Virus record (IMG/VR): IMGVR_UViG_3300032265_001108
Coordinates: 1-63,416 of that record
Direction: 5' to 3' (one strand)
DNA length: 63,416 nt
Source of the DNA: a virus
Lineage: Duplodnaviria; Caudoviricetes
Part shown: piece by piece, positions 1 through 63,416 of the stretch
Position numbering within the stretch: position 1 is the stretch's first letter
Layout of the letters: each line of letters opens with the position of its first letter
The notes under the pieces: model-generated
What the model was told of the DNA's origin: nothing
Database searches by the model: none
What the model saw: the letters and a program-made list of their open reading frames with translations, nothing else
Made by a program: the position numbers and the translations under genes

Positions 1-282
1 CAAGAAACCTTAGGTATTAGTTGTTACGAAGGTGCAGTAGTCGATGCCATTCCTATGGTACCGGATCGTTTATCGTATACAGAAATGTATTACGAAGGAT
101 TCAAATATCCAAGCGAGTGGACACAGGATTGGAATAGCTACCTAGCACATAGGCAAGAACTGTGTCATCATATTATTGTTACCATGACACACTACGAAAA
201 AAGATTACCACAACTTCATAAACAAACAATAGACTTAACAGAAAGATTTTTCTCATGTCAAGAATTACTGAAGCGTTTCTAA
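1..282 (+). CDS. Glycosyltransferase (GT-B/GT4-like), C-terminal part; 5' end lies outside the window
   Basis: Frame 1 is open from base 1 and reads QETLGISCYEGAVVDAIPMVPDRLSYTEMY, matching the GT4 E-x-[FL]-G-x4-E...P nucleotide-sugar motif. The track's 55..282 ORF is only its tail. Confidence 0.7.
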   Translation, partial: QETLGISCYEGAVVDAIPMVPDRLSYTEMYYEGFKYPSEWTQDWNSYLAHRQELCHHIIVTMTHYEKRLPQLHKQTIDLTERFFSCQELLKRF

Positions 283-728
283 ATTTTCTAGATCGTAATG
301 GTCGTAAGCGCATCATTATGGATCGACAAGATCGAGAACCATACCTAGAGCGTTATTATGTTCTGTTTAAAGAGCGTGTGACATTCCCCTACAATGTATT
401 CCTACACAAGTTCCTAAAATCTGATCCAGATCATGTGCATGACCATCCTTGGAACTATTTCACTATTATTCTCAAAGGTGGGTACTGGGAATGGTTGCCC
501 CAATTTGATGAACAGGGTAAACTATCCTGTGAAGTAAAGGTATGGCGTGGTCCTGGTAGTTTTAGGTTCGGTAAGATGCACAACTATCATCGTATTGAAT
601 TAGACCCAGATGTTACTGCATGGACATTATTTTTCGTAGGCCCAAAAAAGCGCGAATGGGGATTCCTTGTTAAGAACGAATGGATTCATTATGAAACTTA
701 TCTAAAAGAACAAAGCGAGCAGATTTAA
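255..728 (+). CDS. Cupin-fold protein
   Basis: HDHPW motif, downstream G-Y-x-E and H-R-I metal-binding pattern typical of cupins. Confidence 0.65.
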   Translation: MSRITEAFLNFLDRNGRKRIIMDRQDREPYLERYYVLFKERVTFPYNVFLHKFLKSDPDHVHDHPWNYFTIILKGGYWEWLPQFDEQGKLSCEVKVWRGPGSFRFGKMHNYHRIELDPDVTAWTLFFVGPKKREWGFLVKNEWIHYETYLKEQSEQI

Positions 729-729
729 A

Positions 730-1011
730 ATGAATGAAAAAGAAAAAGAAGTAATGGACATTACCCAAGAGGAATGTGCCGAAGTAATTCAAGCAATTAG
801 TAAAATTAGTCGATTTGGAATTGACAATCTTAAACCCGGAAAACCCAAAACAAATCGAGAACACTTAGAAGAAGAACTAGGCGACATGCTTGCAATGGTT
901 GATATTATGCTAGAGCTAGGTATAGTATCGGCAGATAATCTTGCAATTGCCAAAGAAGCAAAGATTGAAAAACTTAAAAAATGGTCTAATATATATGAAG
1001 AACTTACCTAA
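730..1011 (+). CDS. MazG-like NTP pyrophosphohydrolase
   Basis: EECAEVIQA...EEELGDML all-alpha NTP-PPase motif. Confidence 0.8.
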   Translation: MNEKEKEVMDITQEECAEVIQAISKISRFGIDNLKPGKPKTNREHLEEELGDMLAMVDIMLELGIVSADNLAIAKEAKIEKLKKWSNIYEELT

Positions 1012-1186
1012 ACCAGGCAGCATGTGGGTCAGTGCGTCCGATACATTTCGTGTTATTGATACTGTGCTTGTCGAAAGTGAAGGAGAAACATGGGTACATT
1101 ATATGAAAATAAGTACCCATGAAGAATATAGTTGTTATCTAGAAAGTTTTTTAGAAAGATTTCGAGAAACACAACCCTCTCGCTAA
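995..1186 (+). CDS. Hypothetical protein (probable start ATG 995)
   Basis: In-frame ATG overlapping the upstream gene end; packed in the operon. Confidence 0.55.
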   Translation: MKNLPKPGSMWVSASDTFRVIDTVLVESEGETWVHYMKISTHEEYSCYLESFLERFRETQPSR

Positions 1187-2109
1187 ACAGGAAATTTTGT
1201 AATTTTCTGATCCGACGAGTCTACGCAGGCTAGCATAGTACATACCTGCGGAGTAGACGGAGGCGCCCATCCTTCATCCCAGATATTACCTAGAGGTTGA
1301 TTATTGCAGTTACTACCTGCCACCCAGCCGCCGTGACTTATTCTCAAATGCTCAACACCTACATTGCATAATTGTCCCGTATACACAGGATTTTTACTGT
1401 AGGTTTCTTTATATCTTTCATTCCAAGTTGTTGTTTCGAACACAACTTTTTCTTTAACCAAAGGTGCTTGTTTGATAATTTCTTCCACTACCGGCGGTGG
1501 TTGCACTTCCCGGATCTTGGCAATTTTAACTCCGCTCATTATTGCCAATTGTTCTGAATTATAATTAAACATTCCGCCAGTCCTATCGGCATTTTTGTAT
1601 AGTACTGCCTTACCAACAGTGATACCGTGATCCGATTCCACTAGATTAACTCTGGCCATATCTTCCTCAAAATGATCTGGCCTGATTGGAATTGATACAT
1701 GAAACTGTTTTCCTTTCTTCTGAAAGGTATCGACAATATATTTGACAAGCGCAGGGTTTTGCCAATAGTGATAAGAAAGATGCAGGTTATCTACATAAGG
1801 TTCAATAGCCCACCAATCCAGCCACAGTCGACCGCCATTGGTATGTAGCTTCATCGATAGCCCATTTTCTCTACATAGCTTTAACAGTGTAACTGGATCA
1901 TCGAGATCGAGCGGTTCACCTCCGTCGAATTCCCAATCAATAATTCTACCCTGAGCAGAATAAGAGTCAATTAATAATTTTGCCACTCTTAGGTAATCCG
2001 GAGTTTCATGTATCAACTCGCCGCCTCGAAAATGGGTAGGGCAATAATCACATTCTGCCTTACAGTGATCACTGAGATTCCAATATATTTTGGTTATTAA
2101 TTTGTTCAT
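1183..2109 (-). CDS. Radical SAM protein with C-terminal Cys-rich (SPASM/twitch-like) domain
   Basis: CKAECDYC (CxxxCxxC), GGEP, TNG motifs; C-terminal C...C...GNI...C-x4-C. Confidence 0.85.
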   Translation of the reverse strand: MNKLITKIYWNLSDHCKAECDYCPTHFRGGELIHETPDYLRVAKLLIDSYSAQGRIIDWEFDGGEPLDLDDPVTLLKLCRENGLSMKLHTNGGRLWLDWWAIEPYVDNLHLSYHYWQNPALVKYIVDTFQKKGKQFHVSIPIRPDHFEEDMARVNLVESDHGITVGKAVLYKNADRTGGMFNYNSEQLAIMSGVKIAKIREVQPPPVVEEIIKQAPLVKEKVVFETTTWNERYKETYSKNPVYTGQLCNVGVEHLRISHGGWVAGSNCNNQPLGNIWDEGWAPPSTPQVCTMLACVDSSDQKITKFPV

Positions 2110-2114
2110 ACTAG

Positions 2115-2143
2115 TTGACTTGCCTAAATATTTATAGTAAACT
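2115..2143 (+). promoter_or_regulatory. Sigma70-type promoter for queE
   Basis: TTGACT (2115-2120), 17 nt, TAAACT (2138-2143); AAGGA SD before ATG 2165. Confidence 0.5.
2129..2136 (-). promoter_or_regulatory. T4-type late promoter TATAAATA for the radical SAM gene
   Basis: Exact TATAAATA on the minus strand, 19 nt upstream of ATG 2109. Confidence 0.55.
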
Positions 2144-2164
2144 TACACTATGTAAAGGAATAGA

Positions 2165-3013
2165 ATGAGTAATATTAAAATAGCAGAATTGTTTTACAGT
2201 ATTCAAGGTGAAGGACGCTACATGGGTGTACCGTCCGTTTTCTTGCGTACTTTCGGTTGTAATTTTAAATGTGCCGGCTTTGGTATGCCTAAGGGACAAT
2301 TGAGTACAGAGGCAGATGAAATTGCAGAAGTAGTACATCATTTTACTGATTACAAACAGCTTCCGCTAGTATCCACAGGGTGCGATAGTTATGCCAGCTG
2401 GCATCCTAGTTTCAAGGATCTTAGCCCGATGCTTAGTACAGATGCTATCGCAGAACGCATTATGCAGATATTGCCCCACGGTGAATGGCGAGATGAGCAT
2501 CTTGTAATTACAGGCGGGGAGCCACTGTTAGGGTGGCAAAAGCAATATCCAGATTTACTCAATCATCCTAAGATGGCAGGGTTAAAAGAAATTACATTCG
2601 AAACAAACGGTACCATGCGTTTGACAAAAGATTTTAAAGAGTATCTGCGTAGCTGGGTAGATGCAAATCCAGAAAGAGAAATTACATTTAGCGTTAGTGC
2701 AAAACTACCTGTAAGCGGTGAGCCGTGGGAAGATGCTATTAAACCCGAGCGTGTTTGTGAGTATGAGCAGTATGGCACAGCCTATTTGAAATTTGTAGTT
2801 TCAGCAGAAGAAGATATTAAAGATGCAGAACGAGCAGTTAACGAATTTAGAGCGGCTGGCTTTAAAGGTCACATATACATTATGCCTGTCGGCGGTGTTG
2901 AGTCTGTTTACAGTCTTAATGCTAAATCCGTGGCCTTTGCCGCAATGAAGCGAGGCTGGCGATACAGTGATCGACTCCAGGTACCGTTGTTTAAAAATGA
3001 GTGGGGGACTTAA
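2165..3013 (+). CDS. queE: 7-carboxy-7-deazaguanine synthase (QueE-like radical SAM)
   Basis: ELFYSIQGEG...PSVFLRTFGCNFKC...CDS, ITGGEP, ETNGT, C-terminal RLQVPL. Confidence 0.85.
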   Translation: MSNIKIAELFYSIQGEGRYMGVPSVFLRTFGCNFKCAGFGMPKGQLSTEADEIAEVVHHFTDYKQLPLVSTGCDSYASWHPSFKDLSPMLSTDAIAERIMQILPHGEWRDEHLVITGGEPLLGWQKQYPDLLNHPKMAGLKEITFETNGTMRLTKDFKEYLRSWVDANPEREITFSVSAKLPVSGEPWEDAIKPERVCEYEQYGTAYLKFVVSAEEDIKDAERAVNEFRAAGFKGHIYIMPVGGVESVYSLNAKSVAFAAMKRGWRYSDRLQVPLFKNEWGT

Positions 3014-3460
3014 ATGAAAAATTTTATTAAAAAGATATTGGGTCTAGATAAGATCGAAGAACGAGCGGACCGTATGGAAAAAGCGGCTCAGCAAATGGCA
3101 AGTCATGTCGACGAGGCTAATAAAAAGGTTGCCGAAACTGAAGCCAAACTTGCCGAAGTTTTGAAAACTCCAAAAGAGATTGCTACAGAAAAGAAAGAGC
3201 CTTGGGTAGCAGTATTAGATACTCATGTTAACAAAGACAATATCCGTAACGGGTTTTTTGAACTAGACTGGAATGAGTATTTTGTAGTACAATTAAAGAC
3301 CGCCGGTTATACAGGCGATAACGACGAAGCTATTGTAGATCAATGGTTCAGCGAACTATGTCGCAATGTCGGCGAAGAAGAAGGCGTAGACATGAGCCGT
3401 AGAGGTGCAGGCTTTATTAATGTGAATAATTTAGGTAATGGAAAGTCTGAGGTTTCTTAA
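3014..3460 (+). CDS. Hypothetical protein with N-terminal coiled coil
   Basis: 148-aa ORF tightly packed in the operon. Confidence 0.7.
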   Translation: MKNFIKKILGLDKIEERADRMEKAAQQMASHVDEANKKVAETEAKLAEVLKTPKEIATEKKEPWVAVLDTHVNKDNIRNGFFELDWNEYFVVQLKTAGYTGDNDEAIVDQWFSELCRNVGEEEGVDMSRRGAGFINVNNLGNGKSEVS

Positions 3461-4452
3461 TGGCAAAAACATATATTCTTGTAGATACTGCTAACACATT
3501 CTTTCGTGCTCGGCATGTTGTGCGTGGCGATGCTAGTGAAAAAGTTGGAATGAGTTTGCAAACTGTATTGGGCAGTATTCGCAAGGCCTGGCGTGACTTT
3601 AAAGGTGACCATGTTATCTTCTGTCTCGAAGGTCGATCATGGCGCAAAGATTTCTATATTCCCTATAAGGCACAGCGGACTGAAGCTAGAGCCAAACATA
3701 CTGTATCCGAAGCAGAAGAAGAAAAGATCTTTTGGGAAACTTTTGATCAGTTTAAAGATTTCATTATCAACAAGACTAACAGTACAGTATTACACCATCC
3801 TCAACTAGAAGCAGATGACTTGATTGCCGGCTTTATTCAAGCACATCCAAATGATAACCATGTTATTATCTCGACAGATGGAGATTTTGCACAATTGATT
3901 GCACCTAATGTAAAACAGTACAATGGTGTAATGCAGATTACCACTACACACGAAGGATACTTTGATGAAAAAGGTAAGCGTGTTATTGATAAGAAAACTA
4001 AACAAGACAAGCCCGCGCCGGATCCGTCCTGGCTTCTATTTGAGAAGTGTATGCGTGGAGACACCTCCGACAACATCTTTAGTGCTTATCCGGGAGTTCG
4101 TGAAAAAGGCACAAAGAATAAAGTTGGTCTCCGTGAAGCCTTTGCCGATAGAAGCAACAAAGGATATAATTGGAACAATATGATGTTGCAGAAGTGGGTA
4201 GATCACGAAGATGTCGAACATCGGGTATTAGATGATTATAGTCGTAATGTGGTACTATGCGATCTTACCGCACAACCAGATAATATTAAAGAACTGATTA
4301 AAGAAACAATTAATAATGCTACCACAGCAGATAAAAGTATTCCACAGGTTGGCGTTAGACTACTTAAATTCTGTGCAGAATATGATTTAGTCAAGGTCAG
4401 TGAGCAGGTTACAAGTTATGCCGAACCGTTAAATGCGAGGTATGTAAAATGA
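3460..4452 (+). CDS. rnh: T4 RNase H-like 5'-3' exonuclease/flap endonuclease
   Basis: ILVD, SWRK..Y..YK, EADDLI, STDGDF.QL, GDTSDNI FEN-family motifs. Confidence 0.9.
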   Translation: MAKTYILVDTANTFFRARHVVRGDASEKVGMSLQTVLGSIRKAWRDFKGDHVIFCLEGRSWRKDFYIPYKAQRTEARAKHTVSEAEEEKIFWETFDQFKDFIINKTNSTVLHHPQLEADDLIAGFIQAHPNDNHVIISTDGDFAQLIAPNVKQYNGVMQITTTHEGYFDEKGKRVIDKKTKQDKPAPDPSWLLFEKCMRGDTSDNIFSAYPGVREKGTKNKVGLREAFADRSNKGYNWNNMMLQKWVDHEDVEHRVLDDYSRNVVLCDLTAQPDNIKELIKETINNATTADKSIPQVGVRLLKFCAEYDLVKVSEQVTSYAEPLNARYVK

Positions 4453-4931
4453 ATTCAACAGCCAAAGTGTTAGTACCAAACAAAGAATGGCTAATAAAGG
4501 ATGGGGATAGTAAGTTAGGTTCAATATCTAAAGCTAAAAAAGGTTATACCTTTTACAAACAAGGTAGAAAACTAGACTTTCCTTCATTAAACGATTTAAA
4601 AAATGAATTAGGTATTGCTTTATTTGAAGAGGGTGTTAAAAAAGCTCGCGGAGATAGTGCTGATAATAAAATATTTTCCATATATGATTATCCATGCAGT
4701 TCTAAACCCTACGAACCTGTATATAGTGTTAGACAAAAATTACCTTTGTATGCCAAAAGTGCAAAGAGCAAAAGTCAATATTGTGCAGGGTATTATGTAA
4801 TACAGTTTCGAAAAGGATGGGTAAAGAGTTTTTGCCCAAAACTTATTACATTAGAACGATATCCATTTCACGGACCGTTTAAGACTGAATCTGAAATGAA
4901 ATCTATGTTAAATAATATTAACAAATCATGA
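4449..4931 (+). CDS. Hypothetical protein
   Basis: 160-aa ORF with an ATGA overlap with rnh. Confidence 0.7.
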   Translation: MNSTAKVLVPNKEWLIKDGDSKLGSISKAKKGYTFYKQGRKLDFPSLNDLKNELGIALFEEGVKKARGDSADNKIFSIYDYPCSSKPYEPVYSVRQKLPLYAKSAKSKSQYCAGYYVIQFRKGWVKSFCPKLITLERYPFHGPFKTESEMKSMLNNINKS

Positions 4932-5149
4932 AACAACTGAATACATTACCTATAGAAGATTTTTTGGACAAGGCCCGTGTTGCTATTAAAAGTAATCAGC
5001 GCAGTCTTAGTCTTTCTATTAAAGAAGTTACAGATCTTCAAAATAGTCTTAGTGTTGTTATGACACGACTAGCAGGAGAATTGGATCAAGCACCTGCAAC
5101 TGCCCAACCCGATAATATTACTATTAGCATGGACGGTGGTAATTTTTAA
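4928..5149 (+). CDS. Hypothetical protein
   Basis: 73-aa ORF, ATGA overlap. Confidence 0.65.
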   Translation: MKQLNTLPIEDFLDKARVAIKSNQRSLSLSIKEVTDLQNSLSVVMTRLAGELDQAPATAQPDNITISMDGGNF

Positions 5150-5193
5150 GCAATTCGGATAAATATATACGCACTTATCGGAAAGGCGTATAT

Positions 5194-5490
5194 ATGAGCA
5201 GGCCAAAGCCAAAGGTATTATTAGAAATAACTAATAAAAAATCTTATAAAACAGAACAAGTTTTAGAAGCCGATGCCATTTGGGCGGTCTTTTATCAAGA
5301 TAAACCTATTAATCTAAAGACCAGTAGTGTTGTACAGCATCTAGGTCCTAAATATAAAAAAGTTAGTTTTTCCAACAGCGGACATGCATTTAATCTTTCC
5401 GAAAAACTCAACAAATTGTTTCAAACATCGGATTTCTCTATTTATAAACTAACGACCGGAGAGAAGATAACCGATGAATCTCAAACTTGA
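5194..5490 (+). CDS. Hypothetical basic protein
   Basis: 98-aa ORF preceded by TAAATA (5160-5165). Confidence 0.7.
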   Translation: MSRPKPKVLLEITNKKSYKTEQVLEADAIWAVFYQDKPINLKTSSVVQHLGPKYKKVSFSNSGHAFNLSEKLNKLFQTSDFSIYKLTTGEKITDESQT

Positions 5491-5854
5491 AACAACTCGT
5501 CAAGCATTAAGTATATTAAAACCCGAATACGACGAGAAGAATCTTAAACAGGCATTGGGTACATGGTGGTTAAGTACCCGCCAAAAAGAGAACAGCGGAC
5601 TCCAACTTTCCGATCTAGGGTTCGAAGCATTGGTTAAAGCAGGTATCCAAACCTACAGAGTTAAGTTTGACGAACCAATCGAAATGACTAATCAATTGAT
5701 TATTTGGCTAGACCACTTTATTGATTGCCCATTTTATCTAACTAAAAAAGAAATCTTTGTATTTGCCGAAAAAATGGCTATACAGCTAGTGTTGTTTTCT
5801 GGCAACATTAGAAAATATGGGGCTATCAAGGCAGAAAGACAAAAATCTGCTTGA
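5474..5854 (+). CDS. Hypothetical protein
   Basis: 126-aa ORF with GGAG SD, overlapping the upstream gene. Confidence 0.7.
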   Translation: MNLKLETTRQALSILKPEYDEKNLKQALGTWWLSTRQKENSGLQLSDLGFEALVKAGIQTYRVKFDEPIEMTNQLIIWLDHFIDCPFYLTKKEIFVFAEKMAIQLVLFSGNIRKYGAIKAERQKSA

Positions 5855-5879
5855 CATATTGTTAGATCTGTCGTATAAT
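5851..5879 (+). promoter_or_regulatory. Consensus sigma70 promoter (early)
   Basis: TTGACA (5851-5856), 17 nt, TATAAT (5874-5879). Confidence 0.85.
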
Positions 5880-5938
5880 ATATACATGTTGAAACAGTAG
5901 TTGTTCAACATTTTTAAACACTAACCAGAAAGTTTATT

Positions 5939-7018
5939 ATGGCAGAGAAAATTTCCAGCAATCGTACAGTTACCCCTAACGAAGCAAAACGCAGTCTTCG
6001 CAAGTGCGTTAAAATTCAACGCCCAGTGTTCATGTGGGGCCCTCCAGGTATTGGCAAATCCGATATCGTTAAACAAATCGGTAACGAGCAAGGCCGCGAA
6101 GTTATCGATGTCCGTTTGAGCTTGTGGGAACCTACTGACATTAAAGGTATTCCTTATTACAATAGTACGCTCAATACAATGAGCTGGGCTCCTCCTGCAG
6201 AATTGCCTACAGATCCAGAATCTACTGCTATTCTTTTCTTAGATGAATTGAACTCTGCGGCTCCTGCTACACAGGCGGCGGCGTTCCAGTTGGTGCTTAA
6301 CCGTCGTGTTGGTACATACATTTTGCCAAAAGGTGTTTCAATTGTTGCCGCAGGTAACCGTGAAACTGACAAGGGTGTTACTTATCGTATGCCTAGCCCG
6401 TTGGCTAATCGTTTCGTTCACATTGAACTCAAGTCTGACTACGAAGATTGGTTGGAGTGGGCTGTTATGAACAAGGTGCATGAACAAGTTGTTGGTTATA
6501 TTGGCTTTGCTAAACAAGATCTTTATGACTTTGATCCGAAATCGTCAAGCCGTGCATTTGCTACTCCCCGTTCGTGGAGTTTTGTAAGCGAGTTGCTCAC
6601 AGATGACGACTTGCCAGAAAGCACTCTTACTGATTTGGTAGCAGGTGCTGTGGGTGAAGGCCTTGCTGTTAAGTTTATGGCACATCGTCGTGTTGCTAAA
6701 CAGATGCCTAAGCCAGAAGATATCCTAGCAGGCAAGATTAAGAAGTCTAACATTAAAGAAATCTCTGCAATGTATTCTTTAACCGTGTCAATGTGCTATG
6801 AGCTCCAGACTGCACATGAGAAGAAAGTTAAAGGTTGGGATCAAATGGCAGACAACTTCTTTGGCTTTATGATGGATAATTTCCCAACAGAGTTGGTTGT
6901 TATGGGTGCCAAAGTAGCATTGACTAACTATCAGTTACCGTTTGATGCTAGCAAATTGGAAAACTTTGATCGCTTCCATGAGCAATACGGAAAGTATATT
7001 ATCCAGGCAATGGAATAA
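5939..7018 (+). CDS. MoxR-family AAA+ ATPase
   Basis: Walker A GPPGIGKS, Walker B LFLDE, AAGN, LANRF, TPRSW. Confidence 0.9.
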   Translation: MAEKISSNRTVTPNEAKRSLRKCVKIQRPVFMWGPPGIGKSDIVKQIGNEQGREVIDVRLSLWEPTDIKGIPYYNSTLNTMSWAPPAELPTDPESTAILFLDELNSAAPATQAAAFQLVLNRRVGTYILPKGVSIVAAGNRETDKGVTYRMPSPLANRFVHIELKSDYEDWLEWAVMNKVHEQVVGYIGFAKQDLYDFDPKSSSRAFATPRSWSFVSELLTDDDLPESTLTDLVAGAVGEGLAVKFMAHRRVAKQMPKPEDILAGKIKKSNIKEISAMYSLTVSMCYELQTAHEKKVKGWDQMADNFFGFMMDNFPTELVVMGAKVALTNYQLPFDASKLENFDRFHEQYGKYIIQAME

Positions 7019-7021
7019 TTT

Positions 7022-7041
7022 AAGCCCTTCGGGGCTTTTTT
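7022..7041 (+). terminator. Rho-independent terminator with cUUCGg loop
   Basis: AAGCCC-TTCG-GGGCTT followed by a T-run. Confidence 0.85.
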
Positions 7042-7042
7042 A

Positions 7043-7071
7043 TTGACAAATTAAATAAATTCGTGTATAAT
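7043..7071 (+). promoter_or_regulatory. Consensus sigma70 promoter (early)
   Basis: TTGACA (7043-7048), 17 nt, TATAAT (7066-7071); AGGAG SD before ATG 7094. Confidence 0.85.
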
Positions 7072-7093
7072 ATACTTTTAAACAGGAGCATTT

Positions 7094-8362
7094 ATGTCAG
7101 CCAAAACATCAACAGCTAACAAAGATATCGCCAAACAAGAGCGCCGTGTCTTTACTGAGTCCGAAAAGAATAAGATTGTAGAAAAACTTATTACAGCTCG
7201 CGTCGGCCTGTTGCTTCGTCATCCATTCTTTGGAAATTTGGCAACTCGTATGAAACTGATCGATGCAAGTGACTGGTGTTCTACACTGGCTACAGATGGT
7301 CGCAACTTTTATTACTCAAACGACTTTGTAAACAAGCTGACTCCTAAACAAGCAGAGTTTGGTTTTGCACACGAAGTCTTACACAATGTATTTGATCATA
7401 TGGGGCGTCGAGATCATCGTGACCCCCAACTGTCGAACATTGCCGCAGACTATGCCGCTAATCAAATCCTTAAAGATGAACGCATCGGTGAAGTTCCGGA
7501 TTGGATTAAGATTTTCCAAGACAACAAATACCGCGGCTGGTCATATGAACAGATTTATGACGATGTCGAGAAGAAAGCTATCAAAATCGACATGTCTAGC
7601 CTAGGAGAACTGTTGGACGAGCATCTCGACGGAGAAGGCGAGAGCGATGGAGAGAGTGAAGGCGAAGAAGTTGATGGCAGTGGTAAAGGCAAGGGCCGTC
7701 CTAAGTTAACAGCAGAAGAAAAGAAACAGATCCGCGATGAGATCAAAGAAGCAATGGTTGCGGCCGCACAGGCCGCAGGTGCGGGTAAAGTGCCTGCAGG
7801 TGTTGCTAGAATGATCCAGAGCTTTACAGAGCCTAAGATGGATTGGCGTCAACTCTTGCGTATGAATATCCAAAGTATTCTTAAGAGCAATTTTAGTTTT
7901 ACTCGTCCAAATCGTAAATCGCAACATTGCGGTGCAGTATTGCCCGGAATGATGAACGAAGAAACTATCGATGTATGTGTTGCAATTGATATGTCGGGCA
8001 GTATTAGCGACAAAATGGCCAATGACTTTCTATCAGAAGTCAAGGGCATTATGGAAGAATACAAAGATTTTAAATTAGATATCTGGTGCTTTGATACAGA
8101 CGTCTATAACTACGCTCAATTTACAGGTGACACTGCCGACGACATTATGAGCTATGAATGTAAAGGCGGTGGTGGTACTGATTTTGATGTCAACTGGTCT
8201 TTTATGAAAGATCAAGATATCCAGCCTAAGAAATTTATTATGTTTACAGATGGCTACCCTTGCGGTAGTTGGGGCGATGGGGATTACTGTGATACATTGT
8301 TTATTGTACACGGTGACGATTCCATAATTGCACCCCATGGTCAGACAGCGCACTATAAATAA
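7094..8362 (+). CDS. Metallopeptidase-like (HExxH) plus VWA domain protein (DUF2201-like), MoxR partner
   Basis: ATDG, AHEVLH, N.AAD..AN; MIDAS DMSGS, GGGGTDF, FTDGY. Confidence 0.85.
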   Translation: MSAKTSTANKDIAKQERRVFTESEKNKIVEKLITARVGLLLRHPFFGNLATRMKLIDASDWCSTLATDGRNFYYSNDFVNKLTPKQAEFGFAHEVLHNVFDHMGRRDHRDPQLSNIAADYAANQILKDERIGEVPDWIKIFQDNKYRGWSYEQIYDDVEKKAIKIDMSSLGELLDEHLDGEGESDGESEGEEVDGSGKGKGRPKLTAEEKKQIRDEIKEAMVAAAQAAGAGKVPAGVARMIQSFTEPKMDWRQLLRMNIQSILKSNFSFTRPNRKSQHCGAVLPGMMNEETIDVCVAIDMSGSISDKMANDFLSEVKGIMEEYKDFKLDIWCFDTDVYNYAQFTGDTADDIMSYECKGGGGTDFDVNWSFMKDQDIQPKKFIMFTDGYPCGSWGDGDYCDTLFIVHGDDSIIAPHGQTAHYK

Positions 8363-8373
8363 GTAGGTAGTTA

Positions 8374-8667
8374 ATGTCGCTCAGTAGAGGTGAAGTTAAT
8401 CCGTTAGGTGTTTTGGAATGTAGGAAATTATCTTTCATTCCAGAACACTTTACCAAAATATCAATTAACAAGTTAGTTGATATTAAACTGCTTGAACATT
8501 GGATAAACTACAATTTGAATAGTAGGTATTCAATAAAGAAGAATTTTACACTTGATCAAAATGTAAAAATGATTGAGGTAATAGAAGTCGGTTTAGAAGA
8601 TCCTAAGGAACTTTTAATGCTGACTTTAGGATGTCCCTATTTACATGTTAACACAAAGGAAATTTAA
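8374..8667 (+). CDS. Hypothetical protein
   Basis: 97-aa ORF preceded by TATAAATA at 8354-8361. Confidence 0.7.
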   Translation: MSLSRGEVNPLGVLECRKLSFIPEHFTKISINKLVDIKLLEHWINYNLNSRYSIKKNFTLDQNVKMIEVIEVGLEDPKELLMLTLGCPYLHVNTKEI

Positions 8668-8669
8668 AA

Positions 8670-8924
8670 ATGGATAACAACGAACAAGCACAAATGGCAA
8701 GCCCAGCAGTTGAAGCTCCTGCACAACAACCAACTGCTCCAGAATTTAGTTTAAACGACTTACAAAATCTACGAGCTATCGTAGACACAGCGGTGCGTCG
8801 CGGTGCATTTGGTGCAAGTGAAGCAAGTGCCGTAGGTGCAGTTTTTGATCGCCTTAACACTTTCTTAAATGCAGTTGCACCGCAACAAGCACCAGCTGAC
8901 AGCGCACCAGCACCGACAGCTTAA
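8670..8924 (+). CDS. Hypothetical protein
   Basis: 84-aa ORF with AAGGA SD. Confidence 0.7.
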   Translation: MDNNEQAQMASPAVEAPAQQPTAPEFSLNDLQNLRAIVDTAVRRGAFGASEASAVGAVFDRLNTFLNAVAPQQAPADSAPAPTA

Positions 8925-8935
8925 GGAGATAGATC

Positions 8936-9538
8936 ATGGCTATCAAACATATTGGAAAGATGAAAAACAATAGTGCGAGGGTAGTTATTGCCTATCGCAC
9001 ATTGCCAGGTGATTCAAATAGTGCATTGGTAGTCGGAACCCAAGGTCTCCCTGATGCATATCATGATTCATTGATGGCACTAGTACAAGAGGAAACAGGA
9101 CAACAGGCTAATGAACTAGCCGATGTCCTGGCTGTACGCAGATTCCCAGACGGTAGTAATATGCTAGAGTTTTTACATACTCGTGGGCATCTTAAGAAAG
9201 TTCCTACCAACTTGGTTTTAATGACTCCCACTACACAGCAGAGTATTCAATTGGATGAGTTGAATAAGATTATTGCTGACCAAAAAGGTCTGACTGTTGA
9301 CGATTTAGCAGTTACTGATGGTTCAAAACCTAATCCTAAAACTCCTGCACCAAAAGTTGAAGTTACAGCAGAAGCAGAAGCTCAAGCTAAGGATTTATTA
9401 GAGACAATGACTCCTACAGAGCTCCGTTCAAAAGCAGATGCATTGTTTAAGCAGGCTCAACAACTTCGTAAGAAGGCAGATGAACTTGATCCTCCAAAGA
9501 GCAAGAAGAAAAAAGAAGTAACAGCAGAAGTTGAATAA
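8936..9538 (+). CDS. Hypothetical protein
   Basis: 200-aa ORF with AAGGAG SD. Confidence 0.75.
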   Translation: MAIKHIGKMKNNSARVVIAYRTLPGDSNSALVVGTQGLPDAYHDSLMALVQEETGQQANELADVLAVRRFPDGSNMLEFLHTRGHLKKVPTNLVLMTPTTQQSIQLDELNKIIADQKGLTVDDLAVTDGSKPNPKTPAPKVEVTAEAEAQAKDLLETMTPTELRSKADALFKQAQQLRKKADELDPPKSKKKKEVTAEVE

Positions 9539-10419
9539 TGCATCCAGAGCAAGCATACCTTAACGCATTAAAAGATATTTTAGATAACGGCGACGATCGT
9601 CCTGATCGTACAGGCATAGGCACACGCGGTATCTTCGGTCTCCAAATGCGTTTTGATTTAACAGAAGGCTTTCCAGCAGTTACTACAAAGAAACTGGCCT
9701 GGAAAGCAGTTGTTAGCGAATTACTTTGGTTTATAGAAGGTAGCGGTGACGAAAATCGTTTAAAAGAAATCTTATACGGCAATCGTTATTCAGATAAAAA
9801 AACTATTTGGTCTGATAATGCTACTGCGCCTTACTGGGTGCAAAAGAGACTACAGCGCCACCCCGGCGATCTAGGTCGAGTATATGGTGTACAATGGCGT
9901 AGGTGGCGTAAGCCCTTAGTTCGTGTCAACAAGGTTGTACTTCAAAATCACGATCAGTTATTAGAACTGATTGCAGGCATCAAGGAAGATCCTTATAGCC
10001 GTAGACACATTATTACAGCATGGAATCCCGGTGAACTTGATTTAATGGCGCTTCCACCATGTCATATGATGGCACAGTTTTATGTTGCCAATGGTAAATT
10101 AAGTTGCCAGATGTATCAGCGGTCAGCAGATATGTTTCTTGGAGTGCCATTTAACATTGCATCATATGCATTATTCACACATATGATTGCACAAGTATGC
10201 AATTTAGAAGTTGGCAATTTGATTATCACTGTCGGCGATGCCCACATCTATAACAATCACTTTGATCAAGTGAAAGAACAACTAGGCCGTAAGCCGTTAG
10301 CATTACCTAGTTTAAAATTAAATCCAGATATTTCTGTTATCACAGAATTCGAAATGGAAGATATAGGATTAGAAGGCTACGAAAGCCACGAAGCTATTAA
10401 AGCGCCAATGGCAGTTTAG
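9538..10419 (+). CDS. thyA: Thymidylate synthase
   Basis: DRTG.GT, ELLWF, YG.QWR, MALPPCH, YQRSADMFLGVPFNIASY, GDAHIY. Confidence 0.95.
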   Translation: MHPEQAYLNALKDILDNGDDRPDRTGIGTRGIFGLQMRFDLTEGFPAVTTKKLAWKAVVSELLWFIEGSGDENRLKEILYGNRYSDKKTIWSDNATAPYWVQKRLQRHPGDLGRVYGVQWRRWRKPLVRVNKVVLQNHDQLLELIAGIKEDPYSRRHIITAWNPGELDLMALPPCHMMAQFYVANGKLSCQMYQRSADMFLGVPFNIASYALFTHMIAQVCNLEVGNLIITVGDAHIYNNHFDQVKEQLGRKPLALPSLKLNPDISVITEFEMEDIGLEGYESHEAIKAPMAV

Positions 10420-11648
10420 ACTACCAATACTTCAACTACACCAAAGCCCCCGGATTGATTTCCTAGGGCTTTTCCTATTATTGCTCCACCAAATACACTA
10501 TTAGCGGCGATTCCGTACCCGGCTGTACTACTAGTTACGATTAGGTCGCCCTTCTTAACATAGCCCTGAACCTTGCATGGAACTCGTCCTTTTAAGGCAA
10601 TATAGGGGTGAGTTTCGTCGGATCCTGCCTCGGAATTCATCATATAGGCTGGGTTTTTAGATACTATACCCGCTACCCTTGTATCAGCAAATTGTGTTGT
10701 AACTGTAACTTCTTTTTCTCCGCCGATTACTAAAACGGTTCCTACTTCGTACACAGCATCTGCTTCATATCGTTCAGCTAGGTCAGCATATTTGGCAGCA
10801 CTTGCGGCTCCAGAAAATACAATCGATGACGATCCCATTGTGTTAGTACTAGGATTAAAAGATAAATCGCTGTCAGCTGATATAACACTACTATTCCCGT
10901 ATGTGCTTGATAATGCCAAATAATATGTTGCGTTAACAGTAGTAGCATTAGTAATTGCAACTGATGAGGCAGTAGTAGCATTGGTTGCTAGTAACGAATG
11001 GGCCGCTGTTCCCCAAACCATATATCCCGAGCTTGTCGAACTCGCAGAAATTCCTGTTGCCGCATCGGCATTAGCAATAGTCAATCCTTGTTGTATAACA
11101 GGGAATGTTGAATGTAGAGTCGATAGCGTAGGATCAGTATTAAAATCTGAATTGGATAAGACTGCAACAGTGCTATTTCCAATTACACCTTTAAGAATAG
11201 GAACAGGTAGATCGATACCTTGTCCTGGTTCTCTGACTGCTTGCCAGTTGGCAACACCAGACTGCTGTGGTCCAATAATAGTATACTGAGAACCATCAAA
11301 AGCATATAACTGTTTATTGATACTGTCCCACCATAGTGTTCCCTCATTTGTAACTGTAGGAGCAGTCGAGTTAACACTTAGGCTGGCCAAACCTATAAAG
11401 TTTTTACCATCGTAGTTTAAATTAAGTTGGTGTGTACTGTTATTAAACCAAAGTTGTCCTTGGATCGGTTTAGTAGGGGCTGTAGAACTAGCAAAATTTT
11501 CTAATAGATAAAGAAAGTTTTGATCAATCGGTTGCCCATATCCTGAATAGTTTCTACCTACAAAGGTTAAATTCGTAGTAATATCTAACGATGCATCGTT
11601 AACTGTGGTTAAAGTTACTCCATTAGTTTTCTTTAAAATATAAGGCAT
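10416..11648 (-). CDS. Tail fibre/baseplate appendage paralog 4, with C-terminal intramolecular chaperone-like domain
   Basis: Shared N-terminal GRNYSGYG...NFLYLLENFA...GQLWF; C-terminal YADLAERY...IALKGRVP domain. Confidence 0.75.
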   Translation of the reverse strand: MPYILKKTNGVTLTTVNDASLDITTNLTFVGRNYSGYGQPIDQNFLYLLENFASSTAPTKPIQGQLWFNNSTHQLNLNYDGKNFIGLASLSVNSTAPTVTNEGTLWWDSINKQLYAFDGSQYTIIGPQQSGVANWQAVREPGQGIDLPVPILKGVIGNSTVAVLSNSDFNTDPTLSTLHSTFPVIQQGLTIANADAATGISASSTSSGYMVWGTAAHSLLATNATTASSVAITNATTVNATYYLALSSTYGNSSVISADSDLSFNPSTNTMGSSSIVFSGAASAAKYADLAERYEADAVYEVGTVLVIGGEKEVTVTTQFADTRVAGIVSKNPAYMMNSEAGSDETHPYIALKGRVPCKVQGYVKKGDLIVTSSTAGYGIAANSVFGGAIIGKALGNQSGGFGVVEVLVV

Positions 11649-11668
11649 AGTTTACTCTTTTAAAATAT

Positions 11669-12685
11669 TTATAGGACAACTGCTTCAATCACAGTCTTGC
11701 TTCCATCACTGTCTTCTAGAGCAACTGCAAAAGCGATTCCATCATTGATCCACATGTTTTGTGCAGTACCGTTATTACCAGCGGCTAATAGGTCACCTTT
11801 AGCCAGTACTCCTTGTACTCTTACTGGCACACGGCCTTTTAGAGCAATATAGGTCCCGCCCTCTAGGTCACTGTTCATCATATAACCTGGCTTGCCGCTG
11901 ACTACACCGATGGGTCTATCTCCAATCTGACATTGCGTAACTTCTTTGTCGCCGCCAACTGATACTACTGTGCCAACTGGATAATCTTCATCAGACAGAT
12001 ATTTTTCTGCTAAATCAGCGTAGACTGTAGAAGATGCTTGTCCATGCCCTACTTTATACCAAATATCACCAACGCTATCTCTAGCTACCACTTTATAAGG
12101 TGTAGCAGTGTTTACAACACCTGTATCAACTGACCATGTAGTAGCGTTTGACCCGTTAAAGGCAGCACCCAGAATATACGATCCCGTTGATATAGAATTA
12201 GTTAATGTTGAAGTCACAGTAATATCAGTAGTGCCGTCAAATGGTACACCATTGATATTAGCTGATCTTGCCAATCGTTGTGCAGTAGTTGCCGCAGAAT
12301 TCGGTCCGATTAAAATATAGCCATTGGCAGTTTTAACTTTTAATTGATCGTTTGTGCTATCATACCAAAAGTCGCCATTAGTTTGATTCGTGGCAGTAGA
12401 ATTATATATTACAGTAGGAACCTGATTCCAAACAGAATTAGTGTCATACAATCTTAATCTGTTGGCAGTTGCATCAAACCAAAGTTGTCCAGCCATAGCA
12501 TTGGCAGGAGGTTGATTGTTGTTAAAGTGTTCTAGTAACCAAAGAAAATTTTCATTCTGAACTGTACCATAGTTAGAAACATTCTTTCCAATGAAGCTGA
12601 TACTAGCATGTGTATTATCAACTACACCATCTACTAGTTCAACTAGTAGAGTTACTTTATCACTTTTATATAAATCGTATGCCAT
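11669..12685 (-). CDS. Tail fibre/baseplate appendage paralog 3, with C-terminal intramolecular chaperone-like domain
   Basis: Same N-terminal module; ARSANINGVPFDGTTDI fibre repeat; YADLAEKY...IALKGRVP. Confidence 0.75.
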   Translation of the reverse strand: MAYDLYKSDKVTLLVELVDGVVDNTHASISFIGKNVSNYGTVQNENFLWLLEHFNNNQPPANAMAGQLWFDATANRLRLYDTNSVWNQVPTVIYNSTATNQTNGDFWYDSTNDQLKVKTANGYILIGPNSAATTAQRLARSANINGVPFDGTTDITVTSTLTNSISTGSYILGAAFNGSNATTWSVDTGVVNTATPYKVVARDSVGDIWYKVGHGQASSTVYADLAEKYLSDEDYPVGTVVSVGGDKEVTQCQIGDRPIGVVSGKPGYMMNSDLEGGTYIALKGRVPVRVQGVLAKGDLLAAGNNGTAQNMWINDGIAFAVALEDSDGSKTVIEAVVL

Positions 12686-12694
12686 GTGCTATCC

Positions 12695-13663
12695 TTAAGA
12701 TACTAAATTTTGTACCGGTCCGGAAGCACCAGTTGGTAATATGCTCCATACAGGATTCAATCCGGTTGGTTTAATAATTACAAATCTACGAACTTGATAG
12801 CCCGGGCTAGGCAAGCTGTAGTTACAAAGCACTCTGCATTCTGCTCCAACAGGTAGCCCTGATTCTTTGACTAGGGTCACAGCAGTACTGCCGCTCGGTG
12901 GGAACATTTTAGTTAAAATACTGAGTATTGCAGGATTTTGATTTGTATCAACTTGTGTCTTGTTACTTACATCAACATTCTGCCCGTTTAGCAATTTATC
13001 AATATCAATGTTAACTGACAGATACTTTTGCATCAGCTGTCCGGTAAAGGATATATCACCATTGATAGTTAATCCCTGTACCACTGTTGCAGTTGATGTA
13101 GAATAATAAGTTTGAGAATCGTTTGCAGACATTACAAATGCAGTCTTGCTAATAATTCCTACAGGATAATTATAATCATACATTACAGTTACCTGCTGGG
13201 AATTACTATACTGATCTTTGATAGGAGCAGAAGTAGGCGGAACTACCCAACCATTTTTTCCTAGTGTGCTAGAAAACTGAGGTCCTATAACTGTTGCTGT
13301 GTTATTTGAATATATATTAAGTTGTGCATTTGTAGTATCGTACCACAGATCGCCTACCGTTAGATTAACTGGCTGGGTAGCAGAAACTATAGCACCACTA
13401 ATCGACTTAAATCCGTTGTCGTAGACATTTAATTTCTTAGCAGTAGTATCATACCATAGTTGACCTTTCAACGGACTGCGGGGAGGGCTTCCGGCGGTGT
13501 TAGCAAAATTTGATAACATCTGCACAAGGTTTTCATTGTAGTACTGTCCATACCCGTTCGTATTTTTACCTATTAGGGTAACACTGGTTGCAATTTGATC
13601 AACAGTACCATCTGGTATTTGAACTAGAGTTGTGCCGTTAGTGTTTAAAATTGTATATGCCAT
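12695..13663 (-). CDS. Tail fibre/baseplate appendage paralog 2
   Basis: GKNTNGYG...ENLVQMLSNFA...GQLWYDT N-terminal module. Confidence 0.7.
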   Translation of the reverse strand: MAYTILNTNGTTLVQIPDGTVDQIATSVTLIGKNTNGYGQYYNENLVQMLSNFANTAGSPPRSPLKGQLWYDTTAKKLNVYDNGFKSISGAIVSATQPVNLTVGDLWYDTTNAQLNIYSNNTATVIGPQFSSTLGKNGWVVPPTSAPIKDQYSNSQQVTVMYDYNYPVGIISKTAFVMSANDSQTYYSTSTATVVQGLTINGDISFTGQLMQKYLSVNIDIDKLLNGQNVDVSNKTQVDTNQNPAILSILTKMFPPSGSTAVTLVKESGLPVGAECRVLCNYSLPSPGYQVRRFVIIKPTGLNPVWSILPTGASGPVQNLVS

Positions 13664-13664
13664 A

Positions 13665-15152
13665 TTATATCTTAATTATATAGTAGGTTGCTGTAGTTCC
13701 GCCTGGAATGGGTGAAGATACTGCTAGATTAGGAAGATACATCGCTTCTCCATTATTCCATTTCCCGTACTGATATCCGATCACAGAGAATAATCCTACA
13801 TAGGTAGAAGTAGTAGCAGTAGTACCGTCACAAACTTTCCAACCAGAAGGAATTTTGTTAGTAGAAGTAGACCCTGCCCATAATTGTAAGGTGCCGGAAG
13901 CAGAGTTATAGTTAGATGCATAAACTGTTTGAGCATAAACTGTTCTAAACGGGTTTGAAGATGAGCCAACATCGTATGTTCCTGTAGTAGCAGGGACAAT
14001 AGCAGTTCCGCTACCTACCGGTGTTCCCACAGTTAGTGTTCCTGATACTGTAGATACCCCTGCAACTGCAAAATTTTGTTTAACTAATGAATTGCCAGAT
14101 ACTGTTATATTGTTAATAGCGACAATATTTGTTGCTGTTAAAATACCAACAACTGTTGTTCCACTATTAACTGTTAGGCTTGTTGCTACTGTTACCTGTT
14201 GACTGCCAACTGTAACTATTCCAGAATTACCAATTCTAAGAACAATATTCCCTGTAGCTCTGTTATTAGCAATAACCGCAGAATTTAAACCAGCGGTAGT
14301 TATATCTTTATAAAACTGAATGTATTCAGAATAAGGCTGTCCTGCAACATTAATAACTATACCGTCTCTATTGGCCGCACCAGCTTGGTTACTGGGAGTG
14401 CTAAAATATAAACTACCAGTTATAGTTTGCCCATGGATTGTCGAATCATCTTTTCTTAAGAAATTATCAGAAGGAATAACTGCACCAGAACTCAATGCTA
14501 ACTGTTGTGCTCTATCAACTAGTCCTGTAATTTTACTGGTCGAATTTAAAGTTATTCCAACTTGTACAGAACTAAACCCTGCAATCACTGGATTAGGAGT
14601 AAATGCAGTATCTGATATGATCGATACAATAGTGCCATTAGATTTATTTAAAATTACATTGTAAGGGCCTCCAGTTGCGGCAGGGACACTAGCAACAACT
14701 GCACCAGTATTAGTAGATGTCGAAGGACCGACTGTAGACCAATTGCCAGCTGAATAAATTTTTAACTGATTGTTAACTGTATCTACCCAAATGTCTCCAG
14801 CCTTTAAACTTACAGTATTAGTAGACTTAGGATCAACACCTTGTTGATAAATCCCATTGGCACTAGGCCAACGAGCCGCAGTAGCCGACCCGTCCATTAT
14901 CCTTAATTTTTTATTTAGAGGATCGCTAGTGTCATACCATAATTGACCTTCGATGGGATTTTGCGGAGGAATAGGACCAGCAAAGTTCTCTAAAAGATTT
15001 AGAAAGTTTTGAGCAGTTGCTTGACCATAATTTGGATAACCTTTGCCGATAAGGCTTAGACTAGTATCAGCTGTATTAATACCCGGAGGCATATCCGGTA
15101 CTATTACACCTGTAGTCTTAGTCGGATCTGAATATTTTAGGTTATAGGTCAT
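13665..15152 (-). CDS. Tail fibre/baseplate appendage paralog 1, with tail-collar domain
   Basis: Same N-terminal module; C-terminal IPSGWKVCDG...Y..LFSVIG..YG...LPNL collar motif. Confidence 0.75.
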   Translation of the reverse strand: MTYNLKYSDPTKTTGVIVPDMPPGINTADTSLSLIGKGYPNYGQATAQNFLNLLENFAGPIPPQNPIEGQLWYDTSDPLNKKLRIMDGSATAARWPSANGIYQQGVDPKSTNTVSLKAGDIWVDTVNNQLKIYSAGNWSTVGPSTSTNTGAVVASVPAATGGPYNVILNKSNGTIVSIISDTAFTPNPVIAGFSSVQVGITLNSTSKITGLVDRAQQLALSSGAVIPSDNFLRKDDSTIHGQTITGSLYFSTPSNQAGAANRDGIVINVAGQPYSEYIQFYKDITTAGLNSAVIANNRATGNIVLRIGNSGIVTVGSQQVTVATSLTVNSGTTVVGILTATNIVAINNITVSGNSLVKQNFAVAGVSTVSGTLTVGTPVGSGTAIVPATTGTYDVGSSSNPFRTVYAQTVYASNYNSASGTLQLWAGSTSTNKIPSGWKVCDGTTATTSTYVGLFSVIGYQYGKWNNGEAMYLPNLAVSSPIPGGTTATYYIIKI

Positions 15153-15154
15153 GA

Positions 15155-15784
15155 TTAAATTCCGCTAGTAAGACTCTGTATTCTTACGGTGTAGTCAATC
15201 TGTATCATACGGTTTAATGATTTCTGTACAGGGTGGAAAATAACATGGGTCAATAAATCTCCCATGCCCTGCCCATCGGGTGTGTATGCTCTAAGACCTA
15301 ATTCATCAAACACAAAAACACCATCACTGTTTGTAGCATTATCAAACGCCTGTTGCCCGGATGGCTCACCGAAGTCTAACAAGCAACTGACTAAAATATC
15401 TGAATAAGGTGCACCAGATACATGGCGAACTTCCATGTAATTTCTAGCAGGATCTAGGTCCGCATTGCTATGTGCATCGATATTTTTAAAGTAGGTTTGA
15501 TTGTACAAATTAGCATTAGTCCCAATGACATTAGGTGTTAAGTATGTGATAATACCAGTTTGATCAACACGAGTACCGCCGTTGCCAAAGCTCATTTCAG
15601 CAATAGTCCCATATCCTTGATTGCTCAAACTACGAGCTAGTGCTAATGAAAAGTTTTCATAATGAATAGCATTACGCTTATCAATAAAAACTTCTTTGGT
15701 TTCTGGATCAAAGATCTTGATATGCCCTTGAATCCGTAAAGAGCCCATTTCGTTTGGCTTAGATGTCGATGTTGAATTGTTCAT
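15155..15784 (-). CDS. Putative virion/baseplate structural protein
   Basis: 209-aa ORF in the tail block; FDELGL...THVIFHPVQKS...IDYTVRI; TATAAATA immediately upstream. Confidence 0.65.
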   Translation of the reverse strand: MNNSTSTSKPNEMGSLRIQGHIKIFDPETKEVFIDKRNAIHYENFSLALARSLSNQGYGTIAEMSFGNGGTRVDQTGIITYLTPNVIGTNANLYNQTYFKNIDAHSNADLDPARNYMEVRHVSGAPYSDILVSCLLDFGEPSGQQAFDNATNSDGVFVFDELGLRAYTPDGQGMGDLLTHVIFHPVQKSLNRMIQIDYTVRIQSLTSGI

Positions 15785-15808
15785 AGTAGTGTATTTATAC
15801 TGGGTAAA

Positions 15809-18271
15809 TTATGGTATTGCCATATTGTTGTTTTGTGTAGACTGAGCCCCAGTTAGAGATATTGAGCCTTTAACCATGTTATTTCCTATCAAAGTGTAGT
15901 TAGCACCACTACTTTCTACGATTGAAAATGCCGATCCACTACTCTGTAGTATATTGCCCACTATCAAATGCTTGCTGGCACCAGATTGTAGGTCAATGTC
16001 CACATTAGTGTTATTATTGAAATTACAGCCACTAATAACAATATCTGTTCCTGCTGATACTAGGCCAAATGTGCTTGCAGCCACTTCACAACCAGAGAAT
16101 ACCAAGCCCTGTACTGTACTTGACACAATGCTTACACCAGTTCCGCCACCAGTACCGCTGGCAAATTCGCATCCAGAAAATTTCCAATGTTGGCAAGCAC
16201 CTGTAGCATATAAACTATTACCACTGCTAGGATCAGTTGTAAAACTACAACCACTTACTATTCCCCAATTTACTGTATCCAAATACAATCCATAGGTTTG
16301 TCCGTTAGTGGTACAGCCCACTAGTCTAGTACCTTCGTCAAAAGCATTGGCATTATCGGTAGCATTGCCTTGGATTTTAAATCCAGCGCCAGTGCCGTTT
16401 TGTACATTACAGTCTACAATATTAGTATCGGTACAGACATTAATGTAGATACCATTTACAACAGACTGGGCCGCTATATTATTCAAGAAATTGTTAGCAG
16501 AATATGCTAGGTATGTTCCTGTGTTAAATGCGCCATTTAAACTAACATTGTTTATTTTTACAGCGTTTAATCTGTGACTTGTATCTGATCCTTGTAATGC
16601 TATACCTGTACAGTTAGTTTTTCCGTTAGTACTTAAGGTTAAATTCTCTATGACAAAATTACTGGCATAGGCAGCTGAATTGTTAAGGTAAGATATTAAA
16701 GTCATCGAGTTGTTGCCAGCAGTTAATGTAACACTGTTAGTTCCAACACCTTTTAATTCTACACCTGGCTTCATAGTCAACCCAGTGTTTATTAAATAGG
16801 TTCCTGGAGGAAATAATACAACCCCAGAACTTAAACTATTGATGGCACTTTGTATAGCAGAGGAAGAATCGCTAGCACCTGTGGCATCAGCGCCGTAATT
16901 AATAATATTCACGGTGTTAGTATACAGAGGCCCAGTTGGCCCCGTAGCACCCTGTGGTCCAGTTGGCCCTGTAGCACCACTTGGTCCTTGTGGTCCAGTT
17001 GCACCCTGTGGTCCAGTTGCACCCTGTGGTCCAGTTGGCCCTGTAGCACCACTCGGTCCCGTAGCACCACTCGGTCCTTGTGGGCCAGTTGGCCCCGCTA
17101 CAGTGCTTGCTGGTCCTTGAGGTCCAGAAGCTCCTGTAGGGCCAGCAACACCTGTTGGTCCTGTTGGTCCAATAATACTTGCACCAGTTGGTCCCGCAAC
17201 ACCAGTTGGTCCTTGAGGTCCAATTGCACCTTGTGGTCCAGTTGGTCCCGCAACACCAGTCGGTCCTTGAGGCCCGCCTGCTGGCCCGCTTGGTCCAGTC
17301 GGTCCATTAATACCGCTTGGTCCAGTTGGTCCTTGAGGCCCGCCTGCTGGTCCGGTTGGCCCTGCAACACCTTGAGGCCCGGTCGGTCCTACAGTGCCTT
17401 GCGGACCAGCAACACCAGTTGGTCCTGTTGGTCCTGTGAACCCTGTGAACCCAATTACTCCTTGTGGACCGCTAGGTCCTTGTGGTCCTTGTGGACCAGC
17501 TACACCCTGTGGACCTTGAGGTCCTACTGCGCCTGTCGGTCCTACTGCGCCTGTCGGTCCTACTGCGCCTGTTGGTCCTTGTGGTCCAGGATTGCCAGTG
17601 TTGCCTGTAATTCCTTGTGGGCCGGTTGGCCCGGTTGGACCGCCTGCTGGACCGCTCGGGCCCTGTGGACCAGGTACAAAACTTGCAGGACCACTCGGGC
17701 CCTGTGGACCAGCATCACCGCGCAGGCCCGGAACACCCTGCGGTCCTTGTGGACCAACAATAGACGGCCCTTGCGGTCCGGCTATACCCTGTGGACCTTG
17801 AGGTCCTACTGCACCTGTCGGTCCTTGTGGTCCGCCTGCTGGGCCAGTCGGGCCAACAATACTTAGACCGCTCGGTCCTTGTGGTCCAATAGCACCCTGG
17901 GGTCCTTGTGGGCCAGTAACACCTTGAGGGCCTACAACACTTAGGCCGCTAGGTCCTTGTGGACCTATTGCACCTTGTGGTCCTTGTGGCCCAGTAAATC
18001 CAGTAAATCCAATTGGTCCTTGTGGACCAGCAGGACCTGTCGGTCCAGGTACATTACTTACACCGCTCGGTCCTTGTGGACCCGTATTACCTGTAGCACC
18101 TGGCGCACCAGCAGGTCCTTGCGGGCCAGTTTGCCCTTTAAAAGAGGAAGTATTAAACTCATTATAAAGTTGCTGAAATGATAATCTTCTTGTTAATTGA
18201 TTATCAACAACTACAAAATATGTTTGATTAGTAGTTGTCGACAGTATAGGTAATTGGTTAATTTGTGGCAT
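15809..18271 (-). CDS. Collagen-like fibre with C-terminal pectate-lyase-like beta-helix (putative depolymerase/receptor-binding protein)
   Basis: ~400 aa of Gly-X-Y, then [25 protein letters not shown]...FPPGTY and parallel beta-helix repeats. Confidence 0.85.
16929..18136 (-). repeat. Collagen Gly-X-Y coding repeat ([12 protein letters not shown])
   Basis: 9-nt-period GC-rich imperfect tandem repeats. Confidence 0.9.
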
Positions 18272-18272
18272 T

Positions 18273-21200
18273 TTAGAATCCTTCTAATGGCTGGTCCTTG
18301 TTATCGGTTAGGCTAAATCCTGTTTCAATTGTTATTTCTTTGTCGCCGCCGTAGTAGTAACTATCTGGTAATTCTGCAGGTCCTGCCTGTAAGAATCTAG
18401 CGGGCTGAGTAGTACTATCCATTAGACTCAATGTGTTTCCTACTGAAATAGAATTGTTCCATACATCCTTAACATTTACCTGCTTTTTAACAATGGTTAA
18501 CTTTATCAAATGATCTGGTCTAACATCTCGATCTTTAAACTGTTCGTCTATATTTAACGTCATTGTACGATGATCAGATGTGCTAATACTAAATTCAGGG
18601 GGAAGATAGTTTAGTCCGTGATAGACAAATCCGTTGATTGCTGAAGCATCACTAGAATTTTCATAAACCCAAACTTGATTTGTACTTGTGACAATGTAGG
18701 CGGTGCCTAGAGAATTTGTTACAGGTAGTAAATCAGATGTTGCAATTGATGCTACAGGTTGATTGAAAATTGGACTATCATAGGCCACAGTCGTATCTTG
18801 ATAGAACATGCCTGTTTTTCTTAAAGGTTTTCCACCGTAGAATACACTTACTTGATCTTCTAAACTAAAAGAGCCACTGCCTGCCAAAGGACGGTATTGT
18901 AGTGTGATACCATCGCTCTTGATACTTTCTCTAGTAGTATTAGCAGTCTGAGGAATTATTACTGTAGCTGTAGTTTGACTGATTGTATAGACCGTAGTAG
19001 CTGTAGAAATATAGGCATTTTGTACCAGAATAGTTTCTGAGAACGGAATACTCTGTGCAGGACTTTGATCAATAACAGTAGTACCTTCTTCGCAATAGAA
19101 ACTAGGACTAGTTCCATAAGTTCCTCTACGAAGCTGGCTTAGTACATTATTGTTTATTTGCCAAAATTCAATTCTTTCTCCATCAACAATAATCACACCT
19201 GGAATTTTCTTAGATATTAAAGGAGCAGTTAATGCACCTGCATCAGCTACATAAATTTCTGTATCCGAATATAACAATGGCTGTGTTAAGTATGTGCTGT
19301 TTTTATAACTCAATCTCTTAAATTGTGTATTATTAAACATGTCATTAAAAATTCTATAGCCTAGAACAGTTGACGCAAGGGCAGTATCAGAAATACTAGT
19401 GATAATAATAGCATTACTATAAGGGTCATCAGTGTTGTAGGTAGGCGGATAAATTCCATTAAAATGGTTAAATGTTAACTGTTGGACAGATTGAGATAGT
19501 TGTATAGTTTTATTATCTTCTAATATAGTATAGTCAACATTGTCTATTAGCGGTATACCGCCGACCTGCACCCATACATAATTCGAGTTTAATATTGTAC
19601 GACTTATGATATATTTTCCTGCTGGATTTTCAACAAATCGTTCGGTTCTAATCATTAGGCTGTCTTGGTCAGTGTAGGTAATTGCTTTAATTTGACAATT
19701 TGAATAGGCCTTCGATAACACTAGCCGATCACCAGATACTGTAAAATCATAGTTAACTATAGTAGGCAGTGCAACTGATGCAACAACATCACCTATACTT
19801 ACTACACCCTGGTTAATGGTAAATGTAGCATTTGCTCCCACAGTAAAATCAATAGTTGGCCTTATCTGGGTTCCATTGACAAAAACTTTTACATTATCAG
19901 AACTTAATCCGCCTAGGCCAAAAACTTGAGGGTCTGTAACAACATTATTATCAATTGGAAATGTTAGACCTGTACTAGTCGTAACCTGATAATAACTTAT
20001 TGCAGGAGGAATCATTCTTCTACGACCAGCACCATCTTCTATTTCTACAATAATATTTGCTTCGGCAGGTCCGATATTGCCCGGAGGTTGTGTTAATATA
20101 AATGTACTTGTGCCCGGAGGCGCTGGATTAAAAACTTGATCATTAATTCTATTATAGTACTGACCGTTAAAACCAAAGAACCATGCTTGTACTGTATTGG
20201 TACCTGTGGATAATCCATAGACATCAACCGCGGCTCGTTTGTTATCTGCATCTGTATAGGTCAATATATAGCCCACTGTACTTACATCGGCCACTGTATT
20301 ATTTGGGTATTGGTCGATCGGCACACCGTTAACTGTCACATAGGCAGTACGAACTGTTGGAGAACCGTCACCTGCTAGACTTCTAATCTGTGCGGTAGTC
20401 CCCCCGGTCACTGTGATTTTTTGGTGATCGATCACACCGGTAGACGAACCCACTTGGCCGCCGCCGACACCAACAATAGTATAACCAGCTAGGCCGGTAT
20501 TAGGTTGTGCAGGAATAATAATTTGATTATTTGCCCAGTCAATATTGAATTGATTAATACTTGTCCAGTTGGTGTTAGTTGTATAGGTAAACAATCGATG
20601 ATCAAATACTAATGTTATGCTATCAACACTTGTAGGAAGAACATTCAACGGAGCAGTTACCTGCGCTCCTGCAGGCACATTAAAGTAGCCTGTGAATATT
20701 GTAGGAGCTCCATTAACATTTTTAGTGTAGACATTTATACCAACACTTTCTGTTGCCTGTCCCGGAACTAGTTCTTCAGGTGCATAGCTAGAATCGGCAG
20801 TATAGAATCCACTACCGTCAATTATAATCTCTGAAGGGTTAACACCTGTTGCACTAGTTAGATAATTGTTAGTTCCAGTAGTCCACCCGCCACTAGCAAT
20901 TGCAGTATCTAGTAAACTGCTATTAGAATCAACGCTCCATATTTCAACTGTTCCAGAATTAACTGTTTGTGTAACTGTCGAACTTACTGTTATAGAAAAC
21001 GCGGCTGTGTTAATCGATGAAACAGTTACATTGGTCAACGAATTAACTACCTGAGCAGTAAACATTGTAGATGTCGATTGCTGACTATTTGAGCTCGCTA
21101 GATTCACTAGTTGCCCGACTGCTATTCCTGTTGTAGTACTTAGAACCAATAGATTAGAACCAGTAACAACAGGTGCTGTTAGGTATGTTCTTTGATAGTA

Positions 21201-24200
21201 ATTAACTTGATCAGCCCATGCACTTTGTCCATAGACAGAATAATAATCATCCCAGTTAGAACTGTAGTTTAGAGATAGTCCTTCGATTGTGGTCTTAGGA
21301 TATTCAATACCAGTCATTAGCTGAGGTAGGTCAATACCTGGCATACCAGAGGTTGCTGTATAATAATTTATAATTCTTTCTGACGCACTTAACAGGTCAA
21401 TATTTTTTGGATATGTAACTTCTAAAATTTGATTCTTATTAGGAATATAATTTAAAAATACTATAGAACTATATTGTTTATTGTAGTCTATATGAGATTT
21501 AGTATAGTAGGTGATTGTATAGTCTGCATTTAACACTAGCTCACCGTCCAATTTGACTGTAATCTTAGATTTGTCAGTTCCTGCAAGCCATGATAATTCA
21601 TATGTGTTGGCGGTGCCGTTACAAACAATTCTGTCGTCTGCTATAATATTCCCGATTTCGCTTGTTCTAGAAATTCGATCGAATTTAATTCCAATTTTAT
21701 TTGTTCTAACCTTCTCGTTCTTTAGTTGTACAGAAACGATTGCCGGAGTAAGAGAAGTATTCCCGCCACCGATTAGTCTAACGATAGGAGCTGTTTGATA
21801 ATTATTTCCCGGATTAGTAACCGCTATTTGCACAACTGCACTAGAACTAATATAGGCCACAGCAGTAGCACCAGAGCCAGTATCTCCTGGAACAGCCTCA
21901 ATAACCACAGTTGGAGGTACTAAGTATCCGGATCCCCCGTTACCTATAGATATACTGCCAACCTGGAAGTTGTGATTATCTGTCCACGATTTCCAAGGGT
22001 ATACATTGGTTAATGTATTGCCAACATCGACTATTTCAAATTTACCATCTGCTTTATTATAGTAGGACGGTAAATCAAAGTCAGTTATAAAACTCTGGCT
22101 ATTGTCTAAGGTAGTATGGTTAGTTGTGAAGTTTCTTATCTGTGTATGATAAGGTTTTACTTCTTCTAGATACTGTTGATAATAGGTGCTGTCTTGTAAT
22201 TTAAAGATAGGACGCTGATCTAATGCACCAGCATAATTTGTCACACTGATGAATGATGTTTTAAATGCCCAGTCTAATAGTTTCTGTTCGGACAATGCAT
22301 ACTTAACTGCCTTGAAGAAGAACAGATTCCAATTAATTTTTAAGTCATTAACAAATATGTCGTTCTTTAATGCAGTAAGAATATATCTTAATTCTAAGTC
22401 CGGAGTCTGATTAAACAGAGTCTGATCGTATGTATTCTTATCATCAAAATTGTAAGGATTAGATTTTGTATTCCAGATAGCATCTGATATCTGTATAGTA
22501 CCTCGCTGACTATATACCAAATCAAATAGATTACTAAATGTTCCACTGCCGCCGACTCGAGATACTATAATATATCTGCCATCACCCGAGTTTTTAATTT
22601 TAACATATTGACCGACTGTGAGGTCTGGTAATTCGTCTAGCTCGTAGACATAGTCAACTGTATGGGTATAGTCCTTATAGGGATTGTAGTCAGCGGATAC
22701 CCAATCTACATAGTTCCAATATCTGGTTGTATTGTACTGTTGAGTATGTTCTCTTACCCAGGTACTTGATTTTATGTCGTATACAAACTGTGTCCAACTA
22801 CCGTTGTATGTTGAATCTGTAAGTACAATAACTGTGTAAGAGCGTGCTACTAGATTGGGAGCGGTAATGTATCCGTTGCCTGCATTTTCAATTTTGCATG
22901 ATACTATTCTTCCGCTTGAATCTATTTCAGTTGAAATAACTGCCGGAGTTGATGCGTGACCGATTATTGTTACTGTCGGCGCAATTTTATAACCAAATCC
23001 AGCATCATCGATAATAACACTTCGTATTTTACCATCTGCAATCGTACATCTTAATTGAGGTAGCTTAAACAATGTAGTATCAATTAATAGTAGAGCCTCA
23101 TTGTCTTCGATGATTTGGTCGTACTGGTTACTATAAATGCTAGGAATAGTTTCTTGAGCATTTAGATTTGAAAAGTTATAATTACCTGTTATCTGATTTG
23201 CCAACAATATACTATTTGTAAATTCCAGCAAATTACGCAGGGCTTCTTTCCTATCTTTGAAAAGAGTTTGTTGGGGACGAATACCGACACCATATTTCAC
23301 ACGATCCGATAATTTTGGATCAGGTACAGGCGTTCCTAGGGTGTCATGCCCCATCAGACTATCAATTAATTTTTTCTCTAGTAGGGTATTTGGAACACTG
23401 TCAGCTTTTCCTTCTTGCAACAATAACCATTCAGTATGTTTAGGAATAGTATTATCGATGCTGTCTGTAGCAATATTGAAATTTATTCTGTTGCCTACTA
23501 GTTCTGTTCCTACATTTGCTAATGCAACTGCATCCTTAGAAAGTATTGCCGCATATTTTATACCGTAGGCCGTAGGATCTGCAATAACAGAGGCTACCTG
23601 ATAAGCACTGATACGGCGATTCTTAGTTGCCGGGACTGTAATTTTATTTTTTACCCAGAAATAATAATAGTTGTTAAATGAGTTTGTAACTGCATTGAAT
23701 ACCTGTTTAACTGAGATTACAGAATTATCAGGAAATTTTGGTTGCCCACTAACACCCCTAGTTAGACCGGCAGGAGTATCTGCCTGACTGCTCCATTCGC
23801 TAGGTAATAAATCTGATCCTACCCATTCATAAACATCTATAGTTGCACCCGGGAAAACTGATCCCCAATTATTTTTTCTGTAGGTTAAGTCGCCTTGTTC
23901 GTACCATGTATATTTTACGGTGCTTAGATCCCACCATAGTTGACCAACATGTTCATCTAACCAATTAGAGTTAGAATCGTTGACGGTACCTGCTACTCCG
24001 ATAGAATAAACTGCTGGATCAAATGCAGATTTAAAAGTTAACTCTTGTTCTGCTAGACCAGAAATTTTTCCTTTGATAGGATCAATAATTTCAAGATATT
24101 CTAATATATCTTCATTATAGGTATCAATTAGTACAGCTCTTTGAATTGTATCTACAGTAACCAAATCTTCTTGCTGTCTTAGTAAACTTAGACCTATAGA

Positions 24201-27200
24201 CGCAGTAGATTGATTATTAAATTCATAGAAAGAACCTACATAAGTCGAACTTGAAAATGCTGGAGCTCCTACATATATAGTGTTGTATTGATCAATAGCA
24301 ACACTATAACCAAAACTTGTACCTTCTGCAGGAGTAGCCGGAGACAATTGCTCAGATAACACAAATCTGTTGGCCTGTCTATTATAGATATAGACAGTAC
24401 CATACTGTGCTATCTCTCCATAGAAATATGTAGACCCGCTATCAAATGTTGTTGCACTAGCATTAGGAGCACTTAATATGTTGTTGACATAGGTACCAAA
24501 TTTAGGTTCCGGAACTGAGTAGGTATCAACTGTGTTCTTTGTACTCTTTGAATTACCAACTGATGCAATTGCTATTACATTTGATAATGTGTTAACTGAG
24601 ATATCTGTAGCAAATCTCATTCCCATATCGGCAAATGGACTTGATATAACGGAATTCAATACATAAGATCCGTTTGTGTTTGTATAGACTGCAACACCAC
24701 CTAGAGATTTATTTGTATTGATACTATCTGGTGCAGTAACAAACAAATATGCACCGTCAGCTGACATGACTAACGAATCTCCAAATCTTGCACTGCCGCT
24801 AAATGGTGAAATTAATTTTTGGGAGTATGTTATACTTTTTCCTACATAGATACATACTGTACCGGAGTTAGTTGCATAGCCCGGCGCACTAATTGCAATA
24901 GTGGTTGCATCGCTCGAACCTGCAATAGCATACCCCCATTGACTGCCTATGTTTAAAGAAGTAGGTGCTGTAATACTGCTGATATAAGTAGCAGTAACTA
25001 CTGATGTAGAGTCGACACTATAAGCATAGACAGCCCCAGTACCCAGCAGTTCTGTTCCTGGAGCCCCTACTAACATTAATTTTGTACTGGTATTCTTTTG
25101 TACAAATAAAGAAGATCCAAATCTTTGATTAGATCCCGCAACAGGGCTTGCCAATACAAACTGAGGTACTTCGGTATATAGTACTTCATTGATACTGCTA
25201 ATCTTGACAAGACCTTCCGACACACTAGTATTTGCAGTTCCTGCACCTGTAGAATATCGTCGAGCACCAGTTGGCGGATTTGTAGTTATCGCTTTGACAC
25301 CGCCAGCAGCCGGAGCCCCGGCAAAAATTAATCCGTAGGTCGATGTGCTAAAAGGATATTCATCATAGACCATTGCATGACCAAATTCTGTTACCCCCGG
25401 AGTATGATAAATTTTAGACACATCGCTATTGTTTAGCTGATACTCAAATTGTTTTTGTGAAGCATTATTAATTTTTTTGTAAACAGAAATCTTGCCATAC
25501 TCGCCGCTGTTAATATAATTTGGAGCATTGACTGTAAAAATACGATCACTGTTAACACCTTTACTAATGTTCCATCCTAGTTGTTGTGTTTGATGGCTAA
25601 CTGGAGCATACTGTTTAACATCTTGATAGCTGTTAATTTTTTCATAAACTGACCAACGACCGGAAGCATTGTTATCAACCCAAATTTTAGTACCGATCGG
25701 CCATGCCAGTATTTCAGTATCCGATGGAAGATTATCAAAATCTTTAAATCGCATACTTCTGAAAGTATACAATCTACCTGGGGTAGGCAAAGGTTGATCA
25801 ACAATAACTGTTAATTTTGTAGCTACAGTAAATTGGCTTAGTGTAGGTGTTGCTTGTACAACATAAACACCATCGACTTGGTTGTTGAAGTTAACAATAG
25901 ATACTACTTGCCCCGGTGATAAATTATGGAAATGATTTGTATAGAAAGTCATCTGACTGCCAACTAGCGTCAATGATATTCCTGTAATACCGGCATTTGA
26001 CAGAGTGTATCGTTGGACATCCCAATCACCGTTTGATTTAAAGCCTAACCAAATTATATCGCCCTCCATGATCTGCCCGTTGTTGGCAATGTCAAGTAGA
26101 CTATTTTCGTTATAGGCTGTTGCAGTTACATCGTCAAGACGAGCATACCCTGCATTGATCAATTTTAAATTAGATTCAGTATCGCTATCTACTGCAAAAG
26201 TAGAAGTTGATTTATAATCCACAGGCGTGATTACTAGGTCATTAGGCGTACCATAGACTGTCAAATCATTTGGTTTGATAGGTCTAGTATCTACAAAATT
26301 TATTACTTGAGGATTTTCAATAAAGGTTCCCTCTTGCAGAGGAAGTTCCAATTCTTGGTAAGTCGAATAAGAACCGTAATAGCCTACACGGAAAGCCCAT
26401 TCTTCATTATAATCCAACTGCCCCTGTTGATTAAACAATGTAGCTTTGGATAATTTGCTGATAGAATTCTTAGTACCTTTTTCTTTAATAAATCCTTGAT
26501 AGAATTTATATTGAGCAATTGGGTTTGTGAATATATTGTTTAGATAGACACGAGGCGTATAACCAGTTAAATGCTGGGCCATCTTTTGTTGACCGGCATC
26601 AAAATTATCAATATCTAAACTATAAAAATCTTCAAACTGATTGATTTTATAATCAAAGTTCGGTAATAACCCTGCAACAGGTTTTGATCCTAGCAATGAC
26701 CATGCATTAAAATCAAATGTAACTGCACCCGGCAGATTTCTAATTGCGGAATAATAGTTGCCAGAATAACGAACTATATCGCCGGCTGCATAATCAGTAT
26801 ACTGTTTCCAATTAGAAATAACTGCGGTATCGTAGACAAAACCTGGACTAAAATAATCACCTTCCCAGTTGGCTGTTCTGAAACCCGACAGCTTCATGCG
26901 CTGTTGTCTATATCCTGTTTCTATATCATATATAACATCGTTGAAGATTGTCTTGTTGTTAAAAACAATTGCATGTTCTTTCTGTACACTATTCAATCTT
27001 GCAAAATAGATTCCGTCAGTTGTATTAACTGTTAGGATCGTGCATACTCCGTCAATTCTCGATACACTTAGATTATTTTGAGGATAAGATGTTCCGTCTG
27101 CTTTTAATATACTATATTCGTAAAAGCTATCAAATATATTATCTACAACAGACTGGTTAAATTGATATTTTAATCGATCGGCGAACGGACTTAGTGTAAT

Positions 27201-30200
27201 AACACTACCAGTGGCCCAGTTTTGTAAATTCCAATATAAGAATTCCTGTGCCGAGAAGTCCCAATTAATTACAGATTGTAGGTCCGCGTTGAATTCATCA
27301 AATATAAATCCTTGATCAGTTAACCATTTTCCATAGCCAATAATTAAATCATAAACCTGTTGAATATTTTCAAACTCTGTTCCATAAGGTACTCGAACCA
27401 CCTCAGAAGAAAACTGTTCAGCTCGTTGAACCACTGCGCCACCCACTGTTGGCAATGCTGGCAGCATTTGGAAGTAATTAGAATTAAATGTGCTTCCAGA
27501 TTGGTGACTTACTTTTACCTTATAAAAATTATTACCATAGGCTACAATCTGTCCTACTTGATAGAAATTGCCTGTAACCGCTGCCTTGGCAGTAGTGGTA
27601 TCTGCATCTGATAATCCAGTCGAACCCCCAGATGCGCTAGGGGCCCATGTAACATAAGATTCACTAATTCCGCCCACTGTTAATACAGGAGTAGCGGAAT
27701 TTCTTATCGACGGGTACATGCTAAAATAAGGAGCAGTTTGATCATATCCCTTGACCGTAAACTTGCCATTTACTTTTTGTACTACAATACCGGATATTCC
27801 TACAGATTTAACAGGGTTGCTGACATTTAAGATTACATTATAATTTTCCAGCGGCAACACGGCACCGGGACTAACTGTAGTAGGTTCATAGGCATCGATG
27901 ATAATCTGCATTTCTGTTTTGCTGATAAAGCCGCCCACTTTGTAAAACAGATTAACATCAATGTTTCTTATATCCTGTATCAGCTCGCTAACATAGTTTG
28001 AAGTTCTTTGATTGCCAATTTCTGTTACAAATACACCATACCCACTGGTTAATGTTGTTCCTGTGTTTGATGCAACTGTTATATTTTTTAAATTTAAAAA
28101 TTCATTATGGTTACCGTAACTCCATTGCCCTGCAATGTTTACATTCATACGACTTGTGTCGTAGAATAGTGCAGAGTATTTTGCCGGAAAGGCTAGAGCC
28201 AAGAATTTTTGTACAGCAAATGGCCAGTAGCTACTACGGCGCCAGGCTGTTTCGGCAGGACCTTGATCGCCAAATATCCACCCTTGTCTAGAATTAAACG
28301 CAGTAACATTAGTTACTAAAGAAATAGTAGGATCAACTAGATTACCTTGAGAATCAACTGGAAGAATCTTACTTAATCCTGGACGGGCATAGTTAGTATT
28401 AACGACACCTTGTACTAATCCTAGTTCTAGATCATTCCATAAAATATCATTACCGGATGTATAAGGAGCAGGACCGTATTGATTTGTCCACCAGTCTGGC
28501 TGGTTGGTAAATCCTAACATCTCCCAAGGGTGTGTGTGAGGTCGATCGGTATCGTAGAAATATTTGTACAAAGCTCTCCAATATCCCGACACTGGTTGGC
28601 TAATTGACGGGCTATATGATCCTTGATAATTCCATGTAAACGGATTCGCGTCGTCGACTACTGTATTAATAGTAAAGTCAATGCCGTAGAATCCTGCCCA
28701 TTTGATAAAATCACTTTGTAGTATTCCATTAACCTCACTGAGTGTATATGGAGTATTTCTAAATGCACCCGGTTGTAAACTCTTGATATCAAATAAATGT
28801 TCTTTGTAACCTACTTTGATATTGTTGTAAACACGGCGTTCGTATTCTAGTATAATTAAATCTCTAAAATCACCGTAGGCACGCATTAGACTACCATCGT
28901 GACCTTGAATAACAGTAACGGGTACTTCTGCATAGGTATCATCAAGATAAATTGCTGGAACAAATGCAGGGTACAATCCTAATTTTGTAGGAGTAGGAGG
29001 AATAAAACTACCGCGAGTATCAGGATACTCTTTTACAACGATTTGATCACCAACAGAAATTTTTGTTTTAACATGTATCTGTGAATCAATTTTTACAAAA
29101 TCAAAATCAACTCCCACAGTTAATTGTATTCCGTTTAAGTATACCAATACAGATTGTAAATTTAATTCTGTAAGATCATAACTTGCCGACATTGGATAGT
29201 AGACATTGCGTACATCAGTAACAGTAAAAGTTCTAACAGTATGATCTGTTCCATAGGCTATCATGTCCGATAGGTAGTAAGGAGAAGACGAATTTTTAAC
29301 TTGATTAATCTCTAGCATCGCTTGATCTAGTGCAGCCACCGGATCAAATTGATCAGTCAGTTGAGAAATTTTAGCAAGCAGGGCCAGTTTAAATTGATTG
29401 TATTGATTAGCAACTTTTGTAATAGCATCAACAACACTATGCTCTTTTTTGCCTACAAATAATTGTGCAAATGGCAGAGGTGCGGCATTTGAAATAAGTC
29501 TAGTTCCATAGCTTGAGATATTGCCCAGGTCTCTTAAATTGTTATCTCCTGGAAACATTCCTACAAATCCCGGAGCCCTTTTAACCATCGAGCTAACATG
29601 GTCTTGTAATTCTGAAAAAGTAAATGAGGCGATAGGCCCATTTAATGGATTGTTTGTTAAACTTAGAGGAGGCTCGTAGTATTTTGATCCATCTTCTGCT
29701 GTTAATAAAGGAATTGCATAAGGTTCAGCAGTTTGCCATACATTGGCAAATGTGTCTCCTAACGAATTTGAAAACTTACAATAGGCCGTTGATGTCGGAA
29801 CACTGGTGATAGAAGTTCCTTCAGTTATTGTAATGCTATCTGTCATGAAATAATTTTCAAACAAATAACTGCCAATCCCTGCACTGTTTTTGTATTTTAA
29901 AGAAAAGCCTAGCACCGAGTCATAAATTGTGCCAGATGCATAGCCAAATAGTTTATTGCCTTTAAAATCGCTTAGATAAAAGTTAGCATCCGAATAGCTG
30001 TTGCCTTGATCATCGAAAAGATCAAATAACGGAGGTGTATTCAAAGTATGATGCTGTTGAGCAAATTGCCATGTATCGCCATTGTACCACCATTCTGTTC
30101 CTTTGTTGGTATCTCCGAGATTAACTCCAGTAACCGATTGAGCCATTGGAACATCTACAGGAACTAGTTGTAGTCTAGGAATATTTTTAACAAATAGATA

Positions 30201-31637
30201 GTTAACTTGATATACTTTTCCACGAACGTCAGCATCTGTATCTGCATTAAAAATTACACGATGCCCTTGTTGTAGCAATACTCCATCAACATAGTAACCG
30301 GCAGATCCTTCAACAATGCTAAATGCATCTAGTGTTTTATTGTCAATAAGATCCACATTACCAATTGCTATCGTACCATAATTATATAATTTTAAATCTG
30401 CATTAAATTCTACGATAGGACGCTTTGCTCTTTTATCAGCTGGATAGGAAGGAATGGTGCCATTTTTAGTAGCACTGATTGCAATAATATCTTTATGGAT
30501 CCAGCGATTATATCGAGACCAAGGATTTAGATCTTGGCTCGAACGATTAATAGTGATATATTCCGGAGTTAACGGAAGTGTTTTAAAATTATCAAACGGA
30601 TATTCATCAAATGGATTAGCATCAAAATTTTCATCGTAGGTAGATGCAATAGTTTCTGGTGTTAACAATCTATCATATTCTACCAATCGTATTGCAGTTC
30701 CGACACCTTCTACAAAAAATTCTTTATTTTGATAAGATGCAGGTGTTACTTGACCTGCAAACTTTATTTTCATGCCATTTGAAAGCGTAACACCTGTACC
30801 TGAAACATAATTCTTTTTACCAATTACATCGAGCTCTACATTAATAAAACTATTCTGGTCTACAGATTTAACTACGAATTGACCCTGAGTAAGTTGTTGA
30901 TCTCCGCTGATATAAAATAATGTATCAGGTGTGTTATTATCTATGACTATAGTAACAGTTCCCGTAGATACTCCATTATTAGTAACACCAATATTGTATA
31001 GATCATACGGTCCGATAGACGGAGCAGTTTTAATAAAGAACTTATGCGCAGAACTTACATCAAAGTGATAGGTATTGCCTCTATATAAAAATATATTAGG
31101 ATCGCTAGTCAATCCGTCTGGGGTAAAGATAAATGCCGAACCAACTTCACTATCACGAACCAGATAGGTACTGTTAGTGTCTTTTAATTGTCCTTCAATA
31201 ACGATTGTCTCTGGTCCTGTAGTTAACCAGTAGTAGTCTTGATAGTTAACTAACTTGTCCCAGTCAATGTGAGGGTTATATGAATAAAATTCTGATCTAA
31301 ATAATCTGTCAAGATTAGAAGTATTGCCACCTTTGATAGTAATTTCATTGATTAAATCATCTAGTGCAACGGTGTCTGTTACTACGCCCGAGCTGTTGTT
31401 TACTATTAGTGCAGGTTCTAGCTGATAATCTTTTCTTAATGGTAAAGATTCTTTTATATAAACATCAGTCGATGCATTATATGTAGGTGTCGATGTAGTA
31501 CCGATATAGCCGTCAATTCGTTCTAGTTGTGGTTTTTGAATTAACTGATCTAAAGTACCGTGCAGGAACTTGGCATTTTTATCAGTTTGTAAAAACTCTG
31601 GTAGTAGATTAACTGAACTATTATTTTTATTAACCAT
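18273..31637 (-). CDS. Giant (4454 aa) baseplate wedge-like structural protein (gp7 position)
   Basis: Directly downstream of the gp6-like gene; N-terminal LLPEF; EVKPYHT; GxGYxxAP repeats; propeller and CBM-like segments. Confidence 0.7.
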
Positions 31638-31639
31638 TT

Positions 31640-34600
31640 TTAACTTCCACTACTGGTAACGATTGTTGCAGTAGTCTTAATTTGACTAGCTGTAATTGCA
31701 CTGATTACTTGAATGTCTGATATATGCGCACAACTGATAAAGATTTCGTTTGACTGACATGCAACTTCATAGAGACTACCGAACGAACTGTTTGTTGATC
31801 TTGGAACAATGATGAAGTTTGTAATATTTGGCGATAGTAAATTCATGACATAGGTCGACAACTCGCTAAAATGGAAACTTTGACCAAAGTCCCAATTTTC
31901 TAATGCAAAGAATTCGTTAATTGCAGAAAGTATTTGTGTAGCAATATCGTTATCGCTAATTGTAACTGTTGCATTTCTTACCGCTTTAAATGTTGCCTGT
32001 AGATTTATATCAGCCTGCGCACCAAACAAGGGTTTGTACATGACAGGTTGGAAAATTATTTCATCACTGATTGTGCGTACAGGATTTAATGCCGCAGAAA
32101 AGTTATTATCAAGACTTTGACTTGTCGGTGGTAGGGGATCGGAACCTACTCCTGTAGATACCCAATTTCTGTAATCCTTATCATAACCCGATGTCAGTAC
32201 ATAGATATCTACAATGTTACTCTTACTAGGATCTATACGATACTCTTGACTACTGTTATGTACATAATGGAATTTTAAATCTGATCTTCCTGGATAGGCA
32301 AAATATCTAGATTCATTTTCTCCATATACCCACGGTCCAGTTGTATACTGCAATGCTGGCTGATAACTGTTTACAACATTGTAAGCTGGATCATAAAAAT
32401 AAAATAGATCGCCCTCGGCAACTAGACTAGGATTGACCAGTATGTATTTTTCAGCCTCTACTGGAGTAGGAAACGCTGTGAACATATTGTTATCAGCGAG
32501 CTGATATCTTAACCCATCTGTAAGTTTTTCAAAATAAACAAATTTATCTTGGAAGTAAGTAACGGTACTGGTAGATGCCGGAGATACAATTACATCAAAT
32601 GTATCCGGATCATGCACTTGGCCTGAATTATTGTAGTCGTAAAAACTTATCTTAACCTTAGTAGGATCTACATAACCATCTTGTTCAACGATAGAACCAT
32701 CAACTTGCCATTCGTAGTCTAATCCTAGTGCCAATGAAGTTGATGTGCTTGTAGGATTAATAGACAACACTGTTATAGTATCTCGAACAACTGAGTCGGT
32801 TGTGAAATCATAATTTTTATTTGTATTCTCAACAAAGAACGCAGTTTCTTTGACACTTTCAAAAATATAATTTGTAAAACGATATCGAACCTTGTAGTCT
32901 ACTCCGGTCCATGTAAATGCAATTAACCAGCTAGAGTCTAAATTAGCGCCGCTTAGATTACCCTGATAGGCTAGACTAAAAGGATTGATTAAATCAAGAT
33001 CAACATCTTGAATAATTGTCCAGGTTCTTGTTAATTGGCTAAATGCTAGACCAAAATTTCTTTGATTAATGCATAGGTTCACAAGATTAGTTTCAAATGA
33101 ATATGAATAAGAACTAACAAAAAGAGGAATGATCTCTGATGGAATAGCCGCTTGATCTATGATATCACTAAAAATAACAGGTCCGGTACCATCGTCAAGT
33201 TTACCTTGGCCGGTATTTGATCCATCACCTATGACTTGAATTACAGTCGACCAAATATAAGATTGACCGTTTGCAGGGATAATCTTTGAAACAGGAATTT
33301 TTTTAATTAAATTGTTTTTATCAAAGTAACTACCAGCCGGTGGAAGGAATTTAACCAACGCACCCGGCATGACATATTGTAAATTATTTGATGAAAAGTT
33401 TCCAACAGGCGACGGAGAAACATTATTATAGACAAAATATCCTCGACTCTGGCCTGCTGTTTTATTAACCAATACCCATGAATATCCAAGACCGTCTAGG
33501 CTAGGACGACTATATTGATCAAAGTAAAACGATCTCATAGCGTTACTAGAAATCAAAGGTCCTACCTGTTGTTTAATTACAGAATAGACTTGATTTTTAT
33601 TAACAATACCGAAATTAAAACTCTGTTCTTGATCTCTTTTGTATACTATACCGTCTTTGGCAAATATGTTAGTACTAGAATATTTTCCACTAACATCATT
33701 TAGATCAAAGTATTTGCTAAGACCACTAGAAATTCTGTTGATGCTTTTAACTTTTAGAATATCACTGCTGATTGTCAACGGTACAATGTTATAATCTTCG
33801 CCTGTGACCATTCTATTTTGACTATAGAATGCCTGCGGTGCTTTATTTTGTATACTTGCATTAGATTCTGTAGAGGCACTATTGTTAACTGTATACTGTA
33901 GAGATAGAGTTAATCTTAGAGAATGGCTCTGATTTAATTTGTTGGTATAGGGTATCTCGATAGTAATGCCAGACATCTGATCTGGTTTAATTGTATAGGT
34001 CAACCCGTTACTCTGTCTATAGAATAGACTATAATTTCCGGACGGTAGATTACCAAAATTACCATCAGCAAAATTCAAATCGATCTGATCTTGGTCTCGA
34101 CTACTTATACTGTAAACATCTCTGACACCGTTGCCCAAGCTGTTGTATATAATATTGTTTCCAGTTACAGAAGGTACTTTGTTCCATAGCTTAGAATAAC
34201 TGCCTTTAGAATCCAAATGCCATAACCATACATCAGTATCGTTAATATTAGGGGTGTTTACACCAATAATTTCATTAGGAACCGGAGCAGAAATATTGAA
34301 GTTTGAAAGACCTAAAGCTCCTTGGCGGAAGTGGCAGAAGAACCCGGTATTCGCGCTACCAGATCCTTGATTATCATTTTGATAAATCAATGCAAATTGA
34401 TTTCCTGGAAACGGTGCTTCTTCATATATACTAGATTTTCCTGAAAAACTAGCAGACACAATTTCAAAATTCATACTCGTGCCGTTTATATTTTTTAAGA
34501 AGCTGTATACAGGAACATCTGTGTTGGCGCTGTTTAATTTGTACTGCTCTGAAAGTATTCCATTAATGGTGTTTCTATCATTTGGTTTGCCAAAAACAGA

Positions 34601-35101
34601 ACCTCCAGTAAGTGCAGTATTAAAAATAGTGGTAAATTGATTATACCAATTGGTATTTGTAGGGTCGTTCCATGCAATTGATATGTTAGCAAGATTAGTA
34701 CCATTGGAATCAATTACATTATCTGTAGTTGATATTGCAGTAACTTTTAGTAATCCGTTAGCAGGTACATTACGAGTCGGAACATAGCTGATCAGCTGTG
34801 CCAAGCGAAGAATACTATCACGACGCTGTGCGGTTTCCAAGAAGTTTTCACGAGCGTTTAGATCGATACGGAAACTTAGATTTTGTCCAAGAAAGGCAAT
34901 TAGATCAACTAGGGCAATGTATTCACTACTGTCGATAAAATCGTTAAAATCTTCAGGGTAATTAGTCTGAAGATAAGTGATCATTACGCGGCGAAGAGTT
35001 TCAAAGTCATAGCTTTGAAAATCTGCATTTGGAAAAGATTGATAGATCTTTTTCCAATCTTCTGCAACTAGTAGTTTTGATTTTGTTGATGGAATTGTCA
35101 T
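31640..35101 (-). CDS. Baseplate wedge protein (T4 gp6-like)
   Basis: DFETLR..MI.YL...DF..SS...L.D..A...ENFLETA..R.S...LA; QNRMVTGEDY. Confidence 0.85.
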   Translation of the reverse strand: MTIPSTKSKLLVAEDWKKIYQSFPNADFQSYDFETLRRVMITYLQTNYPEDFNDFIDSSEYIALVDLIAFLGQNLSFRIDLNARENFLETAQRRDSILRLAQLISYVPTRNVPANGLLKVTAISTTDNVIDSNGTNLANISIAWNDPTNTNWYNQFTTIFNTALTGGSVFGKPNDRNTINGILSEQYKLNSANTDVPVYSFLKNINGTSMNFEIVSASFSGKSSIYEEAPFPGNQFALIYQNDNQGSGSANTGFFCHFRQGALGLSNFNISAPVPNEIIGVNTPNINDTDVWLWHLDSKGSYSKLWNKVPSVTGNNIIYNSLGNGVRDVYSISSRDQDQIDLNFADGNFGNLPSGNYSLFYRQSNGLTYTIKPDQMSGITIEIPYTNKLNQSHSLRLTLSLQYTVNNSASTESNASIQNKAPQAFYSQNRMVTGEDYNIVPLTISSDILKVKSINRISSGLSKYFDLNDVSGKYSSTNIFAKDGIVYKRDQEQSFNFGIVNKNQVYSVIKQQVGPLISSNAMRSFYFDQYSRPSLDGLGYSWVLVNKTAGQSRGYFVYNNVSPSPVGNFSSNNLQYVMPGALVKFLPPAGSYFDKNNLIKKIPVSKIIPANGQSYIWSTVIQVIGDGSNTGQGKLDDGTGPVIFSDIIDQAAIPSEIIPLFVSSYSYSFETNLVNLCINQRNFGLAFSQLTRTWTIIQDVDLDLINPFSLAYQGNLSGANLDSSWLIAFTWTGVDYKVRYRFTNYIFESVKETAFFVENTNKNYDFTTDSVVRDTITVLSINPTSTSTSLALGLDYEWQVDGSIVEQDGYVDPTKVKISFYDYNNSGQVHDPDTFDVIVSPASTSTVTYFQDKFVYFEKLTDGLRYQLADNNMFTAFPTPVEAEKYILVNPSLVAEGDLFYFYDPAYNVVNSYQPALQYTTGPWVYGENESRYFAYPGRSDLKFHYVHNSSQEYRIDPSKSNIVDIYVLTSGYDKDYRNWVSTGVGSDPLPPTSQSLDNNFSAALNPVRTISDEIIFQPVMYKPLFGAQADINLQATFKAVRNATVTISDNDIATQILSAINEFFALENWDFGQSFHFSELSTYVMNLLSPNITNFIIVPRSTNSSFGSLYEVACQSNEIFISCAHISDIQVISAITASQIKTTATIVTSSGS

Positions 35102-35146
35102 ATTTTTATTCTATACCGTATTTATTGCTAGGATAAACTTGGTATA

Positions 35147-35584
35147 TTATTGTACACTTAGGCCAACTTCTTGATCAAAAGTTAATTTCAAGTTCGAAGA
35201 CTGGTTTGTGCCGTTTAATAACAAAGTTAATTCTAGTAGATAGCCCTTTTCATATTCTGTTAAATCCATTTGAATAGGAGTTACTCTTGGATCAAATGTG
35301 CAAATGGCTTTAATATCATCAATAAGAATTTGACGCACTTCGTCTGTCATCGGTTCCATCATTAGGTCCCATATGACACTACCAAATTCGGGATGCATTA
35401 CTCTACTACCTTTTCTAGTATTAAAATGATTTATGATATCTTGTTGTATCAATTGAAAATCATAAAGACGAGATCCTGAATTAGAACTTCCCAAAGAACT
35501 AAATCCTTTATAGAAATGGCTGGTCTTTGGAGACTGCTGAGCTACCACAGATGCGTTAGAAAGTTCAATGTTTTTGTATGGCAT
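35147..35584 (-). CDS. Baseplate protein (T4 gp25-like)
   Basis: I.N.F.TRKGSRVMHPEFGS.I...L.EP...FDPRV. Confidence 0.85.
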   Translation of the reverse strand: MPYKNIELSNASVVAQQSPKTSHFYKGFSSLGSSNSGSRLYDFQLIQQDIINHFNTRKGSRVMHPEFGSVIWDLMMEPMTDEVRQILIDDIKAICTFDPRVTPIQMDLTEYEKGYLLELTLLLNGTNQSSNLKLTFDQEVGLSVQ

Positions 35585-35591
35585 AATGTAT

Positions 35592-37694
35592 TTATGGTCC
35601 TGTTTTTATTGGGTTTCCCGAGCCATCAACTACGATACCTCCGCTTCCTGATCCTAGATAACCGGCAGGTTGTATTCCGTTTGCACTAAACTTAGCAAGG
35701 TATTCGTCAAAATACTTTTGTCTATTGGCTAGACCGTTTATGCCACCGTTGACAATTTTAGTAACCGCTACTACATCGCCCCAATTAACGCTCTTAGTGC
35801 GACCAGCTTTATAAACATTAAAGAACCAAAGAACACTCTTCGCCGCTAATTCTAATTGTTCAACTAATTCGGGCTGATTGACAAGATCCCTTTCAAAGTA
35901 CTTGCTCATAGATGCGTAATTATCTTTGCCAGTGCATTGAATAAATCCTCGACCTTTATATTTTACACCATCGCCTGGGCTAGTATTTCCAAGATCTTTA
36001 CGACCTTCATACTCTGCACCACTGGCTAGCTCTTTGAGATATATAAACCCGCCGCTTTCTTGTTTACATTGCGCCATCCAGGCAGCAAGTTTAGTAGGAT
36101 CAGTTATACCGTTACCAACTAAAACACCTTGTAGATACGCTTCGTTCGAAGATGCTCCTTTTGAAGCAGGTAGCGCAACAGGATTATTGTTTACCGGAGC
36201 AGTTCCGCCTGGGGCAGTGGGACTAGATTTTGCATCCGATGGTTGATTAACCTGTACATCAGTATTAGCTGTTGAAAATTGTTGTGGGTTAACACTTTCA
36301 TGATGGTCCCAAGGTTCATGTGTCGGAACTCTTTGCATTATACTAACAATGTCTCCGCTTTTAAAGAAGTTTCCGTTAGCCCATCCCGAACCAGTACTTC
36401 TATTAGGCAATGTAAATTTTTCGAGTGGAGTCGGAGTATCTGGAGAGGAGGCAGGTGTTGCGGCAGCTCCGTTGACATCAACTCGACTACCTGCAACAGC
36501 AATATTACCACTAGATCCTACACTTAGTTTTCCGCTAGAGGTAATACGCATTTCTCCGGCACTACTTTGGTTAAAAGATCCTCCGGATTGTATTTTAAGA
36601 TCGGCTCCGGCAAGTAAGTTAAATTCTCCTACATAACTTTGTTTGCTGGCTCCGCCGGACAATATATTGTAAGCATTAGTCACATTGGTATTCATATTGT
36701 TATTAACACCAATGTTAAGGTTTCTACCAGCCTCGATGTTAATATCTCTGTCAGCGCGAAAGTTAAAATCTGCTTCGCTATGAATACTTACAGAGTCTGT
36801 AGCATAGATATCTATCTTTCCCTGTGCAGTCATTTCTATCCATGTTGTACCTGCGGCATTGGCAATATAGATAAGATCGTTTGTGTTATGCATCAATATT
36901 TGATGCCCTGTTCTTGTGCGGATACGAACTAGTTCGTTCTGACCGTTTTCGTCCCCGTCATCCATCACGAAAGTAGTTCCGCCTAATCGACTAACCGGTA
37001 CTTGTCTTTTTACTGCATAGCCTATTTCACCTTTTTTAGCACCGGGACTTTTATCTAATGGACCAGGAGTACTAATACCAAATACGCTAGATGGGTGTTC
37101 TCTTCTAGCACTACTTGATGTAACACCCCGTATATTATCTAGTAATAATCCCTGCGCTAATAATCTATCAGCAAAAGGATGTACTGGTTTAGGGCGTTTG
37201 CTAACATCAGGATTGTCTAATTTGTTACTGGCTTTGTGAAATTCTGCAACAGGTAGAAAATCAGTTCCATATTTTTGCCGTTGTTCATTTGTTATGTTAG
37301 ATTGTTTGCTAGCCGCAATACCCGGAACCATGTGATTCTGAAAAGCATCTTGTACACAACCAAACCAGTAGCCTTGATTAGGATCTCCGTCAACAAAGAT
37401 AACCATAACCACTGTTCCAATATCCGGAGGTACCATCCAGAATCCGTAACTTTTTTGCACATCGTTAAAGTCACTACTGTTGTTACCCTCAAATCGTACA
37501 GAGGTTGATCCGGAAAAGGGGCTTAGATATTTTACAACAAATGTTTCATTTTGAACATCTTTTGCATTTGGTATACCTTTTATTAGAGCAACTTCTACAG
37601 CTCCCTGAAACATAGGATCCAATAGATTGGTTATCTCGGCCAAGAAAGGACCGGGACTTGATAACTTTGCTCGTGTGCGTGTTTCAAAACCCAT
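35592..37694 (-). CDS. Baseplate central spike (gp5/VgrG-like) with C-terminal GH19-family lysozyme domain
   Basis: OB-fold region (DPMFQG...GFWMVPPDIG.VMV.F..GD), beta-helix repeats, RVPTHEPWDHHE; QESGGF...YEGRKDLGN...GDG.KYKGRGFIQ.TG..NY. Confidence 0.85.
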   Translation of the reverse strand: MGFETRTRAKLSSPGPFLAEITNLLDPMFQGAVEVALIKGIPNAKDVQNETFVVKYLSPFSGSTSVRFEGNNSSDFNDVQKSYGFWMVPPDIGTVVMVIFVDGDPNQGYWFGCVQDAFQNHMVPGIAASKQSNITNEQRQKYGTDFLPVAEFHKASNKLDNPDVSKRPKPVHPFADRLLAQGLLLDNIRGVTSSSARREHPSSVFGISTPGPLDKSPGAKKGEIGYAVKRQVPVSRLGGTTFVMDDGDENGQNELVRIRTRTGHQILMHNTNDLIYIANAAGTTWIEMTAQGKIDIYATDSVSIHSEADFNFRADRDINIEAGRNLNIGVNNNMNTNVTNAYNILSGGASKQSYVGEFNLLAGADLKIQSGGSFNQSSAGEMRITSSGKLSVGSSGNIAVAGSRVDVNGAAATPASSPDTPTPLEKFTLPNRSTGSGWANGNFFKSGDIVSIMQRVPTHEPWDHHESVNPQQFSTANTDVQVNQPSDAKSSPTAPGGTAPVNNNPVALPASKGASSNEAYLQGVLVGNGITDPTKLAAWMAQCKQESGGFIYLKELASGAEYEGRKDLGNTSPGDGVKYKGRGFIQCTGKDNYASMSKYFERDLVNQPELVEQLELAAKSVLWFFNVYKAGRTKSVNWGDVVAVTKIVNGGINGLANRQKYFDEYLAKFSANGIQPAGYLGSGSGGIVVDGSGNPIKTGP

Positions 37695-37696
37695 TT

Positions 37697-40600
37697 TTAT
37701 CCTGTCATTAAATTAGTTAAAGGGCTAGTTCCCTTTGATACGCTGCCGAACTGGCTGCTAACAGAAGAAGCTAAATTTGTAGCATTATTTAATGAGCCAT
37801 TGACTAGGCCGCTGACAGAACTTATATTTGCTTCTACTGAATTAACTGCACCTGTTACTCCTGCTAGCTGTGACTGCACTGAAGACAATTTCCCCTGTAA
37901 TAGATTTGAATCAACTCCTGGTAAATTTAATCCTAATAGTGTATTTGCAGAATTTCCTACTAATTTTTGAATCTCGCTAGTGGGCAACTGTCCGCCTGGA
38001 ATATTTGCAATACTGGACACGCCGTAGGCACTAGCTAATGCTTTTAAGCCACCTGCTTTGATGCTGGCTAGAAAGGCGGTATCCACAACTGGCTGCGGAG
38101 CTACCGCATCCGGCGCAGTAGCAGGAATGTTAGCTAGTTTATCAGCAGGGATATAATCTAACACTAACCCTCGATTTTTTGCCAGTGTCAGATCAACACC
38201 TTTAGGAATTTGATCAGCGATAGCCGTAGCTTGAGATAATATTTTACTCTTTAAATCAGCGCCGAGTCCGGCTAGTTGTGCAGGATTAAATCCTAACTTA
38301 TCAGCAACCGCAGTGGCGTCTGTAGGTATGCCTTGTGTAAAGGCTGTGACTGCGTTTCCAACATTACCAAGTTGATTTGCAGAACCTAAACTATTGGCCA
38401 AAGATGTTAGATTAGATGCAACACCAATCGATGCGGCAACTGCCGCAGGAGTACCGTTTGTAGGTAAAGCATTTTGTAGTGTATTGGAAATTTGATCCGC
38501 TGTACCTGCCGCATTTAAATTTCCAGTAGCCGACAAATTTGCTAATCCCGCTGTCTTTAATCTAATAGCAGAAGAAATTTGTTCGCCATAGACACTAGCT
38601 GCCGATGTAAGTTGACCTATACCATTCTGTACTGCGCCGCCTACTTGGGTTAATAAACTGTTAACTGTACCACCTAGACCTCCCAGTGCCGCAGTAAAAT
38701 TACTCAGGGCGCCCGGTAATCCTGGACTAGGCAGTCCTCTACCTAATAATGTCAGCGCATTAGCATCAGTTAATCTCGCAGAGGGCGCTGTAGCTAGAGT
38801 AGTATCTGTAACAAACTGGTCTGCAGGATTGGGTGCTGTAATTAATTTGTCAGCAGGATTACTCGGTTTGACACCGTCGTCGAGAATCTGTCCCGGAATT
38901 CTTAATATCTGTAGACGCTGTTTAAAGACTCCATCTTTAAACATGCTGTTTGCTTTGGTAACTCTGTATACACCGCTGAATGGAACTAGCTTAGGATCAA
39001 AATTAACACTGCCTGTTTTGGGATTAAGGTCAGTTGGATTCTTAAAATTAACAGTAATCATAACTTCGCCAAAACAGTGATCGGCTTCACCGTCTTCAGT
39101 AGCACCTCGACCTGCAGGCTTAGGTATGTAACTACCGATACCCCCTGTTGCTATATAGAAAGGATCACCTATGATTTCAATTTCACCCGACAACATGCTA
39201 GCCCTAGAATTAACGATAGCCTCGTGCATATTAATTGCCATTACTGCATAGGGATCGTCTAATACCTGTCCAGCTTTCCCGCCGCTTTGTGGTTGCACTT
39301 TCGTTGAGTCAACAGTCACCCTAGTTGTAACTACACCATTTGATGATTTTTTTCCGGCATCAATATTTTCTGCGGCTGCTTTGGCCTCGATTGCATTATC
39401 CCTCGCAGCCGAATTTCGAGAACTAGGAGTGTCGTTGTTTCCCATTGCCGCAGGTACAGCTTCAAAATACAACGAATTAAAATTCAATTTAAAATTTAAT
39501 ACATCAGTGTTCTTTCCTGTATAGATATAATTGTATTCTTTGTTACTGATTTGTTTTATTTTTGTCGCATCAATTTGTTGCGATCCATAGTTAGGAATCT
39601 TAGTATAGTGTATTTTATAAGGACTTACTACATAGGTAAACTTTTGAAAAGGTTTTTTACTAACGTCATCGATTTCAGCAAGATTTTCTACTTCTATTCT
39701 AATAAGGAAATAGTCAACAAACCCATACTCGTCTGGATACCCCGACTTACCTAGCTGTTTTAAGATATTTCTAGAATATTCACTATCACGAATCACTGAT
39801 GAAATACACTCGTGTATGTTTGCGCCTTCACTAAACTGCGCTATCGTTTCTCCGGGAACATAGGCGATTGTGGTAGCAGTCGATTGTCCCGGATCTTGAA
39901 ATCCGTAGACAGCATTGTCTCTCATTAATTCTAATATCTTGCTATTTGAAATAGCTGTACCTGCAGAATTTTCTTTAAACCCCACTGCTGGATCAAAGTC
40001 TAAAAATTTTATAGCATACTGATCATGATTTTTAGCATCTACTGGATTTTTACTAGCATCATCAGATTTAATAATCGATTTGTTTATGCCGTCAATAAAA
40101 TTTTTCAACATGCTACCTACAGTAGCACCTTGCATCTTTAGAGCTTTATTCAATACATTCGGCTGTCCAAACCCTTTGTCATTATAGGGCACACCGGTAC
40201 ATCGGTATCTAGTTCCTCTTTCTGTTATTTCGACATCTACTGCATTAAATGCAAACAAGAAATATCTTGTAGATTTTGGTACAATTTGTGGGCTCGAGAA
40301 ATTTGCCGAATCTGGATATCCTACAAACTCCATTTTTAATAAAAAACTCGCCTGTACATAAGAAGGATATCCGGCAGCAACGGCAGCTACCTGCATGGCT
40401 TCCATAAAACCATTAATACTATAAGGTTCTAAAACTTCAAAAGATATTTTATTAGGTAAAGTAGTTCCGCCCTTTTCGTCAAATCCCATTAATGTATCAA
40501 TTTCAACATTGTCTATAAACATGTCAAATCTGCCGGGACTATCTTTGTTGAAACCGTTTACTATGTCAACTCCGGTTGTATCTAGGTAGCTTACTGTGTC

Positions 40601-40909
40601 AGTTGATGTTGTTACCTTATTCTTTTCAGTTCTTGTAACATTAACTGCTACCTGTTGGGTCACTCCGGCAACATTATTGGTAATTTTAGTATTACCTTTG
40701 CCGCCGGACTGTATTATTACGAGATCACTTGCACTCTTTCTCCAGTTTTCAGGAATGTTAGCATCATTTTTACGAACTGCCGAAAGGGTAAAGTTGTAAG
40801 TGTATGATCTATATTTGTTTAAGGGATTGACAATAGATTGTTGTACAACCTGAGGGGACCCAGTTATAGCGCCGGTTGTTTTATTTTCTATGTTTGTTGA
40901 ATCGGCCAT
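37697..40909 (-). CDS. Baseplate hub/tail protein (gp27/gpD-like) with Ala/Gly/Leu-rich C-terminal extension
   Basis: EI.GDP...FSGVY.V.......F..G.F.Q.L hub motif; position upstream of the gp5-like gene. Confidence 0.65.
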   Translation of the reverse strand: MADSTNIENKTTGAITGSPQVVQQSIVNPLNKYRSYTYNFTLSAVRKNDANIPENWRKSASDLVIIQSGGKGNTKITNNVAGVTQQVAVNVTRTEKNKVTTSTDTVSYLDTTGVDIVNGFNKDSPGRFDMFIDNVEIDTLMGFDEKGGTTLPNKISFEVLEPYSINGFMEAMQVAAVAAGYPSYVQASFLLKMEFVGYPDSANFSSPQIVPKSTRYFLFAFNAVDVEITERGTRYRCTGVPYNDKGFGQPNVLNKALKMQGATVGSMLKNFIDGINKSIIKSDDASKNPVDAKNHDQYAIKFLDFDPAVGFKENSAGTAISNSKILELMRDNAVYGFQDPGQSTATTIAYVPGETIAQFSEGANIHECISSVIRDSEYSRNILKQLGKSGYPDEYGFVDYFLIRIEVENLAEIDDVSKKPFQKFTYVVSPYKIHYTKIPNYGSQQIDATKIKQISNKEYNYIYTGKNTDVLNFKLNFNSLYFEAVPAAMGNNDTPSSRNSAARDNAIEAKAAAENIDAGKKSSNGVVTTRVTVDSTKVQPQSGGKAGQVLDDPYAVMAINMHEAIVNSRASMLSGEIEIIGDPFYIATGGIGSYIPKPAGRGATEDGEADHCFGEVMITVNFKNPTDLNPKTGSVNFDPKLVPFSGVYRVTKANSMFKDGVFKQRLQILRIPGQILDDGVKPSNPADKLITAPNPADQFVTDTTLATAPSARLTDANALTLLGRGLPSPGLPGALSNFTAALGGLGGTVNSLLTQVGGAVQNGIGQLTSAASVYGEQISSAIRLKTAGLANLSATGNLNAAGTADQISNTLQNALPTNGTPAAVAASIGVASNLTSLANSLGSANQLGNVGNAVTAFTQGIPTDATAVADKLGFNPAQLAGLGADLKSKILSQATAIADQIPKGVDLTLAKNRGLVLDYIPADKLANIPATAPDAVAPQPVVDTAFLASIKAGGLKALASAYGVSSIANIPGGQLPTSEIQKLVGNSANTLLGLNLPGVDSNLLQGKLSSVQSQLAGVTGAVNSVEANISSVSGLVNGSLNNATNLASSVSSQFGSVSKGTSPLTNLMTG

Positions 40910-40910
40910 A

Positions 40911-41210
40911 TTAGTTTCCTAACGCGGCATTGATTGTGGTTAACTTTGGAAGATATATTTTTGTGCCGGCTACCATATCAAAGACGGGATCTTTAATTAT
41001 TGATTTATTTCTTACAGAAAATACCCACCATAGATTAACGTCACCATACAGGTCGTAGGCCAATAAGTCTGGTCTATTCTGATAATTGTTAGTGATCTGA
41101 AAAAGTATGTCGTCTGTCTGCACAGGAATATCTATAAAACTAACAACATCTAGATATCCCATATTCTGATTAGTCTTATGGTAAGGACTTGTTTTACTGT
41201 ATGAAGCCAT
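40911..41210 (-). CDS. Baseplate wedge protein (gp53/LysM-like)
   Basis: RPDLLAYDLYGD..LWWVF..RN..I.DP...G..IYLP. Confidence 0.8.
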   Translation of the reverse strand: MASYSKTSPYHKTNQNMGYLDVVSFIDIPVQTDDILFQITNNYQNRPDLLAYDLYGDVNLWWVFSVRNKSIIKDPVFDMVAGTKIYLPKLTTINAALGN

Positions 41211-42109
41211 TATAGGAATCCTGATTTTCTAATTGCATTATTATTCAACCATCCGTTGACTGAAACTTTTTGCTGTTCTTCTCTGCTGTATAATGGAATA
41301 CAGGTTATAGCAATAGTTGATATTGTTGGAACAGATGCTAATCCATATAAGGGTGCATACTTAGATGTTTTGTCTTTTCCTATTGTAAAGAAATCAACGC
41401 TATCGGGTAAATCATTTTTAAAACTAGTAATTGCAACAGGCACATTAGCTAGCATGAAATCTCCATAGGCATCTAATCTGCAGACTGGAGGAGGTGCTCC
41501 TCGATCTGCATCGAGGCCAAATCTCATTTTAGTTAAGGCTCTTAATAGATGTATTGTCGCTAGATAAACAGCGGCATCCTGTTCATTCTGCACAGTAAAT
41601 TTACCTGTGATGCTGAACGACCCTACACTGCTTCGTTGATAAAAATACTGAGTATAATTAGAATGCATGGGAGCTAGATTAGCATAGTCTGCTTTATGCT
41701 CATAACTAATCTGCGGAGTATAAGGAAATATGATACCACCGATCTTGTTGGCTGATAATTCTTCATTGCCGCCGACTGTGTTTTTTACTAGATAATCTGT
41801 TGGCACACGAATTTTAACTCTTAGGTCTTGATTAATAAGATTACCTTTAGAGTCTTTGACATTGACCACTGCGGCCTGGGGTTGTAGAGGCTGGGCTCCA
41901 GCCGGAACTCCTAATACTCCTCTAGCCAATTTTGTCAACGGACTAAAAAGATTAGCAACTCCGTTTTGCACACCTGCAACAAAATTATTAATGCCGCTGG
42001 CCAGTCCGGCACCCACTACACCATTTGAATTATCAATAATAGTTGCGGCGGCCATTCGAGCCGAGCTAGCTGCCGCTGTTTGATCCTGGTTAATAGGTGA
42101 GTCTGCCAT
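41210..42109 (-). CDS. Tail-tube initiator/baseplate protein (gp48/gp54-like)
   Basis: IFPYTPQI...APPPVCRLDAYG....VPVAITSF....P..VD motif; TAAATA at 42127-42132 upstream. Confidence 0.65.
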   Translation of the reverse strand: MADSPINQDQTAAASSARMAAATIIDNSNGVVGAGLASGINNFVAGVQNGVANLFSPLTKLARGVLGVPAGAQPLQPQAAVVNVKDSKGNLINQDLRVKIRVPTDYLVKNTVGGNEELSANKIGGIIFPYTPQISYEHKADYANLAPMHSNYTQYFYQRSSVGSFSITGKFTVQNEQDAAVYLATIHLLRALTKMRFGLDADRGAPPPVCRLDAYGDFMLANVPVAITSFKNDLPDSVDFFTIGKDKTSKYAPLYGLASVPTISTIAITCIPLYSREEQQKVSVNGWLNNNAIRKSGFL

Positions 42110-42165
42110 ATAGTTCCTTAGTACTGTATTTACCCGCTAAATAAAATGCGTACTTAATACCGTGG

Positions 42166-42193
42166 TTGACATAGCCAATTTTTGTGTTATACT
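42166..42193 (+). promoter_or_regulatory. Sigma70-type promoter for the late sigma gene
   Basis: TTGACA (42166-42171), 16 nt, TGn-TATACT (42188-42193). Confidence 0.65.
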
Positions 42194-42221
42194 CACTAAT
42201 AAGGAAAATAATAATAATAAG

Positions 42222-43145
42222 ATGATGATCATACCAACTACCCGAAAGGTCAAGTACTTAAACAACAGAGATTTATTAGCAGAAATACATCGTTCAAAAT
42301 GCTCGTTCTCTAGTTTTACTAAACCAGAATATATGCAGTACGATTTAATTTTGCCAGATGTTAGCAAAATAAATGTACGAACTATCGCAGAAGCTAAACG
42401 CAATAGAGCTAAAAGGATAGGGTTAATTGCATTTGGAACTGCGAGGGTTGCAGGCGATAAGAAAATTAAACTATCTGAATGTACTCCGGACTATAAAACT
42501 GTAGGTAAAACCGAAGTTGTGATTAGAGTAATGTCCTTTGACCACATTCCGCTTGCCCCCGGAAGAAAGAAAACTACCAAGACCAAAGCCGACAGCTATG
42601 AAAAAGTAAATTTTCCACCGTTTCAACATTGGAAGTATGACGACGCTGATCCTGATTCTCTAATATGTGTAGGTAAGAGTCACTGGAAAGGCCCGGTAGA
42701 TACTGGAATTTTTTCTAAAGATCATGGTCGAATTACAGAAAATCTAGGCAGGATGTACATCAAATTATCTGAACGATATGCACAGCGTAGCAACTGGCGT
42801 GGCTATACCTACATTGAAGAAATGAAGGGACAGGCTATTCTACAGCTAAGCCAAATTGGACTACAATTCGATGAATCAAAATCAGAAAATCCGTTTGCCT
42901 ACTACACCGCGGCGGTGACAAATTCGTTTACTCGTATTCTAAATATTGAAAAGAAGAGTCAAAATATTCGTGACGACCTACTTGAAGAAGCAGGGTTGAC
43001 TCCAAGTTTAACTCGTCAAAACAGTCAAGAGTATGCTGAAGAAATTGCTCGTCAAGCAGAACTATATAAGAATATGCGCATGCCCAAGAGCGAAGAAGAT
43101 CCAGAAGAAGATATAGAAGAAGAAGATAACACCAAAGAGGTTTGA
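42222..43145 (+). CDS. Late-transcription sigma factor (T4 gp55-like); probable start ATG 42222
   Basis: KYLNNRDLL, NW.GYTY.EEM, FD..KS.NPFAYYT....NSF.R....EKK; directly upstream of gp47/gp46 as in T4. Confidence 0.8.
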   Translation: MMIIPTTRKVKYLNNRDLLAEIHRSKCSFSSFTKPEYMQYDLILPDVSKINVRTIAEAKRNRAKRIGLIAFGTARVAGDKKIKLSECTPDYKTVGKTEVVIRVMSFDHIPLAPGRKKTTKTKADSYEKVNFPPFQHWKYDDADPDSLICVGKSHWKGPVDTGIFSKDHGRITENLGRMYIKLSERYAQRSNWRGYTYIEEMKGQAILQLSQIGLQFDESKSENPFAYYTAAVTNSFTRILNIEKKSQNIRDDLLEEAGLTPSLTRQNSQEYAEEIARQAELYKNMRMPKSEEDPEEDIEEEDNTKEV

Positions 43146-43170
43146 CTTTAATCATAATACCTGCTACACT
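43142..43170 (+). promoter_or_regulatory. Sigma70-type promoter for gp47/gp46
   Basis: TTGACT (43142-43147), 17 nt, TGn-TACACT (43165-43170); AGGAG SD. Confidence 0.6.
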
Positions 43171-43189
43171 TTTAATAGGAGAATAATTT

Positions 43190-44203
43190 ATGCCCTTGTT
43201 TAAAAAGGTAGCGTGTTTTACTGACATACACTTTGGTTTGAAAAGCAATTCCACAACTCATCTAAGAGATTGTGAAGAATTCGTAGATTGGTTTATTGCC
43301 TCTGCCAAAGAGCAAGGATGTGAAACTTGTATCTTTCTTGGAGATTGGAGCCATAATCGAAACAGCCTAAATTTATTTACGCTGGATTCAAGTCTTAGAT
43401 GCTTGGAAAAGCTAGGAGCTGCCTTTGAACAGTTCTTCTGGTTTCCTGGCAACCATGATCTATTTTACAAAGACAAGCGTGACATTCATTCGAGTGCGTT
43501 TGGTCGGCACATTCCAGGCGTCACTGTTGTAGACAGTATATTGACCCGGGATGATGTCACGCTTGTGCCCTGGCTGGTAGGCGATGAATGGAAAGACATT
43601 AGCAAAGTAAAGAGCAAATACATGTTTGGTCACTTTGAGTTGCCATTGTTCTATATGAACGCTATGGTACAGATGCCCGATCACGGAGAACTACAGGCCG
43701 CACACTTTAAACATCAGGACTATGTTTTCAGTGGCCACTTCCATCAACGCCAGAATAAAGATAAAATCTGGTATATCGGAAATGCGTTTCCCCATAACTT
43801 TGCGGATGCATGGGACGATAAAAGAGGCATGATGATACTAGAATGGGATGGTACTCCGGAATTTATCGATTGGCCCAATTGTCCTAAATATCGTGTTATT
43901 AAATTAAGCGACCTAATTGATCAAGAGGATTCTATCATGAAGGGCAAGATGCACCTAAAGGTTAATCTAGATATTGATATCAGCTATGAAGAAGCAAACT
44001 TTTTGAAAGAAGAGTTTACCAAGAAACATGATATCCGTGAAATAAGTCTAATCCAAGATAAAACAAATCTCGACGGATCAATAGACGATAACCCAGATGC
44101 AAAGTTTGAAAGTGTTGATCAGATCGTTACCGAACAATTGATCAGTATCGAATCTGAGCAATTTAATAAAAACATCTTACTTGAAATTTATAATAATCTC
44201 TAA
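43190..44203 (+). CDS. Mre11/SbcD-like recombination nuclease (T4 gp47)
   Basis: DIHFG, GD, GNHD, GH, SGHFH phosphoesterase motifs. Confidence 0.9.
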   Translation: MPLFKKVACFTDIHFGLKSNSTTHLRDCEEFVDWFIASAKEQGCETCIFLGDWSHNRNSLNLFTLDSSLRCLEKLGAAFEQFFWFPGNHDLFYKDKRDIHSSAFGRHIPGVTVVDSILTRDDVTLVPWLVGDEWKDISKVKSKYMFGHFELPLFYMNAMVQMPDHGELQAAHFKHQDYVFSGHFHQRQNKDKIWYIGNAFPHNFADAWDDKRGMMILEWDGTPEFIDWPNCPKYRVIKLSDLIDQEDSIMKGKMHLKVNLDIDISYEEANFLKEEFTKKHDIREISLIQDKTNLDGSIDDNPDAKFESVDQIVTEQLISIESEQFNKNILLEIYNNL

Positions 44204-45984
44204 TGTTACTAAAAAATATTACTGTAAAAAACTTTATGAGTGTGGGTCAACAGACGCAAGCTGTTGATTTTGATAAGGAACACTTAACTTTAGTACTAGG
44301 TAGCAATTTAGATCTGGGCGGGGACGACACTGGATCTCGCAACGGTACTGGAAAAACTACGATCATTAATGCTCTTAGCTATGCGCTATATGGGCAAGCA
44401 CTTACCAACATCCGCAAAGAAAACTTGATCAATAAGACCAACGGTAAAGCCATGCTGGTAACTGTTGAGTTCGAAATCAGTGGATCGAAATACAAGATCG
44501 AGCGGGGTCGCAAGCCTAATCTACTTAAATTGTATGTCAATGATGTGCAGGTTAAAACAGACGATGCAGAGGACGAAAGCCAGGGCGACAGCAGAGAAAC
44601 ACAAAAAGCCATTGAACAACTGTTAGGTATGAGTCATACCATGTTCAAGCATCTGTTGGCGCTTAATACCTATACCGAACCATTCCTGTCAATGAAGGCT
44701 GCGGATCAGAGAGAAGTCATTGAACAACTGCTAGGTATTACACTATTAAGTGAAAAAGCTGAACTGTTAAAAATAGAAATTAAAGAAAACAAAGACAAGA
44801 TACAGGCAGAACAGTACAAAATTGAAGGTATTAAAGCTGCCAACGATAATGTACAAAAAAGTATTGACAGTTTAACTATCAAAAGTAGTGCTTGGGAAAA
44901 CAAAAAAGAAAATGATTTAACTTCTTTACTCAACAGTATCCATACTTTAACAGAAGTTGATATCGAAGGCGAACTGTTGGCGCATGCCGAATTAAAAACT
45001 TGGCTCGACAATGATTCTAAACTAACAGGTCTTAGAAAACAAAAGGCCACACTGGAATCTGCGGCTATACAGGGTGAAAAGACTCTTAACAAATATCTAA
45101 ACGAATTAGAAAAATTAAGTAGCAAGCAATGCCCTGCCTGTGAACAGGACTTGCACGATCACAAGCATGAAGAAATGACAGCGGCTTCGATCAAGCATGT
45201 AGAAGAAGCTACTACATATCTTGATAAGATTAAAAAAGATCGCGCAGATATTTCTGCCGCGATAGATACAATTGGCGAACAACCTCGTAAGCCGCAGACA
45301 TTCTATGACACAGAAGCTGAAGCACTGGGACATAAGAACAACCTAGACAGTTTAGAAAAGAAAATAACAGACAGAGCCGAAGAGTCAAATCCCTATAATG
45401 AACAGATTGAAGAGCTAAAGAAAACTGCGATTCAGGAAATCAGATGGGATACTGTTAACGAACTTACTAAGTTAAAAGACCATCAGGAGTTTTTGTATAA
45501 ACTGTTAACGAATAAAGATAGCTTTGTTCGTAAAAAGATTATTGATCAAAACTTAACCTACTTGAACAAGCGGCTGACCTACTATATCGACAAGCTAGGA
45601 CTACCACATCAGGTTGTGTTCCAAAATGATTTAAGCATCGAGATTACTCAGTTAGGCCAAGATTTGGATTTCGACAATCTGAGCCGCGGTGAAAGAAATC
45701 GTTTAATACTTTCTATGAGTTTTGCCTTCCGAGATGTTTGGGAAGGTCTTTACCAAAGTATCAATCTACTGTTCATTGACGAGCTAGTAGATGCCGGAAT
45801 GGATGCCGCAGGAGTTGAATCGGCCTTGGCTGTACTGAAGAAAATGGCCCGAGAACGAAATAAGAACATTTATCTCATATCCCACAAGGATGAATTAGTG
45901 GGTCGTGTAAATAATGTTCTTCGAGTAGTTAAGGAAAACGGATTTACTTCTTACTCAAATTCTGCAGACTATGTTGACGCCTGA
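44203..45984 (+). CDS. Rad50/SbcC-like ATPase (T4 gp46)
   Basis: NGTGKT Walker A, CPAC zinc hook, LSRGE signature, LLFIDE Walker B, ISH. Confidence 0.92.
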   Translation: MLLKNITVKNFMSVGQQTQAVDFDKEHLTLVLGSNLDLGGDDTGSRNGTGKTTIINALSYALYGQALTNIRKENLINKTNGKAMLVTVEFEISGSKYKIERGRKPNLLKLYVNDVQVKTDDAEDESQGDSRETQKAIEQLLGMSHTMFKHLLALNTYTEPFLSMKAADQREVIEQLLGITLLSEKAELLKIEIKENKDKIQAEQYKIEGIKAANDNVQKSIDSLTIKSSAWENKKENDLTSLLNSIHTLTEVDIEGELLAHAELKTWLDNDSKLTGLRKQKATLESAAIQGEKTLNKYLNELEKLSSKQCPACEQDLHDHKHEEMTAASIKHVEEATTYLDKIKKDRADISAAIDTIGEQPRKPQTFYDTEAEALGHKNNLDSLEKKITDRAEESNPYNEQIEELKKTAIQEIRWDTVNELTKLKDHQEFLYKLLTNKDSFVRKKIIDQNLTYLNKRLTYYIDKLGLPHQVVFQNDLSIEITQLGQDLDFDNLSRGERNRLILSMSFAFRDVWEGLYQSINLLFIDELVDAGMDAAGVESALAVLKKMARERNKNIYLISHKDELVGRVNNVLRVVKENGFTSYSNSADYVDA

Positions 45985-46285
45985 GCTAAACAAGTATAAG
46001 GAAACATATAATCAAATGATTATATTGTTAACCGAGTATCATAACAGACATCAAGAGTTTCTCAACAATGTCAGTTATGCGGGCGGAGTAGATTTACGCA
46101 GGACAATGAAAAAAATCATTGCCGCGGATAGAGAACTCATGAAGGGCACTAAAGCAGTACACGATGAGATGATTAAAAATCTCAAAGACATGCGCAGGGC
46201 CAAGCGAGAGAAAAATAGAGAAGTAAAGAAGAAAAAATTAAATGACATGGCTTTATCAAAATCAAGTAGTGGAGACTCTTCCTGA
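45971..46285 (+). CDS. Small basic helical hypothetical protein
   Basis: 104-aa ORF with Lys/Arg-rich C-terminus, overlapping both neighbours. Confidence 0.6.
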   Translation: MLTPELNKYKETYNQMIILLTEYHNRHQEFLNNVSYAGGVDLRRTMKKIIAADRELMKGTKAVHDEMIKNLKDMRRAKREKNREVKKKKLNDMALSKSSSGDSS

Positions 46286-46670
46286 GGATTGTATAGGCTT
46301 TGTTTACATTATCACTAACAATACTACAAATAGAAAATATATTGGCAAAAAATTAGCAAAATTTAGTAAAACGACCTACAAGACTGTAAAGTTAAAGAAC
46401 GGCACGAAGAAAAAGAAGAAAATCAGAAGTAAAATAGATAGTGACTGGCAAGAATATTATGGATCTAACATTGAATTAAACAAAGATGTTGAACAGTTAG
46501 GCAAAGACAACTTCACTAGAGAAATACTGTATTATTGCAAAAGCAAATCAGAATGTAGTTACATTGAGGCCCGCGAACAATTCGACCGCAAAGTACTAGA
46601 ATCTACAGACTACTATAATGGACATATACAGGTCCGTGTACATGGCTCCCACATAATCAAGAAAATTTAG
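46242..46670 (+). CDS. Stand-alone GIY-YIG family endonuclease
   Basis: GFVYIITN..TNRKYIGKK, YYGS, F.REIL, E...Q, YYN. Confidence 0.85.
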   Translation: MTWLYQNQVVETLPEDCIGFVYIITNNTTNRKYIGKKLAKFSKTTYKTVKLKNGTKKKKKIRSKIDSDWQEYYGSNIELNKDVEQLGKDNFTREILYYCKSKSECSYIEAREQFDRKVLESTDYYNGHIQVRVHGSHIIKKI

Positions 46671-46677
46671 TTTACTT

Positions 46678-47102
46678 AAACGGTAAAAAGCAAGCGCAGG
46701 CTAATTTCGTGCGCCCTAAACCTGGACCTCGGGTCACAGGGATGGAAATCTCTCGCCGTTAAGAGTACTCAATCAGTATCCTTTACAGGACCAAGATCGC
46801 AAATTCGCCGCGGTTTGATTGTTTGAAGATATAGAAAAAGGCAAGAAGGAAGGGAGAAAAACCCTGGATATACAAATGCGTTAGTGTGCATCTGTATATT
46901 GCCGTTGAATGAAGACAGAGCTCGTGGTACCGGTCAACCGCCACTGTAACGCTCTAACACTAAGTGACTGTTCGAACTCGGATAATGTCATTTTCGCCCT
47001 GAGCGGGCGAAGTGTGACCAAAGAATCTGGATAATACTTAAACATCTTCGATGTAAATATGCTCTGAGCGTGAGCGAAAGAGCAAACGAACGCAGTTCGT
47101 TT
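46678..47102 (+). ncRNA. Candidate large structured non-coding RNA (~430 nt)
   Basis: About ten hand-found stems, several needing G-U pairs on the + strand, plus a 7-bp loop/downstream pseudoknot (46881-46887 with 46957-46963); the largest gene-free gap in the window. Confidence 0.65.
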
Positions 47103-47109
47103 ATAAATA
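47102..47109 (+). promoter_or_regulatory. T4-type late promoter
   Basis: Exact TATAAATA 30 nt upstream of ATG 47140. Confidence 0.7.
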
Positions 47110-47139
47110 AAAGATAACAATCTTTAAGGAATTCCTTGT

Positions 47140-47874
47140 ATGCTTATTAATGAACTAATATTAGAAAATCAACAGTTAGATGAACTGAGCTTTGCCGGAG
47201 TAGGTAAAGGGATCGGACAGGTTGCATCTGGCGTTGGACAAGCTGTAGGTGGTATTAAAGGTGCATACCAGGGTGTTAAACAACGATACTCTCAAGGTAA
47301 ACAACAGGCACAACAAGGCGCCTATAATGCTGTAACAGGTGGCGGACAGCAACAACCTGCACCTGCTCAGAATACTCAAGCAACTACTCCAGCAAATGGA
47401 GCCGCACCTAGTGCTACTGCACAGCCGGCAGCAACTAGTGCTCCTTCTCAAAATACACAGCAAGCAAATCCTCAAGATGCAGGCGACGGTAGGATTGAAC
47501 CAACACCGTCGCCTGAACCTGCGCAAGGACAACAACCGGCTGCAACAACACCCCCATCTGGTCAAGCTACTACACCTCCGGCAGCGGGTGCTCCGGCAGC
47601 GGGTGCTCCGGCAGCGGGTGCTCCGGCTGAAGAACCGCCAGCCGCACCAGATGCGACACAAGCACCAGCGGGCAACACCCGTGCTAGAATGGGTGCTCCA
47701 GAAGGACGCAAGGCTGTAGATCAAGCGGTCTCTACAGTAAAACAGGTGCGTAGTGATCGTAGAGCACAGGTAGTTAACTACGGAAAACAACAATTTGACG
47801 CACTAGCAGGTGCGGCCCCTACAGCAGAAAGTCGTGTAGGCTATCGTAGTCGTTTCTTAGATATGGATATTTAA
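47140..47874 (+). CDS. Low-complexity Ala/Pro/Gln-rich protein, probable internal head protein
   Basis: N-terminal LINE/ILE/LDE protease-type motifs, late promoter, disordered centre. Confidence 0.65.
   Translation: MLINELILENQQLDELSFAGVGKGIGQVASGVGQAVGGIKGAYQGVKQRYSQGKQQAQQGAYNAVTGGGQQQPAPAQNTQATTPANGAAPSATAQPAATSAPSQNTQQANPQDAGDGRIEPTPSPEPAQGQQPAATTPPSGQATTPPAAGAPAAGAPAAGAPAEEPPAAPDATQAPAGNTRARMGAPEGRKAVDQAVSTVKQVRSDRRAQVVNYGKQQFDALAGAAPTAESRVGYRSRFLDMDI
47576..47627 (+). repeat. 15-bp tandem repeat, 3.5 copies (PAAGA)
   Basis: CTCCGGCAGCGGGTG repeated perfectly three times. Confidence 0.9.
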
Positions 47875-48101
47875 AAGAAAGGCATGCCGCTTTCTTTGGC
47901 TGTTTCTAGATTACTTTCTATAATCTTAGCCAGAATATCTCTGTCTTCATTGGTTAGCATTAAACTTTCGCTATAGCTTAGTCCGCCTCTCATAAACCAA
48001 CAAAGCCTAAATAGATCGTCTTTTATGGCTTTTACACTATTATCGTACTCTAAAACAACACTATCAATTTCTGATGTGCTACAGTGTAAAAGCCTTATAC
48101 G
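47871..48101 (-). CDS. Hidden 76-codon frame (gp51/lambda-T-like), probably reached by -1 frameshift from the upstream gene
   Basis: Reads RIRLLHCSTSEIDSVVLEYDNSVKAIKDDLFRLCWFMRGGLSYSESLMLTNEDRDILAKIIESNLETAKESGMPFF*. It fills the gap exactly, and a TGA closes the frame just upstream of the slippery site. Confidence 0.7.
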   Translation of the reverse strand, partial: RIRLLHCSTSEIDSVVLEYDNSVKAIKDDLFRLCWFMRGGLSYSESLMLTNEDRDILAKIIESNLETAKESGMPFF

Positions 48102-48961
48102 AAAAAAGTTGAAGCATCAAACACTAGAGGAATTTCAACAGTCTCTCCAGTAATGCCCTGGGCTTTCATATCTTCGCTGACAGGAACATGGATGGGTTTA
48201 ACTGTATTCTGTTCTCTTAGAGTTTCCAAGTGATCCTGGATTTTATTAAACATGTCCTTGTCCATGTTGTCCACAAATTCTTTAATATAGCCCGGATCTT
48301 CAGTTGATCCCGCAATAGTATCAACTCTATAGATACTACTACCGATCATACCAATAGTCGAATCTGTTAGGCGATTAAAACTTTCTTTAAACATCTTTAA
48401 CTTGTCGTCTTCTGTCATTGTTTCGTTATTGGCAATCTGCATGATTCTTTGAGTTTCAAATGTCTGTAATGCAGTAGCAGTGATCTGCTTATAATTCAAT
48501 GGTCGTACAAATACAGTCAGTTGATCGTTCACAGATACTACAGGATCCCACCCGATTTGATTCATCAGGGTGTCCATAATTGTTCTAAGGTCAACTTGAT
48601 AGTCCATGGCAACGTCACCAAATTCTAACGGAGTAGTCATCTTTTCACCATAGGTGGCCAGTCGAATGGCAATCAAAATAATGTCCATGTCAATTGCGGG
48701 TATATGCCAGGCATTTTTTATGCTGGGAACACAGTGTTCAATAACATCTACTACTGCCTGTCCATTCATTAGAGCATCGGGTATTTTCAACATCATTTCA
48801 TCTTTGGCTGTCATTGAGTAAACAGGCAGTTCTCCTGTTTCTGTTGTTGCCAAACTACCGGCAGGCCAGTACTCACCTTGACTAGGTAACCTAATAAAGA
48901 TTTTTGGTTGACGCATAAAACTGCTCAACGGGTTTACTGGTTTGGTAATTGTAGAATCCAT
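48095..48961 (-). CDS. Baseplate hub/tail assembly chaperone (T4 gp26-like)
   Basis: I.LPS.G, MTAKDE..L, D.D.ILIAIR.ATYGE motif; adjacent to the tape measure gene. Confidence 0.75.
   Translation of the reverse strand: MDSTITKPVNPLSSFMRQPKIFIRLPSQGEYWPAGSLATTETGELPVYSMTAKDEMMLKIPDALMNGQAVVDVIEHCVPSIKNAWHIPAIDMDIILIAIRLATYGEKMTTPLEFGDVAMDYQVDLRTIMDTLMNQIGWDPVVSVNDQLTVFVRPLNYKQITATALQTFETQRIMQIANNETMTEDDKLKMFKESFNRLTDSTIGMIGSSIYRVDTIAGSTEDPGYIKEFVDNMDKDMFNKIQDHLETLREQNTVKPIHVPVSEDMKAQGITGETVEIPLVFDASTFFV
48101..48107 (-). other. Putative -1 ribosomal frameshift slippery heptamer T TTT TTC
   Basis: X XXY YYZ in the correct phase (acT TTT TTC gta taa), one codon before the stop. Confidence 0.7.
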
Positions 48962-49047
48962 GGTTTTTCTCCGAATAAATAACTTAAAGATAAGTTGTGT
49001 AGTTATTGCTACATCTATTTATCTATGCATATAACCTCGGAAAAACA

Positions 49048-51420
49048 ATGGCAGAAGTAACCGGATCGATAACAGGTGCAGATGGCGTAAAAGACATATC
49101 GCTCAATAATGCCGCCACGGAAGCGACTCTGCGGTTATTATTGCAAAGTAGTCTAACAGCCAATAAGCAAAGCATTGAAAACATTAAGAATCTAGCTCAA
49201 AAGAGTGGACTAGATCCTGCAATGGTAGCTCAGGCCAATAATGGTCTAAGAAATATCGGTCAGAGTACCGTACAGACTACCAGTATGTTTAGTTTGTTAA
49301 GAACTGCTGGACAAGAAACTGCCGACGAATTTAATCAACTAGACCGTGCAGTATCTCCTATGATTGGCAAGTTCATTCAAGGTACTGCCAGTGTTAGTGA
49401 TGTGTCTAATGCATTTGGTAAACTAAATCCAATACTGGGCATTGCTACCGGACTGTTTTCTAGGGTGGTTGATTTTCAACAAAAGGGTCTAGAGTCATAC
49501 CAAAAAATGACCAATGCAGGTGTTAACTTCGGCGGAAGTTTAACTGACCTCAGAACGGCGGCGGCAAATAGTTATTTGACTTTAGATCAATTTACAAATC
49601 TAATGTCCAAGAACAGTGCAAACTTTGTCACCTTAGGTGGTAGTGTTAACGAAGGTGCTAAATCTTTTGCCAAATTCAGTCACGGAGTTATCAGTAGTGA
49701 CTTAGGTAGTCAATTGTTGGCCATGGGCTACACCACAGAAGGTGTCAACGAAAGTCTATCAAACTATATTGCTGTAACTGGTGTTAGCAGTAGAAGTGAT
49801 TTAGAAAGTTCTAAAAAGTTACAGGCATCTGCTGGTGCATATCTTGACCAATTAGATCGTCTAGCAGACATTACTGGCAAGAGTCGAGAAGAACAAGAGA
49901 AACAGTTAAAGCAGGCAATGTTTGAAGCTGACGTTCAGATGACAATGGCTCGCATGACAACGGAAGATAGAGATGCATTCAGCGCAGCCATGGAAGAAGC
50001 TGGTACACTATACGGCCAAGCGGGCCGAGATATTGTTCTAGCACAGGCACAAGGCCGTGCAGTTACCGGCGAAGCAGGACAGATGTTGACCGCAACAGCA
50101 GGACAGGCAGCAGGTACTATTGCTAATCTACAGAATATTGCAAAACAATATGGTCGAGATAGCAAAGAATTTAGAGAAGCATCTGCTAAGAGTCAGCGTG
50201 AAGCAGGCGATGCTCTAAGCAAAATTCCTACAGCAGTCTTTAGTACCAACGACGGATTGAAAAAAATGTCAGATGCAACTATCACAGTTGCAAAGAATCA
50301 ACAGGCTGGATTGACTACAAAAGCTGATTTTGACAAGCGTGATGCTGAACGAGAAAAAGAAAAAGCGGCTAGAGATTTGTCTCAAGCGGCTGCTATGACA
50401 CAGGCTAATAAAGCCATGCAAGAAGCAGGACAGGCTATTTTAAGAATGTTTACTCCGTTGATTGCTCTTGTAACTCCTGCAATCACTGCATTTGCTAACG
50501 GAATCAAAGATGCAGTCAATTGGTTTACACAACTAAGTTCGACTAGTAAAATATTGATAGCCGCACTTGCTGGAGGACTAGCACTACTAGCTGTATCAAA
50601 AGGGTCTAGTATGGTAGGCGGTGCATTGTCAGCGGCAACCGGAGGCCGGATCGGCGGCGGATTAGGTCCTCTTGGATCTAAAACTAATCCTATGCATGTA
50701 ATCGTTGTTGGCGGCAGTGCTGGCGGTATTGAGATTCCCGATGTCGGCGGCCCAGATAAAAGTGGCAAAGGTGGTACTCCTAATAAAAGCGGTACTCCTA
50801 GTAAGGGCGGTGTATTGAAGAAAGGGTTAGATTCGGTAAAAAATATAGGTAAATTTATTAAAGGTGCCGGTATCGCAGGCACAATAATGGGCGGGTTGAC
50901 TTTGGCTAGCGATATCCAGGACATCGAAGCCCAAAAGAAAGCAGGCAAGATTACCGGACAAGAAGCTAGTAAACAAGAGGGTGGTGCTGTGGGAGAATTA
51001 GCTGGTGGAGCCGCAGGCGGATGGGGTGGCGCAGCCGCAGGCGCCGCTATTGGTACAATGATATTCCCAGGTGTAGGTACTATTATAGGCGGCGCACTTG
51101 GTGGGCTGGCAGGTGGGTTTGGAGGAGGAGCCCTTGGCAAAATGGGAGGAGAATATCTAGGCGGCAAAGCTGGAGAAGGTTCAACACCAGAAGCCAAGAA
51201 AGCAGAAGAAACTAAGAAGGCAGAAGAAGCTAAAAAGGCCAAAGAAGCAGAAGATAAGAAAAAAGCTGAAACATCATCTTCTGGAAAAACTTCTGCTGAA
51301 GAGACACTTGCCTTAAATAAGACTATGACGCAGATGCTTGCCTACTTAAGAGATACTGCTGACAATACAAAACGCACACATGAAGCTACCAAAAATCTAA
51401 ATGGTAACTTGTTTGCTTAA
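49048..51420 (+). CDS. Tape measure protein (probable start ATG 49048)
   Basis: Long helical Ala/Gln-rich protein with Gly-rich hydrophobic repeats (GAAAGAAIGTMIFPGVGTIIGG). Confidence 0.75.
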   Translation: MAEVTGSITGADGVKDISLNNAATEATLRLLLQSSLTANKQSIENIKNLAQKSGLDPAMVAQANNGLRNIGQSTVQTTSMFSLLRTAGQETADEFNQLDRAVSPMIGKFIQGTASVSDVSNAFGKLNPILGIATGLFSRVVDFQQKGLESYQKMTNAGVNFGGSLTDLRTAAANSYLTLDQFTNLMSKNSANFVTLGGSVNEGAKSFAKFSHGVISSDLGSQLLAMGYTTEGVNESLSNYIAVTGVSSRSDLESSKKLQASAGAYLDQLDRLADITGKSREEQEKQLKQAMFEADVQMTMARMTTEDRDAFSAAMEEAGTLYGQAGRDIVLAQAQGRAVTGEAGQMLTATAGQAAGTIANLQNIAKQYGRDSKEFREASAKSQREAGDALSKIPTAVFSTNDGLKKMSDATITVAKNQQAGLTTKADFDKRDAEREKEKAARDLSQAAAMTQANKAMQEAGQAILRMFTPLIALVTPAITAFANGIKDAVNWFTQLSSTSKILIAALAGGLALLAVSKGSSMVGGALSAATGGRIGGGLGPLGSKTNPMHVIVVGGSAGGIEIPDVGGPDKSGKGGTPNKSGTPSKGGVLKKGLDSVKNIGKFIKGAGIAGTIMGGLTLASDIQDIEAQKKAGKITGQEASKQEGGAVGELAGGAAGGWGGAAAGAAIGTMIFPGVGTIIGGALGGLAGGFGGGALGKMGGEYLGGKAGEGSTPEAKKAEETKKAEEAKKAKEAEDKKKAETSSSGKTSAEETLALNKTMTQMLAYLRDTADNTKRTHEATKNLNGNLFA

Positions 51421-51433
51421 GAGAGAATAAAAT

Positions 51434-53161
51434 ATGAGTTGGAAAAAGTACTTCACACCCGTTAATACCGCAGGATCATTAAGTCCAATCAGCGGAGCAA
51501 TGTCTAGCATGGGCAACAATCCCAGTCGTACAAACTATTCCAGCTACCTGCCTGATGTTTATGCAGGACATCCTAATCGTTTAGAGCGTTATGGTCAGTA
51601 CGATACAATGGATAGTGACAGCGAAGTTAATGCTGCCTTTGATATTTTGGCTGAATTCTGTAGCCAGACTAGCGACGAAAATGGAACTCCTTTCCAGATC
51701 TTTTTCAAAGAACAGGCAACTAGTACTGAAATTAAGATCATTAAAAAGTACCTACAGCAGTGGACCAAACTGAATAAATTTGATATCCGTATCTTTAAAA
51801 TTGTTCGCAATGCTTTCAAATATGGTGATGTGTTCTTTGTACGCGATCCAGAAACACAGAGCTGGATGTATGTAGATCCTGCCAAAGTAGATAAAATTAT
51901 TGTCAATGAATCAGAAGGCAAAAAACCTGAACAGTATCACATCCGTGATTTTAATCCTAATTTTGAAACACTAGCAACAACAGCTATCCAACCTAGCAAC
52001 CAAAATGGTGGTGGCAACCAATTTGGCGGCGGTTATGGATCAGGCGGCGGTAGCAGTGGTGGTGCTAGAGGTATGACAGGATCATATCCTGCGGCTAATA
52101 GTAGCAGTAGATTTACACAAAATCAAAATCAATATGCAATTGATGCTCGCCATGTGATACATATATCGATGAGTGAAGGTCTAGATAACAATTTCCCATT
52201 TGGTAATAGTCTAATGGAAAGTATCTTTAAAGTTTTTAAACAAAAAGAATTGTTAGAAGATGCGATTATTATCTATCGTGTACAAAGAGCCCCCGAACGC
52301 CGGGTGTTCTATATTGACGTGGGTAACATGCCCAGCCACTTGGCCATGAGCTTTGTTGAGCGTGTTAAAAACGAAGTAAATCAACGCCGTATTCCTAGCA
52401 GTACAGGCGGAAGTCAGAGTGTTATTGATGCAAGTTATAATCCGTTGAGCATTAACGAAGATTATTTCTTCCCTCAAACAGCAGAAGGCCGAGGAAGTAA
52501 AGTTGAAATTTTACCAGGCGGTACAAACTTAGGAGAGATCGATGATCTTAAATACTTTACGAACAAATTGTTTAGAGCTCTGCGGATTCCTAGCAGTTAC
52601 TTACCTACTGGCGCAGATGAAGGCGGCTCAAACTTTAATGACGGAAGAGTTGGTACCAGTTATATACAAGAATTAAGGTTTAACAAATACTGCGAACGCT
52701 TACAAAGTCTAATGAATTCGCCTTTTGATACAGAGTTTAAGCTGTACTTACATGCCAAAGGTATCAATGTAGACAGCAATATTTTCGACCTTAAATTTAA
52801 TCCACCACAGAATTTTGCCGCATATCGTCAAAGTGAAATGGATACAGCCCGTGTTAATACATTTAATACCATGGTTGCTATTCCTATGATCAGCAAACGC
52901 TTTGCCCTTAAACGCTTCTTAGGTCTAACAGCAGAAGAGGTTGCAGAAAACGAATCACTATGGAAAGAAGAAAATATTGACGAAGATACTAACTTATCGG
53001 CTAGTGCTGAACTCCGTAGTGCAGGTATAACTGCTAACGGTATGGCGGGTGATATTGCAGATCTGTCAGGAAGTCAAGAACCTATACCAACAGAAGGCGG
53101 TGAAACAGGCTCTGCTCCTGTGGATGGTGGAGAAGCCGCACCTACTCCTCCTGCCCAATAA
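51434..53161 (+). CDS. Portal protein (T4 gp20-like)
   Basis: EDAIIIYRVQRAPERRVFYIDVGNMP, EDYFFP...GRGS.VE.LPGG.NLGEIDD..YF..KL..AL.IP.S. Confidence 0.95.
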   Translation: MSWKKYFTPVNTAGSLSPISGAMSSMGNNPSRTNYSSYLPDVYAGHPNRLERYGQYDTMDSDSEVNAAFDILAEFCSQTSDENGTPFQIFFKEQATSTEIKIIKKYLQQWTKLNKFDIRIFKIVRNAFKYGDVFFVRDPETQSWMYVDPAKVDKIIVNESEGKKPEQYHIRDFNPNFETLATTAIQPSNQNGGGNQFGGGYGSGGGSSGGARGMTGSYPAANSSSRFTQNQNQYAIDARHVIHISMSEGLDNNFPFGNSLMESIFKVFKQKELLEDAIIIYRVQRAPERRVFYIDVGNMPSHLAMSFVERVKNEVNQRRIPSSTGGSQSVIDASYNPLSINEDYFFPQTAEGRGSKVEILPGGTNLGEIDDLKYFTNKLFRALRIPSSYLPTGADEGGSNFNDGRVGTSYIQELRFNKYCERLQSLMNSPFDTEFKLYLHAKGINVDSNIFDLKFNPPQNFAAYRQSEMDTARVNTFNTMVAIPMISKRFALKRFLGLTAEEVAENESLWKEENIDEDTNLSASAELRSAGITANGMAGDIADLSGSQEPIPTEGGETGSAPVDGGEAAPTPPAQ

Positions 53162-53179
53162 TCTATAAATAACACTACT

Positions 53180-53425
53180 ATGTTATTAAGAGAATTTGTT
53201 TACTTTGATAAAGATCATGCTGATCCACAGGATGATAACCGCTATCTTAGCCAAAATGACACAAGCGTTTTGCGTCAGAAAGACCTAAGAAAGACTCGTT
53301 TGACTCTAGAAATGATTAATGAACTGCGCAAAGCAGGCGATGCTCGTGAGAAAGAAAAGAAAGAAGAGTTAGGGTTAGTTAGAAAAATGTATGCGGCGCC
53401 ACCGCCCGATGCGGCTGCTCAATAA
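53180..53425 (+). CDS. Small head-module protein
   Basis: 81-aa ORF between the portal and core genes; TATAAATA at 53164-53171. Confidence 0.7.
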   Translation: MLLREFVYFDKDHADPQDDNRYLSQNDTSVLRQKDLRKTRLTLEMINELRKAGDAREKEKKEELGLVRKMYAAPPPDAAAQ

Positions 53426-53607
53426 CACATACTTTAATATCTTTGATTAAAAACTAAATATTTTTAACAAAGAATATGTCAAAGTAGAATAAAATTCTAT
53501 CGTACGAGTCGAAAACCGTCTGTTTTCGGCCTATTTCCAACATTGATTTTACCAACTGTGTAAATACAACACAGCCTTGCCGCAACCACATTAAGGAGAA
53601 TAACGCA

Positions 53608-54621
53608 ATGTCTACAAAATTTGAACAATTATTAGACTATCTAGTTAACGAAGAAATGGATAAAGCCAATGAACTATTCCATGAAATCGTTGTAGAGAAG
53701 TCACGCACAATTTATGAAAACCTGATCGCTGAAGAAGATGAGGAAATGGATGAAGCCGCCGATGAGGACATGGACGAATCTGCTGATGACGAAGAAATGG
53801 ACGAATCTGCTGATGACGAAGAAATGGACGAGTCACAAGAAGAATTAGAAGATTCTTACATGATGGATGCCGACGAAACTGGCGACGAAACAGATGACTT
53901 CGGTGGTGATGTTTCTGCCGATGGCGACAACTTTGATTCCCCAGAAGATGGCGAACATGGACCTGAAGGTCAAGAAGACAAAGCAATTTTTGATATTAAA
54001 AATGCTATCGCTGAACTAGAAGCGGCATTTGCTGAACTAGAACAAGCCCAAGGCGGTGAAGAAGACGGCATGGGAATGGACGACGAGTTCGGTGACGAAG
54101 AAGATGAAATGGGCGACGAAATGGGCGACGAAGATGAGTCTATGGGCTTCATGGAAGGCCGTCGTTTAACTCGTGAGTATGTTGAGAAAGTTGGTAACGA
54201 CTGGGAAAAGAACAGCATGAAAACACAGGGTCAATACCTAGGTGCTGGCACTGGTGAAAAAGACGGTGCTCCAGTTGAAGGCCGTAGCCCAATCAGTTCT
54301 GGCAAAGGTAAGCCAACAACTGGTGCTACAGCGGCTAACATCGCTAAAGGCGCTACAGGTGAAGGCAACAACACAGGTACAAGCCCTAACAAAGTAAACA
54401 AAGGTATCACTCCAGAAAAGAGTGAAAAGTTTGCTAGCATCAATGGTAATGTTCCAGGCGGCAAGATGGGTGTAAAGAATCTATCTAAAGTTGCTGGTGG
54501 CCACGGTGCTGAGAAGAAAGGTTCTGGCCCAGGCCCAGTAGGTGCTGGTACAGGTGACAAGGCAGGTCAAACAAGTATTGATCCAGCTACAAAGCGTCAA
54601 TTCCTTCCACAAAGCAGATAA
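53608..54621 (+). CDS. Highly acidic prohead core-like protein
   Basis: D/E-rich repeats (EMDESADDE), AAGGAG SD, position before the protease. Confidence 0.7.
   Translation: MSTKFEQLLDYLVNEEMDKANELFHEIVVEKSRTIYENLIAEEDEEMDEAADEDMDESADDEEMDESADDEEMDESQEELEDSYMMDADETGDETDDFGGDVSADGDNFDSPEDGEHGPEGQEDKAIFDIKNAIAELEAAFAELEQAQGGEEDGMGMDDEFGDEEDEMGDEMGDEDESMGFMEGRRLTREYVEKVGNDWEKNSMKTQGQYLGAGTGEKDGAPVEGRSPISSGKGKPTTGATAANIAKGATGEGNNTGTSPNKVNKGITPEKSEKFASINGNVPGGKMGVKNLSKVAGGHGAEKKGSGPGPVGAGTGDKAGQTSIDPATKRQFLPQSR
53770..53830 (+). repeat. 27-bp tandem repeat encoding MDESADDEE
   Basis: ATGGACGAATCTGCTGATGACGAAGAA twice plus a partial third copy. Confidence 0.8.
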
Positions 54622-54634
54622 TTAGAGACTACGG

Positions 54635-55267
54635 ATGAAACAAATTTCATATCTACGCGAACACCTAAGTTTTGATCAGGCTGGAGTTATTCTTGAGTCT
54701 GATGAAAAGGATGGCAAGAGTCTTTACTTAAAAGGCATCGCTATTCAAGGTGGTATCCGTAATGCCAATCAACGAGTTTACCCTGTAGACGAAATTGAAA
54801 GAGCAGTTAAAACACTCAATGATCAGATTGTAAATGGTTATAGTGTGTTAGGTGAAGTTGATCATCCCGATGATCTTAAAGTGAATTTGGACCGTGTATC
54901 CCATATGATTACTCAGATGTGGATGGAGGGTCCTAATGGTTATGGCAAGATGAAAATTTTGCCTACACCGATGGGTAACTTAGTTCGTACTATGCTTGAA
55001 AGCGGAGTAAAACTTGGTGTAAGTTCTCGTGGTAGCGGCAATGTTAACGACATGAACGGCCATGTATCAGATTTCGAGATTATCACAGTAGATGTGGTTG
55101 CCCAACCCAGTGCTCCAGGAGCGTATCCGACACCAGTTTATGAACATCTAATGAATGTTCGTGGCGGGAACAGGGCGTTTACAGTTGCACAAGAAGTTAA
55201 AGAAGATCCAAAGGCCCAGAAATATTTGAAAGAATCACTTCTTCAAATTATTAAAGGTCTAAAATAA
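54635..55267 (+). CDS. Prohead protease (T4 gp21-like)
   Basis: N.N.RVYP, GEVDHP, TPMG, GVSSRGSG, DVVAQPSAPGA. Confidence 0.93.
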   Translation: MKQISYLREHLSFDQAGVILESDEKDGKSLYLKGIAIQGGIRNANQRVYPVDEIERAVKTLNDQIVNGYSVLGEVDHPDDLKVNLDRVSHMITQMWMEGPNGYGKMKILPTPMGNLVRTMLESGVKLGVSSRGSGNVNDMNGHVSDFEIITVDVVAQPSAPGAYPTPVYEHLMNVRGGNRAFTVAQEVKEDPKAQKYLKESLLQIIKGLK

Positions 55268-55283
55268 GCCCGAGGAGAAATAA

Positions 55284-56372
55284 ATGGACGCATTCAAACA
55301 ATTAGTTGAGTCAGGGTTGATGACAGAAGAAACAAAATCTGTTATTGAATCTGCACTTGCTGAAAGACTTAAAGAGAATCGCGACCAAGTTACCGCAGAA
55401 CTTCGTGAAGAGTTTGCACAAAAATACAATCATGATAAAAGCATGATGGTAGAAGCAATCGACAAGATGTTAGGCGATAGATTGGCTGCTGAAATGTCTG
55501 AATTGCATGAGGACAAGAAGGCTCTAGCCGAAGCAAAAGCTCGTTACCAAGCAAAGGTAAAGAACGATGCTATAAAGCTAGAAGGTTTTGTCATGAATCA
55601 ATTAGGCAAAGAGTTAGTAGAGTTCCAGAATGATCGCAAGAAAGTTTCTGAGAACTTTGGAAAGTTAGAGCAGTTCGTTGTACATGCTCTAGCTAAAGAA
55701 ATCAAAGAGTTCGCTGTAGACAAGAAGGATCTAGCTGAAACGAAAGTTAAGTTAGTCCGTGAAGCTAAGAGCAAATTTGAAGATATCAAACAAAACTTTG
55801 TAAAGCGTGCCGCTAAAGTTGTTGAAAACACAGTTACTAAAAAATTGACATCTGAAATCAAGCAATTGAAAGAAGATATCGATAGTAGCCGTGAAAACGA
55901 TTTTGGTCGTAAAATTTACGAAGCGTTTGCGCAGGAATTTGCAGGTTCATATCTAAATGAAAAATCTGAAACAAGTAAATTGTTAAAAATTATTCAGAAG
56001 AAAGAACATGAACTAGCAGAAGCAAATCAAGCAATAGCAGAAAAAGCTCAATTAGTCGAGTCTACACAAAGAGAAATCCGCGTGACAAAAGATTTGATGG
56101 AGCGTAAAAATGTTATGGCTGAAATGTTAGCACCCTTAAGTGCCGACAAGAGAGTTATCATGAAAGAACTTCTAGAGTCTGTACAGACTAAGAAATTGAG
56201 TGAGGCTTTCGATAAATACCTACCAGCAGTTATGGAAGGACAGTCACGCACTGTTGCTACTAAAAAAGCAATGTTGAGTGAAGGTACTGAAGTAACAGGA
56301 AATCGTGAAAGCAAGCCCGAGGTAGGCTTAGACAATATTTTAGACATCCGCAAGTTGGCGGGTTTAAAATAA
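55284..56372 (+). CDS. Prohead scaffold protein (T4 gp22-like)
   Basis: Coiled-coil, E/K-rich, between the protease and capsid genes. Confidence 0.8.
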   Translation: MDAFKQLVESGLMTEETKSVIESALAERLKENRDQVTAELREEFAQKYNHDKSMMVEAIDKMLGDRLAAEMSELHEDKKALAEAKARYQAKVKNDAIKLEGFVMNQLGKELVEFQNDRKKVSENFGKLEQFVVHALAKEIKEFAVDKKDLAETKVKLVREAKSKFEDIKQNFVKRAAKVVENTVTKKLTSEIKQLKEDIDSSRENDFGRKIYEAFAQEFAGSYLNEKSETSKLLKIIQKKEHELAEANQAIAEKAQLVESTQREIRVTKDLMERKNVMAEMLAPLSADKRVIMKELLESVQTKKLSEAFDKYLPAVMEGQSRTVATKKAMLSEGTEVTGNRESKPEVGLDNILDIRKLAGLK

Positions 56373-56393
56373 TTTATATTCAAGGAGACATAA

Positions 56394-57569
56394 ATGTCAC
56401 AACTATTAAATGAAAGATGGTCAGAGACCAAAGAAGCTCTGCTTGAAGGCCTACAAGGTAACCGTCGTGCTTCTATGGCAGTTTGCCTAGAAAACACACG
56501 CCGCAGTTTGGCTGAAAGCGCAACAGCAGGTGCAACAAGTGCAGGTAATGTAGCAACACTTAACCGTGTTATTCTACCAGTTATCCGTCGTGTTATGCCT
56601 ACAGTTATTGCCAACGAGATCATCGGCGTTCAGCCAATGACTGGTCCAGTTGGTCAAATCCATACATTGCGTGTCCGTTACGCAGACTCTGGAGACAATG
56701 TAACAGCAGGTGAAGAAGCTCTAAGCCCATTCAAGATTGCTAGTGCATATTCTGGTAATAATGTTGACGCTAACCCAGCGGCTAACACAACATCACAACT
56801 AGAAGGTCAACCAGGCAAGCGTATGAGCATTCAAATCTTGAAAACACCAGTCGAAGCAAAGAGCCGCAAGCTATCTGCTCGTTGGACATTCGAGGCCGCT
56901 CAAGACGCACAAGCACAACAAGGTATTGATATCGAAGCAGAAATCATGGCCGCTTTAGCTCAAGAAATTACAGCTGAAATCGATCAAGAAATTCTAGCAA
57001 GTCTTCGTGGTCTAGCTAATGTTGAAGAAACATATGACCAATCTTTAGTATCTGGTACAGCAACATTCGTTGGTGATGAGCATGCCGCATTGGCAATCCA
57101 AATCAACCGTGTTTCTAACTTGATCGCTCAAAGAACACGTCGTGGCGCAGGTAACTGGGCTGTTGTTTCTAACCAAGCATTGACAATTCTACAATCTGCT
57201 ACTACTAGCGCATTTGCTCGTACAACAGAAGGTACATTCGAAGCTCCAACAAACACTAAGTTCGTTGGTACATTGAATGGCGCTATGCGCATTTATGTTG
57301 ACGCATACAAGTCAGATACAGACGATCTAAACCAAGTTCTAATTGGTTATAAAGGTGCTAGCGAAGCTGATGCAGCCGCGTTCTATTGCCCTTATATTCC
57401 ATTGATGAGTTCTGGTGTTGTTCTTGATCCAGCAACATTCGAACCAGTAGTTGGCTTCTTGACACGCTACGGCTATGTCCAGTTGACAAATACTGCTTCT
57501 TCTCTAGGTAACGCTGCCGATTATCTAGGTAAAGTTGCAATCACAAGTGCAAATGTAAGCTTCAAGTAA
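56394..57569 (+). CDS. Major capsid protein (T4 gp23-like)
   Basis: RRVMPT.IA..I.GVQPMTGP.G, VEAKSRKL.A.WT.E.AQD, FYCPYIPL, F.P.VGF.TRYG. Confidence 0.95.
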   Translation: MSQLLNERWSETKEALLEGLQGNRRASMAVCLENTRRSLAESATAGATSAGNVATLNRVILPVIRRVMPTVIANEIIGVQPMTGPVGQIHTLRVRYADSGDNVTAGEEALSPFKIASAYSGNNVDANPAANTTSQLEGQPGKRMSIQILKTPVEAKSRKLSARWTFEAAQDAQAQQGIDIEAEIMAALAQEITAEIDQEILASLRGLANVEETYDQSLVSGTATFVGDEHAALAIQINRVSNLIAQRTRRGAGNWAVVSNQALTILQSATTSAFARTTEGTFEAPTNTKFVGTLNGAMRIYVDAYKSDTDDLNQVLIGYKGASEADAAAFYCPYIPLMSSGVVLDPATFEPVVGFLTRYGYVQLTNTASSLGNAADYLGKVAITSANVSFK

Positions 57570-57593
57570 TCCGTTACTTTTAGTAAACAAAAT

Positions 57594-57619
57594 AAAAAAC
57601 GCCCTTCGGGGCGTTTTTT
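57594..57619 (+). terminator. Rho-independent terminator after the capsid gene (cUUCGg loop)
   Basis: AAAAAACGCCC-TTCG-GGGCGTTTTTT. Confidence 0.9.
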
Positions 57620-57698
57620 GTTAAATACAGTGTCTAGATTATTATGCAGTACCCTCTGCGTACGGCCTAGAACGCCATTTAAATAAAGGAGAAACAAA

Positions 57699-58607
57699 AT
57701 GGGACGCCCAATTAAAGCCAAATTTTTTGGTAACTTAAACAACGAACAATTTAAAAATGTCGGTATCAATTCTGGTATTGGCGGAGAAGGTGTTGCTAGC
57801 GTTAGCGTTAGCAATAGTGGCACTAATTACTCTAAAGGTGCTACAATAACATTCTCAACACCACAAGAGCCAACTGGTCGTAGAGCAACTGGTCATGCCA
57901 CATTCACATCTAACGGAACTGGTGCATTTGGAATAACTGCGGTTGTTATCGATGATGCTGGTACAGGTTATACATCTGCCCCGTCAGCGTCAGCAGCAGG
58001 TGCGGCAACTGTTAATACTGTTGGCACGTCAACAAATGCAAGCTATACACTAACAAACATGACAAGTGTTGCTGGAATTTATGAAGGTATGTTGGCATCC
58101 GCACCATACGGCATGCAAGCTAATAACTATGTTACTGCTGTTGGAACAAATTCTGTTACATTATTTAAAACAATGAACTTATCAACAGCTTCATTAGCAA
58201 TTGCGTTTAGTAGTGCAGGTTCTGGTTTTGCTTATAGTGTTACATTAACAGCATCTAACTACAACGCTCTTAAAGTCAATGCATACCTATTGGCAAGAAA
58301 TGGCGGTACTGGTGCTAAACTTGCTGACATTGTTAAACAAGAAGCAAGCCATCGTTATCTAGTTAAGACTAGCGAAGGCATTGGTCAATGCCGCCTAGTA
58401 AACACAAGTACACTAACAGCTGGTCAAATGAACATTGTTGCTACAGACTTCAATGGTAGCACATACTATGTTACAAAACTAACAGCACACAAGGCAGTTC
58501 TATCACAGTCAACAGCTAGTGGTAGCTTCTTGATTGCCAATAGTCATGCTACAGGATGGACCTTAGGTGCCGCAACTGGTACAGTTGTTACACTTGCTAA
58601 TGTTTAA
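57699..58607 (+). CDS. Virion structural protein (possible head decoration)
   Basis: Ser/Thr/Gly-rich beta protein with GxxY repeats, strong SD, follows the capsid gene. Confidence 0.65.
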   Translation: MGRPIKAKFFGNLNNEQFKNVGINSGIGGEGVASVSVSNSGTNYSKGATITFSTPQEPTGRRATGHATFTSNGTGAFGITAVVIDDAGTGYTSAPSASAAGAATVNTVGTSTNASYTLTNMTSVAGIYEGMLASAPYGMQANNYVTAVGTNSVTLFKTMNLSTASLAIAFSSAGSGFAYSVTLTASNYNALKVNAYLLARNGGTGAKLADIVKQEASHRYLVKTSEGIGQCRLVNTSTLTAGQMNIVATDFNGSTYYVTKLTAHKAVLSQSTASGSFLIANSHATGWTLGAATGTVVTLANV

Positions 58608-58627
58608 TTTTTAAAATTAATACTACC

Positions 58628-58649
58628 AAAGGGCTCTTCGGAGCCCTTT
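58628..58649 (+). terminator. Terminator hairpin (cUUCGg loop)
   Basis: AAAGGGCTC-TTCG-GAGCCCTTT. Confidence 0.8.
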
Positions 58650-58688
58650 CATTTTGTGCGTATACTTTGAAATCAGGTAAATATTGGT

Positions 58689-59189
58689 ATGACCACTACT
58701 TGGACACTTCCAACTCAAATTTCTCAATATCCCGAATCTGGCGCAGATGATGTACATGTAGCATGGAATAATTTAAACAATCGTACAGCTTTAAGAACTG
58801 TTAGAGATCTTCAGCATATTGCGAGAAGTCCCAAGACTGATGTAACGATGAAAACTTGGTTCTTAAAATTACAAGGTTTCAATTTTAACAATTTGCCTGA
58901 TATAATATCGGGCATAGAACTTAGATTAACAATGAATCGTCGAGCAAGAATTACAGATGATCTAGTGCAGTTGGTATTAGGTGATACTATAGGTGACAGC
59001 CGAGCAAATTTAAATCTTGATCCTATTAAATTATATGGCAGCGACAACGATTTATGGAATACAAGCGAGTTAACAAGTGCAAATATAATGGATCCGACTT
59101 TTGGAGTCTTGTTAAGATTTCAAAGTCATCCACATTGGCCTCATAAAGATGGGGTATATATTGGTTCGGTTGAAATGCGAATTCACTAA
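58689..59189 (+). CDS. Hypothetical (probably virion) protein
   Basis: 166-aa ORF; TAAATA 5 nt upstream of the ATG. Confidence 0.65.
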   Translation: MTTTWTLPTQISQYPESGADDVHVAWNNLNNRTALRTVRDLQHIARSPKTDVTMKTWFLKLQGFNFNNLPDIISGIELRLTMNRRARITDDLVQLVLGDTIGDSRANLNLDPIKLYGSDNDLWNTSELTSANIMDPTFGVLLRFQSHPHWPHKDGVYIGSVEMRIH

Positions 59190-59217
59190 AACAATAAATA
59201 CTCTAAAGGAATATTAA

Positions 59218-62200
59218 ATGTCTACAGTAAGAGTTTCAGGAACACGGTCAACTACCCCAAGCGGTAATTATGGAATTTCTGCACCAGGCGGTAATGTAAC
59301 CCTAGGTGGTGGTGGAAATATCACCATTACTGGCGGTGGAAATATAACAATCAATGCCGGTACTGGTACAACAGTTATTAATTCTACACAGACTAATATT
59401 TCTGGAAATGCCACAGTCGGTGGCAATGCTATTATCACAGGAACATTGACTGTTCTAGGTGATACAGCTACCAACATACATATCTTACCTGCACCAAAAA
59501 ACGTCGGTAGTCCTCCAAACCCGTTCGGCCTAGACGATAATGTATATATCGGCCCAGGCTATGTTGCGTTCGGTGGTGCCAACGGAACATATCAAAGAAC
59601 GCTGGCACAGCTATATCTTGCAGGTGGTGTTGGTATTGAAAAAGACTTGAACGTCGGCGGATACATCTATGGTCGCGTCAGTCAAGCAACTACTTCACAA
59701 CAGTTAATCGTTACAGCTACTAACATTGATCAAGTATTTTATCCAACATTTACTGATCAATTAGGTGTTGGTACTTACCTATATGGTGACAATATTGGAA
59801 TAAAGGGTGGGCTGACCTATAACCCTTCTACAGGAATACTTACTACTGATCAAGCAGCCATCGTGGCGGCAACTCCTAGTACTAGTCCAGAAACTGGAGC
59901 ATTAACAGTTGCAGGGGGCGCAGGTATTGTTGGCGAAGTTAACCTGGGCAACAACCTGAATGTCTTAGGTAATATTGCTAGTGCAAACATTTACCCTAAC
60001 GCAGACAATCAATTTCAAATTGGAGAAGCTACTGCTCGTTGGGAACAGGCATTCCTTGAGAAGATTTATACCAATGTAATTACAAGTAACCCAGGCGAGA
60101 ATATTGAGATCAGACCTGAGGTGCCGATGACTGATATCTTCAGCGATATCCGTGTTAGAGGTAAAAATCCAATTGGTACTGCCCCAGTTGTAACCAATGT
60201 GTTGTATGTTACAGTAGACGGTGACGACACTAACGATGGTCGAGCTATGGATGCAAGTCGTGCATGCCGTACAATCGGTGGAGCAATAAACAGCCCATAC
60301 TATCAATCAGGTACACAAATTCGCGTAAGTCCGGGCCACTACTTAGAAAACAATCCGTTAGAAATGAAACCCTACACCAGTGTTATGGGTTCAGACCTTC
60401 GTACAACTTTTGTAGAACCAATTAATAAAACACAAGACTTATTCCATGTTAACAGTGGTTGCTATCTTGCGTTCATGAATTTCTTAAATGGTCGTAGTGG
60501 ACTATTAGAGGGACAATACACAGCTGGTACTAATCGAGGAGCATACGCAACAGCATTTCCTCCACTAACCGGTAACGATCGTATCGACCTATTCCACTCA
60601 CCATACATTCAAAACTGTACCAATCAGAGCGGTCCGTGGTTAAAGGACGGTACGCTATTTGTTCCTAACCAAACTATTCAAGTTCCCGACGCTGTCGGTA
60701 TTTCTTCATGGGATGCTAATACTTCAACTATCCTAGTTACACTATCTACTGGTACTGTTGAATTAGGAATGAGCTTGGAAGTAACTGAACAAGATCCAGG
60801 ATTCTTTGATGCTCGAACATTATTATTGGCCAACAAACCTTTCTTACAAGAACAAGTTGTAGCCTTTGTTGATCAAACATTTAACACAGGTACATTTGTT
60901 TATAATCAAACAAAATGTGCTCGTGATACAGGATTGATTGTTGATAGTATTGCACTTGATTTAATGTATTCTACAGTTTATAATCATTCTGCAAGTGAAA
61001 GTACATTTGCTGGTTTACAATACTGGAGTCAAGATGTAGGCCGCACCGGTGCTATACAAGGCGAACTAACAACTACTACCGAAGCAATTAACTATGCAAG
61101 AAATCTTGTAATTAGTCTTGTTCAATCAGTTAATGCATATAGTGTTACAGGAACTATTGCAACTCTATTCAACACTGTAACTAATATTTTAAACAATGGT
61201 ACTGTTGGAGTAACTGATCAAATTGTTTCTAACAATTTAACAACCAGTACAGATGCGGCTACATGGGCGGCTTATAAAGCTATCCAAGCCAATACTGCAA
61301 CAATACAGTTGATGGCAGTTAATTACATCTACAACAAGTATCCTGCATTTGAATTTAACACAAGCACCTGCTATCGAGATATAGGCTATATTATTAATAG
61401 CGTTAGCTTTGACCTTTTAAATGGCGGCAATAAACAAAGTATCAAATCTGGTGTTTACTATTGGGGCTATGATGGTGCGTCATCTGCGATTCCTAGAGAA
61501 ATTCCAGAAACTACCGCAGCCTATAATTTTATCAAGAGTATTATTCCCAACATTGTATTAGGACAACCAATTCTTACTCCGTATCAGGGAACATATCCTC
61601 AAGTCTATCTAGGTTACAATGCATCAACACAGGATGCAGTAAATCTACTCCAAGATAGTATTGATACGATAACAAATATTATTCGCAACGGCCCATCGGC
61701 AGCTGGACCACAATATCCAATGCCTGTTGATCGTAGTCCAGTTATATCAATTCAAAATGCCTGTGCATTGCTACAGGCAAATAGACAATTTATTGTAGCA
61801 GAAACAATTGCCTACATTAATGCAACTGCCGGCAAGTTTATCTACTCAAGAGAATTCTGTTATCGAGATGTTGGTATCTTAGTTGAGAATATGAGCTATG
61901 ATATGGCATTTGGCGGAAATCAGAAATCTGTCGAAAGCGGACTTGCCTACTGGAACGGTGCAGTTAGTAAGATTGCTGGACAAGAATCACAAACAACCAG
62001 TGCAATTGATTATCTTGGAAGCCTATGTAAGCAGGTTGTTGTAAATCAAACCTGTACAGACCTGTTAAGCCACCTAGGTGTAACCAGTGCCTTAAATTCA
62101 CAGGTTAGAAATACTGTACTTACAGGCGGTTCTATAGCAGTTGGTGTAATAACTAACTTGTTTGATATTGTTACTAACATTATTGCCAACGGACCCAGTG

Positions 62201-63416
62201 TTGCTCCGCAGATCTATGTAGGATCAAACCCAGATGAAGCCTATATCAGTGCCGAAATACTATTGCAGGCTAACAGACAATTCATACAAGAAGATACTAT
62301 CAATTGGATTAATACTACCTTCCAAAGTTTTGGTTATAACAAGATTAAATGCCGTAGAGACTTAGGTTTAATCATTGATAGTATTGCGTTTGACCTGCTA
62401 TACCCTACAGCAGGACATAGCCAATCAACCTTTGCTGGATTACAATATTTTAAACAACATAGTGGCGATCATAGACTTCGTGCTTGGGCAGAAGTCAGTG
62501 CAATGTATTATCTAAGAGATCTCTGTGTTAAGATTATTCAAAACATAACACCAGCTGATGACCTAGTACCAAGATATTCTACAGGTACACAGACAACTTT
62601 GGCCAATTGCGGTACACCAATTGAGGCTAAATTTATCTATGATGAGTTTACCAACATCGCAACTATCATTCAAAGAAATGACGGCAAGTGGACAGATAGA
62701 ATTATCCCTAACGGTTATCCAGTAGGTATACAAAGTGCATATGATACTGTTACTATTTTAAATGCAAACAAAGATTATATCGCCAAAGAACTTATTGCCT
62801 ATACAGATGCTACCCAACCTGGACTTCAATATAGCAAAGCCAAGTGTGTAAGAGATACCAGTTATCTACTTGATGCTGTTTGCTTCGACCTTATCCACGG
62901 CGGTAATCGACAGGCAGTACAAAATGCTCAATACTATTATTGGTGGAATACTGCAACTACGGTTATTCCATACGAGCAAACTCAAACTATTGATGCGTTC
63001 CAACATCTAGCAACCATTGCAGGTCAGGTGGTACAAAATATTCCTGTAAGTTATCTACAGACAGCAGTTCCTCAGGTGTTTGGCATAACTTCTGCAACAG
63101 TTGTTGAGGCAAATACTCTAGGTGCAAGTGTTTCAACTATCACAAACATCATCCAACTTGGTCCTAAAACTGCCTATGCACCTACACCGATAGCAAATAC
63201 TGCAACTCAGACAACTGCTACTACTGCGGCTTTTGATCTATTATTGAAAAATAAGAAGTTTCTAACCGAAGAAGTTATTGCCTATATTGACCAACAGTAT
63301 AATTCGACTCCATTCACCTACGACAAAGCTAAATGTAGTAGAGATACAGGATTGATTGTTGATAGTCTTGTTACTGATTTACAGTTTAACAGTTTTAGCG
63401 AAAGTAACTTTGCCGG
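59218..63416 (+). CDS. Giant virion protein (>1399 aa, truncated by the window end) with fibre-like N-terminus and tandem phycobiliprotein-like repeats; absent from the ORF track
   Basis: ATG 59218 with AAGGA SD and TAAATA (59195-59200). No in-frame stop found where translated, and the frame is still coding at the window end. Contains YVTVDGDDTNDG...G.Y.E..P...G.DLR and six C-x-R-D repeats. Confidence 0.85.
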   Translation, partial: MSTVRVSGTRSTTPSGNYGISAPGGNVTLGGGGNITITGGGNITINAGTGTTVINSTQTNISGNATVGGNAIITGTLTVLGDTATNIHILPAPKNVGSPPNPFGLDDNVYIGPGYVAFGGANGTYQRTLAQLYLAGGVGIEKDLNVGGYIYGRVSQATTSQQLIVTATNIDQVFYPTFTDQLGVGTYLYGDNIGIKGGLTYNPSTGILTTDQAAIVAATPSTSPETGALTVAGGAGIVGEVNLGNNLNVLGNIASANIYPNADNQFQIGEATARWEQAFLEKIYTNVITSNPGENIEIRPEVPMTDIFSDIRVRGKNPIGTAPVVTNVLYVTVDGDDTNDGRAMDASRACRTIGGAINSPYYQSGTQIRVSPGHYLENNPLEMKPYTSVMGSDLRTTFVEPINKTQDLFHVNSGCYLAFMNFLNGRSGLLEGQYTAGTNRGAYATAFPPLTGNDRIDLFHSPYIQNCTNQSGPWLKDGTLFVPNQTIQVPDAVGISSWDANTSTILVTLSTGTVELGMSLEVTEQDPGFFDARTLLLANKPFLQEQVVAFVDQTFNTGTFVYNQTKCARDTGLIVDSIALDLMYSTVYNHSASESTFAGLQYWSQDVGRTGAIQGELTTTTEAINYARNLVISLVQSVNAYSVTGTIATLFNTVTNILNNGTVGVTDQIVSNNLTTSTDAATWAAYKAIQANTATIQLMAVNYIYNKYPAFEFNTSTCYRDIGYIINSVSFDLLNGGNKQSIKSGVYYWGYDGASSAIPREIPETTAAYNFIKSIIPNIVLGQPILTPYQGTYPQVYLGYNASTQDAVNLLQDSIDTITNIIRNGPSAAGPQYPMPVDRSPVISIQNACALLQANRQFIVAETIAYINATAGKFIYSREFCYRDVGILVENMSYDMAFGGNQKSVESGLAYWNGAVSKIAGQESQTTSAIDYLGSLCKQVVVNQTCTDLLSHLGVTSALNSQVRNTVLTGGSIAVGVITNLFDIVTNIIANGPSVAPQIYVGSNPDEAYISAEILLQANRQFIQEDTINWINTTFQSFGYNKIKCRRDLGLIIDSIAFDLLYPTAGHSQSTFAGLQYFKQHSGDHRLRAWAEVSAMYYLRDLCVKIIQNITPADDLVPRYSTGTQTTLANCGTPIEAKFIYDEFTNIATIIQRNDGKWTDRIIPNGYPVGIQSAYDTVTILNANKDYIAKELIAYTDATQPGLQYSKAKCVRDTSYLLDAVCFDLIHGGNRQAVQNAQYYYWWNTATTVIPYEQTQTIDAFQHLATIAGQVVQNIPVSYLQTAVPQVFGITSATVVEANTLGASVSTITNIIQLGPKTAYAPTPIANTATQTTATTAAFDLLLKNKKFLTEEVIAYIDQQYNSTPFTYDKAKCSRDTGLIVDSLVTDLQFNSFSESNFA

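Follow-up and report, generated by a model that had tools for sequence, protein, structure and literature searches.

What is encoded in the gap at positions 46671–47139 of a 63,416-base IMG/VR virus entry (completeness estimate 18%; hereafter the window, meaning the whole stretch of DNA analysed), where a 142-aa ORF (46242–46670, +) is followed by a 244-aa ORF (47140–47874, +)? A sequence-only reading had proposed a new, large, pseudoknotted non-coding RNA in what it took for the only large intergenic gap. The gap is not the only one, as 53162–53607, with an 81-aa ORF in it, is likewise open when only ORFs of 90 aa or more are listed. The window has T4-like gene content, encoding a gp55-type late sigma factor, SbcD- and SbcC-like proteins (gp47 and gp46, respectively), a SegE-type GIY-YIG protein, a baseplate hub and a gp20 portal, and the order around the locus runs gp47, gp46, small ORFs, the GIY-YIG gene, the RNA, a variable gene and the baseplate hub on the opposite strand. 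Elsewhere in the window, the sole GC-rich kilobase (17001–18000, GC 0.606) lies within 15809–18271 (−), the 820-aa protein of which contains collagen triple-helix repeats, encoded by the GC peak, together with a pectate-lyase-like beta helix, and looks like a tail fibre or depolymerase. The neighbouring stretch 18273–31637 (−) is a single 4,454-aa ORF, for which a weak carbohydrate-binding-module match was found and nothing else.

A search with cmscan against Rfam 15 placed the 5′ part of the putative RNA in an existing family. RF01718 (Polynucleobacter-1) matched 46689–46824 (+) with 117.6 bits against a gathering score of 37 (E 8.3e-27) over the full length of the model (positions 1–141 of 141), and two relatives of the locus also gave a full match, with 113.3 bits. 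The sequence-only reading had seen no known family here and had named such a match beforehand as the outcome that would remove the novelty; this is what happened for 46689–46824, while the 3′ ∼280 nt indeed match no Rfam family. When 46500–47300 was scanned at E up to 10, only one chance match (E 9.3) appeared besides RF01718, and RNase P RNA, group I and II introns, self-cleaving ribozymes, 6S, GOLLD, ROOL, OLE and HEARO gave no covariance model match. ARAGORN finds neither tRNA nor tmRNA in the window; the sequence-only reading had been unable to match the sequence to tRNA, tmRNA, RNase P or intron consensus. A separate match, to freshwater-2 RNA (RF02980; 53.9 bits, gathering score 49.9), lies at 57624–57701 (+), just upstream of the ORF at 57699–58607.

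Two IMG/VR loci with identical gene order have a gap ∼95% identical to that of the window. Viral contigs were scanned with a 14-mer taken from the 5′ domain, which yielded 120 loci; the 5′ part was matched in 52 loci besides the window's own. The 3′ part directly adjoins it by profile match in 46 of those loci, the 3′ core was found by covariance model at 44–52 bits in three loci, and in the 5 remaining loci with a 5′ part the sequence ends at the locus edge before the 3′ part would be reached. We therefore reject Polynucleobacter-1 as a stand-alone motif of ∼140 nt, all 52 other motif loci carrying the 3′ core except the 5 ended by the locus edge; the RF01718 motif is a domain of a larger element. 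With a second scan, using a pattern from the 3′ part, the two scans together gave 84 full-length loci, or 75 unique sequences including the window. Some 24 further loci (22 unique) match the 3′ half only and have a different 5′ domain, forming a second subfamily, of which ten loci gave no match in an Rfam scan at gathering scores. As this subfamily keeps the 3′ core behind another 5′ domain, the RF01718 motif is one of at least two alternative 5′ domains and the 3′ core the common part. Judged from the sequences collected, the 3′ core (∼280 nt) is thus the more widely shared part of the element. Since exact motifs were used to fetch the loci, a fetching motif is invariant partly by construction; the stretch GGUACCGG...ACCGCC (46926–46942) is nevertheless invariant or nearly so in an alignment (A2) whose members came from the other, different motif. 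The gap had no match among 50,697 isolate phage records in a 'distant' blastn search, and in a 14-mer scan of genome contigs none of the loci fetched among the matches listed fits the element profile, a result that is uninformative on cellular genomes. A published set of 8,495 short viral RNA candidates from IMG/VR (29–151 nt; PMC10690425) may include pieces of the 3′ core. As far as Rfam and literature searches reach, both the core and the identity rule set out below are undescribed.

The carriers of the RNA are T4-like jumbo phage records, and a model of the 3′ core finds exactly one copy per record in five records of 192–355 kb, two of which are 99–100% complete jumbo phages. The related jumbo phages G001 (345 kb) and G006 (355 kb) have 28 and 14 tRNA genes, respectively, and ARAGORN calls one 'permuted tmRNA' in each. 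Comparison with individual relatives shows the RNA to be conserved as much as its coding neighbours, or more. Between the window and relative L002 the RNA is 94–96% identical at the nucleotide level, above the 81–92% of the flanking genes (gp46 81%, GIY-YIG gene 92%, hub 89%). With relative L116, identity is 95% in the 3′ domain, 85% in the 5′ domain, and 73%, 79% and 72% in gp46, the GIY-YIG gene and the hub, respectively.

The fold was examined in A2, which comprises 32 unique sequences 65–95% identical to the window. RNAalifold returned 82 pairs, of which 43 changed on both sides, and a mutual-information (MI) scan of the 75 unique sequences recovered the helices of the sequence-only reading together with three pseudoknots (Table 1). 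In the resulting 112-pair model 90.1% of cells are paired in A2, compared with 35–43% when partners are slid by 1–3 columns; 64 pairs changed on both sides, compared with 12–25 for slid partners, and in 500 shuffles no measure ever came up to its observed value. The RF01718 helices P1, P2, P4 and P4b are paired in 91–100% of cells. In an alignment of 42 sequences spanning both subfamilies (A4), P7, P8 and P9 hold, with 89.5% of cells paired, although the PKC columns are partly misaligned there.

All the stems listed by the sequence-only reading are present at their coordinates, and most show compensatory change in the relatives: GCGCA/TGCGC, CCTGGACC/GGTC-A-CAGG, CAATCA/TGATTG, GATCGC/GCGGTT, AGGG/CCCT, the long hairpin at 46867–46900, AGAGC-GTGG/CCAC-GCTCT, TTCGCCC/GGGCGAA, TGCTCT/AGAGCA and AAACGAAC/GTTCGTTT. 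For ACATC/GATGT this is true of the inner part alone, and of TCCT/AGGA the Rfam consensus includes only CC/GG. The stem GTCA/TGAC (46987–90/47015–18) is not supported, being 74% paired with no pair changed on both sides; the outer pairs of GGCAA/TTGCC are also unsupported in A2, where GGC/GCC alone is maintained and barely varies. A GNRA tetraloop in P11 was considered and rejected, as a regular expression finds it in only 27 of 97 sequences, and a long-range RNAalifold pairing of the 5′ ACGG with the P12 region is better explained by PKA. Within the small hairpin of the 5′ domain, columns 46779 and 46791 co-vary without pairing (U...C with loop UUUACA, or C...U with loop GAAA), which suggests two alternative loop modules.

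The strand can be read from the wobble pairs. In six well-aligned helices (P1, P4b, P6, PKB, P7 and P8a) G.U occurs 412 times and A.C 16 times; the excess indicates that selection acts on the + strand RNA and bears out the argument, made earlier from one sequence, that G-U wobble favours an RNA over a DNA cruciform. Folding energy is a poorer guide, being modestly better than that of shuffled sequences on both strands (z = −2.72 on + and −3.12 on −) and not distinguishing them. Neither is the gap a protein-coding gene, since its ORFs are unconserved and every frame has stops in 68/75 (46881–47120, −) and 67/75 (46909–47034, +) sequences. A conserved structured RNA at 46679–47102 (+) is therefore confirmed at the level of comparative sequence analysis. 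The 'new large ncRNA' first proposed is indeed large, pseudoknotted, encoded on the + strand and non-coding; 'undescribed' applies to its 3′ two thirds only, the 5′ third being RF01718.

Table 1. Coordinates of the RNA element, its parts and its context in the window. 'Both sides' gives pairs in which both bases changed.
Feature	Position	Strand	Evidence or remark
gp55-like late sigma factor gene	42162–43145		encoded in the window
c1, 142-aa GIY-YIG protein (Pfam SegE_GIY-YIG)	46242–46670	+	upstream neighbour; context only
Whole conserved RNA element, about 424 nt	46679–47102	+	nhmmer and CM matches in relatives
5′ domain, RF01718	46689–46824	+	CM score and covariation
PKA	AACGGT 46679–84/GCCGTT 46755–60 (P3 loop)	+	MI pairs 46680/46759, 46682/46757
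P1	46694–98/46710–14	+	both sides 3/5
P2	46721–28/46732–40	+	both sides 3/8
P3	46750–53/46762–65	+	RF01718 domain helix
P4	46770–75/46816–21	+	both sides 4/6
P4b	46795–800/46810–15	+	both sides 4/6
P5 hairpin (AGGG/CCCT)	46851–46865	+	both sides 4/4
P6 long hairpin	46867–46900 (46869–79/46888–98)	+	loop GUUAGYGU conserved; both sides 10/11, 93.2% paired
PKB	UUAGUGU 46881–87 (loop)/ACACUAA 46957–63	+	MI pairs 46885/46959, 46886/46958 paired in every sequence
PKC	UUGA 46905–08/UCAA 46934–37 (P8 loop)	+	MI pairs 46906/36, 46907/35, 46908/34
P7, enclosing P8	46917–46955 (P7 46917–21/46951–55)	+	A2 and A4 counts
P8	46924–28/46940–44 and 46932–33/46938–39	+	with near-invariant GGUACCGG...ACCGCC
Twin strand U1	46964–46987	+	GUGAC, linker, [GAA]-CUC-[GGAUAAU]-G
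P9 hairpin between twin strands	46992–47012	+	both sides 3/7 in A2, 4/8 in A4
Twin strand U2	47012–47036	+	GUGUGAC, linker, [GAA]-UCU-[GGAUAAU]-A
P10	47042–54	+	3′ hairpin, MI/covariation
P11	47060–65/47079–84, inner GC/GC	+	3′ hairpin, MI/covariation
P12	47085–91/47095–101	+	misaligned in A2; supported by MI pairs 47085/101, 47088/98
TATAAATA	47102–47109	+	directly after P12; likely late promoter of next gene, not RNA part

The pseudoknot noticed in the single sequence, TTAGTGT with ACACTAA (PKB), has 99.1% of its cells paired and both bases changed in 4 of 7 pairs, and the covariation points to two further pseudoknots, PKA and PKC. PKA, of which the 5′ strand lies outside the Rfam model, is 89.7% paired (3/6 pairs changed on both sides); PKC is 99% paired in A2 (2/3 pairs changed on both sides) and occurs in A4 as UCAU/AUGA, UCAG/CUGA, UUGC/GCAA and UCGU/ACGA. 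The repeated GCCGTT remarked on earlier finds its place here, both copies lying in pseudoknot strands, one in PKA and the other in PKC.

The most unusual feature of the element is a second repeat that had been pointed out, GGATAAT, which is real and belongs to two longer units, U1 and U2, one on each side of P9. Each unit consists of RUGAC, a linker, [NNA], CUC or UCU, and a 7-mer, with CUC in U1 and UCU in U2 as the constant difference between them. The 7-mers of U1 and U2 are the same in 75/75 sequences. Eight forms of the 7-mer occur, with at least 27 switches between them on a tree of the remaining RNA sequence; the U1/U2 identity expected per column if columns were independent is 0.53–0.81. 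The rule also holds in the 22 sequences of the second subfamily, in two outliers that have other 7-mers U1 still equals U2, and in one locus (L161) a new U2 copy has been inserted beside a decayed old one. Each variable twin column couples to its twin column only, and the spacing between the units varies from 47 to 60 nt. Some of the switches may be exchanges of a whole 49-nt cassette between phages instead of new mutation. One element (L130:8241–8700) lacks 63 nt, namely the PKB 3′ strand, U1 and P9; its 5′ domain is divergent too, and it may be a decayed copy. We do not count the deletion as evidence for recombination between twin strands, as its ends do not coincide with them.

The twin 7-mers are variable and unpaired, and identity in place of complementarity is outside what ordinary RNA structure predicts. 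An MI scan finds no third column within the RNA coupled to the twin columns, and no column of the c1 gene, the upstream GIY-YIG neighbour, is coupled to the twin bases; co-variation of these bases with the c1 protein is below that of the controls gp46 and hub, and with the neighbour proteins c3 and c6 no higher than the controls. At no position was the reverse-complement 7-mer conserved across 97 loci, complements of the 13-mers occur in the window at chance level, and the motif AYYYGGATAAT is not enriched in five records. Across three whole jumbo-phage records with differing 7-mers (G001, G006 and G008) the only orthologous motif sites are U1 and U2 themselves, and the three whole phage records contain no complementary target for the 7-mers. 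Not even a G/A or C/U difference between U1 and U2 was seen, which speaks against simple wobble-tolerant RNA–RNA pairing; the strands may instead be read by DNA or protein or by a host partner, or be the product of a copying process. Readings by translation were rejected, as no ORF runs into U1 and a mini-ORF at U2 is not kept in the second subfamily.

Taken together, our preferred reading, to which we give a probability of roughly one half, is that 46679–47102 (+) is a single-copy gene for a highly folded non-coding RNA of a T4-like jumbo phage clade from lakes, which acts in trans with twin working strands; our best guess is a trans-acting RNA or RNP core offering two recognition strands. 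Such an RNA would comprise two independently folding domains, Polynucleobacter-1 with one pseudoknot at the 5′ end and a 3′ core of P5–P12, two pseudoknots and the near-invariant P8 stretch. It would probably be transcribed rightward with the early/middle gp47-gp46-GIY-YIG block, end before the late promoter of the next gene, and act as RNA or RNP core, not as the leader of a neighbouring gene. Its working surface would include two single strands, CUC plus 7-mer and UCU plus the same 7-mer, flanking P9 and presumably read by the same kind of partner, in two copies or at two sites. A partner specificity that differs between phage lineages would then force the twin strands to stay identical. Strict identity is hard to square with wobble-tolerant RNA–RNA pairing, and the twins could be kept alike with no shared partner if phages copied one strand onto the other (gene conversion) or exchanged the 49-nt cassette. 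Further points against the preferred reading are that no site resembling a terminator was called past P12 on the + strand and that no partner of the twin strands was found in the searches above. A bolder proposal, rather unlikely in our estimate, would make the 3′ core a new phage RNA machine, its twin 'address' strands (CUC plus 7-mer and UCU plus 7-mer) a programmable twin guide or substrate for nucleic acid of the host or of a competing phage, with copying or very strong selection keeping the match and Polynucleobacter-1 as an exchangeable accessory domain.

The two domains could instead be two adjacent RNAs, Polynucleobacter-1 a small RNA or cis element in its own right and the 3′ part a separate RNA behind it, an arrangement we consider possible though unlikely. 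No convincing pairing between the 5′ and 3′ domains was found, the top cross-domain MI pairs being non-Watson-Crick; the 5′ domain is replaced by another in the second subfamily, and conservation is mosaic, as the comparison with L116 shows. Against two RNAs, wherever a locus is long enough to include both parts they adjoin, joined by a short A-rich linker, and no promoter- or terminator-like site was called between them.

Position next to the GIY-YIG gene raises another prospect, that of a cis-acting 3′ UTR element of this gene or operon (for stability, termination or feedback), or else a leader of the downstream gene. The RNA begins 9 nt past the stop codon of the GIY-YIG gene and on its strand, 54/75 loci have a c1-family ORF no more than 4 kb upstream, and the table row for Polynucleobacter-1 in the 2010 survey (Weinberg et al., PMC2864571) reads 'y' for RNA, 'y' for cis-regulatory and '?' for switch, marking the motif as likely cis-regulatory. 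A cis role is improbable all the same, as about 424 nt with three pseudoknots far exceed the needs of known UTR elements, about one locus in five has a gene other than c1 upstream, and other genes intervene between c1 and the RNA in 8 loci sampled through c1. As for a leader, different loci have different downstream genes, some of them on the opposite strand. Between the RNA and the next gene of the window, moreover, stands TATAAATA, which we take to be the T4 late-promoter consensus and of which 6 of the 7 copies in the window sit 8–31 nt upstream of a same-strand ORF start, a late-promoter reading also backed by the gp55-like sigma factor gene of the window; its position suggests that the RNA is probably not the leader of that gene. 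The downstream ORF itself (47140–47874, +) is Pro/Ala-rich with repeats (AGAP...), has unrelated genes in its place at other loci, and in lake contigs shows in-frame length variants of 3–18 bases and replaced stretches. These contigs, from runs marked as probably DNA, extend over the genes flanking the RNA as well, and thus carry no signal of transcript ends, strand or level.

The same neighbour could instead be served in trans, the RNA being a partner (guide, activator or inhibitor) of the 142-aa nuclease, for which HEARO RNA with IscB would be a precedent. Indeed, c1 consists of a GIY-YIG catalytic domain alone, into which a Lys-rich beta-hairpin is inserted, and lacks a DNA-binding domain (model mean pLDDT 88.8); its best fold match is the I-TevI catalytic domain, and it is 72–85% identical across loci. 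Among PDB sequences it has no T4 EndoII-like match and a weak match to a 'mobile intron protein' (E 0.013). Proteins of its family (PF19835) are often annotated 'NAD synthetase', which looks like an annotation error carried from PHROG 447. When loci were sampled through the c1 protein alone (the best 80 of at least 586), in 69 of the 80 the c1 gene was followed, on its own strand, by the 3′ core, a further one had a 5′ part ended by the locus edge and three had too little flank, so that the RNA is present in 70/77 loci with enough flank. The other 7/77 have no RNA within 1.5 kb, and none was found in 5 of these seven records searched whole, which are fragments. The family is also widespread among T4-like cyanophages and further phages, with members in 495 isolate phage records; in two complete genomes, those of Methylophilales phage Melnitz-3 and Synechococcus phage S-SRM01, c1 is followed by short gaps only and the 3′ core is absent throughout. 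The protein therefore does not need the RNA, and their adjacency may be gene order inherited within one phage clade. Obligate pairing of nuclease and guide RNA of the IscB/TnpB omega-RNA kind is rejected on the same 7/77 loci and two complete isolate genomes; the variable twin bases show no co-variation with the c1 protein above that of the controls and none with c1 DNA columns, and a partnership with c1 is altogether very doubtful.

The twin units could also be explained by a processing cassette, in which U1 and U2 are cleavage sites releasing a small RNA of ∼50 nt around P9, or by an anti-defence decoy mimicking a type III antitoxin or other host RNA. Two like tandem units (RUGAC, linker, YYY plus 7-mer, hairpin), the many 7-mer variants with frequent switching, as an arms race would give, and the renewed U2 copy of L161 are all in keeping with this. 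PADLOC, however, finds no ToxN-like or other defence-type neighbour, returning only a weak 'homing endonuclease' match for c1, and the large conserved fold around the units would be left unexplained; we hold either version to be very unlikely. A type III antitoxin RNA proper is rejected, there being only two partly alike units inside a larger fold and no defence-type neighbour. To a DNA-level element (origin, iterons, packaging site or cruciform) we give hardly any credence: identical direct repeats recall iterons bound by one protein and the − strand folds in silico as well as the + strand, but the G.U excess and pseudoknot covariation mark selection on the + strand RNA, and the variable U1–U2 spacing is unlike that of phased protein sites.

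The preferred reading, of a trans-acting RNA with twin strands, can be set beside several known systems. The first is Polynucleobacter-1 itself, which has the same helices and, going by the survey's table row, which places the motif in 'Burkholderiales, fresh water/estuary', a freshwater setting in common with our element; by that row its carriers are Burkholderiales, and here they are jumbo phage records (PMC2864571). Only about one third of the conserved element falls within the Rfam model, in PKA a hairpin loop of the model pairs with bases that lie 5′ of it, and the ∼280-nt 3′ core always follows the motif in the sampled loci, the same core being found behind another 5′ domain as well. An orphan motif of ∼140 nt since 2010 is thereby redrawn as the 5′ domain of an RNA three times larger.

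HEARO RNA and the omega-RNA of IscB resemble our element in being large structured RNAs beside the gene of a small nuclease without its own target-recognition domain. Here the nuclease is GIY-YIG and occurs without the RNA in complete isolate genomes, and the RNA lies 3′ of the gene, with no variable guide at its end and no transposon ends.

For the twin strands the closest parallels are paired sites read by one partner, such as boxB of lambdoid nutL and nutR with N protein, the take-off and landing codons of T4 gene 60, and ToxI type III repeats. As in these, two short RNA copies are identical within a phage and differ between phages; no N-like or ToxN-like gene was identified here. T4 gene 60 has two matched GGA codons ∼50 nt apart, with a stop codon and hairpin after the first, and our element reads GGA-UAA, hairpin P9, and GGA-UAA again 49 nt on. 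In the latter, however, no ORF leads into U1 (an in-frame stop lies 4 codons upstream), the second copy also has a stop after it, and the identity extends over 7 to 10 or more nt, not 3.

In overall build the element resembles GOLLD, ROOL, OLE and raiA, the large ornate non-coding RNAs of bacteria and phages (PMC12286853). It shares with them a length of several hundred nt, many helices and pseudoknots, and conserved unpaired bases; it is smaller, and has no Rfam match to them at E up to 10. GOLLD has likewise been found in lake samples and phages. To our knowledge, identically changing twin strands have no counterpart in any of the four. The element seems to be fixed, as a gene in single copy, in uncultured freshwater jumbo phages, is conserved at least like their recombination and baseplate genes, and joins the few large, multiply pseudoknotted RNAs without an assigned role. 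Earlier members of that set proved to be ribozymes or RNP cores, and in this one the twin strands offer a concrete experimental handle on what reads them.
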